DNA of 40,697 nucleotides from a virus. Positions 1-40,697 of the stretch are shown here, piece after piece. A model generated the notes under the pieces. The model had not been told where the DNA came from. It saw only the letters and a program-made list of their open reading frames with translations, and made no database searches. A program made the position numbers and the translations under genes. The number at the start of each line of letters is the position of its first letter. Positions within the stretch are counted from its first letter, which is position 1. The DNA lies in the UHGV virus genome UHGV-1333064; one strand, 5' to 3'.

Positions 1-121
1 GTAGCGGCAGGAGTCTATGAACACGTTTCAGTGAAACCATTTAAGAAAGTGTTCTAATTTATTAGAAATTTGCACTTAAATCAAAAAGTTACGGACAATT
101 CAACCACCAATCAATAAATTA

Positions 122-156
122 AAGGGCACATTAAAGTACACAATATTTGTGCCCTT
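122..156 (-). terminator. candidate stem-loop downstream of the invertase gene
   Basis: 9-bp inverted repeat AAGGGCACA (122-130) / TGTGCCCTT (148-156) with a 17-nt loop, about 20 nt past the invertase stop; flanks are T-rich on both strands. The large loop makes it weak. Confidence 0.3.
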
Positions 157-175
157 CTCTGTTTCTTTCCCGTTA

Positions 176-724
176 TCAGCTAGCTGGAAACTTTTTATAC
201 AGAGTTGAGAGCCCTACTCCATACGTTTTTGATACGCTTTGTCGTGATTCACCGGTTGCCATCCGCTCCCCCATTTCCCTCCATTGCTCATCCGTGAACT
301 TAGGCCTGCGACCACCAACTCGCCCTTTTGCCCTGGCTACGGCCAGCCCTGCTAAGGTACGTTCGCTATTAAGATCAGATTCATATTGTGCTGCGGAAAG
401 GATGTTACGAAAGTTATAGCGGCCGCTGGCTGTTTTGAGATCCACGCCATCGGTAATACTGCGGAAGTTGATACCCTTTTCCTGTAACTGCTGGAACATC
501 AACAGCGCATGCAGAACGTTGCGGCCTATCCTGTCCAGCTTCCAGACCACCAGTTCATCCCCCGGCTGCATAGTGGCGATCAGCCGTTTTAGAACCGGCC
601 GATTCGATTTCCTCCCGCTGGCATGCTCTTCAAAAATTTTCTCACAACCCGCTGACTTGAGCGCCGTTAGTTGCAATTCAGTGTCCTGGTGGTTTGTTGA
701 TACTCGGGCATAACCGTAAATCAT
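176..724 (-). CDS. serine recombinase, DNA invertase (Hin/Gin/Cin/Pin family)
   Basis: Track ORF 176..883, trimmed to the internal Met of MIYGYARVSTNHQ (ATG 722-724) with AGGAG 7 nt upstream. Resolvase-type N-terminal catalytic Ser motif (YARVST), VWKLDRIGR, and a C-terminal HTH (LSTLYKK), as in DNA invertases. Confidence 0.9.
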   Translation of the reverse strand: MIYGYARVSTNHQDTELQLTALKSAGCEKIFEEHASGRKSNRPVLKRLIATMQPGDELVVWKLDRIGRNVLHALLMFQQLQEKGINFRSITDGVDLKTASGRYNFRNILSAAQYESDLNSERTLAGLAVARAKGRVGGRRPKFTDEQWREMGERMATGESRQSVSKTYGVGLSTLYKKFPAS

Positions 725-728
725 GGGA

Positions 729-755
729 TTTCTCCTGTTATGAAAACAGGAGAAA
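729..755 (-). promoter_or_regulatory. perfect 11-bp palindrome with 5-nt loop that contains the invertase Shine-Dalgarno
   Basis: TTTCTCCTGTT (729-739) / AACAGGAGAAA (745-755), loop ATGAA. On the minus-strand mRNA the 3' arm carries AGGAG, 7 nt before the invertase ATG. Confidence 0.35.
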
Positions 756-776
756 CGGCGAAGCATCACCAGATTT

Positions 777-1211
777 TTGATGGTTATAAAAAAGGTTGGT
801 TTGGGAGAAGGTTCGGCATTACCCGTTGGCGTGCCTGTTCCGTGGCCTTCCGCCACTCCGCCAACAGGCTGGCTGAAATGCAACGGTGCCGCTTTTTCTG
901 CTGAAGAATACCCGGAACTGGCGAAGGCTTATCCGACAAATAAAGTGCCTGATTTACGCGGTGAATTTATTCGTGGCTGGGATGATGGTCGAGGGATAGA
1001 TAGTGGCCGTGCATTGCTATCTGCGCAGGGAGGAGCAATCCAATCTCATACGCATTTATTAGCTGTCCGAGTTAGCGGGGCAACATCAGCTACCAGCGCA
1101 GATGATGTATTAAAAACCGGAGGCACCTCCAGTAGGGAAACTAATGCGACGGGTGGGACTGAAACAAGGCCGCGCAACATTGCATTTAACTACATTGTAA
1201 GGGCAGCATGA
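777..1211 (+). CDS. alternative tail-fibre C-terminal segment (silent orientation; expressed only after inversion)
   Basis: Track ORF begins at TTG. Protein has a tail-collar-like motif (PTGWLKCNGAAFSAEEYPELAKAY ... VPDLRGEFIRGWD). The frame is open across crossover site 784-809 and both junctions encode GLGE, so inversion would fuse it in frame to the constant N-terminus of the fibre gene. Confidence 0.55.
   Translation: MMVIKKVGLGEGSALPVGVPVPWPSATPPTGWLKCNGAAFSAEEYPELAKAYPTNKVPDLRGEFIRGWDDGRGIDSGRALLSAQGGAIQSHTHLLAVRVSGATSATSADDVLKTGGTSSRETNATGGTETRPRNIAFNYIVRAA
784..809. repeat. invertase crossover site, hix/gix-like (copy next to the invertase gene)
   Basis: TTATAAAAAAGG TT GGTTTGGGAGAA: 26 bp with 12-bp half-sites around a 2-bp core. 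The reverse complement of the right half (TTCTCCCAAACC) closely matches the left half of the site at 2581-2606, in inverted orientation. Same architecture as gix/hix/cix sites. Confidence 0.6.
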
Positions 1212-1819
1212 TGACCACAAAAAAAATCACTTTGGATGAAAACGGTTTTGCCACTGAGGCTGGATTTATTACCGTTTACAACTACAATGGCGAAACGCGT
1301 GAATATATTGGTTCATCCGTTGAATATCTGCCGGTTGGCGCTGGCGTTCCAGCTAATTCCTGCGTTGATGCGCCGGGCAGCAAAAAAGAAGGTTTCGCAA
1401 TCTGCCGCAAGGCTGATTTAACCAGTTGGGAATACGTTGCTGACCATCGTGGCGAAACTGTTTACAACACTGAAAACGGCGATGAAATCACCATCACCGA
1501 AATTGGCGAATATCCTGAAAATACAACCACTATCGCCCCGTTAACTCCATACGATGAATGGGATGGTGAGAAATGGGTGACAGATACTGAGGCACAGCAT
1601 AGCGCCGCAGTAGAAGCGGCAGAAGCACAGCGCCAGTCACTGATTGATGCTGCAATGGCTTCGATCAGTCTGATTCAGCTGAAATTACAGGCCGGGCGGA
1701 AGCTGACGCAGGCAGAAACCACCCGGCTTAACGCCGTGCTTGATTACATTGACGCGGTGACGGCAACAGATACGAGCACCGCGCCGGATGTCATCTGGCC
1801 TGAACTGCCGGAGGCGTAG
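1208..1819 (+). CDS. tail fibre assembly protein (Tfa-like), partner of the alternative fibre segment
   Basis: 203-aa ORF directly downstream of and overlapping (ATGA) the alternative fibre segment. C-terminal region resembles phage Tfa chaperones and the C-terminus of the convergent Tfa at 1791..2234 (both end ...APD(V/I)(I/E)WP..P..). Confidence 0.7.
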   Translation: MMTTKKITLDENGFATEAGFITVYNYNGETREYIGSSVEYLPVGAGVPANSCVDAPGSKKEGFAICRKADLTSWEYVADHRGETVYNTENGDEITITEIGEYPENTTTIAPLTPYDEWDGEKWVTDTEAQHSAAVEAAEAQRQSLIDAAMASISLIQLKLQAGRKLTQAETTRLNAVLDYIDAVTATDTSTAPDVIWPELPEA

Positions 1820-2234
1820 GCCATTCAATATCTGGAGCACTGGAGGTATCAACCAGTTCCAGTGCGTCCAGATAATCCAGCCACAAATTATATTGCGCCA
1901 GTTCCTCACCTTTCAGGCGACCAATCGCTGCTTTACCAGGCCATTGCTTACTGTATATGTATTCGTTGACCTGATTAATCAATTGCTGCTTTTCCAGTTC
2001 GGCTGCGGCAATTTGTTCCTCATGAGTTGGCGGTGGAATTTCCCCCCAGGTGGGAAGGCCATCATCACCCGCGATGCGTACTTTCCCTTGCAACGTTCTG
2101 TCTTCAATAAATTCCAGGTAAGTGTCATATGTCACTTCGACAATATCAGCAAGTTCCCATCCGGCCTGTTCATATTTCGCCACATCATTTTTAGCGAAAA
2201 AACTATTATTTGAGGCGCTATAAACCATTTCCAT
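1791..2234 (-). CDS. tail fibre assembly protein (Tfa-like), currently in expressed orientation
   Basis: 147-aa ORF immediately downstream of the fibre gene on the minus strand; Tfa-like C-terminus (LVDTSSAPDIEWPTPP). Confidence 0.75.
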   Translation of the reverse strand: MEMVYSASNNSFFAKNDVAKYEQAGWELADIVEVTYDTYLEFIEDRTLQGKVRIAGDDGLPTWGEIPPPTHEEQIAAAELEKQQLINQVNEYIYSKQWPGKAAIGRLKGEELAQYNLWLDYLDALELVDTSSAPDIEWPTPPAVQAR

Positions 2235-2235
2235 A

Positions 2236-2880
2236 TTAATACCCTACTGCAATATAAAAAACTGATTCACCAGCGTCCTGAGAACCTACCCCCGGAACGC
2301 CAGACCAGGCTTTGTTAATGAATGCAAAACCGGTATTACTCAGATCAGATGCTCTGTACATCGGGCTGAACATCCAGTAGTTGGCTCCATATGTTTGTCC
2401 GAAAACAATGCCATAGCACTGATTTGTAAATGGCGTAGAAAATAATTTTCCACCAGTACCAGCGATAGTCCCGAATCGCATCTGGAACCCATTCGGGAAA
2501 TTAATTCCGCCTGCCGGTGAAGACCAGTAAGACATATCAGGTATCTGATTATCTCCTGTGCCCACATCCCTTTTCGCCGCTTCTCCTAAACCAAGGTTTG
2601 TGGTAATCGCTGTCGCCAGCTTTGCCACCAGTCCATCAACGTCACCATCATCGAGCGCGTCCAGTTCGGCGTTCGCGATAAACTGCCCCAGTACAGCCGC
2701 CATCGTCGACGGTTGGCGCAGCGCTTTACTGACCTGTGCGCTGGATGCTTTACCCGAGGAGAATCCTTTCTTCAGTGCGGTTAGCGTCTCCCATTCCTCC
2801 TGCGAGGTAACATTTGCATTAGCATCTGTCGCAAACGCTTTAAAATCATTAGTTCCAGCCATTAAAGTAATCTCCCCCAT
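2236..2880 (-). CDS. tail fibre protein (constant N-terminus of about 95 aa joined to the current variable C-terminus)
   Basis: 214-aa ORF after the I-like gene. Crossover site 2581-2606 lies inside it and encodes ...AITTNLGLGE...; downstream sequence is Gly-rich, typical of a fibre tip. Confidence 0.75.
   Translation of the reverse strand: MGEITLMAGTNDFKAFATDANANVTSQEEWETLTALKKGFSSGKASSAQVSKALRQPSTMAAVLGQFIANAELDALDDGDVDGLVAKLATAITTNLGLGEAAKRDVGTGDNQIPDMSYWSSPAGGINFPNGFQMRFGTIAGTGGKLFSTPFTNQCYGIVFGQTYGANYWMFSPMYRASDLSNTGFAFINKAWSGVPGVGSQDAGESVFYIAVGY
2581..2606. repeat. invertase crossover site, hix/gix-like (copy inside the tail-fibre gene)
   Basis: TTCTCCTAAACC AA GGTTTGTGGTAA; resembles the invertase-family consensus (TTCTC..AAACC..GGTTT) and is inverted relative to the 784-809 copy. 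Confidence 0.6.
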
Positions 2881-3578
2881 GCGCCGTCATCAAAACCGGC
2901 GATGTATTCGTTATCCATGTCAAATCCAAAGAATTTTGTTCCTTCGGACGGTGTTTCGACCGAGGGTGTTTCAACGCCGCCAGCCCATACACCAGCAGCT
3001 TTAACGGTGAGATAACCCTGTTTGATAGCGGCTATCAGTTCGAGTGACACATCAGAAATATCAGTCTCGGGAAAAACCCAGACCGATATCGTCATGTCCT
3101 GGTTATCGACGATCTGCATCTTCAGTCCAGAGCCTGCGGTAGCAGCGTCAAGGATGGGAGGCAGAGAGTCGTTCCGACCATCCCAGTTGTTGATAGCGAT
3201 TTTCGCTTTCAGAATGATGCGGTACGTCTCATCACTCAGCGTCGTATAGCCAGAATCAGGATCATATGGCCCTTGCCAGATGCCCTGGTCATATCCGAGC
3301 CCGTCAGTGTCCCAGCTGAAATAAACGCCGCTAATTGGCTGGCTGACTATACGACTACGCCCAATCCACAGGCCGAGGATATCGAGTTGCACGCCAACCG
3401 CCGTATCGATATCGAAGGCTGTTACAAGCCCTGACATAGTGCTGGACACATCAATCAGCGGGCGGGTGCTCAGATCTATATGGTCAAAAAAGAGTGGCTT
3501 GGTAGCGTGGTAGTTAGTGATCAGTTCGGTGTATTTGCTCATGAGGTCACCGTGATAGTGACGTGACTCGCAACGCAT
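2862..3578 (-). CDS. tail/baseplate protein, P2 gpI / Mu gp48-like
   Basis: 238-aa ORF between the J-like gene and the fibre gene, overlapping both; position and size fit the I-like baseplate wedge partner. Assignment is by synteny and recalled similarity only. Confidence 0.55.
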   Translation of the reverse strand: MRCESRHYHGDLMSKYTELITNYHATKPLFFDHIDLSTRPLIDVSSTMSGLVTAFDIDTAVGVQLDILGLWIGRSRIVSQPISGVYFSWDTDGLGYDQGIWQGPYDPDSGYTTLSDETYRIILKAKIAINNWDGRNDSLPPILDAATAGSGLKMQIVDNQDMTISVWVFPETDISDVSLELIAAIKQGYLTVKAAGVWAGGVETPSVETPSEGTKFFGFDMDNEYIAGFDDGAWGRLL

Positions 3579-4738
3579 GACGCAGATTCGTCATAAGCAA
3601 TATCGATATTTCCGCTTGCGACTGAGTCAGAGGATTTGCCGATGAGCAGCTCCTGAATGTCGTAATAGCGAGCACTGCCTCCGCTTACCACGCCAAGGTT
3701 TGCCGGGGAATAAATACGACTCAGCAGAACGTCGTCGCCAATTGTCAGGCCATTAATATAGCCGGCAACAGCCTGTTTGATCTGCTCGCCGATTTGAGAG
3801 GTATACCCGGTAAAAACTTTCAGGGTAATGGCTACGAAAATTGGCACATCGGTAGAGCGTGAAAAACTGATGACGTGAGGATTACCGTAAGTATCCGGCA
3901 CCGTGACAGAAGTTGTCCCGTAGGTTGCCGTTCCCTGTCCTTTATTCCCCCTGATGGTCTGGGCTATTTCGGTAACATCCCCACCATCGACGATGGCGGA
4001 AATTGAGTGCGGCGGCAGCCCGTTGCTGTCTGTTGTTCCTGTGTCGTTCTCATACAACTTGTGACGTGTCACGCCAGCAACGTTAGCTATTGCACCGTCG
4101 ACACCTTCAAACGGTGTGATCGATGGTAGCGCGACGCTTTGCCCCTGCCGAATGCGCAGCTCTGCGTCGGTTTCGGCTGGTGAACCGACAGTAGCCGAAG
4201 CTGGGTTGGTTACCGACACCCAGCCGCGAGTCGGTGTGTTAATGGTGGTAATAGTCCCGGCCATCGCCGCAACCGAACCGCTATTCGCACATGTGGCCGT
4301 CACCAGCACAGTACCATCAACGCCGATCGCTACACTTGCGGGAAAATTCCAGATAATGCCGTTTTTATCCCGTGCGGAGCCATTCGTGATAGTCGTGCCT
4401 GCCGTACCGGTTAACAGAAGGTCAGCAGTAGAGTTTGTCGCTACTTTTCGCGTGATCCCGTTAATTTTCACATTGCTGCTAAGCGCTGCGGCCTGCGCTG
4501 TCGTCGGTGAAAAAGAGTTGTAGATCCCGATAGCGGTGTTGTTAGCGTCATGCACCGCAAGAGCCACCAGCGCGACCATCTGCCCGTCTTTGCTGTCTGG
4601 TTCGAGGTAGGCATCACTACCGTAAATCTGCCTGAAATAGCTGGTCAGTGTATCTAGGATTGTCTGGTAATCAGGCGCACTAATCCCCTGGGCGGTTACC
4701 GTTGCCGATAGCCCCAGCGTGTCGAGGTTCAAAGCCAT
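3539..4738 (-). CDS. baseplate J-like protein (P2 gpJ / Mu gp47 family)
   Basis: 399-aa ORF directly downstream of the W-like gene in a W-J-I-fibre order. Confidence 0.65.
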   Translation of the reverse strand: MALNLDTLGLSATVTAQGISAPDYQTILDTLTSYFRQIYGSDAYLEPDSKDGQMVALVALAVHDANNTAIGIYNSFSPTTAQAAALSSNVKINGITRKVATNSTADLLLTGTAGTTITNGSARDKNGIIWNFPASVAIGVDGTVLVTATCANSGSVAAMAGTITTINTPTRGWVSVTNPASATVGSPAETDAELRIRQGQSVALPSITPFEGVDGAIANVAGVTRHKLYENDTGTTDSNGLPPHSISAIVDGGDVTEIAQTIRGNKGQGTATYGTTSVTVPDTYGNPHVISFSRSTDVPIFVAITLKVFTGYTSQIGEQIKQAVAGYINGLTIGDDVLLSRIYSPANLGVVSGGSARYYDIQELLIGKSSDSVASGNIDIAYDESASCVASHVTITVTS

Positions 4739-5092
4739 TTATGCCTCGCTTGTTACAGTCGTCTGGCCGTAGATTGTGTCAATGGAGGAAGTGAAGGTGA
4801 CGCGACGGCTGGTGCCGTCATAATTGGTATCGAAGGAAAGAATCGACAGAACGCCCGGTGTATCCTGTATGCGTTCGCGTATAGCCAGGATGTAGACATC
4901 TGATCGCTGCTTCCCAAGCACTGACTGAACATACGGCGTGCCTTCCGTCAGATCGAGAAACCACTGACCGCGCCACAGCTCGAAACGGGTTTTTACGGCC
5001 TGGGCGACACATTCCGGACTGTCGATAAGGAAAGTATCGTCACCCTGGCCGAAAGTGTAATCGCCTTCAGTATCTTCGCGACGGTATCGCAT
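4739..5092 (-). CDS. baseplate protein, GPW/gp25-like
   Basis: 117-aa ORF, ATGA-coupled to the upstream spike-like gene; size and position typical of gpW/gp25 baseplate wedge proteins. Confidence 0.6.
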   Translation of the reverse strand: MRYRREDTEGDYTFGQGDDTFLIDSPECVAQAVKTRFELWRGQWFLDLTEGTPYVQSVLGKQRSDVYILAIRERIQDTPGVLSILSFDTNYDGTSRRVTFTSSIDTIYGQTTVTSEA

Positions 5093-5832
5093 TATTGCGG
5101 CCCTCCGGTAGTTCCCCCGCCAGTCTGTACTCCGCCATGTTTATGCGTGGCGACACTGATACCAGAAGCTGTTACGTCATTCGTTACCGTCACCGGCCCA
5201 AGCATCGTCGCAGTACCGCCGCTTTCTCCCATTCCCTGAGACAGGTTACCGTTAATCGTTACGTTGCCGTTCAGCGTGATAGTCGGGGATGTGATTGTCG
5301 TTCCACCCTCAGCCGTAGCCGTAAGCTTGCCCGGCGTTTTAACGGTGATGTTATGCCCTGCTGCGACCTCTACGAACGCCGAGCCATCATCGGTTCGCAG
5401 CTGCGCGGCGCTGGTACTGATACCGCTGATTTTCTGCGCTTGCGACTGCGGGCCAACGATGGCGAACGCATCAGATAAGTCATGCTGGCGCGGGTCGACG
5501 GTCTCCTGAACGCCGCCGCTCTGCCACCAGAAATCGATGCAACGGTCGGCAAAGATCAGCAGGCACTCGTCGCCTTCTTTTACCGGAAAGGTCAGCGTGC
5601 AACCGCCGCCGCGCGGGAAGATAACCGGCACATCCACCAGCGGTTTTAATTCGGTGGAGCCATCGCCAACAATACCGCGAAGCGCTACCTCTACTGTGCA
5701 GGTAACAGTGTCAGGATCGAACGACTGAATGATGCCGGGCATCGCTACGCGCATCTGGGTAGACACCGAATCGGCAATGGCCTGCGCGGTCTGCTGCTCA
5801 CCGCCGATCTGTGATTGAGTTGGAATTGGCAT
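5092..5832 (-). CDS. baseplate central spike / assembly protein V-like (Mu gp45-like)
   Basis: 246-aa ORF with a Gly/Thr-rich C-terminal repeat region (GGTTITSPTITLNGNVTINGN...HKHGG) typical of spike proteins; ATG 5830-5832. Confidence 0.6.
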   Translation of the reverse strand: MPIPTQSQIGGEQQTAQAIADSVSTQMRVAMPGIIQSFDPDTVTCTVEVALRGIVGDGSTELKPLVDVPVIFPRGGGCTLTFPVKEGDECLLIFADRCIDFWWQSGGVQETVDPRQHDLSDAFAIVGPQSQAQKISGISTSAAQLRTDDGSAFVEVAAGHNITVKTPGKLTATAEGGTTITSPTITLNGNVTINGNLSQGMGESGGTATMLGPVTVTNDVTASGISVATHKHGGVQTGGGTTGGPQ

Positions 5833-5843
5833 AAAAACCCCAT

Positions 5844-5867
5844 AAAAAAACCAGCCGAAGCTGGTTT
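5844..5867 (-). terminator. intrinsic terminator-like hairpin on the minus strand, just upstream of the spike gene
   Basis: Minus-strand RNA reads CCAGC-UUCG-GCUGG followed by UUUUUUU (UUCG tetraloop, 5-bp GC-rich stem extendable by A-U pairs). It sits between the AT-rich insertion and the spike ATG. Confidence 0.4.
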
Positions 5868-6043
5868 GGTATCAATTACTAAGCTACATCAGTGTGAAGT
5901 AAGGCTTTTCCGCTGCAATGGCACACATTCACAAGGTGTATTAGGATATGTTTGCAACAAGTAAGCATTAAAAATCAATTTCAGCCATGAAGCCGCCATA
6001 GAGTGGACCTGCACCATCGCATTCTTGACTACAGGAGTAACAA

Positions 6044-6334
6044 ATGGGATTTAGATTTCGCAAAAGAATCCGGATTGCGCCCGGACTCGCGATCAACATT
6101 AGTAAAAGCGGAGTAAGCACTTCAATTGGTGGTAAAGGTTCCACCATTAACATCGGGAAAAAAGGCGTAAAGATGACAAATGGCCTTCCCGGCACGGGGC
6201 TGTCGCATACCACTAACCTTTACTCTCCCGGGAAATCGACAGAAAAAAAACAACTTACTCATAAGCAAAAAATAATTAGAAACATCCTGTTCGTAATTAT
6301 TGTGTTTATTATAATTAAAGCTCAATATTTTTGA
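6044..6334 (+). CDS. DUF4236-like small protein with C-terminal transmembrane anchor
   Basis: 96-aa ORF on the strand opposite the tail operon, AGGAG 8 nt before the ATG. N-terminus MGFRFRKRIRIAPG..NISKSGVSTSIGGKG recalls DUF4236; C-terminal hydrophobic ILFVIIVFIII. Coding DNA is visibly AT-rich. Confidence 0.6.
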   Translation: MGFRFRKRIRIAPGLAINISKSGVSTSIGGKGSTINIGKKGVKMTNGLPGTGLSHTTNLYSPGKSTEKKQLTHKQKIIRNILFVIIVFIIIKAQYF

Positions 6335-6339
6335 CGCAT

Positions 6340-6366
6340 GCCCGCCTATCTGGCGGGCTATTTTAC
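6340..6366 (+). terminator. intrinsic terminator after the DUF4236 gene
   Basis: GCCCGCC-TATCT-GGCGGGC followed by TATTTTACTTTT, beginning 6 nt after the stop codon; the hairpin overlaps the 3' end of the convergent lipoprotein gene. Confidence 0.5.
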
Positions 6367-7248
6367 TTTTCGGCAGTCGTATGTTGCATACTGACGCGGC
6401 GAATCCATGCTGGCTTGCAACCACTGTGCGTTGAGAATGGCTTTGCCGTTTCGATTGATGTACTCAAGACCAACCCAGCGGCCAGGCTGGTCAGTATCAA
6501 CCATCCACTCCATTTTGACGTTATCCGGCTCACGGTTTGTACTGCCACCTGTACCAATTGGAGTAATTTTTTGCGTCTCTGGTTTCACGCCATTAATTCT
6601 GGCCCAACCATCAGCAGACGACAGGTCTATCGTATAAGGCCCACAAGTAGTCTTGTAGTTCACACCAAGTTTTTCGTTGCTGTGTGCTTTTTTGCTTTTT
6701 TCGTAATCGGCCTTCGCTACATCATTCATCTTTTGATAGATAGCAGGCTGCTGCAAAGAAAAATCATTTAGCCTCTTAACAAAAACCTCACGTGAAACCT
6801 CTGCAAGGCCCATTGGTTTTCTGTCAATGGTGTAGTCATCATATATCTTTGATATTACAGTTAATGATGAAAGATTTTTAGCTAAGTTATTTTCAAAGTT
6901 AAGGTAATTTAGCGGAGAATTATCTCTTACATCAATAGCCCCAACGCCACCGGTACCGTACTCATGATATGCAGCATAAAAAACAGGGATCATCTCTGGC
7001 TTTTTATTAATCGCCTTAATCAACCCTTCGGGACCGCAAGATTCCCCACTCCAGTCGATAAGCGACTTACCTTTCGATTGCCATGTTTGGCAATCGTCTG
7101 CCGATAAGATTAAAATTGGCTGCCACCCCGGGCGTTTTTTGTAACTAACATTCTTATCAGAATTGAAGCCTGCATTTGCGCATCCAGAAACGAGCAGCAC
7201 CGACAGGAAAAGCACACTGTATCGAAGTCCATTCATGTTCTTATACAC
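6358..7248 (-). CDS. lipoprotein of unknown function, inserted in the baseplate gene cluster
   Basis: Track ORF starts at GTG 7246-7248, preceded by GGAGGAGG; an ATG lies 4 codons in. Signal peptide with lipobox (VLFLSVLLVSGC). Stop of the upstream hub-like gene abuts the start. Coding DNA is AT-rich relative to flanking tail genes. Confidence 0.65.
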   Translation of the reverse strand: MYKNMNGLRYSVLFLSVLLVSGCANAGFNSDKNVSYKKRPGWQPILILSADDCQTWQSKGKSLIDWSGESCGPEGLIKAINKKPEMIPVFYAAYHEYGTGGVGAIDVRDNSPLNYLNFENNLAKNLSSLTVISKIYDDYTIDRKPMGLAEVSREVFVKRLNDFSLQQPAIYQKMNDVAKADYEKSKKAHSNEKLGVNYKTTCGPYTIDLSSADGWARINGVKPETQKITPIGTGGSTNREPDNVKMEWMVDTDQPGRWVGLEYINRNGKAILNAQWLQASMDSPRQYATYDCRKVK

Positions 7249-8316
7249 TCAACCTCCTCCTGAACGAGCTATAGTCGCCTGGCTAATCAGATCACGAGCA
7301 CCACGCGCAAAACACATTAAATCCATGTACCACGCCTGACCTCTAGTGTCGCCAGTATAGTCGATAGCTTTGACGATATAAACGCCATCCGTCGCAATGC
7401 TGGCTGCCTGTGACGTCGTGCCGGTCAGCACGCGGTTGCCGTTCTCTTCTGTTTCGGTGATACGCCCGGGCGACTGTGCTATTTCGCTATTGCCGAGCGT
7501 GGCGCGGTACACCGAAGCCTGATCGAGCTGGATAAGGCCATTGATGCGGATGTTCGGGTTTATCAGGCACCGCACGTTTACGCCGCCGCCCATCGTCTGC
7601 TGCGGCATACCGATCAGGCCAGTATCTGCATTCAACACAATGGCTTCGTGAATATATTTATCCTCCGGCACCATCTGGACCTGACCATCCACCAGCTGCC
7701 ATGTCGCTTTGCACTGCGCAGCAATATTATCCATCACGTTACGGGTGGATGAGTAAATCGCGCGGCCACGAGGAAAGACGGTATCTGGAAAGTCTCCGGT
7801 AATGCCCTGCGTTACGCCGAACGCGTTGAAATCCTGCATAGTCGCCCGGTGCAGGTCCGCAACGGTATAACCAGCGGCAAGCGTGGTGATGGTGGTCGCA
7901 TAGAGAAACGCTTCGTGATCACCAATGGCCTGAATCAACACCCAGGAATCCGTAATGTTGTCCTTCCCGGTGACGGTGAAGCGAATATCACCGTCAAATA
8001 TCAGGCCGTAGTTCTGACCGTTCACCTGCCCTACCTGGTCTGGTGAAATCTCCAGGGCGACACCAACCTGGCTCGCATCAACATCCGGCGCTATACCGTC
8101 ATACCCGGCAATGATGCGAATTTTGGCAAACTCCTGCCCAAGTATCTTGTTCGTGGTATCGGTCGAAAGGTTGTAAATTTTCACGTTCGCCACGCGCGGC
8201 CAGCGTGTGTCTGCCCACTCGATCTGGAACGTGACCTTAAAGTTAGACAGGGAAACGCCCTGCCCGTTCTGGTCCAACAGTTGCAGCTCAAAATGGCGCA
8301 TCCAGTTAAGAGACAT
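7249..8316 (-). CDS. baseplate hub-like tail protein (Mu gp44 / P-like)
   Basis: 355-aa ORF between the tape-measure-proximal genes and the spike; assignment by synteny with Mu/SfV-type tail modules. Confidence 0.45.
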   Translation of the reverse strand: MSLNWMRHFELQLLDQNGQGVSLSNFKVTFQIEWADTRWPRVANVKIYNLSTDTTNKILGQEFAKIRIIAGYDGIAPDVDASQVGVALEISPDQVGQVNGQNYGLIFDGDIRFTVTGKDNITDSWVLIQAIGDHEAFLYATTITTLAAGYTVADLHRATMQDFNAFGVTQGITGDFPDTVFPRGRAIYSSTRNVMDNIAAQCKATWQLVDGQVQMVPEDKYIHEAIVLNADTGLIGMPQQTMGGGVNVRCLINPNIRINGLIQLDQASVYRATLGNSEIAQSPGRITETEENGNRVLTGTTSQAASIATDGVYIVKAIDYTGDTRGQAWYMDLMCFARGARDLISQATIARSGGG

Positions 8317-8318
8317 TT

Positions 8319-8624
8319 CTACTCCTGTACGAAAATGAGGTGGCTGTATGTGCCGAGGTTGGTTTTGGTGGGCTCGTCTGGTGCGCCCTTATCGGTCGCC
8401 ACCACCAGCGCGCCATCAATGCCAAGCTGTGGATATTGTCGTAAAAGGTTTACGCCGGTCAGTAGAGGTACGCCAGAGAGAAGCGCGGCACCGCCGCTAT
8501 CCATCACGTCCATAATCCAGCCAGCCGCATCACGCCAGATGATCCTGAGTGTATACGTGGTATTGCCCAGCAAAACGCGGAACTGCTGATTGTCAGGAGA
8601 AAGCGGTATTTCGTTAAACTGCAT
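8319..8624 (-). CDS. tail protein, hypothetical
   Basis: 101-aa ORF tightly packed (2-nt gaps) between tail genes on the same strand. Confidence 0.4.
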   Translation of the reverse strand: MQFNEIPLSPDNQQFRVLLGNTTYTLRIIWRDAAGWIMDVMDSGGAALLSGVPLLTGVNLLRQYPQLGIDGALVVATDKGAPDEPTKTNLGTYSHLIFVQE

Positions 8625-8625
8625 A

Positions 8626-9228
8626 TCATCCCCCGAATGCTGATGTAACGCTTCCGCCCAGCTGGCTCAGCAAGGATTCGTTTGGCGGTGTAGTGGATTT
8701 CATCCCGGAATTCTGCACCGCCGATGTGCTGACGCCATCCTGCATATCTGATTTATCTGCAACGCTAACGCTCTGCGTCTGCGACATGATCACTTCACGC
8801 AGGGTAAGCGTGCAGTTCAGCACGTTCTCGCTGGTTTTATCCGTTGTCACCTCGATGGCTCGCACCAGCATATTGCTGTAAACCCGCTTTCCGGTCACTA
8901 CATCGAACGGCACCCGAGAGGACTGGAGATCCAGTAGTTGCTGATAGGTCTCTTTCGGGCTAAGTCCGGCGCTGAGGCCGATTGACGATGTATCAATGAA
9001 GTCCAGCAACGAACCGCCACCAGCGAAGCCGCATTCCATTGTGACTTCGCTGGGGCGCTTATACGCATGATCGGCGATGAAGCCCGAAGCGCTATTCGTT
9101 GTTGGCTTCTCCACCGGGTGCTCAGTAATTTCGAGCGCATCAGAATGCTTTTCGGAGACGACCACGCTGGGGATCAGCAGGCCAATTCGCCGGGATTGCT
9201 GGCGAAAAATCGCTGATAAAATATCCAT
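8626..9228 (-). CDS. tail protein, hypothetical (tape-measure-proximal)
   Basis: 200-aa ORF whose start abuts the tape-measure stop (ATGA overlap at 9228). Confidence 0.4.
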   Translation of the reverse strand: MDILSAIFRQQSRRIGLLIPSVVVSEKHSDALEITEHPVEKPTTNSASGFIADHAYKRPSEVTMECGFAGGGSLLDFIDTSSIGLSAGLSPKETYQQLLDLQSSRVPFDVVTGKRVYSNMLVRAIEVTTDKTSENVLNCTLTLREVIMSQTQSVSVADKSDMQDGVSTSAVQNSGMKSTTPPNESLLSQLGGSVTSAFGG

Positions 9229-11243
9229 TATCTCGGTCCTGCGGGGAGTTGCTGGGTTAACTGTGAATTCACGCCCTTTTGACGATCAACAGTCAAACGG
9301 GCAGCCTCGCGCGGATCGGAAACGCCGTGGATGTTAATATTCGTTTCCTGCTGAATCACCGGGGCGCTGGTGGGCATGTTGCTCATTACTTTCGGAATGT
9401 AGTTACGCGTTTCCTGCGGCATTAACCCCATGCCATAGCGCTTAACATTCCCGATCCCCCAGTTATATGATGCCAGTGCTTTGCTAAGGTCTCCGCCGTT
9501 CTGCCGCAACAGCTGGCTGAGGTACTTAGCTGCGGCCTGAGCTGACTTTTGCGGGTCGAATACATCGTTTCCGCGAAGGCCCATGTCGCGCGCCGTACCA
9601 TCCATAAACTGAAACAGACCTTTAGCGCCAGCGCCTGAAACGGCGAACTGATTACCGCCAGATTCCGTTATGGCCACACTGCGCAATAACCCCTCCGGAA
9701 GCCGGTAGAGCTGTTCCAGGTTGGTAAGCATCGGCTGCATCCATCCCAGCAGTTCAGAGCCTGCTTTGGTTGGCTGTGGCCGCTTAACTGACTGGCCGAG
9801 CTGTTCAGGCTCATCATCACCGAACCAGCCGCGCACCGTTCGGCCCACGCTGCGAGGATCGAATCCCCAGTGCTCTTTAATCCAGTCGGCGGTACCGTTG
9901 GCGCTGTCTGTTACCATCGGCATCGCTGACGGATTTTCGCTGCCCTGATTTAGCAGCTGTTTGCCTATACTAGCGGCCTGCGCCCAGTTTCCATCTTTTA
10001 TGGCATTCAGCAAATCAGCGATCATGTTCAGCATCTTGCCGAACTCACCCATTTGCGAAATGAAGTTGCTAAAATCCCACTTTAGGGACCATGACTTGGG
10101 GTCAATACCGAGCAACTTAGCCAGCGCTTTTGTCAGGTCCGTAACAGTCTTTTTCAGGTCACCAATCATTTTGACGGCCTGATCAATTTCAGTCTTCCAT
10201 TTCCCCCAGTCAATCAGGCTTTTGCCACCTTCTTTCCACGTCTGGTAATCATCCAAGAGCAGACCAAGTGCAATAATAAGCGTCGTTATCATGCCCAAGG
10301 GTGATGACATGAAAGCGGTATTTAGCAGCCGCCATGCAACCAACAGCCCACTGAACAATGCGATAAGCTGCTGCGTGGCTGGGTTCAGCTTTTTGAACCA
10401 GGCGATCACACCCTCAACAGCTTGCCCAGTTCGCCATAACACGCGGGTAATCGCGTCACCTGCCCAGAGAATTCCTTTGATGATCTTCGTGATGACCGCT
10501 TCAATCTTCGGCCAGTTGTCGAGTATCTGCCTGCGGAAGTTATCAATACTGCCAGCAAGGCCACCAGCTAGGTTAGAGCCAATCTTGTCTTTCGCCTGTC
10601 CAAGCGTCATCGTCAGATTACGCATGGAGGTCATGAAAATATTGGACTGTTTAGCCGCTGACTCAGCATTAAAACCAATACGCTTTGCCGTCAACGCGTA
10701 CTCAGAACTGAGCTGCCCCATCCCTCTGCGCATCGCCATCAGCGTGTTTTCATCGATGCCAAGCATCTGCGCGTATTGTTTCGCGCGGTAATACGGCATG
10801 TTGTTGAGCTTTTGCCCAACGCCAGTAAAGATGGCCGCAGTATCACGCATCTTTCCGCTGGCATCGCGGGTCTGTACGCCCAGACGGTTCAGGAACCCTT
10901 CCGCCCCCGGATTGCTACGCATGAAACCAGCCAACCCTTCAAGAGAGGACATGGCCGACTCGGCGCTGGCACCGGTTTGCGATGCGGCATAGCCCAGCGC
11001 TTTGATGCCCTGGACGCTGGCCCCCGTCCGCTGGGATGCCCAGTAAATTTTATCCAGACCATTCGCGATCTGGGTGGTAAATCCGACAATGCTAAGCGCT
11101 GAGCCTTTCACCACCGCGCCGACCTTCAGAACGTTCGCGGTAACGCCTTTCAGCACGGCTTCAAACTTATTAGCGCCAGCCTGATCGATATCGAATCCCA
11201 GCGAAACAAGGAAATCTTTAATCGTATCTGCGTTACCGCTCAT
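9228..11243 (-). CDS. tail tape measure protein with C-terminal lytic transglycosylase (SLT) domain
   Basis: 671-aa ORF with a hydrophobic/alpha-helical central region; C-terminal ...VAITESGGNQFAVSGAGAKGLFQFMDGTARDMGL...YNWGIGN matches the SLT catalytic region (E-S...GLMQ-like). ATG 11241-11243. Confidence 0.8.
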   Translation of the reverse strand: MSGNADTIKDFLVSLGFDIDQAGANKFEAVLKGVTANVLKVGAVVKGSALSIVGFTTQIANGLDKIYWASQRTGASVQGIKALGYAASQTGASAESAMSSLEGLAGFMRSNPGAEGFLNRLGVQTRDASGKMRDTAAIFTGVGQKLNNMPYYRAKQYAQMLGIDENTLMAMRRGMGQLSSEYALTAKRIGFNAESAAKQSNIFMTSMRNLTMTLGQAKDKIGSNLAGGLAGSIDNFRRQILDNWPKIEAVITKIIKGILWAGDAITRVLWRTGQAVEGVIAWFKKLNPATQQLIALFSGLLVAWRLLNTAFMSSPLGMITTLIIALGLLLDDYQTWKEGGKSLIDWGKWKTEIDQAVKMIGDLKKTVTDLTKALAKLLGIDPKSWSLKWDFSNFISQMGEFGKMLNMIADLLNAIKDGNWAQAASIGKQLLNQGSENPSAMPMVTDSANGTADWIKEHWGFDPRSVGRTVRGWFGDDEPEQLGQSVKRPQPTKAGSELLGWMQPMLTNLEQLYRLPEGLLRSVAITESGGNQFAVSGAGAKGLFQFMDGTARDMGLRGNDVFDPQKSAQAAAKYLSQLLRQNGGDLSKALASYNWGIGNVKRYGMGLMPQETRNYIPKVMSNMPTSAPVIQQETNINIHGVSDPREAARLTVDRQKGVNSQLTQQLPAGPR

Positions 11244-11478
11244 TGGCCGCTCTCCATTTATCTACCCGGGCGTCGTTATCCTCGCGCATGTCGAGGTAGT
11301 CATTGAGAAGCGCGATACGGCAGAGGTCTACCGCACCGCTGTTAAGGTCTTTCTGGTCAATATGGAAGGCAAGCGCCGGACGAAGAATAAAGTCTTCACC
11401 GCCCGGCAGGCTGTTGAAGGTTATTCCGCTGGCGGGGTGGGCGTCTCGCTGGTAGGGAGTCCTTGCAAAAAATTTCCC
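11244..11478 (-). other. candidate -1 programmed frameshift extension of the tail assembly chaperone (lambda G-T analogue)
   Basis: The -1 frame is open from the slippery-like run GGGAAATTTTTTG (plus coordinates 11466-11478, inside the chaperone gene) through the whole 177-nt gap and ends at a TAA overlapping the tape-measure ATG. Heptamers G_GGA_AAU and A_AAU_UUU fit X_XXY_YYZ. Confidence 0.4.
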
Positions 11479-11846
11479 AGAGAGTCGGCGACCACCCGCG
11501 CCACCAGTTGCAGCATGGTCAGCAGGTCGATATCGTCAAACGCCATTTCGCCATGCTGGCAGACCGGCACCCAGCCTTTCATGTGCTCGCGTGAAACAAC
11601 GGAAAGGCAGGGGAACAGGATAGCGTCCACGTCGCCATCGCTCAGATCGGACACAGCATTGGCAATCTTTGGCAGGATGGTAGCCATCGCGCCTTCGGTG
11701 TCTTTGCTGCTGATCTTCTCCTGAACGCTCCGGAAGTCAGAAACCATCCCGGCCAGCACCGGCAACAGCTTGCGGGACACCTTCAGCTGTTCGAAAACGC
11801 TGAGCTTTGCGGTGCGATATTTCACGCCTTTAATTTCGAATTCCAT
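11421..11846 (-). CDS. tail assembly chaperone (gpG-like)
   Basis: 141-aa acidic ORF between the tube and tape-measure genes; canonical position for the chaperone. Confidence 0.6.
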   Translation of the reverse strand: MEFEIKGVKYRTAKLSVFEQLKVSRKLLPVLAGMVSDFRSVQEKISSKDTEGAMATILPKIANAVSDLSDGDVDAILFPCLSVVSREHMKGWVPVCQHGEMAFDDIDLLTMLQLVARVVADSLGNFLQGLPTSETPTPPAE

Positions 11847-11849
11847 GCG

Positions 11850-12290
11850 TTAAAACTCCCCGAGAAGCTGGTCAATCTTGCCGCAGTCGAATACCCAGGC
11901 GACGGTTCCACCCTCTTCAGCGTTATTGAAATCAGGCTGTTTCTGGAATGCACACGAACGCGCAGTAGAAATATCACCCGATGCCGTGTTGCGAATGACG
12001 ATCACGTTATTGCCCCAGGTGGCAGAGGACTGGCTTTGCGCGTTATACGCCAGAGACAGCTTTTTATTCACCGGGGAGGTTTTGAGTAGCGTCACCGTAA
12101 TGGTGCCTGACTTATCGGCGTGCAGGCTGTGCATCACCTCGCCATCGGCACCGATGGTCATGGTGTTTTTGTTGCCGCCCATGGTCTGGGTGATACCTTC
12201 CTCAGAGTTCGCAGAACCCTGACCAAGATCGATAACGCCGGTCGGCCCGGTGAGCGACGCGGTTACATCGAGAAAAGAATAAGTTGCCAT
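11850..12290 (-). CDS. tail tube protein
   Basis: 146-aa ORF immediately downstream of the sheath gene. Confidence 0.6.
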   Translation of the reverse strand: MATYSFLDVTASLTGPTGVIDLGQGSANSEEGITQTMGGNKNTMTIGADGEVMHSLHADKSGTITVTLLKTSPVNKKLSLAYNAQSQSSATWGNNVIVIRNTASGDISTARSCAFQKQPDFNNAEEGGTVAWVFDCGKIDQLLGEF

Positions 12291-12300
12291 TTATCGCTCC

Positions 12301-13461
12301 TTAGCGAACCACGTTGATCTGCACATCGGCATAATGAACTGCGCCAGCCAGCTTACAGGCCACCTGGATTAACGGTGCTTTGCGCGCTTCGCGGTCGGCC
12401 TGCGCCTGTTCGGACAGCGGTTGCGCATACACGTAATAGCCTTTGGTCAGCGTATCGCCGGAATTCAGTTGCCCGATAGGGCCACCATTCCACACGCCAG
12501 CCGCTACCAGACCGTTCGTGACGGACTGATCCATAGACTGTTCAACGTTGGAAAGCAGACGGGTCACACCGGCATCAGTCTGCGGAATTTTGGTGGTGCT
12601 GGTGTAAAGCAGGTTATAGAGGTTGGTCTGAACGTAGTTCTGCAACCAGTCGAGCCCGTGGCGCTCGTCGAAGAAGTCACCGTTCGCCATGACACCCTGT
12701 TGCAGGATCGCCGTGTCGTTGGCGTAGTACACGAACACGTTCGCATTCTTCGTATCCACCGCAGCCGCCTGGCCTACCGTCAACGTTTCGTAGGTTACGC
12801 TCGGTTCCTGTTTGAATTTCAGGGTAATGGTGGTATTGCTGCCGTTGAAATTGACAGTAAACGCGCGACCGAAAGCTGAAACCGCCGCATAAGGGCTGCT
12901 GGTGGAATATTGAATAAAGGTACGGGAATACTTACCGGCCTTTAATTTAGACGCAACATCGGTCGTCGAAGTCGTGCTGATGATCTCAGCGTCGGCTGAC
13001 GTTACCCCGAAAATGCGGCTCAGGCTGGACGCTTCGATGAGTTTAGCAACCTCAATCACGTCGTCAGCATCAAGCACATCATCGCCATCAGCAACATCAT
13101 CAGCGACAACCAGCCCATACCAGTTGGTATACTGCAGGCAGGCATTAACAGCTTGCACGATGGTTTCCACGCTTCCACCTTCGGAAGAGGTCAGCGTCTT
13201 CGCCCAGCGGCCAACATAAACCTGCGTCGGCTTCGGCGACTGGCTGAAGAAAACCTGCGCCGCTTCATATTCCGGGCTGTCGACTCCGAAGTCCTCGCCA
13301 ATGTCCTCAACGGACGCATAAAGGCGGACGCGTTCCTGCACTGGAATGACAGTGGAAGAACCGAGGATCAGCAGCGCGCCGAAGTTACGACCAGTAGCCG
13401 CTTTCGGCGAGATGATCACATCAACGTTTACAACGTTGGATACAGGTAAGCCCTGCGTCAT
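12301..13461 (-). CDS. tail sheath protein (contractile tail)
   Basis: 386-aa ORF followed by tube and chaperone genes; size and order consistent with sheath proteins. Confidence 0.7.
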
Positions 13462-13464
13462 AGT

Positions 13465-14091
13465 TTATTCTCCAAAAAAGGTGACTGGCGCTTCCACCAG
13501 CGATTTAATACCGTACTCGCGCACAACCTTCCGGCGCAGGCGCACCGTCATGTCGTAGCGGCGAACCCATTGCTGGTTGATAAGTTCGGGGAAAGGGGTC
13601 AGACCGGTATAGTCGCCCAGAGACAAACCAAGCGCGTTCAGCTCAGCATTGTTTTGCGGGACAGATATGCCATCGCGAAAACGGGACGCATAAGACATAC
13701 CAGCCGGGCCATAGAACGACGCCATGCACTCGAACGTTTCATGCCGCCAGAGCTGAGCGCCCTCGTCGGTCTGATTGGTGAATGCAGGGTTGTTATCAAT
13801 GAGCAACCCGGTAACGCCAAACGCGCACCAGTTCGTTTCAACGGGTGGCAGTGGCGGCTGATTTTTCTGCCAGCGCGGACGAACCATTCCAGACGGCAAG
13901 CCGGAAACATTGCGCATCCACTGGCTTAACAGCCTGTCTAGCGCTTCGTCATAATCCGGATCGCCGCTGGTGGGTGTCAGCCAGCCGCGCTCTGTGCTGG
14001 TGTTATTGCTCAACGGGAGTTCCCCCATCAAACGGCAGTAATTCGCAATGTGCCTGGACGAAGCCAGCACCGTAAGCCGTGTACGGGTCAA
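13465..14091 (-). CDS. hypothetical virion/tail-completion protein
   Basis: Track ORF begins at TTG; the first in-frame ATG would be 14026-14028. Lies between head-tail genes and the sheath. Confidence 0.4.
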   Translation of the reverse strand: MTRTRLTVLASSRHIANYCRLMGELPLSNNTSTERGWLTPTSGDPDYDEALDRLLSQWMRNVSGLPSGMVRPRWQKNQPPLPPVETNWCAFGVTGLLIDNNPAFTNQTDEGAQLWRHETFECMASFYGPAGMSYASRFRDGISVPQNNAELNALGLSLGDYTGLTPFPELINQQWVRRYDMTVRLRRKVVREYGIKSLVEAPVTFFGE

Positions 14092-14392
14092 CGAATGTCA
14101 CACGATAATCACGGTTCTGGTACGTCACGATATCGGCGTCACGGCCAGTCTGCCCCTGCGTCAGCCGCTCAGTTGTCACGATGAGAATCGCGCCACTGAT
14201 AACCTGGCCGGACTGCATACGTCGGTTTTCGAGAGAGCGGTCAACGGTAACAACTCCGGCAAACTGCGTTTTAACTTCGCTGTCGCTGCCGATCCCGTCC
14301 TCGTCCACCGTTTGCGCGCGACGCGTTACCCACAGGTTGAAGTCGCAAAAATCGGGGTCAAAAAGTACGTCCGTCACATCAAGATTCGGCAT
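14003..14392 (-). CDS. hypothetical head-tail joining protein
   Basis: 129-aa ORF in the head-to-tail transition block, same strand, overlapping its neighbours. Confidence 0.4.
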   Translation of the reverse strand: MPNLDVTDVLFDPDFCDFNLWVTRRAQTVDEDGIGSDSEVKTQFAGVVTVDRSLENRRMQSGQVISGAILIVTTERLTQGQTGRDADIVTYQNRDYRVTFVDPYTAYGAGFVQAHCELLPFDGGTPVEQ

Positions 14393-14966
14393 CTTTATCC
14401 CTCACAATATGGGTAATGGCTCTGCGGTACTGTCCGGTATCAATCAACGGCCTTACATTCTCATTGCTTATCAATTGACCAGAATCTGGGTTGATAGCAT
14501 TAAGCTTTCCGTCTGCCGATCTGCGTGCTAACTCAGCTTTCGCCCCTTTGCGCCCTCGACGCGCGCGGGCTTCAACGGTGCTATCAGCAAGCGGTGTAAA
14601 GCCGGTAATGGTCATGTAACGCCTGACGCCATTCGCGGCCAGCGTTCCGGCGCGGTTAAGCGCTCTTTCCGCACCCGCCGCATTTCCATCAAGCGCAGCC
14701 TGCGCCGCTGCTTTGAGCTGCGGCACCGTCTGTTCCTCTACGGATTTAACGCCGGGGATCAGGTGCGGGCGTGGGGGGATGTTTTGCGCTGGTGAGCCGT
14801 ATTCGTTGACGTAACCGATCCCGGCATTACCAAACGGAACATCCTCACGCTCGCTGTCTTCTTCCGGGATGCCCACCAGCACATCCTTTTTGGTTAGCGA
14901 CCGGAGCGCATCCAGAATGGCCTGAGCGTTATCAACCCTCGTTGTTACACCACTTTTGAAACTCAT
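14379..14966 (-). CDS. hypothetical virion protein
   Basis: 195-aa ORF overlapping both neighbours by a few nt (translational coupling). Confidence 0.4.
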
Positions 14967-15382
14967 AGCTGGCGACCGCCCGCACCGAACATCGTGATCA
15001 GCTGATAAAATTCAGCGCCATATCGGGTGTTATTCCAGAAGCCTGCGTCAGGGTTTAGCGTCGCGCTGGTGTCATAGCTGACGCTTACCTTGTCAACGGA
15101 CTTGGAGGACTGAACACCATTGGTTGAGCCACCCGGGCCGCCGACGAGCATTGCCCGGCTATCTGCCGCCCAGAGCGTCATGTAGTGAGCCACGAACAAC
15201 TCGACAAAGTACGGAAACAACTCTTTGCCGGTGACGTTTTCGCTCAGCAGCACATCAGCCAGATTCAGACGAAACTGGATTTGTGCTTCGGGATATTTGG
15301 CAGGGTCAGCAAACTGTGGAAAGTCGCGCCGAAAATCACTTACTGTTGGCAGGCTTTGATTCTTTGGCATCTTTCGCCCCAT
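14963..15382 (-). CDS. hypothetical head-tail connector-region protein
   Basis: Track ORF 14963..15469 trimmed to the internal Met of MGRKMPKN; the longer N-terminus would overlap the upstream gene extensively. Start uncertain. Confidence 0.35.
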
Positions 15383-15725
15383 TACCGCCAGTCTGGGCGG
15401 CAGCAATCTGCGCTTGCAGGCTGTCGTTCTGCTCTTGCAGCTTGAGCAGCGCTTCTCGCAGATCGGCAATCAACTGATCTTTATCGATAATCTGCTTATC
15501 TTTGTCGGCAATCTGAGCTTGCAGGCTGTCGATAATGGGTTGCAGATCATCGGTGTCGCTAATCACGCTTTCGGAAAGCTCGGAGTGCGCCTGGGTGAAC
15601 CAGTGCGACGCGACCTCTTCCGGTACGTTATGCCGTCCCCGGCCAAACTCCCTTTTTGACTGATCGCCGAGCGTCAGCGTAAACGGGGTGTGAACATGGA
15701 TGGTAACCAGCTTTTCTTTCGCCAT
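15336..15725 (-). CDS. hypothetical head-associated protein with coiled-coil C-terminus
   Basis: 129-aa ORF directly downstream of the capsid gene; C-terminal heptad-like [39 protein letters not shown]. Confidence 0.4.
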
Positions 15726-15766
15726 TTTCAGTTCCCTTCTGGCCCCTTTCGGGGCCGTTCTGGTTA

Positions 15767-16708
15767 TCAGATACCGTCCACGTAGGACAGGGTTTCTTTG
15801 TACACTGGCTCAACCGCACCGAGCTTGCCGTAGTAGGTCGCAATCTGATACAGACCGCGATACTGGACAGGAACGCTCTGCAACGGCACCAGCGGATAGC
15901 GCACGTATTTCTTGTCGTTGGTGTAGGCGATCATACGGTCTTTACCGCCAACCCCACGCCCTTTCAGCCATTTGACCGCTTTGATTTCAAGCGGAACGCC
16001 GTTCTGGTGGAAAGCGATAGTGTTCACAGCCAGATAGGTCAGCAGTGACTGGTTACCCGCTTCGGAAACCTTACGGCTCGCCAGCAGTGAATACTGCTCT
16101 GGCGGAATGCGCAGATCAGAAGGCACGATGGAATAACCGGATGCTGCCCAGGCATTAGACAGAATGCTGTTCACGCTATCGAGGATCTCGTCGTTGGTTG
16201 AGTTCGCCCAGGTCTTCGGCGCGTTGTTCAGCGTCACACCGACGAGGTTTGCCAGACCTTTCAGGCCGAGTGCGTCATCACCGATGTAAACCTGCTCGTC
16301 GTTGTCCATCTGCCATTTGAGCTGCATCCCGTCGTACTTCTGGGTATCAATCGGGCGGCCTACCTGCTGAGCAGCTGCCAGCTCTACAACGGTCCAGCCC
16401 AGTTCCATACCCCAGAGGTTCAGTGGATTGCCGTCTTTGCTGATATCCACGTTCACGCCAGCAATAGCGGTGGAGTCTTTGCCTACCCAGTTTTTACCAT
16501 TCGGATTTGCACCAGTACCCGCAGCGGCGAAGCTGGTATTCGTCCAGCTGGAAATGTCATCTGCGATAGACACGTCTTCACGCAGTTGAATATCTCGGGT
16601 CCAGGTGTACCCCACCAGAGGCAGGTTCAGCGTCTGGTCGAGTCGCTCCAGCTCCCCGATGAGAAAGGCACCGGAGCTATCTACGGTTGCCTGATCAAAA
16701 GTAATCAT
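15767..16708 (-). CDS. major capsid protein
   Basis: 313-aa ORF downstream of the protease/scaffold and a small head gene, upstream of head-tail genes; size and position typical of a major capsid protein. Confidence 0.65.
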   Translation of the reverse strand: MITFDQATVDSSGAFLIGELERLDQTLNLPLVGYTWTRDIQLREDVSIADDISSWTNTSFAAAGTGANPNGKNWVGKDSTAIAGVNVDISKDGNPLNLWGMELGWTVVELAAAQQVGRPIDTQKYDGMQLKWQMDNDEQVYIGDDALGLKGLANLVGVTLNNAPKTWANSTNDEILDSVNSILSNAWAASGYSIVPSDLRIPPEQYSLLASRKVSEAGNQSLLTYLAVNTIAFHQNGVPLEIKAVKWLKGRGVGGKDRMIAYTNDKKYVRYPLVPLQSVPVQYRGLYQIATYYGKLGAVEPVYKETLSYVDGI

Positions 16709-16719
16709 TTGTCTGTTCC

Positions 16720-17223
16720 TTAAATCTTCCAGGAGATTTCTGCATTACCGTTAGCGTCACCGGCACCTGTGAATTCGGCGTTGGTCAGCGCCACGTTTTT
16801 GCCACTGACGGACGTGGACATGAAGCCGCCCAGCGGCACTTTGATGGATTCATCAGTGGAGACGACAACGTATACCGGGTCGCCTTTTTTGATGGTGCTG
16901 GCATCAAAATCAGAACCGAGATTAACGGTCATGTAGCCACGCTTCATGGCGTCACCCGGGAAGTTCTTATCCGTCCCCACCTGGCGAACCATGTCTGGCT
17001 GCGATGTGGTCGGATACGGACGAACGTAGATCCCCTTCACCTTGTCGGCGGTGTCACCGTCCGCCAGCGGCACGAAAAAGCCGTCAGCGTCATATTTGCC
17101 AGCCAGACCATAGGCAGCGAAGGCGTTAGCGGATTTAAGGATCACCGGTTCGACGGTTAAGTCCTGCGGGCGAGAGATAGCCCCGGCAATGCCAACAGGC
17201 ATCCGGTACAGATATGCAGTCAT
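16720..17223 (-). CDS. hypothetical head protein (decoration/cement-like candidate)
   Basis: 167-aa ORF between the protease/scaffold and the major capsid gene. Confidence 0.4.
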   Translation of the reverse strand: MTAYLYRMPVGIAGAISRPQDLTVEPVILKSANAFAAYGLAGKYDADGFFVPLADGDTADKVKGIYVRPYPTTSQPDMVRQVGTDKNFPGDAMKRGYMTVNLGSDFDASTIKKGDPVYVVVSTDESIKVPLGGFMSTSVSGKNVALTNAEFTGAGDANGNAEISWKI

Positions 17224-17227
17224 TGGA

Positions 17228-18460
17228 TTATCCTTTGCGGTTAGACCAGAAGTCGGCGTTTTGTTTGTTCAGGGAAGCGATGCTGGTCATGCCCATATTT
17301 GGACGTTGTGCATCGCCCGTGGTGCTGCGGGTGTTTCGCCCTTTGGCAATCTCAGACACGGCGTTAAACGCCATATCGACCGATTGCTTGGGCAATTTGC
17401 GGATATCTGCATCACCGACAACCTGGCGAACCAGTGTTTTGTCAGCGGCGGACAGCACATCACGTTTGAACGCGGTCGGTTTCACCTTACGGCTCAGATC
17501 GATACCCGGAACGATAACTTCGGCACGATAAGCAGCGTCACCGGTAATCGTGGTTTCCTCTTCGTCGTCCTCACCGTCGCCGGTAGGGTCTTTGTTATCT
17601 TTGCCGTCAGGCTTATCGTCGTTATCGCCCGTTGCAGTACCTTCCAGCTTAGCCAGCAGGGCTTTGAGCAAGGTTTTGATATCGTCCTCGCCGTCGCCGG
17701 TTGGCTCTCCGCCCATTTCCGGCTTTTTGTCCGGCAATGGTTGCTGCGGTGAAAGGTTAATGTTGAGGTTAACGCCGCTCGGCAGATCCCCTTCGTCACC
17801 CGTTACCGCCGCTGGCGCAGAGTCCAGCAGTTCGTTCATGGTGTCAGCGTCACCCGTTTTGATGGCCGTGCGCATGCGGGTCCACCAGCTTTTCTTTTGA
17901 TTTGCCATTGTGTCTCTGTCTCCAATTGCACAACGATTTCCGGCTCTGCCTTTAGGGACAAGAGCCACATGGTTTCCGGTAATATCGACCTGCTCGGCTT
18001 TACCTGGCTCGGTCTGCTCGTACTCCGCGTCATAGCCGCACGACACTTCGCGCAGACCATCTTCGATAAGCTGAATGGCGCTTTCGTCTTTGACGATAAG
18101 GTCTGCCAGCATCAAATCAGACTGATCACCAGTCCCGCGCCGAACGTTCTGAAGATGCCCGACCGCAAGCTCTTTCCAGTTCTCGGGGTTGACCAGCCGC
18201 ACATTCCCGTTTTCATCTTCAGGATGCAGGATCGTGATGCTCATCCCTTCGAATGAGGCGAGCGTGGCCGGATGGAATACCTGATCAGGAGAGCGCGTTA
18301 CGACTATCTCGCCGAGCTTGTCGGGTTTGAGGTTTGGCAGATCGGCAGCGCCGTAAAGCTGCTTACCCGTTCGACCTATCGGCACGTCTTTGCACAGCAG
18401 CGAGCCGTCAGCCAGCTGATAACGGGTTTCCCCCAGCCGGGTATTGAAAAAATATTTCAT
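17228..18460 (-). CDS. prohead protease/scaffold-like protein
   Basis: 410-aa ORF after the head-morphogenesis gene, with a very acidic Gly/Asp/Glu-rich low-complexity centre (TGDGEDDEEETT...) typical of scaffold-type proteins. Confidence 0.5.
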   Translation of the reverse strand: MKYFFNTRLGETRYQLADGSLLCKDVPIGRTGKQLYGAADLPNLKPDKLGEIVVTRSPDQVFHPATLASFEGMSITILHPEDENGNVRLVNPENWKELAVGHLQNVRRGTGDQSDLMLADLIVKDESAIQLIEDGLREVSCGYDAEYEQTEPGKAEQVDITGNHVALVPKGRAGNRCAIGDRDTMANQKKSWWTRMRTAIKTGDADTMNELLDSAPAAVTGDEGDLPSGVNLNINLSPQQPLPDKKPEMGGEPTGDGEDDIKTLLKALLAKLEGTATGDNDDKPDGKDNKDPTGDGEDDEEETTITGDAAYRAEVIVPGIDLSRKVKPTAFKRDVLSAADKTLVRQVVGDADIRKLPKQSVDMAFNAVSEIAKGRNTRSTTGDAQRPNMGMTSIASLNKQNADFWSNRKG

Positions 18461-18474
18461 GGTTTACCTGCGAT

Positions 18475-19248
18475 TCAGGCGAGATAAGAATGAGGGTTGG
18501 GGAAGACGATTTCTTTGTAACAGCGGCAGTTCGGGAGCTCGCCAGCGTGACCGGTCATGCCGTCAAGCGTTGGAGGTCGGCCCCATTCGACAAACTTCCC
18601 TTCCATCTCTCGATGAGAATGCCGGACGTCGCCATCTTCGGCTGTACGCCAGATATAACCATTCGAGCCGATTGACAGCGCACGCGCCTGATCCAATGCA
18701 CCGGTTGCGCGCCCAAGCTCAGTCCGGGAGATAAGGTTCGCTCGTGAGCGTGACACGTCACCGGAAGCAGCTATCTCTTTCGCGAATGGCTCAGCGCGGC
18801 CACCAGTTACTACAGCCTCGATGGCCTTGTTCTGAATGTCATACACCCGATCGGCGGCCTCAAGAGGCAGAGATTTGATGTACTTAATTTGCTCGGCGAC
18901 GATGGATTTCATCACCTGGCCTACCGGGGCGCGGTCGACCATGTTGCGTAGTTCTGCGCTGATGTTCCGACTGTGCTGACGCCACTGCTTTTCATTCTGG
19001 CGCGCAATGTCGGCGGTGAAGCTCTCAGCAACCTTAGTCGCCCAGGGGGTGATGATTTCGCTGTAGCGCTCCAGCGCATCCATTATTTCGGTGACGCTAT
19101 CGTTTGAACCATCGTAGCGACCATTTACGATATCCCCGACTGCCCGCGCTATCTGCCGTAGGCTCGTTCGATATCGGATCTCCGCCTGGCGGCTCTGGCG
19201 GTTTGTCGCCAAGTTCGCCGATGCCTGGCGGCGCTTCGTCTTCGGCAT
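18475..19248 (-). CDS. phage head morphogenesis protein (minor head protein, Mu F / SPP1 gp7 family)
   Basis: 257-aa ORF directly downstream of the portal gene with a basic N-terminus. Overlaps the portal 3' end by about 150 nt in the track, so the true start may be internal. Confidence 0.6.
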   Translation of the reverse strand: MPKTKRRQASANLATNRQSRQAEIRYRTSLRQIARAVGDIVNGRYDGSNDSVTEIMDALERYSEIITPWATKVAESFTADIARQNEKQWRQHSRNISAELRNMVDRAPVGQVMKSIVAEQIKYIKSLPLEAADRVYDIQNKAIEAVVTGGRAEPFAKEIAASGDVSRSRANLISRTELGRATGALDQARALSIGSNGYIWRTAEDGDVRHSHREMEGKFVEWGRPPTLDGMTGHAGELPNCRCYKEIVFPNPHSYLA

Positions 19249-20566
19249 TCTCTATGTCCTCGTCGGTAATGGATGCCCCGATGCCGGTGACGTCAGAGTT
19301 TTCGCGCAGGTCGGTCATCGCCGCCTTACGCGTCATCAATCCGTCGCCCAGCGCGGTACTGATCGCGTTGGTGGTGTTTACGGCCACCGTTGATCGGTCA
19401 ACGTCTGACATTTGCCATAGCGGGTTAAACTCAAACGTGAAATCGTCCGGCAGCGGCTTTCCGAGTTCCGAGCGGTGCATAATGTCCAGTATCCGGCGCA
19501 TCGGCAGCCGTAAGCGGCGCTCCTGCAATGAGCTCACCCGGTCGTAATAGTTGGCGAGGTCTGCATCACCAGTAGAGAAGCCTTTCGGGGATTGACCGAA
19601 CAGGCGTACCAGCGGGATACCAACGGCACCGCTGATCTGCTCAGCAAACTGCGAAAGAATGTCATCCAGACCACTAAAGCTGTACTGGTGGGTTTCGAAC
19701 TTATCCCGCGAGTCCATGAGCGTCATACCTTCATTGCTCTGGAACTGGCGGATCAGGTCGATGTTCTTCAGCAACGCTTCGAACGCCGGGCCTCCAAGCG
19801 CGATAAGCTCGCGCAACTTCTCCACGCTATAGGTACGCAGATGCGCTTTATATACCAGCTGCGCCGCGCCGACAGTAGCGCTATCGAACGCAGTAAGCCG
19901 ATCCCAGATACGCTCTACAACCGACATTCCCCATTCGTTTTCGGTCATCTTCTGCTGGAATGGCAGCGTGACGCCATCAAAGCGGATCAGGCGGCTGTGA
20001 TGGATGCGCCAGGCCGGAATGCCCGTTGCGGTGGTCACCACGTCGTAAAACTCAGGCTTGCCGAGGTCCGGCCCCATCTCTTTAATGCGGCGTGTCAGCA
20101 CCGGGTTAATCATCCAGCGGTCGAGCGGGAGAATGCCCTTAAACTTGCCCTCGCCAATGGTTTCGAGTCGCAGCGGGGTCATTGGTGCTTGCCCCTCGAT
20201 CATGATGAAGCCGACCGCGCCGCCGTAGAGGCGCGACCATTTCAGCACGTCGTTCAGCGCATCCCAGATCTGCAACTCATCCAGTTGCGCTTCGAGGGTG
20301 CCACGGTCTTTGGCGTCAATCTCCGAAGTGATGCGAATGCCCTTTCGGGTCATATCGTCCGGGATAGCGTCGACCGCTTCACCGATAACCCACGAACCGC
20401 GATATGACCATTCCACCAGCATGCGGTTGCGGCTGGTGAAGTTCGCCCGGTAGGTCGATGCAGAGTGCTGATTAGGCGTCTGCATCCCCACGCGGGCGAC
20501 AAAGTTCTCATAGCCATCAGCGGTGGCCTGCGCCGTTCGCTGAGAGGCTTGCTTGTTTCGTGCCAT
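19097..20566 (-). CDS. portal protein
   Basis: Track ORF 19097..20593 starts at TTG; the ATG at 20564-20566 (MARNKQ) has GGGAGG 9 nt upstream and overlaps the TerL stop (TGATG). About 490 aa, directly after TerL. Confidence 0.75.
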   Translation of the reverse strand: MARNKQASQRTAQATADGYENFVARVGMQTPNQHSASTYRANFTSRNRMLVEWSYRGSWVIGEAVDAIPDDMTRKGIRITSEIDAKDRGTLEAQLDELQIWDALNDVLKWSRLYGGAVGFIMIEGQAPMTPLRLETIGEGKFKGILPLDRWMINPVLTRRIKEMGPDLGKPEFYDVVTTATGIPAWRIHHSRLIRFDGVTLPFQQKMTENEWGMSVVERIWDRLTAFDSATVGAAQLVYKAHLRTYSVEKLRELIALGGPAFEALLKNIDLIRQFQSNEGMTLMDSRDKFETHQYSFSGLDDILSQFAEQISGAVGIPLVRLFGQSPKGFSTGDADLANYYDRVSSLQERRLRLPMRRILDIMHRSELGKPLPDDFTFEFNPLWQMSDVDRSTVAVNTTNAISTALGDGLMTRKAAMTDLRENSDVTGIGASITDEDIENAEDEAPPGIGELGDKPPEPPGGDPISNEPTADSAGSRGYRKWSLRWFKR

Positions 20567-22011
20567 CAGGCTTGCCTCCCGAGCAATTCCCAAATATCCA
20601 TTGTTGTATCGGTCGGCGCGAACGCCATTATGAAAGCGTCGGCAATGTTAGGTGAGGGGATATCGCGCTTAGCCAAATCTTTCTTGCTTTCAACCATAAC
20701 CCTACCGTTACGATCAAAGTCTCGGTGCGGGGTCGTCAGCTCAAGCTTTAGTTTCTCCAGGTGCGGGCACGATGAATCGATACTTATCAACTCATCAACA
20801 GGATATTCCTCTCCATTTTTCACCGCGTTGAACGTATTACGAAAGCGATCAGCTACCAGCCACCATGCCTGGGCTTTCAGATTGGCAAAGAAGTCTTTAT
20901 TCGGAATGCCGTTATATTCAGAATCTGGCTCGTTCACACCAGCGCCAGCATTGAAGCGTTGATAATTAACTGGTCGTGAATAAGGATTTTCACGTCGTCT
21001 GTCTTCGTTAATTTCCGAGAATTTAGCACCAGCAGAAGCGCCAACACCAATGGAGTCATAAACGATATCAGCACTTCTCTCTGTGGCTGCCTGATATGCC
21101 CGCTGGCAGCTTTTAAGAAGCTCGTCTTCTTTTGCCTTCCATTCATCAGCCCAATACACAACGGAGCCATGACGATAAACATTGGAGCACTTATCCGCAC
21201 CGCTATCGGCAACGTCGAAGCCTATTCGCTTTCGTCCGTTTGGCTCAAAACCAAGCACCTTATGGGCATCTATTGCAGCCTCAATCCACGAAAGTTTAAT
21301 AATTGCCGCGTCATCATCAGATTCGGGAACCCCCATATAAACGTGGTCAAACCCCTCCGGATCACGACGCTTTGCAGCCGAGATAACCTTAAGCATGGTG
21401 TCTGAGAGGAATGGGTTTTCGTCGTAATTGATTTTTCTCACCAACGTATCTTCTGGTGGATCAACAACGAAATTACGCCATACAAAGTCAGTCACCAGAC
21501 CAGGGTTAAAAATAAACCAGCATTCAGATCCGCTTTTACGAATGGTTGGTTCCAGTATCTTCCACTGGTATTCCGTTAGTGCATGGGCTTCTTCAAGCCA
21601 CAAAACGCTGATACCTTCCAGGGATTTAATTTCTTCGATATTGCGCCATAAACCGTAAAACACGAATTCTGAGCCAGTGACCCGGTTGATAATTTTATTA
21701 TTCAGAATTCGGAAGCGATGCCGCAGCCCAAACCGTTCAATCTGTATTTTGAGCAGGGTATAAACCGACTCTTCGATTTTGTTCTGAATTTGACGTGCGC
21801 AACAGAAACGCAGGTTGTATTTATTTGCCAGAAAGACAGCAAACCCAGCAGCATCCCATGACTTTGACGATGAGCGCCCACCAAAAAGTACTTTATTTCG
21901 AGCCTGTGTCGTCCAGAAGTTCCTTAGAGCCGGATTCAGGGTCGGTTTGGATGTCAGAGTAGAAGTCATTAAGGTCACGATCTCCATTACCGTCATCAAC
22001 GCCAGCATCAC
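20566..22011 (-). CDS. terminase large subunit
   Basis: ATPase Walker A (VLFGGRSSSKS) near the N-terminus plus a C-terminal nuclease-type region. Track ORF starts at GTG; the true start may be an internal Met (for example MTSTL at 21969). Overlaps the TerS gene 3' end. Confidence 0.85.
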   Translation of the reverse strand: MMLALMTVMEIVTLMTSTLTSKPTLNPALRNFWTTQARNKVLFGGRSSSKSWDAAGFAVFLANKYNLRFCCARQIQNKIEESVYTLLKIQIERFGLRHRFRILNNKIINRVTGSEFVFYGLWRNIEEIKSLEGISVLWLEEAHALTEYQWKILEPTIRKSGSECWFIFNPGLVTDFVWRNFVVDPPEDTLVRKINYDENPFLSDTMLKVISAAKRRDPEGFDHVYMGVPESDDDAAIIKLSWIEAAIDAHKVLGFEPNGRKRIGFDVADSGADKCSNVYRHGSVVYWADEWKAKEDELLKSCQRAYQAATERSADIVYDSIGVGASAGAKFSEINEDRRRENPYSRPVNYQRFNAGAGVNEPDSEYNGIPNKDFFANLKAQAWWLVADRFRNTFNAVKNGEEYPVDELISIDSSCPHLEKLKLELTTPHRDFDRNGRVMVESKKDLAKRDIPSPNIADAFIMAFAPTDTTMDIWELLGRQA

Positions 22012-22675
22012 GACGAAGGCGATCCGCTTCCAGAGACACTTTGTCAGTGGAGGCGAGCCGATGCTCTATAGATGCCTTTGTGAATTCCAGCGACTCAATG
22101 CGGGCCGTGTTACGGTGCATGGCTTTTTGCGCAGATGAAATTAGCTCGTGAAGATTATTGGCGGTATCGCCATCAGCTATTTCAAGCTCAGTCTGCCAGC
22201 GGCCAATATTTTCAGCAGCGGTAAGGTTCGCCGCACGCAACCAGAAAAGCTCATCGTCGAGCGTGAGCAGCTTCGCATCTTCGGTGATTGCATCAGAGAG
22301 CAGCATCCTGCGACCGTAGCCGCCGTGCTTAAGGGCATTCTGGTTGCCAGGCTGGAAAGGAGGGTGGTTGGTGACTACGTTCCTGCGCACACGTTCGGGT
22401 TTCGTATCTGGAGGATTCGCAGCATTGGAGGATTCGCAATCACCATCAGATGGCTTGCTACCTCTGGCCTTATCGCCTTTTTTTGCCTGCGAATTCGCAG
22501 TTTTATTCGCACTTTTCTTTTGCGAATTCGCACTACCATTCGCAATTTTGATATAGCGCTTTGCAGTCGAGTAATTCAGTCCCTGCGCTTCGCACCATTC
22601 TTTGGGGGAAATGCCGGTTTTGGCATGTTCGGACAGGAACCGTTGCTGAAGCTCGCCCCAGTCCGGCTTTGCCAT
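21893..22675 (-). CDS. terminase small subunit
   Basis: 260-aa ORF immediately upstream of TerL. N-terminal HTH-like region, an NALKHGGY motif that I recall from phage small terminases, and a low-complexity linker (SANSQKKSANKTANSQAKKG). Confidence 0.65.
   Translation of the reverse strand: MAKPDWGELQQRFLSEHAKTGISPKEWCEAQGLNYSTAKRYIKIANGSANSQKKSANKTANSQAKKGDKARGSKPSDGDCESSNAANPPDTKPERVRRNVVTNHPPFQPGNQNALKHGGYGRRMLLSDAITEDAKLLTLDDELFWLRAANLTAAENIGRWQTELEIADGDTANNLHELISSAQKAMHRNTARIESLEFTKASIEHRLASTDKVSLEADRLRRDAGVDDGNGDRDLNDFYSDIQTDPESGSKELLDDTGSK
22410..22544. repeat. cluster of ATTCGCA repeats and 12-14-bp palindromes inside the TerS gene (candidate pac region)
   Basis: Six copies of ATTCGCA at 22415, 22432, 22493, 22505, 22526 and 22538; tandem GGAGGATTCGCA x2 (22410-22438); palindromes CTGCGAATTCGCAG (22487-22500) and TGCGAATTCGCA (22521-22532). 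Confidence 0.5.
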
Positions 22676-22687
22676 TGGTCACTCCAT

Positions 22688-22867
22688 TCAAACGAGTTCA
22701 GTCTCGATGGATACTTTCTTCATGAGAGCGTTGGTAAGCTCATCAAGAATGTATGCCTGTAGTTGCGGGGTAAGGCGTCGTCCGGCTAGTGCCGTTTTGA
22801 GCCTTTCAAACTCATCGAGCATATCCTGCTCGGTCGGTAAGCCAACAACGGTTACTTTCAGTTCCAT
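22688..22867 (-). CDS. small hypothetical protein (59 aa)
   Basis: Track ORF 22688..23035 trimmed to the Met of MELKV (ATG 22865-22867) with GGGAGAAGAG upstream; the longer form overlaps the upstream ORF. Confidence 0.3.
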   Translation of the reverse strand: MELKVTVVGLPTEQDMLDEFERLKTALAGRRLTPQLQAYILDELTNALMKKVSIETELV

Positions 22868-22985
22868 AGTCTCTTCTCCCATCCCCTGCAGGGGATATTT
22901 GATATTTATCTGCTCAAGGGGATACCCATTATCAAGCCCACCCGTAGATGAGCTTTGTAATGGAAAGCCGTTGTGAAAGTGGCTC

Positions 22986-23366
22986 TCAGTGTGCAGGTAG
23001 TTCCCCATCAGCAACTTTCTGGGCGTAGTAATCAAGGATGTCTTCGATGACCGCTATTCCTGACGGTTTGAGCCCCTCATACTTCCCTATTGATGCGAAA
23101 TACGAAGGGCGCTCAGGATTGTAGATATCGAGCATCCGAAAGAACTTCATCTCCACTGCGTCAGCATCCATATTGTCGGCCATAAAATATGACGTGAACA
23201 TCGACGCCAGGCAGTCAGCATCTATCAGAATGTCGCCAAATTCAGAACGGTATATGGGTTGCCGGTGTTTCGCAGTTTGCATGATGACGAACTCCTCACA
23301 GACCTGCCTGGCCATGGGGAATTTTTCTGGTGAGTATGGATTCACGGCCACCTCACGCAGCAGCAT
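22986..23366 (-). CDS. hypothetical protein
   Basis: 126-aa ORF between the KilA-N gene and TerS on the late strand; start uncertain. Confidence 0.35.
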   Translation of the reverse strand: MLLREVAVNPYSPEKFPMARQVCEEFVIMQTAKHRQPIYRSEFGDILIDADCLASMFTSYFMADNMDADAVEMKFFRMLDIYNPERPSYFASIGKYEGLKPSGIAVIEDILDYYAQKVADGELPAH

Positions 23367-24081
23367 AGAGCAATTTCATCTGCCCTTTTACCGGGAATGC
23401 CGACATGCAGCGCGCTTCGAAATCACGATAATCAGAGCACCCATTGGCAATGCTGGTAACGGCAATGATCTGTCGCTCAACCAATGTCAGCGCGTCAGGT
23501 TTAAGGTGCTGATGGATTTTATCTCCCGCAGCCAGGCGTCTTTTAACCTCTGCATACACTTCTGGTGGTAATACCGGGCCATATACCCACTTTGCGCTGA
23601 TCATCCCAAAAAGTGCGGGGCGACGACCTGGCCTATGACGAGGCAGTCCTGACATTTTGAACATTGCAGAATAAAACGGATCGCTAAACCTCTTTTCCCA
23701 TGGCTGAGATTTATCCAGAAGGAAAATAGCCTTTATTCTTTCATCGTCGATATGATGAACGGAACCCTGAATGATTGCGTCAATTTGCTCATCACACCAG
23801 ATCTCAAAATCTACAGAAAGCCATCGAGCAAATCTGACCGCCAGTTTTGGGTGAAGCCATGTTCCGCCGCCACGGTCTTTGCGAGCGCGGCTGGTTTTTA
23901 CATATGTGATATTCCCATATCTACTCTTTAGCGCCTCGATGTAACGAACAGTCTCAGGAAGCCTAAGCCACTGAGCTGGCTCCTTGTTGAACTTGTCAGC
24001 CGCCGCAGTCGCGTCAAACCAGCCATCGTCAGAAAAACGCATTGGATGGCCTTCGAAATCAATCGGGATGATATTAGACAT
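23353..24081 (-). CDS. KilA-N domain protein
   Basis: Track ORF trimmed to MSNIIPIDFEGHPMRF...; the N-terminal region has the fold-typical motifs I associate with KilA-N DNA-binding domains, followed by a C-terminal extension. Confidence 0.6.
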   Translation of the reverse strand: MSNIIPIDFEGHPMRFSDDGWFDATAAADKFNKEPAQWLRLPETVRYIEALKSRYGNITYVKTSRARKDRGGGTWLHPKLAVRFARWLSVDFEIWCDEQIDAIIQGSVHHIDDERIKAIFLLDKSQPWEKRFSDPFYSAMFKMSGLPRHRPGRRPALFGMISAKWVYGPVLPPEVYAEVKRRLAAGDKIHQHLKPDALTLVERQIIAVTSIANGCSDYRDFEARCMSAFPVKGQMKLLYAAA

Positions 24082-24245
24082 CGTATTTACCTTTTTGGTG
24101 ATATGAGCCAGTTCTCGCAGACATGGACAGCCCAAGAGCGGCACGATGTAAGCCACCGTCCTGTCTCTGTCTCATACCCCGAAAAGCTCTTGGTTGATAT
24201 GCGCACGAGAATGCGCGGGTTTACTGCAGGCGTAAAAAAGCCCCG

Positions 24246-24569
24246 CTATTGCGAGGCTCTTGATGATTCGATTTTCCTGATTGCTGCCTTATCCAGATTG
24301 CACTGCCCCAGCGCCGTGTAGAGCTGAGCGTTTAACTCCAGACTTGCCTGCCACGTGAACGGAACCTCCATTCCGGGGATCGGTGTGTCTGCAGTAAGGT
24401 CAGCGCTTATCAGTACCACGGGCGCCGGCACGTAAACCGTCCGCGTATTCCCGCAAGCTGTCAGCAGCGGCAGCAGGAACAAGCTGCTTAGCACACTGAT
24501 CCCCTTCAAGCGCCTGCCTGATGTAGATAACACGCTGCTCACCTGCCTGGGAAAGTTCGGTCTTTGCAT
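24246..24569 (-). CDS. o-spanin (Rz1-like outer-membrane lipoprotein)
   Basis: ORF in an alternate frame overlapping the 3' half of Rz; signal peptide with lipobox LLPLLTACG. Start codon uncertain. Confidence 0.5.
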
Positions 24570-24777
24570 TCTGGGTTACCCGGGAAATGTCATTGATGAG
24601 GTTCATTGCGGTGACTACGCTATTGCTAACGGTCTCGGCGGTTTCCGCCCTGGCCGTTGCTTTATCACGCTGCTCTTTGAAGGTGATAGCGTTGTCGTGG
24701 TAGTGGCTAGCCAGCCATCCGAGGCTAACTATCAGGCAGATCACTACGGCGCTGATAATAGCGGTTAACCGGTTCAT
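24400..24777 (-). CDS. Rz: i-spanin (Rz-like)
   Basis: 125-aa ORF; N-terminus [39 protein letters not shown] closely parallels lambda Rz (transmembrane helix then coiled coil). Starts with a 4-nt overlap on the endolysin stop. Confidence 0.7.
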
Positions 24778-25259
24778 GGTTGTACTTCGGCTACAACGCC
24801 GCCAGCGGCTTTGAATTTTGCGATCAGGTTGTCTGCCTTATGCTCAAACTGGCCATAGCCTGCCCCGGGCAATGACGCCCAGATATTGCTGCAACGATCG
24901 ATAGCTTGCCGAATCTGCCCGTTATCGATGAGCGGAAGCGCGCCACGTTCTTTGATTTGCTGCAGTGCCACCTGGTCCTGTGAGGCTGGAGAGAAGTCTT
25001 TCAGTCCAAGCTGTTTCCGGTACGCATCCCACCATTTTGAAAGCAACTGGTAACGCCCAGCCGCGGTAGATTTGATGCCCAACTTGGGGAGGTTGACCAG
25101 TTTTCGTGGGTGGTCGCTGTAGTCAGAGAAAAGCGATCCGCCGACAATGACATCATAACCCCTGTTTTTGGTGTTCTGCCTTGGCTTGTCAGTACCCTCT
25201 GACCAGGCGAGCATATCCAGAAATGCCCTGCGCTGCTTATTGAGTTCCAGCATCATCAA
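24774..25259 (-). CDS. R: endolysin, lambda R-type lytic transglycosylase
   Basis: 161-aa protein near-identical, from memory, to lambda R along most of its length ([65 protein letters not shown]). Confidence 0.9.
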
Positions 25260-25560
25260 CCCCTGCTTTTCTGGCGGCGAACTTCTTAATCAGGTTGCCG
25301 ATCGAGTCTGTACCGATGTAGCCAATGAAGACACTGGCGATATACGCGAGATTGCTGCTCAGGCCAATGAAGTCGAGAAGGTCACGGACGAACCAGGCGA
25401 TCATCGCGCACATGACCGCATCGATCAGCGTCTTCGCCATAGCGCCACCGTTATAGCGACCCCGCAAATACGCCATGATGAAAGCCAGTATTGCGCCGAT
25501 ACCCTGCTCCTTAGCTGCCAGCAGAGCGGCGATGAAATCTTGTTTGTAGGGCATTCGCAT
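25237..25560 (-). CDS. S: holin, lambda S-type (dual-start motif)
   Basis: Track ORF starts at GTG; ATGs at 25558-25560 and 25552-25554 give M-R-M, like the lambda S107/S105 dual start. Protein closely matches lambda S ([28 protein letters not shown]..., [18 protein letters not shown]). Confidence 0.85.
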
Positions 25561-25669
25561 AAGCCTCACCTCCGTTAATGACGGATGGCGCTGTGTGTGT
25601 TTGTAGGGGAAAGGCCGTCAGACTCTGATTGCTACATGGCATCTGAAAATGATATCTGCGGCCTGCAAT

Positions 25670-25693
25670 AAAAAAGCCCACGGCGCGGTGGGC
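25670..25693 (-). terminator. intrinsic terminator upstream of the holin gene (tR'-like)
   Basis: Minus-strand RNA GCCCAC-CGCGCC-GUGGGC followed by UUUUUU, about 110 nt upstream of the holin start. Confidence 0.5.
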
Positions 25694-25947
25694 AATAGAG
25701 GGTAGTGCGTTGAGCTTTTGCTCTTATGGTCCTGGTAGGTATTTGGTGTGTGGTGACCGGTGCTGTGTTTTCCGGCATGTAAATGAACTACCCGTCGTCG
25801 CCATGGTGAGCCTTTACCTCACCATCTAGCTGATAAGTTAGCGCATCAGCCTGCGCATTCACCACAACGATAATTGCACTGCGCCTGTTTCGGTTAGCGT
25901 AACGGGATTAACCGGTCACCCCAATGCAATTATCTGTTGTGCAGATA

Positions 25948-25977
25948 CAAAAAAGCCCCGAGCTATTAACTCAGGGC
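25948..25977 (-). terminator. intrinsic terminator about 105 nt downstream of the Q gene
   Basis: Minus-strand RNA GCCCUGAG-UUAAUAG-CUCGGGGC (8-bp stem with one G-U pair) followed by UUUUUU. Confidence 0.5.
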
Positions 25978-26082
25978 CATCGAATGAATGCACTACTCCA
26001 TCATTGATTTCAGATTAAACAAAAATCGCCACTTTGTAAAGTGTAGTTTTCTAGATAAATCCTATTTCATAGAAAACATTCA

Positions 26083-26847
26083 CTATCGCGTGACTTTGTT
26101 CAACATCTGGTTTGCGTACTCTTCCTGCTTGATGCACTCACCTACCAGACTTTCGAAAAAATCCTTGTAAGACCTGCGCCACGTGGTTTCAGGTATATCC
26201 ATCACCGTTACGCAGATGTATTTACGGACGCTATCAGGTAGCAATCTGGCATAACCACGCCCATTGCAGCGCGTACAGGTTTTATATGCAGGAACGCCGC
26301 GCTGTAGAATAGTTTTCTCTTTGTCTAATACTGTTCCTTTGCCATTGCACTGGCATGCGTTGGTCAGAGCACCCTTCCCTTTGCATTTGTGGCAAAGCAC
26401 CTTAACCATCTCTCTTTTTTCGCTAAGGTGTGGCTGTCCGATATGCTTCATCGTCATTACTTCAGCTTCGACAAACTTATTTCCATTGCAGCAGTCGCAC
26501 GTTCTGGTACTGGCGGCGCTCCGGGAGTAATCAGCAAAGGCGAAAGTTGCGAGAACTTGCATTACCTTTGGCTTAACATCGCTCTCAAGCTTGCGTAAGG
26601 CGGCAACCTTATCGCAGTGCTCAATTGCATATTTGGTCAGCAGGTCAATTGCTCGCTCGCGATCGTAATCGCTGATATCCATCTTACCGAGGAATGCACT
26701 GAACCCGAGATCAGCCCGGCTCTGTGTCATTCCGATCGCCGCCATAATGTCAGTGCCGGTTAATGAGTCAGATGCGGTTGCACGTGGAGCGTCGCTAATC
26801 ATCGTTGACTTCGCGAAGTGGTATTTCACTGTGTTTTCGAGATTCAT
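26083..26847 (-). CDS. late-gene antitermination protein Q-like
   Basis: 254-aa ORF immediately upstream of the lysis cassette, with Cys-rich zinc-binding motifs (CDCCNGNK, CHKCKGKG, CQCNGKG, CTRCNGRG). Confidence 0.65.
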   Translation of the reverse strand: MNLENTVKYHFAKSTMISDAPRATASDSLTGTDIMAAIGMTQSRADLGFSAFLGKMDISDYDRERAIDLLTKYAIEHCDKVAALRKLESDVKPKVMQVLATFAFADYSRSAASTRTCDCCNGNKFVEAEVMTMKHIGQPHLSEKREMVKVLCHKCKGKGALTNACQCNGKGTVLDKEKTILQRGVPAYKTCTRCNGRGYARLLPDSVRKYICVTVMDIPETTWRRSYKDFFESLVGECIKQEEYANQMLNKVTR

Positions 26848-26986
26848 GCTTCTGCTCCTGATGGTTTATAGCGGCTGATGTAATTGCGTAAAATTCGGTA
26901 GTCCGTAGCAAATGAACCCGGGTGACGATAGATGCGTAACCGAGTCCATCGCAGACGAAGATGATCAGCAAAGTAGGATTCGAATG

Positions 26987-27349
26987 TCATGCGGACTCCA
27001 GTTCAGTAATGGTCAGTTCAAGTCTGCCGCCTTTGACGACCGGCATTCTCTTCACGCTGTAGTAGTCGACTTGTTGGTCATCGAGCCAGAACCCGGATTT
27101 CGTCAGGGCGTCGAACGCGGCCTTTTGCAGATTGTCCAGGTCGCGGCGGCGGCGATCCGGCATATGGCACTCAATGCGTATTTTCACGGGTGTAGCCAGG
27201 CCGATATCCAGCATTGAGTCTTTGATGATTCTGGCGACACTGTCGCGGTACGCCTGCCCATCTGTGCTGATGTGCGTGCGCCCGCGATTATGGCGGTAGT
27301 AGCGGTTATTGCTCGGCGGCCAGGGCAATGTGATGTTGTAAGTATTCAT
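26987..27349 (-). CDS. rusA: Holliday junction resolvase RusA
   Basis: Track ORF trimmed to [18 protein letters not shown] (ATG overlapping the upstream stop, ATGA); N-terminus and the DxDN region match RusA-family resolvases. Confidence 0.8.
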
Positions 27350-27636
27350 GCCTTGATTACCCCCTCTTTCAGCCAGATAACCTGCGTTCTCGCCATACCT
27401 TCCAGCGCGCATTCTTTAGCATACTCAGCATCGACAAAATGTGTACGGCGGTCGATCTCGTCGTGACAGGCAGAGCATGCAATGGTGGCAATAAGGTCTG
27501 GCGGTTTAATACCGGTGCCGCACAATCCAGCCAGCCGGATATGTGCCAGTACAGACGTTTCAGGATTGCCATTACATACGCCAGGGATTCTTACCTGGCA
27601 TTCCCGACCACGCGCTGCTTTTCTCAAATCAGCCAT
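27346..27636 (-). CDS. Nin-region Cys-rich protein (DUF1364-like)
   Basis: 96-aa ORF with motifs [11 protein letters not shown] and [11 protein letters not shown]; ATGA-coupled to RusA downstream and to the small ORF upstream. Confidence 0.55.
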
Positions 27637-27798
27637 GTGACCTCCGCGCTTTCAGGCGATCCCATTTCACCTGGGTCAGTCGCGCGGTGTAGCCGAGCAG
27701 TGATGGGATTTCGGATGGCTTGAGTTCAGGCTTGCGCTTAGTGCGTGTCCGGACCCGGTAGATTTCGTTGGTGATGATGCGAGCGAGAGGGCTAGCCA
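27628..27798 (-). CDS. small hypothetical protein (56 aa), not in the supplied ORF track
   Basis: ATG 27796-27798 overlaps the NinB stop (TAATG) and its TGA overlaps the DUF1364 ATG (ATGGCTGA). Read by eye as [56 protein letters not shown]. Below the track's length cut-off. Confidence 0.4.
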
Positions 27799-28236
27799 TT
27801 ACGCAACCCTCCCGAAGTAATCACCTGAGTAGCGAACTTCACGGAGTTGCACGCCGTTTTGCACAGCAAATGCCTGGCTGTATTCGATGAGACTGGTCAT
27901 GCGACGGATGCCCATCTTCGCAGTGCTTTCCCGGATGGCGCAGAACTCCCCTTCCAGACCCGGCACCACTTCACCAGGCTTACCGGTGGCAATGGCATGG
28001 CCTGAGACATACAGGACTTTCCATGAAGCGAGGTCGCGCGACTTGCCAGCCCATTGCAATTGCTTCGCTGTATCGCCACAGAGAGCGTGGAAGAGGTCGT
28101 TTTGGGCGAGAGTGCGGTCAGCCTCAGAAAACTTCACCACGAGCGGCAGAGCGTCGTTAACAGGCAGCTTCCTGATGTAGTCGATGAGGTTATCGCGAAC
28201 GCGTTCGTCGCGGAGGTAGAAAACAGGCTGTTTCAT
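27799..28236 (-). CDS. ninB: recombination protein NinB
   Basis: Track ORF trimmed to MKQPVFYLRDERVRDNLIDYIRKLP...; strong recalled similarity to lambda NinB (Orf). Confidence 0.8.
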   Translation of the reverse strand: MKQPVFYLRDERVRDNLIDYIRKLPVNDALPLVVKFSEADRTLAQNDLFHALCGDTAKQLQWAGKSRDLASWKVLYVSGHAIATGKPGEVVPGLEGEFCAIRESTAKMGIRRMTSLIEYSQAFAVQNGVQLREVRYSGDYFGRVA

Positions 28237-28449
28237 ACGCCACCTCCGAGAGGTAACGCAGAATACAGAAAATCGCAGGTGCATTTCTGCATCTGTGACA
28301 AGGTGAGGAGTTCAGATTGTGGTCGCATTTAAGTCCCCTTAAATGCGAAGAAGTCTGCCAGGGTTGTTCAGGCCGCTGGCAGATTTATTATGGCTCGTTG
28401 ATAGTGTTTTATCAAACGTTGCTTGACGTTTAGTTATGCGTCGAATGGG

Positions 28450-28785
28450 TTAGGCATCATCCACCTCTGGCTTTTTGAAATTAGCCTCGATGGACTCTCC
28501 TAGGCGCTTTAACCAATCAGCCAGTTTGAGCGCCGCGTCTTCCGGAGTTTTCTGTCCCGGAAAATCAGTGATGATGATGCTGGCTTGATGATTACCAAAC
28601 CCATCTCTGTTTATCACCATTCCCTGCTCAAGCACCGTCTGTTGGTTGCTGTGCTTAACGTAGTAACGAGCCTCAGAGCTTCCAGTGCTGCGCTCTTTGA
28701 CGTAAGAGACAAGCTCCACCTCAGTGGTGATGGTCTTACCACGCTCCGCCTCAAGACGCTGAATTAGCTTAACGAAATCGTTCAT
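28450..28785 (-). CDS. hypothetical protein
   Basis: 111-aa ORF, last gene of a translationally coupled operon (overlaps the upstream gene by 4 nt). Confidence 0.4.
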   Translation of the reverse strand: MNDFVKLIQRLEAERGKTITTEVELVSYVKERSTGSSEARYYVKHSNQQTVLEQGMVINRDGFGNHQASIIITDFPGQKTPEDAALKLADWLKRLGESIEANFKKPEVDDA

Positions 28786-29564
28786 TCGGCCTCCTGCTGC
28801 GGTGCAGCTGCCTGCTCAGCTGCCATAGCCGCATCGATTTGCTCGCGTAATTTAGTCGCGTGATAATCATCCTCTTCATCCGTGATGGTCTGCGACCAGA
28901 AAAGGCTATGGCTTCCGTAAACCATAGGCTCACGAACATCAACGGTTTTCGATACCAGCCAGTCCATGCGGCGTACGTCATCTGGAATCACCGGAGAGTT
29001 GCCACCCTGAACAGTAGGCATATCCGGACCTTTGCGAATCGCCATGGCAAGATCGATTTGGTCGTCGTACAACCAGTCACCTGTTTGCGGATGATTGGCT
29101 TCTGCCAATTGTGCAGCCCACTCCAGGCCGTCTTTGTGTCCTTGCAGATAGTCCAGCGGTAACTCATCACTATTACTTACAGGTTCGGCCTGAAGCATGG
29201 CGGCGCGATAGGCGTTCCAGCCGACAGCTTTTCCGTGTTCAAACGCGCTGTCAAAGTCATCATCAATTTCCATCGCAGCGGGCACAGATACCGGCGCTGG
29301 CGGGGCGGTATAAAACTTCGTCCCCAGCGGAAACAACTTCATCGCTTTTTCTCCCTTAATGATGCGATAAGTTGATTTCCCGCCAAGGTCTACCGTTCCA
29401 TCCATAATAAGGCCGTATCGCTTCTCTGAAACTTCACCAATAGGATCTGCTTCCAGTGATGCCAAAGCAATCCGTGCCACTTCCATTTGTTCGCTACGAG
29501 TAAGCCCGTTTTCAAGCGGATTTTTAATGAACAATTCAATACGTTCTTTGGTAATAGTGCTCAT
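28782..29564 (-). CDS. hypothetical protein (acidic, 260 aa)
   Basis: Long ORF in the coupled operon; no recognisable motif by eye. Confidence 0.45.
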   Translation of the reverse strand: MSTITKERIELFIKNPLENGLTRSEQMEVARIALASLEADPIGEVSEKRYGLIMDGTVDLGGKSTYRIIKGEKAMKLFPLGTKFYTAPPAPVSVPAAMEIDDDFDSAFEHGKAVGWNAYRAAMLQAEPVSNSDELPLDYLQGHKDGLEWAAQLAEANHPQTGDWLYDDQIDLAMAIRKGPDMPTVQGGNSPVIPDDVRRMDWLVSKTVDVREPMVYGSHSLFWSQTITDEEDDYHATKLREQIDAAMAAEQAAAPQQEAE

Positions 29565-29567
29565 GGG

Positions 29568-30002
29568 TTAGTCCTCACCTTTCTGTTGCACTACCGGAAC
29601 CGATAAATCGACGCACCAGGAGATAACGCCGAATTGATCATCGTTCTGCGCTTCACCCCAAACGTAATATTTTGATCCTGGCCGACCCATTGCCGGGTCA
29701 AATACTTCTATGCCGCGTTCTGCCGTTAACGACATCAGAATCTGATGCAGGCCGCCTTTGATGTTCAGTGACGGAACGGTCAGGAAGTAAATAAACCCGT
29801 AAAGCAATTCGGCCTTGCGCTGGCTTCCGTAAAAATACGGGATTTTGTAATAATCCAGCGCGTCGTCGAGCCAGTCTGTTTTGTCGTGGAATTTCTGATG
29901 CCAGCGTTCCACTACCTCATCGACAGGTTGACCGGCAACCATTGCAACGCAGGTAGCCATGCAGGTGTTAAATGTTGGCTGCATTTGATGTTGAAGCATC
30001 AC
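29568..30002 (-). CDS. hypothetical protein with papain/C39-like cysteine peptidase signature (tentative)
   Basis: N-terminal Q..NTCMATCVAMV resembles the catalytic Cys region of C39-type peptidases (Q...CG.AC.AM) and a later GGLHQI could supply the His. By-eye assignment only. Confidence 0.35.
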   Translation of the reverse strand: MMLQHQMQPTFNTCMATCVAMVAGQPVDEVVERWHQKFHDKTDWLDDALDYYKIPYFYGSQRKAELLYGFIYFLTVPSLNIKGGLHQILMSLTAERGIEVFDPAMGRPGSKYYVWGEAQNDDQFGVISWCVDLSVPVVQQKGED

Positions 30003-30712
30003 TCCCCCTTACCGATGCCAGCGGCGCGGTCTATGCGTTCGATTTCAGCCAGAATTAAAGCCCATGCTTTTACCAGGTTGCGACGGCGGGCATTTGGCTT
30101 CCACCATGAAGCATCCCAAGGCCACCCCCACGGCTTGCCACCATTGCGGTTAACAGTTCCTGTTTCGTTTATGTAACAAACCGCCGCCATTGCCAGTTCG
30201 CCGTTGCAGTGCTCGTCATCATGCTCAGGCGTCCATCCCTCAACTGATTGATGGCGTTGACGCTCTGCAATTACTGACTGAACGGCATTGGATAGCGATT
30301 TCACACCCTGCGCACGCACTTCAGCCAGGAAAGCGTCGGTGGCTGGGGTTTTGGCATTCTCCAATAATGCTATTGAATCCTGAGCGTCACAAAGACGTAA
30401 TAGTGCGTCCATTTGCTCGCCATCAGCGTCATAGCTGAATAGACCATGATCATCATGATGTGCTTCCATATTTTCTGAGGCCTGCAGTATTCCAGACTTC
30501 AGCCCAGCATTCTCCACAGCCAGCGCCGCGCACTTGGCCTCAAGGTTATCAATCGTGATTCCAGCAGAACGACACTCCCGCAACGCCGTTTCTAGTTTTG
30601 ATTCAAGTTCACCGAACTTACGGACAAGATATTCAGCGTTTGTTTCGTTAACCTTTAAATCTCGTGGAATGCACTTGCCACGCAGAAAACCTTCCATCTC
30701 AAATAATTTCAT
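29999..30712 (-). CDS. hypothetical protein, Ea22-like (coiled-coil N-terminus, DUF550-like C-terminus)
   Basis: Track ORF trimmed to MKLFEMEGFL (ATGA overlap with the wHTH gene). C-terminal W.PEHDDEHCNGELAMAAVCYI...WPWDASWWKP recalls the Ea22-family C-terminal domain. Confidence 0.45.
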   Translation of the reverse strand: MKLFEMEGFLRGKCIPRDLKVNETNAEYLVRKFGELESKLETALRECRSAGITIDNLEAKCAALAVENAGLKSGILQASENMEAHHDDHGLFSYDADGEQMDALLRLCDAQDSIALLENAKTPATDAFLAEVRAQGVKSLSNAVQSVIAERQRHQSVEGWTPEHDDEHCNGELAMAAVCYINETGTVNRNGGKPWGWPWDASWWKPNARRRNLVKAWALILAEIERIDRAAGIGKGE

Positions 30713-31053
30713 ACCCCTGCCCTCCCCCAAACCATCAATACTCGCTTCATCGCCGCGCTGTTGCGGCACTCCTGGCAGATCACGTTTGCCTCTGTACGCT
30801 GCACCAGCTTCGAATTTCCCTTCGGCATAGCCGGGATTGTTTCTGGTGCGTATTTCATGCCGTAATCGGTCAGCCGATAAAGCCGCTGTCCGTGCTTGCC
30901 TTCGAACTCGATCAAGCCGTCTGCCAGCAGCGTGCTCACCGTTCCGGATATCTTTTTGGTGGTCATGCCGATAAGCCCTGCCAGTTTGGCGTTGTTCAAC
31001 CCTGGGTTGTTGCGCAGGGCTGCCAGCAGTTGCTCACGAATTGTTATGGTCAT
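30709..31053 (-). CDS. winged-helix DNA-binding protein, hypothetical
   Basis: Track ORF trimmed to MTITIREQLLAALRNNPGLNNAKLAGLIGMTTKKISGTV (HTH-like); ATG overlaps the DnaB stop (ATGA). Confidence 0.45.
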   Translation of the reverse strand: MTITIREQLLAALRNNPGLNNAKLAGLIGMTTKKISGTVSTLLADGLIEFEGKHGQRLYRLTDYGMKYAPETIPAMPKGNSKLVQRTEANVICQECRNSAAMKRVLMVWGRAGV

Positions 31054-32489
31054 CAGAACCCCCCTTTCTTTTTCGGCTGCTGCTCGCGCCCGCGGCGTTC
31101 TGCGGCGGCGGCCTGCTGGTCTGTGTCGTAAATTGCCCCGTTGATCTGATTGCAATAAACCGTTCCGGTACTGCCGTGGCGGTTGAGTCGCAGGATTAAC
31201 TCGGTTTCTCCAGGCGGCACGCTGTCATCGAAAGCACCTTCCCGGTGGATGCCAACCCAGTAGTCGCAGTCCTGCTCAATCTGTCCTGTGTCGCGGGAAT
31301 CGCTCGGCAACGGGCGTTTATTCACTCGCTTCTCCAGTTCGCGGTTGAGCTGGGTCAGCAGCACGACGACGCAGGCAAGCTCTTTGGCGAGGTTCTTCAA
31401 CCCTTTGGTGATCATCCCGTAGGCCAGGTCATTACGGTCGGCTTTTTCGGCTGTCATCAGCGTCAGGTAGTCAACCAGGATCATGCCTACGCAGCCCTTC
31501 TCGCGTTTGATTCGGCGGCTTTCGCTAACGATGTGCGCCAGTGACAGTCCCGGAGTGTCGTCGATGTACAGCATGTCGATTTCACTCAGCCGGCCAGCTG
31601 TAGCGATCGCCTTCTTAAAGTCTCCGTCGTAGTCGCCCTGGTACTGGTCATCGGCGTCATCCGTGGCGGGCATGTAAAAAATGCTCGGATTTACGCCGGA
31701 CTTCTGACCAACCAGTTTTTCGAGGATCTGGTAGCCCGGCATTTCAAGGCTGAACATCAGCGCTGGCTTTTTCTCACGAACCGCGCAGTTGATCGCCATC
31801 TGACCGTACAGGGTTGTCTTGCCCATCTTTGGCCTTGCGCCAATCACGAACAGAGAGCCTTTAACCAGACCTTTCGGCGCCAGCAGCCGGTCGAGTGACG
31901 GGATGCCGGTGCTCATGCCGCGCTGTTCGCCTGAAGGGTCAAAGCGTTTCTCCAGATCTGCTACCCAGTCATCCATAACCTCGCCGAACGACCGCAACCC
32001 ACGGCGACTACCGGTTTTTGAATGGTCTGCGAGCTGGGTGAAAATACCCTGAATGGCCTCGTACTTCTGCGTGGCGCTCATGCCATTGCGGGAATACAGC
32101 AGCTCAGTAGCTTCGGTCAGGCGGCTGATACCGTAGCGCTCCATTGCGGCTTCCCGGACTGACGCAGCGTATGCCACGATGTTTGCAGCGCTGGGAGTGT
32201 TCTTGGCTATCTCCGCCAGGTAAGCAAAGCCACCTACCTGCTCAGCGAGTCCTTTTCCTTCAAGCGCGTCGAACAATGTCAGGCCATCGACTGGCTTGTT
32301 GTCGCGGAACATCTGGCGCATCTCGGCAAAGATCAGCTGGTGAGGTCGGCTGTAAAACGACTCAGGCTTGAGCATCGCCAGAACCTTCTGGACTCGCTCG
32401 CTGTTGTCATCATCCAGCAGCAGGCCACCGATAACGCTCTGCTCTGCTTCGAGGTTTTGTGGTACGGCCATGAAATCAGCGGTCATCAC
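31053..32489 (-). CDS. dnaB: replicative DNA helicase, DnaB family
   Basis: 478-aa protein with Walker A (GARPKMGKTT), DnaB-type motifs (LFSLEMP, IDDTPG, LVDYLTLM) and an N-terminal DnaB-like domain (SVIGGLLLD). Confidence 0.9.
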   Translation of the reverse strand: MMTADFMAVPQNLEAEQSVIGGLLLDDDNSERVQKVLAMLKPESFYSRPHQLIFAEMRQMFRDNKPVDGLTLFDALEGKGLAEQVGGFAYLAEIAKNTPSAANIVAYAASVREAAMERYGISRLTEATELLYSRNGMSATQKYEAIQGIFTQLADHSKTGSRRGLRSFGEVMDDWVADLEKRFDPSGEQRGMSTGIPSLDRLLAPKGLVKGSLFVIGARPKMGKTTLYGQMAINCAVREKKPALMFSLEMPGYQILEKLVGQKSGVNPSIFYMPATDDADDQYQGDYDGDFKKAIATAGRLSEIDMLYIDDTPGLSLAHIVSESRRIKREKGCVGMILVDYLTLMTAEKADRNDLAYGMITKGLKNLAKELACVVVLLTQLNRELEKRVNKRPLPSDSRDTGQIEQDCDYWVGIHREGAFDDSVPPGETELILRLNRHGSTGTVYCNQINGAIYDTDQQAAAAERRGREQQPKKKGGF

Positions 32490-33381
32490 GATCCCCCTCG
32501 CGCACTTCGATGTAGAGCTTTTCGGTCAGGAACTTATCGAATTTCATGCGGCGCCAGGTCTTCCCGGATTTCTGGTCTGGTCGGTCTTCAAGCATCCATC
32601 GGCAGTTCTGAGCGATGTAACGCAGATAACTTCTGAAACCGTCCATGTCCATCGGCTTGCCGTCCAGGTTGCGGGCAATTTTGTTAGCCTTACCCCAGAA
32701 TGTGCGGATCAGATTGCGTCGCTCATCAGTGAGGCATCTCCATCCCCTGGCTTCAGGCAGTTCGTCTTTCAGGCATTGCCACACTTCATCGCATGACAAA
32801 CGAGACTTTTTCTCTTCAGCGGGTTTCTGGTCATTTGCGACATACTTACTACCGTTAGGTAGTAAGTTATTTAATATATTGTTATCTGTGGACACTGGCT
32901 GGACATCGGCTGGACACTCCACCTCCACAGGCATTGATATAACTGCGTTTGCGCTGGACACCGGCTGGACATCGGCTGGACAAAAATTTGACTGATATTC
33001 GTCATATTTGACCACTTTTAGAACAGTAAAACGGTTGTTCGATTTGGTGGTGATCATGCCCAGGTTCTGGAATTTACGGAGCAGTGATTTAACGCGATCA
33101 GCGGTCAAACCCGTTTCCATTGCCAGCGTGTTTCGCCCGGTAATGAACTCTCCGCGCTCGCAGATCACATCGCCGACATCAGTAGATACCAGTGTCTGTT
33201 CGTGATTAGCACGCAGGAGCATGTGAACCCATAAATGAGCCGCCTCAGCGTCCTTGTAGAACGGCACATCCATAATTTTACGGTGCAGCAAGGCAAACCC
33301 CTTACCGTCATTCGTGCGCGGTTTCTGGAGCCTTCTGGCCTCTCTGGCTTCGGCTAAATTGGATACGTTACCCACGGCCAC
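32476..33381 (-). CDS. replication initiator, lambda O-like, with internal origin repeats
   Basis: 301-aa ORF immediately upstream of DnaB; contains iteron DNA that produces the repeated peptide PADVQPVS, as lambda O contains ori-lambda. Confidence 0.6.
   Translation of the reverse strand: MAVGNVSNLAEAREARRLQKPRTNDGKGFALLHRKIMDVPFYKDAEAAHLWVHMLLRANHEQTLVSTDVGDVICERGEFITGRNTLAMETGLTADRVKSLLRKFQNLGMITTKSNNRFTVLKVVKYDEYQSNFCPADVQPVSSANAVISMPVEVECPADVQPVSTDNNILNNLLPNGSKYVANDQKPAEEKKSRLSCDEVWQCLKDELPEARGWRCLTDERRNLIRTFWGKANKIARNLDGKPMDMDGFRSYLRYIAQNCRWMLEDRPDQKSGKTWRRMKFDKFLTEKLYIEVREGDRDDR
32886..33030. repeat. candidate origin of replication: six GGCTGGACA iterons in two triplets plus an AT-rich tract
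   Basis: TGGACA repeats at 32889, 32900, 32911 and 32955, 32966, 32977 (11-bp spacing within each triplet), followed by AAAAATTTGACTGATATTCGTCATATTTGACCACTTTTAGAACAGTAAAA. Confidence 0.6.
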
Positions 33382-33607
33382 TCTCCTTACGTTTCAGTTC
33401 TTCCAGGATGGCGCGCATCTTCTCTGCCACAATCGGGTTAACCGAGCGGATGAAGCGGTCGCGGGTTATGTTTTTATGTACAGCGGTATGGTAATAGCGT
33501 GGATTTTTTGCCATTATTCCTCCTGCAATGAGTGCACACGATTTGCATCTGAAGGCCAGTTCTGTTCGCGCAGACTGGCTTTCGCCATTTTTGAAACTTC
33601 CCATCAC
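33368..33607 (-). CDS. small hypothetical protein
   Basis: 79-aa ORF, ATGA-coupled to the upstream CII/YdaT-like gene and overlapping the O-like gene start. Confidence 0.35.
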   Translation of the reverse strand: MMGSFKNGESQSARTELAFRCKSCALIAGGIMAKNPRYYHTAVHKNITRDRFIRSVNPIVAEKMRAILEELKRKESGRG

Positions 33608-34146
33608 ATAACCCCCAACATCGAAGTGACCATAGCCATCAGCGGCGCGGTCAGATCCGGGTCGACACGGAACATCTCTACAATCCCCTCACTGAGTTCC
33701 TTGAGCTTCTGGTGACGCGGGGCGTTCATCGCAACGGCCACTTTCGCCTCGCTCGTTTCTTTCTCAAGTCGAGCTAAGCGGGACATAAAACTGTCCTCTG
33801 GAAGAAGTCGATGGCGATACTCCAGCGGCAAAACGGCCATGATTGCGGGCGTCAGCTGGCGCACGTTCTCGCGGTACTGCTCAGAGTCGAAGCGGTTATC
33901 CAGGAAGCGGAACAGCTTCTGGCGCGCCCGGCTGATGTCGTCCGGAAAGCTGATGGCGGTCCCGCCCTGCTCCCGGTATTCGTTGATGATCAGCGCTGAC
34001 ACCACGTCCTGATTATCCAGCGCCGATGACCAGGCACGGACCGCATCGCGGATCTTTTCGTGGTCCGGCGTCGCTTTAGCTTGAGCGCGGTTTATCATCG
34101 CTCCCGGGTGTATTCCGGTATTGTGTTGATACGCAAGTGAATGCAT
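33604..34146 (-). CDS. CII-like / YdaT-family early regulator candidate
   Basis: 180-aa ORF directly downstream of the Cro-like gene on the early-right strand; position matches lambda cII / Rac ydaT. Family assignment is from memory. Confidence 0.45.
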   Translation of the reverse strand: MHSLAYQHNTGIHPGAMINRAQAKATPDHEKIRDAVRAWSSALDNQDVVSALIINEYREQGGTAISFPDDISRARQKLFRFLDNRFDSEQYRENVRQLTPAIMAVLPLEYRHRLLPEDSFMSRLARLEKETSEAKVAVAMNAPRHQKLKELSEGIVEMFRVDPDLTAPLMAMVTSMLGVM

Positions 34147-34163
34147 TGCTTTCCCTTTCGTGG

Positions 34164-34397
34164 TTAGGCCGCAGTATCACGCGGCGATGCGAATACCAGG
34201 CTTTCTTTTAGGACCGGAGCCTGGCGGTGAAAATTCTTCGTGCCTTTCTCGATAGCAGATGCCATTTCTGGAGATGCCCGGCGATTTCCGTAGGCGATCT
34301 GGTCCAGGTAACCTGGCGTCGTGTTAGCCAACTTTGCGAGCTGCGCCCATTCGTCGGTAGTGGCGGCCTTGCGCCAGCGGTGTAGTTCAGTGCTCAT
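34164..34397 (-). CDS. Cro/YdaS-like HTH regulator
   Basis: 77-aa ORF divergent from the repressor gene across the operator region; HTH-like segment EWAQLAKLANTTPGYLDQIAYGNRRASPEMASAIEKGT. Confidence 0.6.
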   Translation of the reverse strand: MSTELHRWRKAATTDEWAQLAKLANTTPGYLDQIAYGNRRASPEMASAIEKGTKNFHRQAPVLKESLVFASPRDTAA

Positions 34398-34429
34398 TGG
34401 TGTCTCCGGGTGAGTCGTTTGATTTGGAG

Positions 34430-34495
34430 TTTAGCGTTATGCTAAATACTACGCAAGCATCATTTAGCAATTTGCACATTTATCATTTTGCTAAA
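34430..34495. promoter_or_regulatory. right operator region: three 17-bp operators (6-5-6, half-site TTTAGC) between the divergent cro-like and cI-like genes
   Basis: O1 TTTAGCGTTATGCTAAA (34430-34446, perfect palindrome), O2 TTTAGCAATTTGCACAT (34463-34479), O3 TTTATCATTTTGCTAAA (34479-34495). Confidence 0.6.
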
Positions 34496-34513
34496 AGCAG
34501 TAACAATGCAGGT

Positions 34514-35191
34514 ATGGAAAATAAAGAAATCAGAAAAGCCAACCTGGAAGCGCTGTACGAGAAGCGTCAGCACGAGTCTGGAATGACCAAAGCGCAGTTT
34601 GCCGAGCTCATCGAGACAAGTCCGGCTGCGCTTAGCCAGCTACTGGGACCAAACCCTCATCGCAATATCGGCGATAAGATGGCTCGCAAAATTGAAACTG
34701 CGCTTGATCTGCCTTTTGGCTGGATGGATGTTTTACACGCCAGTGAAGAACCTTCGAACGTTGCATTTCGAGGACTGAACGAGACAAAAGGAAGTTATCC
34801 TGTAATCAGCTGGGTAAGCGCGGGGCAATGGATGGAAGCTGTAGAACCTTATCACCGAAGAGCGATAGATCGCTGGTATGACACGACTGTTGACTGCTCA
34901 GAAGATTCATTCTGGCTGGACGTTAAAGGGGATTCTATGACCTCCCCGGCTGGACTAAGCATACCCGAGGGAGCAGCGATACTTGTTGATCCTGAAGTCG
35001 AGCCGCGCAACGGAAAGCTGGTTGTCGCGAAGCTAGAAGGCGATAACGAAGCGACCTTTAAGAAGCTTGTAATCGATGCCGGCAGACGCTTCCTAAAGCC
35101 CCTTAACCCCGCATATCCAATGCTAGAAATTAATGGAAACTGCAAAATCATCGGCGTTGTGGTTGATGCCAAAATACTAAACATCCCATAA
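34514..35191 (+). CDS. CI-like repressor (N-terminal HTH, C-terminal LexA/S24 autopeptidase domain)
   Basis: Track ORF 34397 (TTG) trimmed to ATG 34514 (MENKEIRKANLEAL). C-terminal region parallels lambda cI (GDSMTSP, ILVDPEVEP, ATFKKLVIDAGRRFLKPLNPAYPM), so the S24 Ser/Lys dyad is likely present. Confidence 0.8.
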   Translation: MENKEIRKANLEALYEKRQHESGMTKAQFAELIETSPAALSQLLGPNPHRNIGDKMARKIETALDLPFGWMDVLHASEEPSNVAFRGLNETKGSYPVISWVSAGQWMEAVEPYHRRAIDRWYDTTVDCSEDSFWLDVKGDSMTSPAGLSIPEGAAILVDPEVEPRNGKLVVAKLEGDNEATFKKLVIDAGRRFLKPLNPAYPMLEINGNCKIIGVVVDAKILNIP

Positions 35192-35210
35192 CCTCACGCA
35201 AAACCCCTCA

Positions 35211-35236
35211 AGCCCGCCATCGCGCGGGCTTTTTTA
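35211..35236 (+). terminator. intrinsic terminator after the repressor gene
   Basis: AGCCCGC-CATCGC-GCGGGCT followed by TTTTT, 20 nt after the repressor stop. Confidence 0.55.
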
Positions 35237-35274
35237 CGTCCCGAATTACTTCGCTGTAAATTTTTAATCGCTTA

Positions 35275-35349
35275 TTAATCAATACGCTAAATAAAACCAT
35301 TCAATAATTTAGCATTTTGCTATTGCGCATAATTTAGCATCACGCTAAA
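35275..35349. promoter_or_regulatory. second operator cluster (left-operator-like): three 17-bp sites with TTTAGC/GCTAAA half-sites
   Basis: TTAATCAATACGCTAAA (35275-35291), TTTAGCATTTTGCTATT (35308-35324), TTTAGCATCACGCTAAA (35333-35349); same 6-5-6 architecture as the 34430-34495 cluster. Confidence 0.5.
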
Positions 35350-35649
35350 TTTACCCCATCGAAACGAAACATCGACAGCTGAGCGAAGTTAGCCAGCGGC
35401 GGACAGCAAGTCGCCTGCTCATTAAGAATTCAGTCAAGCAGCAAATCACCCGGAGCGCTCCTGGCAAATTGAAATGGCGCCCAATGGGATTGAGGCAGGT
35501 GTGTAACGCGTGGCGGGTATAGCACACGAAGAGGACTCCGCACCGGAATGGTTTGCTGCTCAGTTCCCGAACATCGGGGAAGCTTTACCAGCAGCTCTTT
35601 GCGAGGGGCTGACGGCAAATCTACTCCACTTATTTAAAAGAGACGGTAT

Positions 35650-35823
35650 ATGGATAATCAGGATAATGAGTTAAGAAAGGTTGTTCAGGAACTTGCTGAT
35701 GAAGAAGGCATCAGCTTTTCCGATGCCCTAGATGTTTCGATTAAAGCGCTGCGTTATGAGGTAGAGCGCAGAAAATCGTTTAACGGTGAAGCTGCTTGTG
35801 ATGGCTCTGCAATTACTTCTTAG
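35650..35823 (+). CDS. small acidic hypothetical ORF (57 aa), not in the supplied ORF track
   Basis: ATG 35650-35652 to TAG 35821-35823, read by eye; its 3' end overlaps the convergent 92-aa gene by 11 nt. Weak Shine-Dalgarno, so coding status is uncertain. Confidence 0.25.
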   Translation: MDNQDNELRKVVQELADEEGISFSDALDVSIKALRYEVERRKSFNGEAACDGSAITS

Positions 35824-36091
35824 CCAAGTACCAAGAGGTGTCTGCGGCTTCGGAAACCAGTACGTAATAGCTTTGCTTTACACTACTAGCTATACCTCTG
35901 ACTTCCTCTCTAACGTTATATGCAGTTGATGTTTTTACGGTTGTATATTCAGCTGTTGGGAGGTTAAACCAAGTGCCATTACCATCCTGTATCTCACGCG
36001 AATAACCCTTTGCTTTCATCTTTTCATGAAGATTTTCATAGTCTTCAGAATCAGCGCCGCGCAACTCAACTCGAACAATATATCTTGCCAT
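35813..36091 (-). CDS. hypothetical protein (92 aa) at the rexAB-equivalent position
   Basis: Track ORF 35813..36232 trimmed to MARYIVRVELRGADSEDYENLHEKMKAKGY... (ATG 36089-36091) with AGGAA 7 nt upstream. Opposite strand to both cI and the early-left operon. Confidence 0.5.
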   Translation of the reverse strand: MARYIVRVELRGADSEDYENLHEKMKAKGYSREIQDGNGTWFNLPTAEYTTVKTSTAYNVREEVRGIASSVKQSYYVLVSEAADTSWYLAKK

Positions 36092-36106
36092 AAGAAGATT
36101 CCTATA

Positions 36107-36151
36107 TTGACTGTGGAATGAGCAACATATCAGTTTCCTTTGACTGTGGAA
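36107..36151. repeat. two direct 12-bp repeats TTGACTGTGGAA upstream of the 92-aa gene
   Basis: Copies at 36107-36118 and 36140-36151 (33-bp period), 16 nt upstream of the 92-aa gene start; each contains TTGACT. Confidence 0.3.
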
Positions 36152-36205
36152 AGCAAAGGGACACGGGCCGGGCGTGGATAAAAATCCCGGCACCAACCAT
36201 CGCAA

Positions 36206-36231
36206 AGCCGCCACCTGAGCGGCTTTTTTCA
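36206..36231 (+). terminator. intrinsic terminator between the immunity region and the early-left operon
   Basis: AGCCGC-CACCTGA-GCGGCT followed by TTTTTT. Confidence 0.5.
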
Positions 36232-36362
36232 TACCTAAGAAACTTCGCAGAGGTTTCTAAGTTATGAGACGGCGGCCATCCACCGCCCATTGAAACACTG
36301 AATAAATGCGTTGAAGTCTTGTATTAACCGTTCCGTTCGCCGCGATAAGGCCAAGAGGATTT

Positions 36363-36572
36363 ATGAGTGATTTGGAGTTGGGCTTAAAGATATACGCATT
36401 ATGGTTTGTCGGGACGTTTCTGCTCGGCATAGCAATCAACTCGCTGACGAAAAAAGAACATCGCCAGCCAATTTCAAAACTAGCCATTGACCATGTACGC
36501 ATGTCTTCCGCAATAACCATTGTGGGCCTGATTGTGTGCGGTATGGTCTGGTTCTTATTCAAGGTGGTGTGA
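36363..36572 (+). CDS. small membrane protein (two predicted transmembrane helices), first gene of the early-left operon
   Basis: 69-aa ORF with hydrophobic segments IYALWFVGTFLLGIAI and ITIVGLIVCGMVWFLF. Confidence 0.45.
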   Translation: MSDLELGLKIYALWFVGTFLLGIAINSLTKKEHRQPISKLAIDHVRMSSAITIVGLIVCGMVWFLFKVV

Positions 36573-36573
36573 G

Positions 36574-36732
36574 ATGACAGTCACCCACAACGGCAAGCAG
36601 TACACCGACAAAAAGCTCAACGATAACGAGTGGCAGCTGACGTCGGTATCGGCACCGCGCGACAAGCTGACGCTGAACCGCCAACAGATGAATATCGCTG
36701 GCCTCCTGGAACAGGTTGAGGTGAAGGTATGA
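36574..36732 (+). CDS. small hypothetical protein (52 aa)
   Basis: Track ORF 36532..36732 trimmed to MTVTHNGKQY (ATG 36574-36576, 1 nt after the upstream stop). Confidence 0.35.
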   Translation: MTVTHNGKQYTDKKLNDNEWQLTSVSAPRDKLTLNRQQMNIAGLLEQVEVKV

Positions 36733-36869
36733 TCAATCATCACCTGCTGCGCGCCGCGCAGAGCAAAGCAGCCATTGCCCTGTTTATCGGTGATGGCGCC
36801 ATGTGGATGGCAGCCTACGACGAAATGAAGGTTGCCATCGGTTATCCGTGGCATAGAAAAACAGCCTAA
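36729..36869 (+). CDS. small hypothetical protein (46 aa), not in the supplied ORF track
   Basis: ATG 36729-36731 overlaps the upstream stop (ATGA); read by eye as MINHHLLRAAQSKAAIALFIGDGAMWMAAYDEMKVAIGYPWHRKTA. Confidence 0.3.
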   Translation: MINHHLLRAAQSKAAIALFIGDGAMWMAAYDEMKVAIGYPWHRKTA

Positions 36870-36939
36870 TTCCCCTATTCAACCGATCGGCCTGGCTAAA
36901 AGCGGGCGGGATCTGCACATCCAAATTTCAGGAGAAACC

Positions 36940-37911
36940 ATGAGCGAAGTAATGGACTTAACTGTCATCGAAATCACGCCGGAGCAGGCGCCAGCGCTTT
37001 ACGTAGCGGGCGGCCTTGACGCTTACCTCGAGCAAATCCGCCAGGCAGTAAACGAAGTGCCGGACCTGTCAACGAAGAAAGGCCGTGACCGTGTCGCCTC
37101 TCTGGCGGCGCAGGTGTCGCGCAGCAAGACGGCAATCGAAAAGCCGGGGCGTGAGTACCTGAAGCGCCTGAAAGAGGCTGTGCGCCCCGCTGAGGCGGAA
37201 ATTAAGCGTTTCGTTGATGCCTGCGACGAGCTACGTGATGCCACCCGCCGCCCACTCACCGAATGGGAAGCCGAGCAGGAGCGCATTAAGGCTGAAGAAG
37301 CCATGAACGCGTTGCACGCCGAAGCGCTGGAAATGAACATCAAGTTCGATCAGGAGTTGGCGGCCAAGTTCGAAGCAGACCACGAAATGGCTCTGCTGAT
37401 GAACAAGGATTTCGACCGTGACCGCGAAGAGCAGCGCCGCCAGGCGGAACAGGCTCAACGTGAGCATGAAGAGCGCATTAAGAGTGAAGCGGCAGAGCAA
37501 GCCCGACGCGATGCCGAAGCGAAGCACAAAGCAGAGATTGAAGCCGCAGCGCGCCGTGAAGCTGAAGAGAAAGCTCGCGCTGAACTGGCGGAGCGCCAGC
37601 GCATTGAAGCGGAACAGCGTGCGGCACGCGAGAAGCAGGAAGCAGAAGCCCGGGCAGAACGCGAAAAAGCCGCGGCAGTGGAAGCTGAGCGCCTGAAGGC
37701 AAAACAGGCCGAAGATGCTCGCCTGGCCGAAGAGAAGCGCCTCGCCGATGAACAGGCAAAGCGCGAAGCTGACGTGAAGCACCGCAAGACGGTCGGCACC
37801 AACATCGTTAACGCGCTCACCAGCCACACCAGCTTAACCCGCGAACAGGCTATCGAAGTGCTCACCGCACTTAAAGACGACCTAATCCCCTGCGCAAAAA
37901 TTCATTACTGA
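36940..37911 (+). CDS. highly charged coiled-coil protein (Ala/Glu/Arg/Lys-rich)
   Basis: Track ORF 36832..37911 trimmed to MSEVMDL (ATG 36940) with AGGAGAAACC upstream. A roughly 170-aa stretch is almost pure A/E/R/K/Q repeats (REAEEKARAELAERQRIEAEQRAAREKQEAEARAEREKAAA). Confidence 0.5.
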   Translation: MSEVMDLTVIEITPEQAPALYVAGGLDAYLEQIRQAVNEVPDLSTKKGRDRVASLAAQVSRSKTAIEKPGREYLKRLKEAVRPAEAEIKRFVDACDELRDATRRPLTEWEAEQERIKAEEAMNALHAEALEMNIKFDQELAAKFEADHEMALLMNKDFDRDREEQRRQAEQAQREHEERIKSEAAEQARRDAEAKHKAEIEAAARREAEEKARAELAERQRIEAEQRAAREKQEAEARAEREKAAAVEAERLKAKQAEDARLAEEKRLADEQAKREADVKHRKTVGTNIVNALTSHTSLTREQAIEVLTALKDDLIPCAKIHY

Positions 37912-37918
37912 GGCAACC

Positions 37919-38200
37919 ATGAACGCATACCTCACTTACGACCGCATCGAAGATCGGCGCTGGGTTGAGCAGCAGCTCACCGACGAGAAGGAGAAGTGGA
38001 TCGACGACCGGGCGAAAGAACTGATCGCCATGTTCCCGAAATATGCTTTGCAAATGAGTAGCCTGTTTCTCCCAAAAGAAGCGCAAATGGCACTAGTCGG
38101 TGAAAAGGCAGAGGAAGCCTATAACGACTATGTCACACGCATCTGTTACGACCGCGCCGAAGAAGAGTGGGATCGCCTTCATCCAACCTGCCCGTTTTAA
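37919..38200 (+). CDS. Gam-like host-nuclease inhibitor (tentative)
   Basis: 93-aa ORF immediately upstream of bet; N-terminus MNAYLTYDRIEDRRWVEQQL resembles the lambda GamS start ([22 protein letters not shown]). Confidence 0.5.
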   Translation: MNAYLTYDRIEDRRWVEQQLTDEKEKWIDDRAKELIAMFPKYALQMSSLFLPKEAQMALVGEKAEEAYNDYVTRICYDRAEEEWDRLHPTCPF

Positions 38201-38217
38201 CTTTGAGGGATTTAACA

Positions 38218-38964
38218 ATGAGTACTGCACTTTCCACCATGGCCGGGAAACTGGCCGCTCGCCTCGGCATGGATGCCGGTACAGACCTGATGAATACGCT
38301 GAAGAACACAGCATTTAAAGGTGGCAACGTCACGGACGAGCAATTTACAGCCCTGCTAATCGTCGCCAACCAGTACGGCCTGAACCCATGGACAAAAGAG
38401 ATTTATGCCTTCCCAGATAAAGGCGGGATTGTCCCGGTCGTCGGCGTTGATGGATGGGCTCGCATTATCAACGAGCATCCTCAGTTTGACGGCATGGAGT
38501 TCTCTTACGACAAGGAGGAAGGCGCGTGTACCTGCAAGATTTACCGCAAAGACCGTAAGCACCCGACCATCGTCACCGAGTACATGGGAGAGTGCAAACG
38601 CAACACTCAGCCATGGCAGTCCCACCCTACCCGCATGCTTCGCCACAAGACGCTGATCCAGTGCGCGCGTCTGGCCTTTGGTTTCGCTGGCATCTTCGAC
38701 CAGGATGAGGCAGAGCGAGTAATTGAAGGAACAACGGCAGAGGTTCATGCGGGCCATGAATCAGATAGCCGCCGCCCGGAACTGATCGCAAAAGGTGAGT
38801 CCGCCGCGCGCCTTGGAACCGTTAAGTATCAGGAGTTCTGGGTGGCGCTGAGCGCCGAAGAGAAACAGGTGATCGGCGCAGTTGAGAAACGACGCATGTA
38901 TGACATGAGTCTTGCTGTCGACAACGCCGAACCTGTCAATGTCGCAGAGACGGAGGCTGAATGA
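38218..38964 (+). CDS. bet: single-strand annealing protein, lambda Bet (Red-beta) family
   Basis: Track ORF trimmed to MSTALSTMAGKLAARLGMD; long stretches parallel lambda Bet (LLIVANQYGLNPWTKEIYAFPDK, GIVPVVGVDGW, QPWQSHPTRMLRHKTLIQCARLAFGFAGI). Confidence 0.9.
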   Translation: MSTALSTMAGKLAARLGMDAGTDLMNTLKNTAFKGGNVTDEQFTALLIVANQYGLNPWTKEIYAFPDKGGIVPVVGVDGWARIINEHPQFDGMEFSYDKEEGACTCKIYRKDRKHPTIVTEYMGECKRNTQPWQSHPTRMLRHKTLIQCARLAFGFAGIFDQDEAERVIEGTTAEVHAGHESDSRRPELIAKGESAARLGTVKYQEFWVALSAEEKQVIGAVEKRRMYDMSLAVDNAEPVNVAETEAE

Positions 38965-39578
38965 TAGAGCAACGCACCCCTGAATGGTTTGCTGCGCGCT
39001 GCGGCAAGGTCACAGCCAGTCGCCTGGCTGATGTCATGGCCCGGACTAAGTCGGGCTACTCCACCAGCCGCCAGAACTACATGGCCGAGCTGATTTGCCA
39101 ACGGCTAACCGGGAAGCTGGAGGAAGGGTTTTCGAATGCCGCGATGATGCGCGGCACTGAACTTGAGCCAGTGGCACGCGAAATGTACGCGCTGAATGAG
39201 TTCAATGCGGCAATCACTGAAGTTGGGCTCATCGATCACCCAACCATACCCGGATTCGCAGCCAGCCCGGACGGACTTGTCAACGACGACGGGCTTATCG
39301 AAATCAAATGCCCCAACACCTGGACCCATCTTGAAACGCTGAAAACTGGTGAGCCAAAGCGCCAGTACATGCTGCAAATGCATGCACAGATGATGTGCAC
39401 CGGGCGGAAATGGTGTGATTTCGTTAGTTTCGATGATCGCCTGCCGCCTGACCTCGCCTATTTCAAGAAGCGGATTCATTTCGATGAAGAGCTGGCGCGC
39501 GAAATCGAATCTGAGGTTAAGAGCTTCCTTGCAGATCTGGAATCGGAAATTCAGAAAATCACAGAGCGTGCAGCATGA
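38961..39578 (+). CDS. phage recombination exonuclease (YqaJ / lambda-exonuclease PD-(D/E)XK family)
   Basis: 205-aa ORF ATGA-coupled to bet; motifs TPEWFAARCGKVTASRLADVM and ASPDGLVNDDGLIEIKCP fit YqaJ-type exonucleases. Confidence 0.8.
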   Translation: MIEQRTPEWFAARCGKVTASRLADVMARTKSGYSTSRQNYMAELICQRLTGKLEEGFSNAAMMRGTELEPVAREMYALNEFNAAITEVGLIDHPTIPGFAASPDGLVNDDGLIEIKCPNTWTHLETLKTGEPKRQYMLQMHAQMMCTGRKWCDFVSFDDRLPPDLAYFKKRIHFDEELAREIESEVKSFLADLESEIQKITERAA

Positions 39579-40003
39579 AACGCACACCATTTTACCGCAG
39601 GCCAGGGCGCACCGGGCAATTCTCCGGCCTTCGTGAGCGCGTTATCTGGATGATTCAGACGCGCGGCCGCCCGGTAACCGGCAGCGAAATCGCTGAGAAG
39701 TTTGGCGTAACGCTCATCGAGTTTAACCGGGTAGCCAACGGTATTACCCGCGGCTCCGGACAGATAGCGCATATCGTTGAGTCGGAAAAGTGGATCAACG
39801 GGGACGGCATCTGCGACCGGACTTTCGACCTGGTCACGAAGCCGAAGGTTGTGACGCCGCAGGGCAAATCGCGCCTGTTCACCCGGCGCGCCATTGAGCA
39901 ATCGCAGGAAGGTAGACGGCAGGAGTGCATAGCCCGTGCCGCCCGCCGTAGCCGCCTGATTGCTCAGGGCCTCTACATCGACGAAATGGAGTCCATCCTA
40001 TGA
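39575..40003 (+). CDS. hypothetical protein
   Basis: 142-aa basic ORF, ATGA-coupled to the exonuclease gene. Confidence 0.45.
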   Translation: MKRTPFYRRPGRTGQFSGLRERVIWMIQTRGRPVTGSEIAEKFGVTLIEFNRVANGITRGSGQIAHIVESEKWINGDGICDRTFDLVTKPKVVTPQGKSRLFTRRAIEQSQEGRRQECIARAARRSRLIAQGLYIDEMESIL

Positions 40004-40158
40004 CTCACGCTCACGACGACATCAGGGTTGGCACACTGCGCCTTCCCTGGCTCAAAGAGAAAAACGGATGGTTGCTGCCGTGGGGTGATGTCGTTACCAA
40101 CCCACTGAAGGCGCAACGACTGGCTGAAGAACTTAACGAAAAGCAGGTGGCAGCATGA
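40000..40158 (+). CDS. small hypothetical protein (52 aa), not in the supplied ORF track
   Basis: ATG 40000-40002 overlaps the upstream stop and its TGA overlaps the methylase ATG (ATGA coupling at both ends). Confidence 0.3.
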   Translation: MTHAHDDIRVGTLRLPWLKEKNGWLLPWGDVVTNPLKAQRLAEELNEKQVAA

Positions 40159-40697
40159 ATTACGGATTTGTAAGTGTTTGCGTTGAGCAATTCAATGAAG
40201 CGGTTAAGCTGCCACCCGCACACAATCCAGCATCACGAATTTGGCAGCGCCCGTTCCTTAAATGGGCTGGCGGCAAATATTCGCTGCTGCCGGAACTGGA
40301 TCGCCTGATCCCCGCAGGGAAACGCCTTATTGAGCCTTTTGTGGGTGGCGGCTCGGTGTTCCTTAACTCAGACAAGCACGAACGCNNNNNNNNNNNNNNN
40401 NNNNNNNNNNNNNNNNNNNNNNATCAGATGCTGGCGGTGGTCCCCGACTCGGTGATCTATGAGGCAATGAAGGCATTCAGGCATCTGAATGATGCCGAAA
40501 ACTACACGGTAATTCGTGAAGCATTCAACGCGCAGCGGCTGGATGCGGTCGAGCGCGCAGCAGCGTTCCTTTACCTCAACCGGCACTGCTTCAACGGGCT
40601 GATCCGTTATAACCTGGACGGTTTTTTTAACGTCGGCTTTGGGAAATATAAAGCGCCATATTTCCCGGAAGAAGAGATCAGGGCATTTAAGCGGAAG
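40155..40697 (+). CDS. dam: DNA adenine methyltransferase, Dam family (interrupted by the N gap, 3' end outside the window)
   Basis: Read by eye: N-terminus ...RPFLKWAGGKYSLLPELDRLIPAGKRLIEPFVGGGSVFLN (KWAGGK and FxGxGS SAM motifs); after the gap FLYLNRHCFNGLIRYNLDGFFNVGFGKYKAPYFPEEE, closely parallel to E. coli Dam. Frame is continuous if the gap is truly 37 nt. Confidence 0.8.
   Translation, partial: MNYGFVSVCVEQFNEAVKLPPAHNPASRIWQRPFLKWAGGKYSLLPELDRLIPAGKRLIEPFVGGGSVFLNSDKHERXXXXXXXXXXXXXQMLAVVPDSVIYEAMKAFRHLNDAENYTVIREAFNAQRLDAVERAAAFLYLNRHCFNGLIRYNLDGFFNVGFGKYKAPYFPEEEIRAFKRK
40386..40422. other. run of 37 N (assembly gap or masked bases) inside the methylase gene
   Basis: Literal n characters in the sequence. 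Confidence 0.98.

What the first reader, a model, noticed from the sequence alone, without database searches (positions are those of the whole stretch)
34398..35349. Repressor gene flanked by two clusters of three 17-bp operators sharing a TTTAGC half-site
Operator-like 6-5-6 sites occur both in the divergent cro-like/cI-like intergenic region and immediately downstream of the repressor gene's terminator, with no intervening exclusion genes. The half-site differs from lambda's, indicating a distinct immunity specificity; the perfect palindrome TTTAGCGTTATGCTAAA is the likely high-affinity site.
Basis: seen in the sequence. Interest (0 to 1): 0.45.

Follow-up and report, generated by a model that had tools for sequence, protein, structure and literature searches.

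The report
Prophage repressor gene flanked by operators
This is the on/off control region of a lambda-like prophage: a repressor gene with three repressor-binding sites on each side. It is an ordinary design whose binding-site sequence has not been studied, and its nearest characterised relative is Shiga-toxin phage H-19B.

Summary
Six 17-bp sites of the form TTTAGC-N5-GCTAAA lie in two clusters. One cluster (34430, 34463, 34479) sits between a divergent cro-like gene and a cI-like gene. The other (35275, 35308, 35333) sits just after the cI terminator. No other site in the 40.7-kb window has two or fewer mismatches.

About 90 related loci keep all six sites at fixed spacing. The 6-bp arms are almost invariant, while the centres and spacers drift. 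Two Pantoea prophages changed every arm in both clusters to TTTATC/GATAAA, along with a repressor recognition-helix residue.

The repressor is a full-length lambda-cI homologue with an HTH domain and an S24 autopeptidase domain (Ala103-Gly104, Ser141, Lys183). The two sites with perfect arms each lie in the spacer and -10 of near-identical outward promoters, which I read as PR and PL. A conserved -10 lies 6 nt before the cI ATG, which predicts a leaderless PRM transcript.

The layout is homologous to the phage H-19B immunity region (cI DNA-binding domain 51% identical, Cro 61%).

Verdict: a real, typical lambdoid OR/OL switch, and a new specificity within a known family. No binding or promoter experiment exists. 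Low to moderate interest.

The parts
33604..34146 (-). YdaT-type CII-like regulator gene, downstream of cro in the PR operon
   Evidence: Pfam YdaT_toxin, E 6.9e-27. PHROG 163, CII-like transcriptional activator, E 1e-59.
34164..34397 (-). cro-like gene (77 aa)
   Evidence: ORF. Weak HTH_3 match. 61% identity over all 77 aa to H-19B Cro.
34428..34456 (-). Predicted PR: -35 TTGCGT (34456..34451), 17-bp spacer, -10 TAAACT (34433..34428), transcription start near 34421
   Evidence: Hexamer scan, 7 of 12 matches. The TTGC of the -35 is the only conserved block in the otherwise variable 16-bp OR1-OR2 spacer. 24 of 29 core bases are identical to PL (counted by eye on the alignment; the tool reports 29 of 56 over the longer stretch). 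Prediction only.
34430..34446 (.). OR1, TTTAGCGTTATGCTAAA (perfect arms), covering about -25..-9 of the predicted PR
   Evidence: The arms are identical in all 80 IMG/VR loci.
34463..34479 (.). OR2, TTTAGCAATTTGCACAT (weak right arm), spanning -51..-35 of the predicted PRM start
   Evidence: Three mismatches. It is conserved in position and sequence in all relatives, and its left arm changes to TTTATC in Pantoea.
34479..34495 (.). OR3, TTTATCATTTTGCTAAA, overlapping the predicted PRM -35; shares base 34479 with OR2
   Evidence: The arms are near-invariant (one right-arm variant in 4 of 80 loci) and the central 5 bp vary.
34480..34507 (+). Predicted PRM: -35 TTATCA (34480-34485), 16-bp spacer, -10 AACAAT (34502-34507). 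The start is predicted at A34514 of the cI ATG, giving a leaderless mRNA.
   Evidence: A hexamer with A at position 2 and T at position 6 (nAnnAT, or nAnnCT in four loci) lies exactly 6 nt before the ATG in all 13 aligned relatives and all 80 IMG/VR loci, although the surrounding bases vary. Inference.
34514..35191 (+). cI-type repressor gene (225 aa): N-terminal HTH, Ala103-Gly104 cleavage site, Ser141/Lys183 dyad
   Evidence: The MENKEIRK start is conserved. An in-frame stop lies immediately upstream in L010 and within 6 codons in H-19B.
35210..35237 (+). Intrinsic terminator of cI
   Evidence: 8-bp stem with 6 G-C pairs, followed by a T run. A hairpin is present at this position in the relatives, with different stem sequences.
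35275..35291 (.). OL3, TTAATCAATACGCTAAA
   Evidence: The AATCAA...GCTAAA pattern is conserved 33 bp from OL2.
35308..35324 (.). OL2, TTTAGCATTTTGCTATT. The two deviant bases (TT) form the start of the PL -35.
35323..35351 (+). Predicted PL: -35 TTGCGC (35323-35328), 17-bp spacer, -10 TAAATT (35346-35351), start near 35358, reading away from cI
   Evidence: 7 of 12 matches. The -35 begins with TTG in all 77 IMG/VR loci that have an OL. Near-identical to PR. Prediction only.
35333..35349 (.). OL1, TTTAGCATCACGCTAAA (perfect arms), covering about -25..-9 of the predicted PL

Best explanation
This is the immunity region of a lambdoid prophage, working as a lambda-type bistable switch.

Shown by sequence:
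- A 225-aa cI homologue (HTH plus a LexA-like self-cleaving domain) lies between two clusters of three 17-bp, two-fold-symmetric sites with arms TTTAGC/GCTAAA.
- A Cro homologue is transcribed divergently.
- The sites, their individual deviations and their spacings are conserved across Enterobacterales prophages. The arm sequence changed in all six sites together in one diverged lineage.

Inferred from geometry and the lambda paradigm:
- Repressor dimers bind OR1 and OL1, which lie over the spacer and -10 of PR and PL. This shuts off both early operons (cro, YdaT-type cII, replication and Q on the minus strand; bet/exo recombination genes on the plus strand).
- Repressor at the weak OR2 (-51..-35) contacts RNA polymerase and activates PRM, which makes a leaderless cI mRNA.
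- OR3 overlaps the PRM -35. It serves for negative autoregulation and as the site through which Cro turns off cI.
- The lambda-like C-terminal domain provides pairwise cooperativity and possibly OL-OR looping across about 0.9 kb.
- RecA-stimulated cleavage at Ala103-Gly104 induces the prophage.

In lysogens cI is terminated at 35210-35237, before OL.
For: - Motif confinement and statistics.
- Protein identities.
- Phylogenetic footprint: arm columns have mean entropy 0.054 bits, against 0.78-0.86 bits for spacer columns and 0.23-0.45 for the central 5 bp. This comes from 34 distinct OR and 59 distinct OL sequences.
- Fixed register: the 84 nt from OR1 to the cI ATG align without gaps in 13 lineages, down to 42% identity in the repressor's N-terminal DNA-binding domain (NTD). 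OL spacings of 33 and 25 bp hold in the 11 relatives aligned and in the 77 IMG/VR loci read at those offsets.
- Concerted change: all six sites became TTTATC/GATAAA in Pantoea L011 and L012. Recognition-helix residue 39 changed from A/M/T to Q there, and it is also Q in H-19B.
- PR and PL cores are near-identical, and a conserved TTG(C) -35 lies outside the operator arms.
- A conserved nAnnAT hexamer lies 6 nt before the ATG.
- H-19B OR and OL have the same architecture. Its operators were studied experimentally by Shi & Friedman 2001, as cited in PMC8065619.
- The CP-933P PaaR2/YdaS/YdaT switch has a leaderless repressor gene, and its PL promoter responds to both regulators in reporter assays (PMC8630535).
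- Prophage context: Q, terminase, portal, tape measure, bet and exo genes.
Against: - There are no binding, footprint or transcript data for this repressor.
- The promoter hexamers are weak (7-8 of 12), and the tool's stricter promoter scan found none in 34000-36000.
- OR2 has three mismatches and shares a base pair with OR3. The 16-bp centre spacing means the two may not be occupied together, so the lambda occupancy order cannot be assumed.
- OR1-OR2 spacing is 33 bp, against 24 bp in lambda. Cooperativity there is unproven.
- No N-like antiterminator follows PL.
- The -10 hexamers of PR and PL overlap the operator arms, so their conservation is not independent evidence.
Confidence: 0.85

Rival explanations
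1. Only the sites with two or fewer mismatches are true operators. Under this reading 34463-34479 is not a separate repressor site. Its conservation reflects PRM promoter or UP-element sequence, or the 33-bp block TTTAGC-N21-GCTAAA is a single composite unit. OR would then have two functional sites.
For: All three mismatches are in one arm. The site shares a base with OR3. Its central 5 bp are invariant, unlike those of the other sites, which points to an additional constraint. Twenty other 3-mismatch matches occur by chance in the window.
Against: Its good arm changes from TTTAGC to TTTATC in concert with the other sites in Pantoea. It spans -51..-35 of the predicted PRM start, within 1 bp of lambda OR2. 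The homologous H-19B region is reported to contain four operators, so the H-19B authors counted more sites there, not fewer.
Confidence: 0.1
2. The downstream cluster is not a promoter-operator (PL/OL). It would be only an auxiliary binding array, used for looping or for roadblocking read-through from cI, or a remnant with no promoter.
For: The PL hexamers match only 7 of 12 positions. The strict scan found no promoter. The first ORF is about 300 nt downstream, and no N gene is present.
Against: 24 of 29 core bases are identical to PR (my count on the alignment). The TTG of the -35 is conserved in 77 of 77 loci while the following three bases vary. The deviant bases of OL2 create that -35. The homologous H-19B cluster lies upstream of N, where lambdoid phages place PL. 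The bet/exo/gam genes downstream have the expected orientation.
Confidence: 0.04
3. The repeats are chance AT-rich similarity, or they are bound by a protein other than cI and Cro, such as the YdaT-type regulator.
For: Both intergenic regions are AT-rich. OL3 contains AATCAA, which is half of the published YdaT palindrome (PMC9986795 abstract).
Against: Two perfect-arm sites are expected about 0.002 times by chance. The phylogenetic footprint and the concerted change argue against chance. No TTGATT-N6-AATCAA site with three or fewer mismatches lies anywhere near the region.
Confidence: 0.01

Closest known systems
Phage H-19B immunity region (cI, cro, OR, OL; Shi & Friedman 2001, Mol Microbiol 41:585, cited in PMC8065619)
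   Same: - The repressor begins MENK(E/D)IRK.
- The NTD is 51% identical over 75 aa by tblastn, or 42% over the 99-aa alignment. Cro is 61% identical.
- OR aligns without gaps from O1 to the cI ATG, including the abutting O2/O3 pair and the -10-like hexamer 6 nt before the ATG.
- OL has the same O2/-35/O1 layout: TTTATCATTTTGCTATTGCC...TTTATCATTCCGATAAA.
   Different: - The H-19B arms are TTTA(T/C)C / G(A/C)TAAA rather than TTTAGC / GCTAAA. Recognition-helix residue 39 is Q rather than A.
- H-19B is reported to have a fourth OR site. A candidate, TTTATCACACAGAACAA near cro, has no counterpart here.
- About 1.7 kb of genes separate H-19B cI from OL, and N follows PL.
- H-19B uses a lambda-type CII, not a YdaT-type one.
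Phage lambda cI/cro/OR/OL switch
   Same: - The repressor is homologous over its full length, with the Ala-Gly site and Ser/Lys dyad.
- Three 17-bp sites occur per operator.
- O1 covers -25..-9 of PR and PL, and OR2 lies at about -51..-35 of PRM (predicted starts; lambda coordinates from established knowledge).
- The cI mRNA is leaderless (predicted here).
   Different: - The operator sequence is unrelated.
- OR1-OR2 spacing is 33 bp rather than 24 bp, and OR2-OR3 is 16 bp (sharing one base) rather than 23 bp.
- There are no rexAB genes between cI and OL, and no N.
- The CII is YdaT-type.
CP-933P cryptic prophage switch PaaR2/YdaS/YdaT (PMC8630535, PMC9986795)
   Same: - The genes are arranged as divergent repressor and Cro-like genes, followed by a YdaT-type CII.
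- The repressor mRNA is leaderless.
- The PL -35 and -10 match those of PR, with three OL sites.
- The palindrome half is GTTTAGTAA, which also starts TTTAG.
   Different: - In CP-933P the repressor is co-transcribed with a toxin-antitoxin pair.
[quoted passage not shown]
- I did not test homology between the repressor here and PaaR2.
Klebsiella phages KO-TP1 (PQ571297) and vB_Kpn_Chronis (MN013086), and about 28 E. coli prophages
   Same: They share this immunity type. NTD identity is 94% and 73% for the two phages. All six sites are conserved. In E. coli, 22 genomes match at 99% or more and 5 at 95-99%.
   Different: These records are annotated only as 'transcriptional regulator' or 'LexA family protein', with no operators annotated. 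The genes downstream of PL differ, and the sequences diverge at a mosaic junction near 35419.

Membership tests
Lambdoid phage immunity region (CI/Cro switch with OR and OL) | Repressor with an N-terminal HTH DNA-binding domain and a C-terminal S24 (LexA-like) autocleavage domain with an Ala-Gly site and a Ser/Lys dyad | tested here: met
   HTH_3 (22.9 bits, just under Pfam's 23-bit cutoff) plus Peptidase_S24, E 1.9e-29. Alignment to lambda cI 3bdn places Ala103-Gly104, Ser141 and Lys183 at the lambda positions.
Lambdoid phage immunity region (CI/Cro switch with OR and OL) | A divergently transcribed cro gene that shares the intergenic operator region | tested here: met
   77-aa ORF at 34164-34397 (minus strand), 116 bp from the cI ATG and 61% identical to H-19B Cro.
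Lambdoid phage immunity region (CI/Cro switch with OR and OL) | Multiple related, partially symmetric operator sites in OR that overlap divergent promoters PR and PRM | tested here: met
   Three sites with a phylogenetic footprint. The promoter overlap is predicted from hexamers and conservation only.
Lambdoid phage immunity region (CI/Cro switch with OR and OL) | A second operator cluster, OL, over an outward promoter PL on the far side of cI | tested here: met
   Three sites at 35275-35349. The PL core is near-identical to PR.
Lambdoid phage immunity region (CI/Cro switch with OR and OL) | Repressor and Cro actually bind these sites with differential affinities and regulate PR, PRM and PL | not testable with these tools
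   This needs EMSA, footprinting and reporter assays.
Lambdoid phage immunity region (CI/Cro switch with OR and OL) | Lambdoid genome context: early right operon with cII-like, replication and Q genes, then late genes; early left operon with recombination genes | tested here: met
   YdaT-type CII, O-like protein, DnaB-like helicase, Q-like protein, terminase, portal and tape measure on the minus strand; Bet and Exo on the plus strand.
H-19B immunity specificity (homoimmune with H-19B) | The same operator arm sequence and the same recognition helix | tested here: not met
   The arms differ at position 5: G here, T or C in most H-19B arms. NTD identity is only 42-51%, and residue 39 is A rather than Q. 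The phage is therefore predicted to be heteroimmune, but this is untested biologically.
H-19B-like architectural subfamily of lambdoid switches | OR alignable without gaps: O1, a 16-bp spacer holding the PR -35, an abutting O2/O3 pair sharing one base, and 18 nt to an MENK... start | tested here: met
   Ungapped alignment of 13 lineages, including H-19B.

The most novel reading that the evidence does not exclude
The switch may be wired differently from lambda in one respect that is conserved from H-19B to this group. OR2 and OR3 abut and share a base pair (centres 16 bp apart), and OR1 lies about one helical turn further from OR2 than in lambda. Under this reading, repressor at OR2 (activating PRM) and repressor or Cro at OR3 (blocking the PRM -35) are mutually exclusive, not sequentially additive. 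That would give a sharper toggle of cI autoregulation. Separately, the natural pairing of arm position 5 (G or T) with helix residue 39 (A/M/T or Q) would be a single-residue, single-base specificity swap that defines new immunities.
Probability: 0.25. Interest if true: 0.4.

Novelty: new member of a known kind. Interest (0 to 1): 0.22.

Why it matters
It adds a well-defined, widespread immunity type to the lambdoid repertoire. It occurs in E. coli, Enterobacter, Klebsiella, Citrobacter and other prophages, and in at least 80 IMG/VR contigs.

It supplies a precise operator and promoter map that public annotations lack. Those annotations even start the repressor gene inside OR1.

It also provides a natural comparative series: the TTTAGC group, the Pantoea TTTATC group and H-19B. 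This series could be used to test how HTH repressors change specificity, and how the abutting OR2/OR3 arrangement of H-19B-type switches affects prophage stability. That question bears on Stx-phage induction. Conceptually it is the lambda paradigm, so the gain is incremental.

Tried and rejected
- **Strict sigma-70 scan of 34000-36000:** it found no promoter. The promoters I propose come from a relaxed hexamer scan plus conservation.
- **Alternative PRM with -10 TATCAT (34481-34486):** rejected. It has no usable -35, H-19B has TATCCA at that position, and it would put OR2 between the -35 and -10.
- **Rfam scan of 33500-36500:** only sub-threshold chance hits.
- **Folding the first 86 nt of the predicted PL transcript, looking for a nut-like or regulatory hairpin:** z-score -0.15, so not structured.
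- **YdaT palindrome TTGATT-N6-AATCAA:** nothing near the immunity region, and fewer matches window-wide than the shuffles give.
- **A fourth OR site as in H-19B:** no candidate. The next-best PWM score anywhere in the window is 9.7 bits.
- **Literature:** Shi & Friedman 2001 and Tyler et al. 2004 are not held. No held paper contains the operator strings. The papers that mention Chronis are genome announcements, resource descriptions or taxonomy by title and abstract; I did not open them.
- **The longer ORFs (TTG 34397, ATG 34439) as the repressor start:** rejected, because in-frame stops lie just upstream of the MENKEIRK ATG in L010 and H-19B.

Full report
**Observation**

The region 34398-35349 contains a 225-aa gene (34514-35191, plus strand) flanked by two clusters of 17-bp sites matching TTTAGC-N5-GCTAAA. 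Mismatches in the 12 arm positions are:

| Site | Coordinates | Mismatches |
|---|---|---|
| OR1 | 34430-34446 | 0 |
| OR2 | 34463-34479 | 3 |
| OR3 | 34479-34495 | 1 |
| OL3 | 35275-35291 | 2 |
| OL2 | 35308-35324 | 2 |
| OL1 | 35333-35349 | 0 |

- All five sites in the 40,697-base window with two or fewer mismatches lie in these clusters. Shuffles give a mean of 1.3 such sites, scattered, with a maximum of 4 in 200.
- The remaining twenty 3-mismatch matches are at background level.
- A weight matrix built only from the homologous sites of five diverged relatives ranks these six sites first (17.3-25.3 bits). The next best is 9.7 bits.
- An intrinsic terminator (35210-35231 plus a T run) follows the gene. 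No ORF lies in the 83 bp before the downstream cluster.
The 34463 site is weak on its own. It shares base 34479 with its neighbour. 'Perfect palindrome' applies only to the arms, and to two sites.

**Genes**

- The central protein has HTH_3 and Peptidase_S24 domains. It aligns with lambda cI over residues 10-218 (E 5e-32), which places Ala103-Gly104, Ser141 and Lys183 at lambda's cleavage site and catalytic dyad.
- The divergent 77-aa gene (34164-34397, minus strand) is 61% identical to H-19B Cro.
- It is followed by a YdaT-type CII-like regulator. Then come an O-like initiator, a DnaB-like helicase, a Q-like antiterminator and virion genes.
- Bet and Exo lie on the plus strand beyond the downstream cluster.
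- The window is therefore a lambdoid prophage. Near-identical immunity regions occur in about 28 of 5,426 complete E. coli genomes and in Klebsiella phage KO-TP1.

**Comparative evidence that the sites are operators**

- Relatives came from GTDB genomes (Enterobacter, Citrobacter, Atlantibacter, Phytobacter, Biostraticola, Pantoea), from named phages (KO-TP1, Chronis, H-19B) and from 80 IMG/VR contigs.
- From OR1 to the cI ATG (84 nt), the OR region aligns without a single gap in 13 lineages, down to 42% identity in the repressor's N-terminal DNA-binding domain.
- OL3, OL2 and OL1 keep their 33-bp and 25-bp spacings in the 11 relatives aligned and in the 77 IMG/VR loci read at those offsets.
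- Across 34 distinct OR and 59 distinct OL sequences, arm columns have mean entropy 0.054 bits. The central five base pairs have 0.23-0.45 bits, and the inter-site columns have 0.78-0.86 bits.
- Each site keeps its own deviation: OR2 right arm GCAYAT, OR3 left arm TTTATC, OL2 right arm GCTATT, OL3 left arm (T/C)(T/A)AATC. The deviations therefore look selected, not decayed.
- In two Pantoea prophages all six sites in both clusters read TTTATC/GATAAA instead. The repressor's recognition-helix residue 39 changes from A/M/T to Q there, and it is also Q in H-19B, whose arms are mostly TTTAYC.
- A concerted change of both clusters together with the DNA-binding domain is what one expects if a single protein reads all six sites.

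**Promoters (inferred)**

The two perfect-arm sites sit in near-identical contexts:

- Minus strand: TTGCGT-N17-TAAACT (34456..34428).
- Plus strand: TTGCGC-N17-TAAATT (35323-35351).
- 24 of the 29 core bases are identical.

I read these as PR (towards cro) and PL (away from cI), with O1 covering about -25..-9 of each, as in lambda.

- The TTG(C) of each -35 is conserved even though it lies outside the good operator arms. It is the only conserved block in the OR1-OR2 spacer. In OL it is created by the two 'mismatches' of OL2.
- A hexamer with A at position 2 and T at position 6 (nAnnAT; AACAAT here, 34502-34507) lies exactly 6 nt before the cI ATG in every relative, within otherwise variable sequence. 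Four IMG/VR loci read GAGACT instead.
- This predicts that PRM starts at the A of the ATG and gives a leaderless cI mRNA. Lambda cI and paaR2 of CP-933P are known to be leaderless (PMC8630535).
- With that start, OR2 spans -51..-35, within 1 bp of lambda OR2, and OR3 covers the PRM -35.
- All three promoters match the consensus weakly (7-8 of 12), and a strict scan found none. They remain predictions.

**Mechanism**

The best-supported reading is a lambda-type switch:

- Repressor at O1 (and O2) represses PR and PL.
- Repressor at OR2 activates PRM.
- OR3 mediates autorepression and shut-off of cI by Cro.
- The lambda-like C-terminal domain supplies cooperativity and perhaps OL-OR looping over about 0.9 kb.
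- RecA-stimulated self-cleavage induces the prophage.

Binding order, cooperativity and looping are inferred, not shown. One structural departure is conserved from H-19B to this group. OR2 and OR3 abut (centres 16 bp apart), and OR1-OR2 spacing is 33 bp rather than 24 bp. This may make OR2 and OR3 occupancy mutually exclusive.

**Comparison with known systems**

- The closest characterised system is phage H-19B. Its OR and OL have the same layout, and its operators were analysed by Shi & Friedman 2001. I could not obtain that paper. A review reports four OR sites in H-19B (PMC8065619).
- The present region lacks a counterpart of the candidate fourth H-19B site, has a different arm base 5, a YdaT-type CII, no genes between cI and OL, and no N gene after PL.
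- Having no genes between cI and OL is not special. It is variable within the family (absent in H-19B and Biostraticola). From my own knowledge, P22 and 434 have the same arrangement.
- No held paper contains these operator sequences. Public records annotate the gene only as a LexA-family regulator.

**Verdict**

It is a new, uncharacterised immunity specificity within a known, H-19B-like architectural family of lambdoid switches, and it is not a new kind of system. Interest is low to moderate.

Noticed in passing
window 34397-34513 (also L001 4341, L002 2384, L013 3340): Public records start the repressor CDS too early. RefSeq and KO-TP1 use ATG 34439, which lies inside OR1 (250 aa). Chronis uses the TTG at the position of 34397 (264 aa). 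The conserved start is ATG 34514 (MENKEIRK, 225 aa). In-frame stops lie directly upstream of it in the Biostraticola relative and in H-19B.
   Followed up: yes
window 35813-36232 (-): A GhoS-like type V antitoxin endoribonuclease gene lies on the minus strand inside the predicted PL operon, oriented against it (Pfam GhoS, E 2e-4; annotated ghoS in E. coli FDAARGOS_1250). I saw no obvious GhoT toxin partner downstream of it. A small two-helix hydrophobic ORF lies divergently at 36363-36572 (+).
   Followed up: partly
window 35358-35650: About 300 nt follow the predicted PL start with no convincing gene and no N-like antiterminator. Close relatives share only the first 60 nt or so and then diverge at a mosaic junction near 35419. 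E. coli MB20 has an HNH endonuclease gene annotated under its match, which is split into two pieces in this stretch. The leader has no significant RNA structure (z -0.15) and no Rfam hit.
   Followed up: partly
window 33604-34146 (-): The cII position is occupied by a YdaT-family protein, as in Rac and CP-933P, and not by a lambda-type CII. The YdaT palindrome published for CP-933P (TTGATT-N6-AATCAA) is not present near the immunity region, so this YdaT's target here is unknown.
   Followed up: partly
L011 and L012 (Pantoea), OR and OL regions: Relatives with about 45% NTD identity carry the same six-site architecture, but every arm reads TTTATC/GATAAA and helix residue 39 is Q. This is a natural specificity variant, useful for testing the recognition code.
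   Followed up: partly
L003 (H-19B) 2398-2414: TTTATCACACAGAACAA, between the PR region and the cro ribosome-binding site, is a candidate for the fourth OR operator reported for H-19B. The window has no equivalent.
   Followed up: no
window 40386-40422: A run of 37 N (masked or unresolved bases) lies near the end of the window.
   Followed up: no
window 36832-37911 (+): A 359-aa protein of unknown function (PHROG 1376) in the early-left operon has a long, highly charged, Ala/Glu/Lys/Arg-rich central segment.
   Followed up: no

What the first reader, a model, noticed from the sequence alone, without database searches (positions are those of the whole stretch)
35650..36231. Convergent small-gene pair at the rexAB-equivalent position, with direct repeats and flanking terminators
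Between the left-operator-like cluster and the early-left operon sits a 92-aa gene (good SD) on the opposite strand to everything around it, overlapping at its 3' end a possible 57-aa plus-strand ORF. Two 12-bp direct repeats lie in its presumptive promoter and terminators flank the block. In lambda this position carries the RexAB exclusion system and is a known site for lysogen-expressed defence or toxin-antitoxin cargo. I cannot assign either protein to a family.
Basis: partly seen in the sequence, partly recalled or inferred. Interest (0 to 1): 0.6.

Follow-up and report, generated by a model that had tools for sequence, protein, structure and literature searches.

The report
Portable antisense prophage gene cassette
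A real, mobile two-gene cassette in the early-left operon of an Enterobacter prophage: a GhoS/Cas2-fold protein with its own conserved promoter faces a small acidic protein gene, and the opposite strand of the promoter module encodes a conserved RNA pseudoknot not found in the databases and papers searched.

Summary
The features exist. Both genes are real. The 57-aa frame has dN/dS of 0.03-0.17 across six related loci (up to 0.39 in pairs among the relatives) and 39 homologue clusters. The 92-aa protein is a distant relative of e14 YmfI with a GhoS/Cas2-type ferredoxin fold. NCBI labels such proteins "GhoS antitoxin", but there is no GhoT-like toxin gene here and profile similarity to true GhoS is negligible.

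The pair moves as one mosaic unit (about 35649-36231). It sits as the first genes of the PL transcript, after a putL-like leader, so it is not at the rexAB position. E. coli K-12 e14 ymfI/ymfJ has the same layout.

The 12-nt repeats belong to a portable regulatory module found in at least 120 viral contigs. It carries an extended -10 promoter and a 33-bp tandemly repeated leader, and it drives at least 13 unrelated small genes that mostly lie antisense to the phage operon. On the operon strand the same DNA encodes an H-type pseudoknot supported by compensatory changes, usually followed by a terminator.

Best reading: a gene expressed in the lysogen and switched off by head-on PL transcription, with the 57-aa protein as a possible antagonist. 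Defence or toxin-antitoxin function is untested.

The parts
35650..35823 (+). 57-aa acidic (pI 4.4) two-helix protein, 'type A partner'. It is the first ORF of the PL transcript.
   Evidence: ORF. 39 homologue clusters in Enterobacterales. dN/dS 0.03-0.17 between the window and six related loci (up to 0.39 among the relatives), with third-position changes dominant. AF2 pLDDT 82, helices 2-19 and 23-48, disordered variable tail. No Pfam, PHROG, PADLOC or NCBIfam family. No fold match with E<1.
35813..36091 (-). 92-aa YmfI-family protein with a GhoS/Cas2-type ferredoxin fold; the antisense cargo gene.
35813..35823 (.). 11-nt overlap of the 3' ends of the two convergent genes; no terminator between them.
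   Evidence: Coordinates. The same -11 to -15 nt overlap in relatives. No terminator-like site in 35232-36200.
36098..36103 (-). Shine-Dalgarno AGGAAT of the 92-aa gene. It is complementary to the AUUCC that starts the proximal repeat.
   Evidence: Sequence. The GGA core is conserved in the alignment. The pairing is my inference.
36107..36118 (-). Proximal copy of the 12-nt repeat TTCCACAGTCAA, in the predicted 5' UTR.
36124..36132 (-). Predicted extended -10 promoter element TGATATGTT of the 92-aa gene.
   Evidence: TGnTAnnnT lies between the repeats in 69 of 99 unique modules. The T and A of the -10 are conserved in the alignment. The promoter scan tool, which requires both hexamers, did not call it. 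No transcription start data.
36140..36151 (-). Distal copy of the 12-nt repeat. It overlaps the -35-like TTTCCA (36152-36147) and belongs to a degenerate duplicate of the promoter-leader unit.
   Evidence: Period 33 nt in 89 of 99 unique modules. Comparison with single-unit modules in e14, phiES15 and pAEv1818.
36162..36191 (+). H-type pseudoknot on the operon strand. S1 36162-65 pairs with 36173-76; L1 is G36166; S2 36167-72 pairs with 36186-91; the A-rich L3 is 36177-85.
   Evidence: S2 hairpin in 96 of 99 unique modules. S1 of at least 5 bp in 58% against 6% of shuffles. 97.4% of cells paired, 3 of 5 S1 pairs with compensatory changes, and 0 of 500 shuffles reach the covariation score. Nine G-U cells on this strand would be A-C on the other. 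Stem variants are listed.
36207..36229 (+). Intrinsic terminator for the PL-direction transcript (tL1-like) at the edge of the cassette.
   Evidence: Fold. Conserved at this place in most relatives, with G-U pairs that work only on this strand. In HK225 and E. coli ECONIH4 the equivalent terminator lies between Q/PR' and the holin gene.
35356..35619 (+). Context: putL-like leader of the PL transcript. No N gene is present.
   Evidence: 97.7% identity to Enterobacter phages ENT1 and BHUENT. 35584-35619 matches the annotated 'putL-like antiterminator RNA' of HK639, and the 5' part matches the HK639 PL leader.

Best explanation
The block is a self-contained accessory (moron) cassette of lambdoid prophages, built as a convergent 'excludon'.

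Shown: the 92-aa YmfI-family protein (GhoS/Cas2 fold) is encoded antisense to the early-left operon. It sits behind a conserved, portable promoter-leader module. The 57-aa gene is the first ORF of the PL transcript. The two genes, the module and a + strand terminator travel together as one mosaic unit.

Inferred, step 1: in the lysogen PL is repressed, so only the 92-aa gene is expressed, from its extended -10 promoter.

Inferred, step 2: on induction or infection, put-modified PL transcription makes the 57-aa protein. It then runs head-on through the 92-aa gene and its promoter. This silences the gene by transcriptional interference and by a full-length antisense RNA. The polymerase then reads through the terminator into kil and the recombination genes.

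Inferred, step 3: the 57-aa two-helix acidic protein neutralises residual 92-aa protein. This would let the phage escape its own lysogen-expressed factor, which is most likely an RNA-binding or RNA-cleaving exclusion or regulatory protein.

Inferred, step 4: the pseudoknot on the operon strand stabilises or insulates the operon RNA downstream of the antisense gene.

Steps 3 and 4 are the weakest.
For: Both genes are real and the pairing is conserved.

Linkage: 28 of 31 type-A partner loci carry a convergent YmfI-like gene, and 27 of 28 module-driven YmfI-like genes have a convergent overlapping small ORF.

Mosaic unit: homology to Pantoea prophages starts 1 nt before the 57-aa ATG. The cassette occurs after N, after a put-like leader and after Q.

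Orientation: flanking large ORFs lie mostly on the opposite strand to the cargo.

Promoter: extended -10 at fixed spacing.

e14 in K-12 has the same layout. ymfJ is induced late in the SOS response together with the genes held by the e14 repressor, while ymfI responds much less (log2 change about 2 against 4.8 at the last time point) (PMC11002266). ymfI-ymfJ transcripts overlap in at least half of 58 MG1655 transcriptomes (PMC12288877).

Precedent: prophage genes that lie antisense to lytic genes and have their own promoter are expressed in lysogens (PMC7067206). put RNA suppresses termination in early phage operons (PMC9378689).

Fold: GhoS/Cas2. A GhoS fold can act as antitoxin or toxin (PMC4010927, abstract).
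Against: There are no expression data for this locus.

The partner is not family-specific. YmfI-like genes pair with at least five unrelated partner families. The 'type B' partner also pairs with two or more other cargo families. This fits shuffling of modules but also fits mere adjacency.

Three loci keep the 57-aa gene without the 92-aa gene.

The residues invariant in the window's clade (R7, E9, H22, E48) are not kept in e14 YmfI, so a shared catalytic site is doubtful.

There are no PADLOC hits. No complex prediction was possible with these tools.
Confidence: 0.45

Rival explanations
1. The two genes are functionally unrelated neighbours. The 57-aa protein is an ordinary early lytic gene. 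The 92-aa protein is an independent lysogenic-conversion gene. The overlap reflects only tight packing of a moron inserted into an operon.
For: Partner and cargo families mix. There are at least five partner families for YmfI-like genes, and type B partners occur with at least three cargo families. Cargo families C4-C6 mostly or entirely lack a partner. Three loci have the type A gene alone. Homology breaks fall inside the cassette in L117, L142, L159 and L188.
Against: The pair moves as one unit whose boundary is the 57-aa start codon. Type A is found with YmfI-like genes in 28 of 31 loci, even where the YmfI-like proteins are very divergent. The convergent 3' overlap is kept across three or more partner families and in e14, phiES15 and pAEv1818.
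Confidence: 0.3
2. It is a true type V toxin-antitoxin system as annotated by NCBI. The 92-aa 'GhoS' would cleave the mRNA of a toxin, either the 57-aa product or the downstream 69-aa membrane protein.
For: Pfam GhoS hit just above the cut-off. GhoS is the best structural match. NCBI names homologues GhoS. A small two-TM protein is encoded at 36363-36572.
Against: There is no co-directional GhoT-like gene. The 57-aa protein is acidic and soluble. The 69-aa protein shows no similarity to GhoT and lies outside the mosaic unit. Profile comparison with E. coli GhoS gives prob 5.8%, and the profile finds no PDB sequence. The partner persists without the 92-aa gene in three loci. At least five unrelated partners would each need a new mRNA specificity.
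Confidence: 0.05
3. The 92-aa protein is a regulator that recognises the 12-nt repeats. It would either repress its own promoter on DNA or bind UUGACUGUGGAA on the operon RNA to control the adjacent terminator.
For: The repeats are nearly invariant in loci whose 92-aa proteins share only 38-85% identity. Both copies change together (TTCCACAGACAA twice in L020 and L075; another motif twice in ENT1). The fold is RRM-like.
Against: The same module, with the same repeats, drives at least 13 unrelated cargo families. The repeats therefore cannot depend on the 92-aa protein.
Confidence: 0.07
4. The main product of the right half of the block is a structured operon-strand RNA (pseudoknot plus terminator) acting as an IsrK-like small RNA. 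The repeats and promoter would be secondary.
For: Weak full-length match to Rfam isrK on the + strand at 36153-36229 (21.3 bits, E 0.008-0.047). Covariation and G-U pairs favour this strand. IsrK also ends at a leaky terminator downstream of a Q-like gene (PMC4825925).
Against: The score is far below the gathering score of 50. No isrK match appeared in 9 related loci at E<=0.5 or in 20 loci at gathering score. I found no convincing + strand promoter upstream. Some modules lack the terminator.
Confidence: 0.13

Closest known systems
ymfI/ymfJ of the cryptic prophage e14, E. coli K-12 (both uncharacterised)
   Same: YmfI is a profile-level homologue of the 92-aa protein (hhalign prob 89%; NCBIfam YmfI_phage). 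It is convergent with and overlaps a small operon-strand gene just downstream of the cI-like repressor. It has a single-unit version of the same promoter and pseudoknot module. It is listed as a convergent excludon.
   Different: BLASTP finds no similarity. The window protein scores 59.6 bits against the family cut-off of 140. YmfJ (102 aa, basic) is unrelated to the 57-aa protein. The overlap is 63 nt rather than 11 nt. The window module has the 33-bp duplication.
GhoS, type V antitoxin endoribonuclease of E. coli (PDB 2LLZ), and Cas2-type RNases
   Different: No GhoT partner, different gene arrangement and negligible profile similarity. It works like GhoS only in the sense of a possible RNA-directed fold. 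I do not file it as a member.
Prophage morons encoded antisense to lytic operons (for example STMMW_20121 of ST64B), and excludons
   Same: Own promoter, opposite orientation to the flanking lytic genes, and overlapping convergent transcription units.
   Different: Here a specific conserved module (tandem leader repeat plus opposite-strand pseudoknot and terminator) accompanies the antisense gene. A small operon-strand gene is usually linked to it.
IsrK sRNA of Gifsy-1 (Rfam RF01394)
   Same: A G+C-rich hairpin GCCGGG...CCCGG followed by an intrinsic terminator on the operon strand. Related modules lie after Q-like genes.
   Different: 21.3 bits against a gathering score of 50. Not found in related loci. 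No separate promoter identified. The pseudoknot helix S1 is not part of the Rfam model.
P22 sieB/esc/sas and BstA/aba (prophage exclusion with built-in self-immunity)
   Same: The logic I propose is the same: a lysogen-expressed factor inside or next to the early-left region, and an element of the same phage expressed on lytic growth that neutralises it. This comparison rests on my own knowledge of Ranade and Poteete 1993 and Owen et al. 2021, which I did not check here.
   Different: There is no sequence relation, and the function is untested here. BstA_C genes occur separately in some related loci.

Membership tests
Type V toxin-antitoxin GhoS/GhoT | GhoS-family sequence signature | tested here: inconclusive
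   Pfam PF11080 gives 22.7 bits against cut-off 21, E 1e-4. hhalign of the family profile against E. coli GhoS gives prob 5.8%. The profile finds no PDB sequence.
Type V toxin-antitoxin GhoS/GhoT | GhoS (Cas2-like ferredoxin) fold | tested here: met
Type V toxin-antitoxin GhoS/GhoT | Co-directional downstream gene for a small hydrophobic GhoT-type membrane toxin | tested here: not met
   The neighbour is a convergent acidic soluble protein. The 69-aa two-TM ORF at 36363-36572 is divergent, lies outside the mosaic unit and is unrelated to GhoT.
Type V toxin-antitoxin GhoS/GhoT | Sequence-specific cleavage of the toxin mRNA | not testable with these tools
   Needs biochemistry.
YmfI family phage protein (NCBIfam NF051477) | Score above the curated equivalog cut-off | tested here: not met
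   59.6 bits against cut-off 140 (E 3e-16, full length). K-12 YmfI scores 161.5. The window protein belongs to a sister clade, not the equivalog.
YmfI family phage protein (NCBIfam NF051477) | Homology to e14 YmfI and the same genomic arrangement | tested here: met
   hhalign prob 89%, E 2e-6 over 90 residues. Convergent overlapping partner in the early operon. Shared upstream module.
Excludon (convergent overlapping transcription units) | Convergent genes whose transcripts must overlap | tested here: met
   11-nt CDS overlap and no terminator between the genes. The + strand terminator lies beyond the 92-aa promoter.
Excludon (convergent overlapping transcription units) | Mutually exclusive expression | not testable with these tools
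   There is only indirect support from e14: ymfJ is induced much more strongly than ymfI late in the SOS response.
Type II toxin-antitoxin | Co-transcribed pair with a recognisable toxin family and an antitoxin with a DNA-binding fold | tested here: not met
   The genes are convergent. The 57-aa model has no fold match with E<1 and only faint resemblance to RHH antitoxins. No Pfam or PADLOC family.
lambda rexAB-position moron | Located between cI and OL/PL and transcribed with cI | tested here: not met
   The cI terminator is at 35210-35231. The operator/PL region and the putL-like leader (35356-35619) lie upstream of the block.
IsrK sRNA (Rfam RF01394) | Covariance-model score at or above the gathering score | tested here: not met
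   21.3 bits against 50. Absent in related loci.
H-type RNA pseudoknot | Two helices in pseudoknot topology kept by compensatory changes, with loop lengths that allow both to form | tested here: met
   One search gives 97.4% paired, 3 of 5 S1 pairs compensatory, and 0 of 500 shuffles reaching the score. S2 variants are GCCGGG, GCCTG, GCTGGG, ACCGGG and GCCTGT. On the + strand L1 is 1-3 nt and L3 is 5-8 nt and A-rich. On the other strand the loop lengths would be reversed and sterically implausible (my inference).

The most novel reading that the evidence does not exclude
Lambdoid and other enterobacterial temperate phages share a portable 'antisense moron' expression module, which I did not find described in the databases and papers searched. 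One strand carries an extended -10 promoter with a 33-bp tandemly repeated leader. The other strand encodes a conserved H-type pseudoknot, usually followed by a terminator. The pseudoknot would insulate or stabilise the phage operon transcript after it has read through the antisense gene. The YmfI-like/57-aa pair, including K-12 ymfI/ymfJ, would be a new lysogen-expressed RNA-directed exclusion factor with a cognate self-immunity protein expressed early in the lytic cycle.
Probability: 0.22. Interest if true: 0.8.

Novelty: new variant of a known kind. Interest (0 to 1): 0.6.

Why it matters
The cassette has a counterpart in E. coli K-12 (e14 ymfI/ymfJ), so the hypotheses can be tested at once in the best-studied bacterium.

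The 92-aa family is routinely mislabelled as the GhoS antitoxin in genome annotation.

The promoter module marks a hotspot that carries at least 13 families of small uncharacterised prophage genes. It therefore offers a sequence handle for finding genes expressed in lysogens.

The opposite-strand pseudoknot is a candidate new structured RNA with good covariation support. If it insulates phage operons from inserted antisense genes, it would help explain how morons can be inserted into essential transcription units without harm.

Tried and rejected
- Rfam at gathering score on the window and on 20 loci: nothing.
- PADLOC, and Pfam/PHROG/NCBIfam for the 57-aa protein: nothing.
- PDB sequence search with the single 92-aa protein and with the family profile: nothing useful.
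- Foldseek of the 57-aa model: no match with E<1.
- AFDB fold search: library unavailable.
- The promoter scan found no sigma-70 site and missed the right-hand terminator.
- BLASTP of the window proteins against YmfI and YmfJ: no similarity. Only profiles link the 92-aa protein to YmfI.
- Literature searches for DUF2622, GhoS-like, ymfI, ymfJ and the repeat sequence gave no functional study.
- DnaA-box, RcsB-box, LexA, CRP and IHF readings of the repeats and the hairpin loop were considered by eye. I dropped them as low-information matches that are not conserved across modules.
- A leader peptide (MLLIPQSI) between the repeats: rejected because it is not conserved (M-F-stop in L003).
- Small hairpins around each repeat (UUUCC/GGAAA, AUUCC/GGAAU): not called by RNAalifold and with little covariation. 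They are left as inference.
- Reading the two upstream hairpins as alternative structures on the 92-aa-sense strand: replaced by the operon-strand pseudoknot after the G-U counts and loop geometry.
- The 69-aa two-TM ORF as a GhoT analogue: rejected.
Full report
**What is there.** The window is a lambdoid prophage of Enterobacter bugandensis. A genome contig from that species matches the 92-aa gene product at 100%. Reading left to right on the + strand, the region contains:
- an S24/HTH cI-type repressor (34397-35191) and its terminator (35210-35231);
- an operator/PL region with TTAGCA repeats;
- a leader at 35356-35619;
- the 57-aa ORF (35650-35823, +);
- the 92-aa ORF on the opposite strand (35813-36091);
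- the two 12-nt repeats (36107-36118 and 36140-36151);
- a hairpin region, then a + strand terminator (36207-36229);
- a 69-aa two-TM ORF, a 52-aa ORF, Kil, and RecT/YqaJ-type recombination genes.

The leader is 97.7% identical to Enterobacter phages ENT1 and BHUENT. It shares its 5' end and its 3' end with the PL leader and the annotated putL-like antiterminator RNA of phage HK639. There is no N gene.

The block is therefore the first coding unit of the PL transcript. It occupies the place where N sits in lambda and phi80. It is not at the rexAB position between cI and OL.

**Both genes are real.** The 57-aa protein has 39 homologue clusters in Enterobacter, Pantoea, Klebsiella, Citrobacter, Cronobacter and others.
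- Residues 1-45 are conserved and the tail is variable.
- Over a 37-codon core, dN/dS between the window and six related loci is 0.03-0.17, and up to 0.39 in pairs among the relatives. Changes are concentrated at third positions, for example 2/0/13 against L013.
- The AlphaFold model (pLDDT 82) is a two-helix hairpin with a disordered tail.
- The protein is acidic, pI 4.4.
- It has no family or fold match.

The 92-aa protein has close homologues with about 20 invariant residues. Its model is confident (pLDDT 95) and shows a ferredoxin-like fold.

**What the 92-aa protein is.**
- Pfam gives a marginal GhoS hit of 22.7 bits against a cut-off of 21.
- NCBI names several homologues [quoted passage not shown].
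- At profile level the link to E. coli GhoS is negligible: hhalign prob 5.8%, and no PDB sequence hit.
- The link to YmfI of prophage e14 is good: NCBIfam YmfI_phage E 3e-16 over the full length, though below the equivalog cut-off, and hhalign prob 89%.
- No GhoT-like toxin gene is present. The neighbour is convergent and soluble. The downstream 69-aa membrane ORF is unrelated to GhoT and lies outside the mobile unit.

I therefore treat the protein as a member of a sister clade of the YmfI family with a GhoS/Cas2 fold. I do not treat it as a type V antitoxin.

**The pair is a conserved, mobile unit.**
- In Pantoea prophages the same two genes, with the same 11-nt overlap, follow an N gene directly. 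In Serratia a related pair lies between Q and the holin gene. In E. coli EH09-18-41 a 1,010-bp block (35350-36359) is 100% identical inside a prophage with RecE-, YdaE- and YdaT-family genes.
- DNA homology to the Pantoea loci begins at 35649, one base before the 57-aa start codon. It ends in the promoter module.
- Of 31 loci that encode a type A (57-aa family) protein, 28 have a YmfI-like gene convergent with it. This includes very divergent alleles and genes that gene callers missed.
- The other three loci keep the small gene, but a + strand membrane-protein gene replaces the YmfI-like gene.
- YmfI-like genes in other enterobacterial phages are likewise convergent with a small overlapping gene, but the partner comes from unrelated families. 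Type B has the motif MKFEEL... Type C is the N-terminal 40 residues of YmfJ, as in e14, phiES15 and pAEv1818. At least two more families exist.
- Distant homologues in Acidobacteriota, sphingomonads and others have no such partner. They follow DndB-like or AAA_16 ATPase genes and lie near SMODS-type nucleotidyltransferase, multiubiquitin and helicase genes. These are neighbourhoods typical of defence islands.

**The direct repeats belong to a portable regulatory module.** The roughly 110 nt upstream of the 92-aa gene are better conserved than the protein. The 12-mers are nearly invariant in loci whose proteins share only 38-85% identity, and with either partner type.

The gene downstream falls into at least 13 unrelated families:
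- YmfI-like: 28 contigs;
- a 54-62-aa family: 27;
- a 67-72-aa family: 16;
- an 83-86-aa family: 14;
- a 136-138-aa family like HK225_067: 12;
- ECs_2282 zinc-ribbon proteins: 4;
- several smaller families.

In E. coli ECONIH4 and phage HK225 the module drives the 132-136-aa gene, antisense between Q/PR' and the holin gene. In phage ENT1 the same architecture uses a different repeated motif (TCCCCAACAGYA) and a zinc-ribbon cargo gene. Flanking large ORFs lie mostly on the strand opposite to the cargo. The repeats therefore cannot be operators for the 92-aa or the 57-aa protein.

The anatomy of the module, read in the direction of the cargo gene, is: a hairpin region; unit 1, which has a degenerate -10, the motif and GGAAA; then unit 2, which has TGnTAnnnT, the motif and the SD.
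- The period is 33 nt in 89 of 99 unique modules.
- The strict extended -10 pattern is present in 69 of 99.
- e14, phiES15, pAEv1818 and a Serratia locus have a single unit. The two repeats therefore look like a retained tandem duplication of the promoter-leader unit.
- The pyrimidine start of each motif is complementary to the SD-like purines that follow it. I infer from this a 5'-UTR hairpin that partly hides the SD. Covariation is too sparse to test the idea.

**A pseudoknot on the operon strand.** The hairpin region is kept by compensatory changes.
- The stem appears as GCCGGG, GCCTG, GCTGGG, ACCGGG or GCCTGT. A hairpin is present in 96 of 99 unique modules.
- A second helix joins part of the hairpin loop to the adjacent segment. 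Its variants are CCACG/CGTGG, AACCAC/GTGGTT, CCATG/CATGG, TCACG/CGTGA, AACCC/GGGTT, AACCCGC/GYGGGTT and CGGG/CCCG.
- The second helix reaches at least 5 bp in 58% of modules, against 6% of shuffled controls.
- On the operon strand (+ in the window) the two helices form a standard H-type pseudoknot: S1 of 4-7 bp, L1 of 1-3 nt, S2 of 5-6 bp, and an A-rich L3 of 5-8 nt. On the other strand the loop lengths would be reversed and the fold would be sterically implausible (my inference).
- A formal count on 28 distinct gap-free sequences gave 97.4% of cells paired, compensatory changes in 3 of 5 S1 pairs, and no shuffle out of 500 reaching the covariation score. Slid controls gave 28-44% paired. Nine G-U cells on this strand would be A-C on the other.
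- In the window, S1 is 36162-65 with 36173-76 and S2 is 36167-72 with 36186-91. The terminator follows 15 nt later.
- Most modules have such a terminator, and its G-U pairs fit only the operon strand. Some modules have none.
- Rfam gives only a weak full-length match to isrK on this strand (21.3 bits, gathering score 50). The match is absent in related loci. It is a lead, not a membership.

**How it most likely works.**

Shown:
- a cargo gene with its own conserved promoter, antisense to the phage operon;
- a small operon-strand gene linked to it;
- no terminator between the two genes;
- an operon-strand terminator and pseudoknot beyond the cargo promoter.

Inferred:
- In the lysogen PL is off and the 92-aa gene is on.
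- After induction, put-modified PL transcription expresses the 57-aa protein (put RNA suppresses termination, PMC9378689). It collides with and covers the 92-aa transcription unit, then continues into kil and the recombination genes.
- e14 supports this logic. ymfJ rises late in the SOS response with the genes controlled by the e14 repressor, while ymfI responds much less. Overlapping transcripts of the pair are seen in most MG1655 transcriptomes.
- Salmonella prophage transcriptomics shows that antisense-oriented genes with their own promoter are expressed in lysogens.

More speculative:
- The acidic two-helix protein neutralises the 92-aa protein, giving the phage self-immunity. I rate this at about 0.3.
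- The 92-aa protein acts on RNA. This rests on fold analogy only, and the clade-invariant R7, E9 and H22 are not kept in e14 YmfI.
- The pseudoknot protects the operon RNA downstream of the duplex-forming region. I rate this at about 0.25.

The mixing of partner and cargo families, and the three loci with the partner alone, keep the "unrelated neighbours" rival alive at about 0.3. A true GhoST-type system is unlikely, at about 0.05.

**Novelty and verdict.** The gene pair is a new clade and arrangement variant of an uncharacterised but named family (YmfI), and it has a K-12 counterpart. I found no description of the portable promoter module, its 33-bp leader duplication or the opposite-strand pseudoknot in Rfam or in the searched literature. 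Function remains untested. Interest is moderate to high (0.6) for three reasons: the system is widespread, it is mis-annotated, and it can be tested directly in E. coli K-12. It also includes a covariation-supported RNA structure of unknown role.

Noticed in passing
window 35356-35619 (+): A putL-like leader lies directly after PL, and there is no N gene. The segment is 97.7% identical to Enterobacter phages ENT1 and BHUENT. Both ends match the HK639 PL leader and the annotated 'putL-like antiterminator RNA', but the window carries a longer middle part. Rfam has no match.
   Followed up: partly
L075 2960-3491; L076 1382-1890; L234 318-730; viral contigs L079-L198: The promoter/repeat/pseudoknot module is shared by at least 13 unrelated families of small genes, almost all uncharacterised. 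It lies after PL/N, after put-like leaders and between Q and the holin gene. In ENT1 the repeated motif is different (TCCCCAACAGYA) but the pseudoknot is the same.
   Followed up: partly
window 36153-36229 (+): A sub-threshold full-length Rfam match to isrK, the Gifsy-1 Hfq-binding sRNA. It scores 21.3 bits against a gathering score of 50, with E 0.008-0.047. Related loci do not reproduce it.
   Followed up: yes
L074 2847-3856 (E. coli EH09-18-41) against window 35350-36359: A 1,010-bp block (leader, cassette and terminator) is 100% identical between this Enterobacter prophage and an E. coli prophage that carries RecE-, YdaE- and YdaT-family genes. The flanks differ, which points to recent exchange. 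Only 14 of 5,426 complete E. coli genomes match this module query in a sensitive blastn search (E <= 1e-3).
   Followed up: partly
L064-like annotation: L074 3115-3393; P0004, P0010, P0013, P0022: NCBI annotation names these proteins 'type V toxin-antitoxin system endoribonuclease antitoxin GhoS', although no GhoT gene is nearby. This is probably over-annotation from a marginal Pfam hit.
   Followed up: yes
L033-L036, L042, L046, L052 (Acidobacteriota, sphingomonads and others): Distant YmfI-like genes follow DndB-like or AAA_16 ATPase genes. They lie next to SMODS-type nucleotidyltransferase, multiubiquitin, metallo-beta-lactamase-fold and large helicase genes, as in defence islands.
   Followed up: partly
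window 36363-36869 (+): Downstream of the terminator lie a 69-aa two-TM protein (PHROG 25975), a 52-aa protein (PHROG 6396) and a lambda Kil homologue (PF06301). All are outside the mobile cassette.
   Followed up: partly
L226, L228, L229 about 1500-2270: In three viral contigs the 57-aa family gene is kept with an extended tail, but the YmfI-like gene and module are replaced by a + strand 149-aa membrane-protein gene.
   Followed up: partly
window 36140-36165 (+) and related modules: A further inverted repeat encloses the distal 12-mer and abuts pseudoknot helix S1. It reads CCTTTG/CAAAGG in the window and GTTTCC/GGAAAC in many relatives. Several alternative pairings among the TTTCC and GGAAA segments are possible, and their role is unexplained.
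   Followed up: no
L004 5461-6360; L006 7265-8182: Some Pantoea prophages that carry the cassette also carry a BstA_C-domain gene next to the repressor, at the true rexAB-type position.
   Followed up: no

What the first reader, a model, noticed from the sequence alone, without database searches (positions are those of the whole stretch)
40155..40697. Phage-encoded Dam-family methyltransferase, missed by the ORF track because of a 37-N gap
Clear Dam motifs on both sides of the gap and translational coupling to the upstream genes. A phage Dam can provide anti-restriction and regulatory functions. The reading frame is continuous only if the gap length is accurate, so the locus needs resequencing.
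Basis: seen in the sequence. Interest (0 to 1): 0.4.

Follow-up and report, generated by a model that had tools for sequence, protein, structure and literature searches.

The report
Truncated prophage Dam methylase gene
The window ends in the first 60% of an ordinary, already-annotated DNA adenine (Dam-family) methyltransferase gene of a phi80-like E. coli prophage; the 37-N run hides a conserved cofactor-binding motif and is 3 bases shorter than the sequence found in every relative.

Summary
An ORF starts at ATG 40155, overlapping the stop of the upstream DUF1317 gene (ATGA). It reads in one frame through the window's only N run (40386-40422, 37 N) and reaches the window end at 40697 without a stop. 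It matches Pfam PF02086 and passes the NCBIfam Dam-family cut-off.

It is the 5' 60% of a 301-codon gene. Three loci are identical to the window on both flanks of the gap, and two of them have a called Dam gene that runs to the normal stop. RefSeq names the 99.7%-identical copy "DNA adenine methylase". The DPPY catalytic motif lies 78 nt past the window end, not in the gap.

Every relative has 40 nt, not 37, under the gap. They encode FLLADVNADLINL plus the first base of a Tyr codon (the cofactor-binding Asp). So the N run is probably an estimate, and the frame holds either way.

The gene is the last early-left gene before DUF4060 and int in a phi80-att prophage, with no partner endonuclease nearby. 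Its phi80 counterpart, damL, is a frameshifted pseudogene (T8 run). The window has the intact T7 allele.

The 30-residue N-terminal leader looks like a relic of a cytosine-C5/Dam fusion gene common in relatives.

Verdict: real, correctly interpreted, ordinary and already known.

The parts
40155..40697 (+). 5' part (codons 1-181 of about 301) of an orphan Dam-family N6-adenine DNA methyltransferase gene, cut by the window end
   Evidence: Translation. PF02086 E 2e-29. TIGR00571 139.9 bits, above the 114.85 cut-off. 99.7% identical to the 906-nt 'DNA adenine methylase' gene WP_225373251.1 of E. coli EM18-18-42.
40145..40158 (+). Shine-Dalgarno AGGTGG (40145-40150) and the ATGA start/stop overlap (40155-40158) with the upstream DUF1317 gene
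   Evidence: Read directly from the sequence. The same DNA precedes the start of the C5-Dam fusion genes in L067 and L075.
40155..40244 (+). 30-codon N-terminal leader (MNYGFVSVCVEQFNEAVKLPPAHNPASRIW) with no counterpart in E. coli Dam; probably a vestige of the 5' end of a cytosine-C5 methyltransferase gene
   Evidence: Dam homology starts at residue 31. Relatives begin MRYGSVCSGIEAAS... and continue as PF00145+PF02086 fusions of 610-856 aa. The upstream DNA and first codons are shared.
40254..40280 (+). FLKWAGGKY motif; K36 (40260-40262) corresponds to EcoDam K9, the first-base-pair contact
   Evidence: Alignment to EcoDam. Role of K9 as given in PMC4417163.
40332..40358 (+). Motif I, EPFVGGGSV (FxGxG AdoMet-binding loop)
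   Evidence: Read from the sequence. F35, G37 and G39 equivalents are conserved in 118-119 of the 120 homologues.
40386..40422 (.). 37-N run hiding the motif II region. Expected content is the 40-mer TTTCTTCTGGCTGACGTCAACGCTGACCTGATTAACCTGT, which encodes FLLADVNADLINL plus the first base of the next Tyr codon and includes the D54 and N56 equivalents
   Evidence: Only N run in the window. 17 of 17 close loci carry 40 nt here, including three that are 100% identical to the window on both flanks. All 120 best protein homologues are one residue longer here than the window would be.
40569..40667 (+). DNA-recognition hairpin region, LYLNRHCFNGLIRYNLDGFFNVGFGKYKAPYFP. EcoDam N120, L122, R124 and Y138 equivalents are conserved; Y119 is F and P134 is G
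   Evidence: Alignment of 120 homologues: N, L and R invariant, F in 114/120, G in 111/120. Residue roles from PMC4417163.
40622..40628 (+). T7 homopolymer inside the recognition region (GGT TTT TTT AAC), in frame here; the frameshift hotspot of this gene family
   Evidence: phi80 damL has T8 and is annotated as a frameshifted pseudogene. The Apirhabdus locus L022 has T6, also a frameshift. 16 natural E. coli genomes have T7 and 59 laboratory phi80-carrying genomes have T8.
37919..40158 (+). Upstream genes on the same strand: gamL (37919-38200), recT/bet (38167-38964), YqaJ-type exonuclease (38961-39578), ORF142 (39575-40003), DUF1317 (40000-40158). From recT onward each overlaps the next by ATGA
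   Evidence: ORF coordinates, Pfam, PHROGs. The same order is seen in nine independent contigs.
36..52 (.). phi80-type att core (ACCATTTAAGAAAGTGT, 16 of 17 matching phi80 attP). It marks the other end of the prophage, so the window runs from one att junction to the middle of dam
   Evidence: blastn of window 36-321 against phi80 attP/pinL, 99% identity. Alignment. phi80 attP annotation.

Best explanation
Window 40155-40697 is the first 60% of an intact-type orphan Dam-family (D12 class) N6-adenine DNA methyltransferase gene. It belongs to a phi80-like lambdoid prophage of E. coli or a close relative.

Shown here:
- Family membership.
- An in-frame reading through the gap.
- Position as the last gene of the early-left gam-recT-exo-orf142-DUF1317 string, with ATGA overlaps from recT onward.
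- In relatives, the gene is followed by DUF4060, sometimes a small xis-like ORF, and then int and the att site.
- No endonuclease gene nearby.
- The in-frame T7 allele.

Inferred:
- The gene is transcribed with the early-left operon after induction or infection and is silent in the lysogen.
- The enzyme transfers a methyl group from AdoMet to the adenine of GATC on replicating phage DNA. This tops up the limiting host Dam, so progeny DNA is fully methylated and resists GATC-cutting, methylation-sensitive endonucleases in the next host. It may also alter Dam-dependent processes of host or phage.
- The 37-N run is an estimated assembly gap standing for 40 nt that encode the AdoMet-binding Asp motif.
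- The missing 3' 40% of the gene, with DPPY, is lost to a contig or window end rather than to a deletion.
For: Family: PF02086 and TIGR00571 above their cut-offs for the fragment. The full-length 99.7%-identical homologue scores 195 and 264.7 bits. It aligns to EcoDam structures over residues 31-296 at E 1e-67, with 46% identity.

Intactness: 102 of 105 related loci have DPPY in the same open frame as the N-terminus. Three loci are 100% identical to the window on both flanks of the gap and have 40 in-frame nt there; two of them, L132 and L133, have a called Dam gene that runs to the normal stop. The window has the T7 allele found in all 16 natural E. coli carriers.

Context: RecT, YqaJ exonuclease, GamL and DUF1317 lie upstream with 4-nt overlaps. 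Synteny is identical in nine contigs and ends in DUF4060 and integrase. The phi80 att core sits at window 36-52. No sigma-70-like promoter was found between the repressor gene and dam. No other methyltransferase or endonuclease was found in the early regions.

Specificity: K9, N120, L122, R124 and Y138 equivalents are conserved, with roles as given in PMC4417163. Prophage Dam homologues have been reported silent in lysogens (PMC4659465), and a prophage Dam homologue, M.EcoGV, is listed with GATC specificity (PMC6602927).
Against: Two of the three cofactor/catalytic motifs cannot be seen in this window. Motif II is under the Ns and DPPY is beyond the end.

If the 37 N were an exact mask, the protein would lack one residue in a segment whose length is invariant in 120 homologues.

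Two DNA-contact positions differ from EcoDam: Y119 is F and P134 is G.

I found no member of this particular clade with an experimentally determined site. The phi80 copy is a pseudogene.

Expression timing is inferred from gene order only.
Confidence: 0.85

Rival explanations
1. The copy in this genome is a dead gene. Either the hidden stretch carries a frameshift, a stop or a one-codon deletion in the AdoMet-binding motif, or the gene is truly truncated near 40697.
For: The N run is 37 nt whereas all relatives have 40. The gene family does decay by frameshift, as in phi80 T8 and Apirhabdus T6. Nothing after codon 181 can be seen.
Against: Both flanks (231 and 275 nt) are 100% identical to three loci that carry 40 in-frame nt, and two of those have a called Dam gene that runs to the normal stop. 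The known hotspot is in frame here. 102 of 105 relatives are intact. A gap that lies 275 nt from the end of the sequence looks like an assembly artefact.
Confidence: 0.07
2. The enzyme is active, but its specificity is relaxed or differs from GATC, because the clade carries G at the EcoDam P134 position and F at Y119, both of which touch the DNA.
For: 111 of 120 clade members have G and 114 of 120 have F at these positions. In EcoDam, P134 with L122 contacts the third base pair and Y119 intercalates (PMC4417163). PMC13449921 relays that deleting phi80 damL altered a BamHI digest pattern, and to my knowledge plain GATC adenine methylation does not block BamHI. PMC4659465 states that prophage methyltransferases are often promiscuous.
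Against: R124, L122, N120, K9 and Y138 equivalents are invariant. From my recollection of its sequence (not checked here), T4 Dam, a proven GATC enzyme, has Phe at the intercalating position. The BamHI observation is second-hand, concerns a frameshifted allele, and could simply reflect the changed restriction map of the deletion construct.
Confidence: 0.1
3. It is the host's housekeeping dam gene rather than a phage gene.
For: It belongs to the Dam family, and the best solved-structure match is E. coli Dam.
Against: The full-length homologue scores 271.6 bits against the host-Dam equivalog NF008152, whose cut-off is 441. It is only 46% identical to EcoDam. It lies between phage recombination genes and the integrase/att site. 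Only 106 of 5426 complete E. coli genomes matched the 1123-bp query covering ORF142, DUF1317 and the dam fragment.
Confidence: 0.01

Closest known systems
damL of phage phi80/Lula (JX871397, PHI80_34)
   Same: It sits in the same slot, after exo, a hypothetical gene and DUF1317, and before a small ORF, xis and int. It has the same att core type. It is 88% identical in nucleotides and about 92% in amino acids, with the same recognition-loop residues.
   Different: phi80 has T8 where the window has T7. Its reading frame therefore stops at TAA straight after the run, and it is annotated as a pseudogene. Its N-terminal leader is 21 nt shorter and diverged.
RefSeq WP_225373251.1 'DNA adenine methylase' in natural E. 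coli prophages (for example EM18-18-42, NCTC9040)
   Same: The 1123-bp query region (ORF142, DUF1317 and the dam fragment) is 99.5-99.7% identical in nucleotides. Neighbours, start codon and T7 run are the same.
   Different: These copies are complete (301 aa), with 40 nt where the window has 37 N, and DPPY at residues 209-212.
E. coli Dam (EcoDam, PDB 2G1P/4GBE), NCBIfam NF008152
   Same: D12-class fold. Motifs FLKWAGGKY, FxGxG, DxN and DPPY. The recognition hairpin has N120, L122, R124 and Y138.
   Different: 46% identity, below the equivalog cut-off (271.6 against 441). A 30-residue N-terminal leader. Y119 is F and P134 is G. The gene is prophage-borne, not chromosomal housekeeping.
Cytosine-C5 / Dam fusion methyltransferases of enterobacterial prophages (phrog_116; for example IMGVR_UViG_2751185922_000002, locus L067:1276-3843, 856 aa)
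   Same: The C-terminal Dam domain is 95-97% identical. The upstream DUF1317 gene, Shine-Dalgarno, ATGA start and first codons are the same DNA.
   Different: The window gene lacks the 350-600-residue PF00145 domain and keeps only about 9 recognisable leader codons.
M.EcoVT2Dam of Stx2 phage VT2-Sakai (orf32)
   Same: It is a lambdoid-prophage orphan adenine methyltransferase reported to act on GATC (PMC6602927). In one mosaic relative (L134), a protein of its family fills the very slot that dam occupies here.
   Different: It belongs to an unrelated family (PF05869, 175 aa) and lies in the nin region.
T4 Dam and DpnM (PDB 1YF3, 2DPM)
   Same: Same D12 family; E 3e-17 and 4e-48 respectively. 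T4 Dam is the classic phage-encoded orphan Dam (own knowledge).
   Different: Much more distant in sequence. T4 Dam comes from a virulent phage, and DpnM belongs to a restriction-modification system.

Membership tests
Dam family / D12-class N6-adenine DNA methyltransferase (TIGR00571, PF02086) | Profile score above the curated cut-off | tested here: met
   Window fragment: TIGR00571 139.9 bits against 114.85, and PF02086 103.4 against 22. Full-length homologue: 264.7 and 195.1 bits.
Dam family / D12-class N6-adenine DNA methyltransferase (TIGR00571, PF02086) | Motif I, the FxGxG AdoMet-binding loop, and the N-terminal KWAGGK motif | tested here: met
   EPFVGGGSV at 40332-40358 and FLKWAGGKY at 40254-40280.
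Dam family / D12-class N6-adenine DNA methyltransferase (TIGR00571, PF02086) | Motif II acidic residue (EcoDam D54 in LADIN) | tested here: inconclusive
   Hidden by the N run at 40386-40422. It is present as LLADVN in all 17 close loci, including three with flanks identical to the window, and D is present in 120 of 120 homologues.
Dam family / D12-class N6-adenine DNA methyltransferase (TIGR00571, PF02086) | Catalytic motif IV, DPPY | tested here: inconclusive
   Not in the window: it would start 78 nt past position 40697. It is present at residues 209-212 of the 99.7%-identical gene and lies in the same open frame in 102 of 105 related loci.
Dam family / D12-class N6-adenine DNA methyltransferase (TIGR00571, PF02086) | GATC-recognition residues of EcoDam (K9, Y119, N120, L122, R124, P134, Y138) | tested here: inconclusive
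   K, N, L, R and Y138 are conserved. Y119 is F and P134 is G, as in most of the clade. Roles are from PMC4417163.
Dam family / D12-class N6-adenine DNA methyltransferase (TIGR00571, PF02086) | Methylation of the adenine of GATC | not testable with these tools
   Needs expression in a dam-negative host with DpnI/MboI digestion or a methylome.
Housekeeping Dam orthologue (NCBIfam NF008152 equivalog) | Score at or above the equivalog cut-off of 441 bits | tested here: not met
   149.2 bits for the fragment and 271.6 bits for the full-length homologue.
Orphan (solitary) phage methyltransferase | No cognate restriction endonuclease gene next to it; located in a phage genome | tested here: met
   The neighbours are DUF1317 upstream and, in relatives, DUF4060, a xis-like ORF and int downstream. 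Nothing resembling an endonuclease of a restriction system was found in the early regions. The prophage att core is at window 36-52.
Bifunctional cytosine-C5 + Dam fusion methyltransferase (phrog_116 type) | PF00145 domain N-terminal to the Dam domain in one ORF | tested here: not met
   Only PF02086 is detected. The leader is 30 residues long, whereas the fusions have 350-600 extra residues.
Phage 'Dam' family PF05869 (M.EcoVT2Dam type) | Match to PF05869 | tested here: not met
   No PF05869 hit for the window protein. VT2-Sakai orf32 and the L134 protein do match it.

The most novel reading that the evidence does not exclude
The homopolymeric T-run inside the DNA-recognition region (T7 here) might be more than a decay hotspot. 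The phi80 T8 allele ends at TAA immediately after the run (UUU UAA), a layout that could allow +1 ribosomal or transcriptional slippage to restore DamL. That would fit the second-hand report that deleting the 'pseudogene' changed the restriction pattern of phi80 DNA. If so, this prophage Dam clade would carry a slippage-controlled methyltransferase whose specificity may be wider than GATC (P134 is G and Y119 is F).
Probability: 0.05. Interest if true: 0.4.

Novelty: already known. Interest (0 to 1): 0.08.

Why it matters
It matters little beyond correct annotation. The window's prophage carries an ordinary orphan Dam gene that an annotation pipeline would drop, because the gene runs off the contig and contains Ns. 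It should be recorded as a partial CDS, not as an absent gene or a pseudogene.

A practical point for assembly curation: the N run is not length-accurate (37 against 40), and the conserved dam segment is a plausible repeat-induced break point.

The side observations are small additions to what is known of phi80-like prophages and do not change the picture. They are the Dam-only derivative of a C5-Dam fusion, the T-run frameshift hotspot, and the alternative PF05869 methyltransferase in the same slot.

Tried and rejected
1. Phase variation at the T-run. I counted alleles in complete E. coli genomes. 16 of 16 natural carriers are T7, and 59 of 59 T8 carriers are laboratory phi80 or phi80dlacZ strains, i.e. 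one lineage that has stayed stable for decades. So there is no sign of switching; the run is only a hotspot (one further T6 frameshift, in Apirhabdus).

2. Finding the window's own contig, to read the rest of the gene. The genome contigs and IMG/VR scans returned only complete relatives. The exact-protein look-up gave nine contigs: eight carry a complete D12 Dam gene and one (L134) has a PF05869 methyltransferase in that slot. None is demonstrably the source.

3. Rotman et al. 2012 (PMC3510586), the phi80 damL work, and the review of phage orphan methyltransferases (PMC3837797) are not held. I have only a second-hand sentence from PMC13449921.

4. I expected M.EcoVT2Dam to be the closest characterised relative. 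It belongs to the unrelated PF05869 family.

5. A search for a dedicated promoter upstream of dam found nothing. The terminator-like hairpin called at 40604-40621 is simply the T-run with a 5-pair stem, and the number of such calls is at shuffle level (9 against 7.5).

6. A search for a partner endonuclease or a second methyltransferase in the early-right region found none.

7. GATC avoidance: none by base composition (158 against 157.6). The Markov O/E of 0.70 is no lower than for other 4-bp palindromes.

8. Structure prediction was not run, because sequence evidence already places the protein on solved Dam structures.

Full report
**Observation**

The sequence at 40155-40697 was read directly.
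- An ATG at 40155 overlaps the TGA of the preceding 52-codon ORF (40000-40158), forming ATGA. It is preceded by AGGTGG at 40145-40150.
- The only N run in the 40,697-base window is 40386-40422, exactly 37 N.
- Translation from 40155 gives 181 codons without a stop up to the last base of the window. The frame before the gap (last full codon 40383-40385) is the same as after it (first full codon 40425-40427).

**Family**

- The fragment, X residues included, matches Pfam PF02086 (D12-class N6-adenine methyltransferase, E 2e-29).
- It scores 139.9 bits on NCBIfam TIGR00571 "Dam family", above the 114.85 cut-off.
- A 99.7%-identical copy in E. coli EM18-18-42 is a 906-nt gene (301 aa) that RefSeq names "DNA adenine methylase", WP_225373251.1.
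- That full-length protein scores 264.7 bits on TIGR00571. It scores only 271.6 on the host-Dam equivalog NF008152, whose cut-off is 441.
- It aligns over residues 31-296 with solved E. coli Dam structures (E about 1e-67), at 46% identity.
- DPPY is at residues 209-212, which is 78 nt beyond the window end. It cannot be in the gap.

**The gap**

- In EM18-18-42 and phi80 the window's 37 N correspond to 40 nt. The same 3-nt excess shows in the match lengths for phages Omnitron and SEN34.
- Of 17 close loci that share the gap edges, all have 40 nt. Three of them are 100% identical to the window over the 231 nt before and the 275 nt after the gap: L132 (GCA_052258005.1), L133 (GCA_013056665.1) and L052 (IMGVR_UViG_2636415959_000003). 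All three carry TTTCTTCTGGCTGACGTCAACGCTGACCTGATTAACCTGT. This encodes FLLADVNADLINL plus the first base of the next Tyr codon, and includes the equivalents of EcoDam D54 and N56.
- All 120 best protein homologues have the same length in this segment, one residue more than the window would have if 37 were exact. In 99 of 102 loci where it could be measured, the motif spacing is 14 residues.
- I conclude that the N run is an estimated gap, 3 nt short, and that the frame is kept by coincidence of 40-37=3. The alternative, an exact mask over a unique one-codon deletion in the cofactor motif, cannot be excluded but is unlikely.
- The gap lies 275 nt from the end of the sequence. The stretch before it is identical even among otherwise diverged alleles (for example L136: 0 mismatches before the gap, 13 after). 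Some genomes carry two copies. A repeat-induced assembly break is therefore a reasonable inference, though not shown.

**Context**

- Upstream on the same strand are GamL (37919-38200), RecT/Bet (38167-38964), a YqaJ-type exonuclease (38961-39578), a 142-aa protein of unknown function (39575-40003) and DUF1317 (40000-40158). From recT onward each overlaps the next by 4 nt.
- Nine independent contigs that encode the identical 142-aa protein show the same order: kil, orf323, gamL, recT, exo, orf142, DUF1317. Eight of them continue with Dam, DUF4060, sometimes a small xis-like ORF, and then the integrase on the other strand. EM18-18-42 has the same layout, with the integrase next to kch.
- Window 36-321 matches the phi80 attP core and the pinL side at 99%. 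The core-like sequence ACCATTTAAGAAAGTGT is at 36-52. The window thus runs from one att junction across the whole prophage to the middle of dam. It lacks the 3' 360 nt of dam, DUF4060, xis and int.
- The rest of the window is a standard mosaic lambdoid genome: Q antiterminator, RusA, NinB, DnaB-type helicase, a YdaT-toxin-family protein and a LexA-type repressor.
- No restriction endonuclease or second methyltransferase was found near dam or in the early-right region. No sigma-70-like promoter was found between the repressor gene and dam. There are no tRNA genes.
- The gene is therefore an orphan methyltransferase at the distal end of the early-left operon. Expression only after induction is inferred from this layout. 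It agrees with a report that a prophage Dam homologue is not transcribed in a lysogen (PMC4659465).

**Specificity**

- Against EcoDam, the equivalents of K9, N120, L122, R124 and Y138 are conserved in the window, and K9, N120, L122 and R124 in all aligned members of the 120 homologues (3 lack the N-terminus). Y119 is F (114 of 120) and P134 is G (111 of 120).
- In EcoDam, R124 reads the fourth base pair, L122 and P134 touch the third, Y119 intercalates, and K9 and Y138 read the first (PMC4417163).
- From my own recollection of its sequence, T4 Dam has Phe at the intercalating position. This is a lead, not a test.
- GATC specificity is therefore likely but not shown. I found no experimentally characterised member of this clade.
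- The characterised Stx-phage enzyme M.EcoVT2Dam belongs to the unrelated family PF05869.

**The T-run**

- phi80's counterpart, damL, is annotated as a pseudogene [quoted passage not shown]. The alignment places the frameshift in a T-run: T8 in phi80, T7 in the window (40622-40628) and in EM18.
- Of 75 complete E. coli genomes that carry this segment, 16 have T7 and 59 have T8. Every T7 carrier listed is a natural isolate. The T8 carriers listed are laboratory K-12 derivatives with phi80 or phi80dlacZ (one, TSW4848-W1, has an environmental source note).
- Among 105 related loci, the only frameshifts are at this run: phi80 T8 and Apirhabdus T6.
- The run is thus a mutational hotspot, but there is no evidence of switching, and the window carries the intact allele.
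- PMC13449921 relays that deleting phi80 damL altered a BamHI digest pattern. I could not read the original paper. This is the only hint of something unusual, and it may be trivial.

**The N-terminal leader**

- Dam homology starts at residue 31.
- About 40 of the 105 related loci encode one long ORF of 610-856 aa that begins MRYGSVCSGIEAAS. It combines PF00145 (cytosine-C5 methylase) with PF02086. PHROG 116, the best PHROG match, is 779 positions long, and Dam matches positions 510-778.
- The DNA upstream of the start (DUF1317 3' end, Shine-Dalgarno, ATGA) and the first codons are the same in the window and in these fusion genes.
- The window gene (MNYGFVSVC..., shared with 15 loci) and phi80 damL (MRYGSVCSGAAAM...) therefore look like Dam-only deletion derivatives of the fusion. 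The direction of this change is inferred.

**Verdict**

It is an ordinary feature that is already annotated in public genomes. A tblastn search with this protein finds matches in 1122 of 50,697 phage records. Its near-identical full-length form is named in RefSeq, and its phi80 counterpart was described in 2012. Interest is low.

Noticed in passing
window 40622-40628; L002 (phi80) about 2900; L022: The T7 run in the dam recognition region is the family's frameshift hotspot. phi80 damL has T8 and its frame stops at TAA right after the run. The Apirhabdus apintestini copy has T6. All 16 natural E. coli carriers have T7 and all 59 laboratory phi80 strains have T8.
   Followed up: yes
window 40155-40244; L067:1276-3843, L075, L009 and others: The 30-residue leader of the window's Dam shares its start, Shine-Dalgarno and first codons with 610-856-aa cytosine-C5 (PF00145) + Dam (PF02086) fusion genes, which occur in about 40 of 105 related prophage loci. 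The window gene looks like a Dam-only deletion derivative of such a fusion.
   Followed up: yes
window 1-321: A phi80-type att core (ACCATTTAAGAAAGTGT, 36-52) lies 35 nt from the window start and is followed by 99% identity to the pinL side of phi80 attP. The window therefore begins almost exactly at a prophage junction and spans nearly the whole prophage.
   Followed up: partly
whole window: GGATCC (the BamHI site) is absent, against 9.5-10.9 expected. It is the most depleted 6-bp palindrome. GGGCCC is also absent. GATC itself is at the count expected from base composition (158).
   Followed up: partly
L134:3799-4344 (Logan SRR14868279_14): In one mosaic relative with identical recT-exo-orf142-DUF1317 genes, the slot downstream of DUF1317 (after a small 75-aa ORF) holds a 182-aa PF05869 'Dam' (M.EcoVT2Dam type) instead of the D12 Dam. 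Unrelated adenine methyltransferases are thus exchanged at the same position.
   Followed up: partly
window 28453-30769, minus strand: Four consecutive ORFs (111, 260, 144 and 256 aa) between ninB and the DnaB-type helicase have no Pfam match.
   Followed up: no
L004 (Pantoea stewartii ATCC 8199 chromosome), L013 (Vagococcus sp. WN89Y contig): A 97%-identical copy of this E. coli-type prophage dam lies in a Pantoea stewartii complete genome. A 77%-identical enterobacterial-type copy sits in a contig labelled Vagococcus (a Firmicute). This suggests either wide transfer or contamination/mislabelling.
   Followed up: no
window 36832-37911: A 359-aa ORF (PHROG 1376, function unknown) has a long Glu/Ala/Arg/Lys-rich low-complexity centre. 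It sits between the immunity region and gamL and is conserved as 'orf323' in all related contigs.
   Followed up: no
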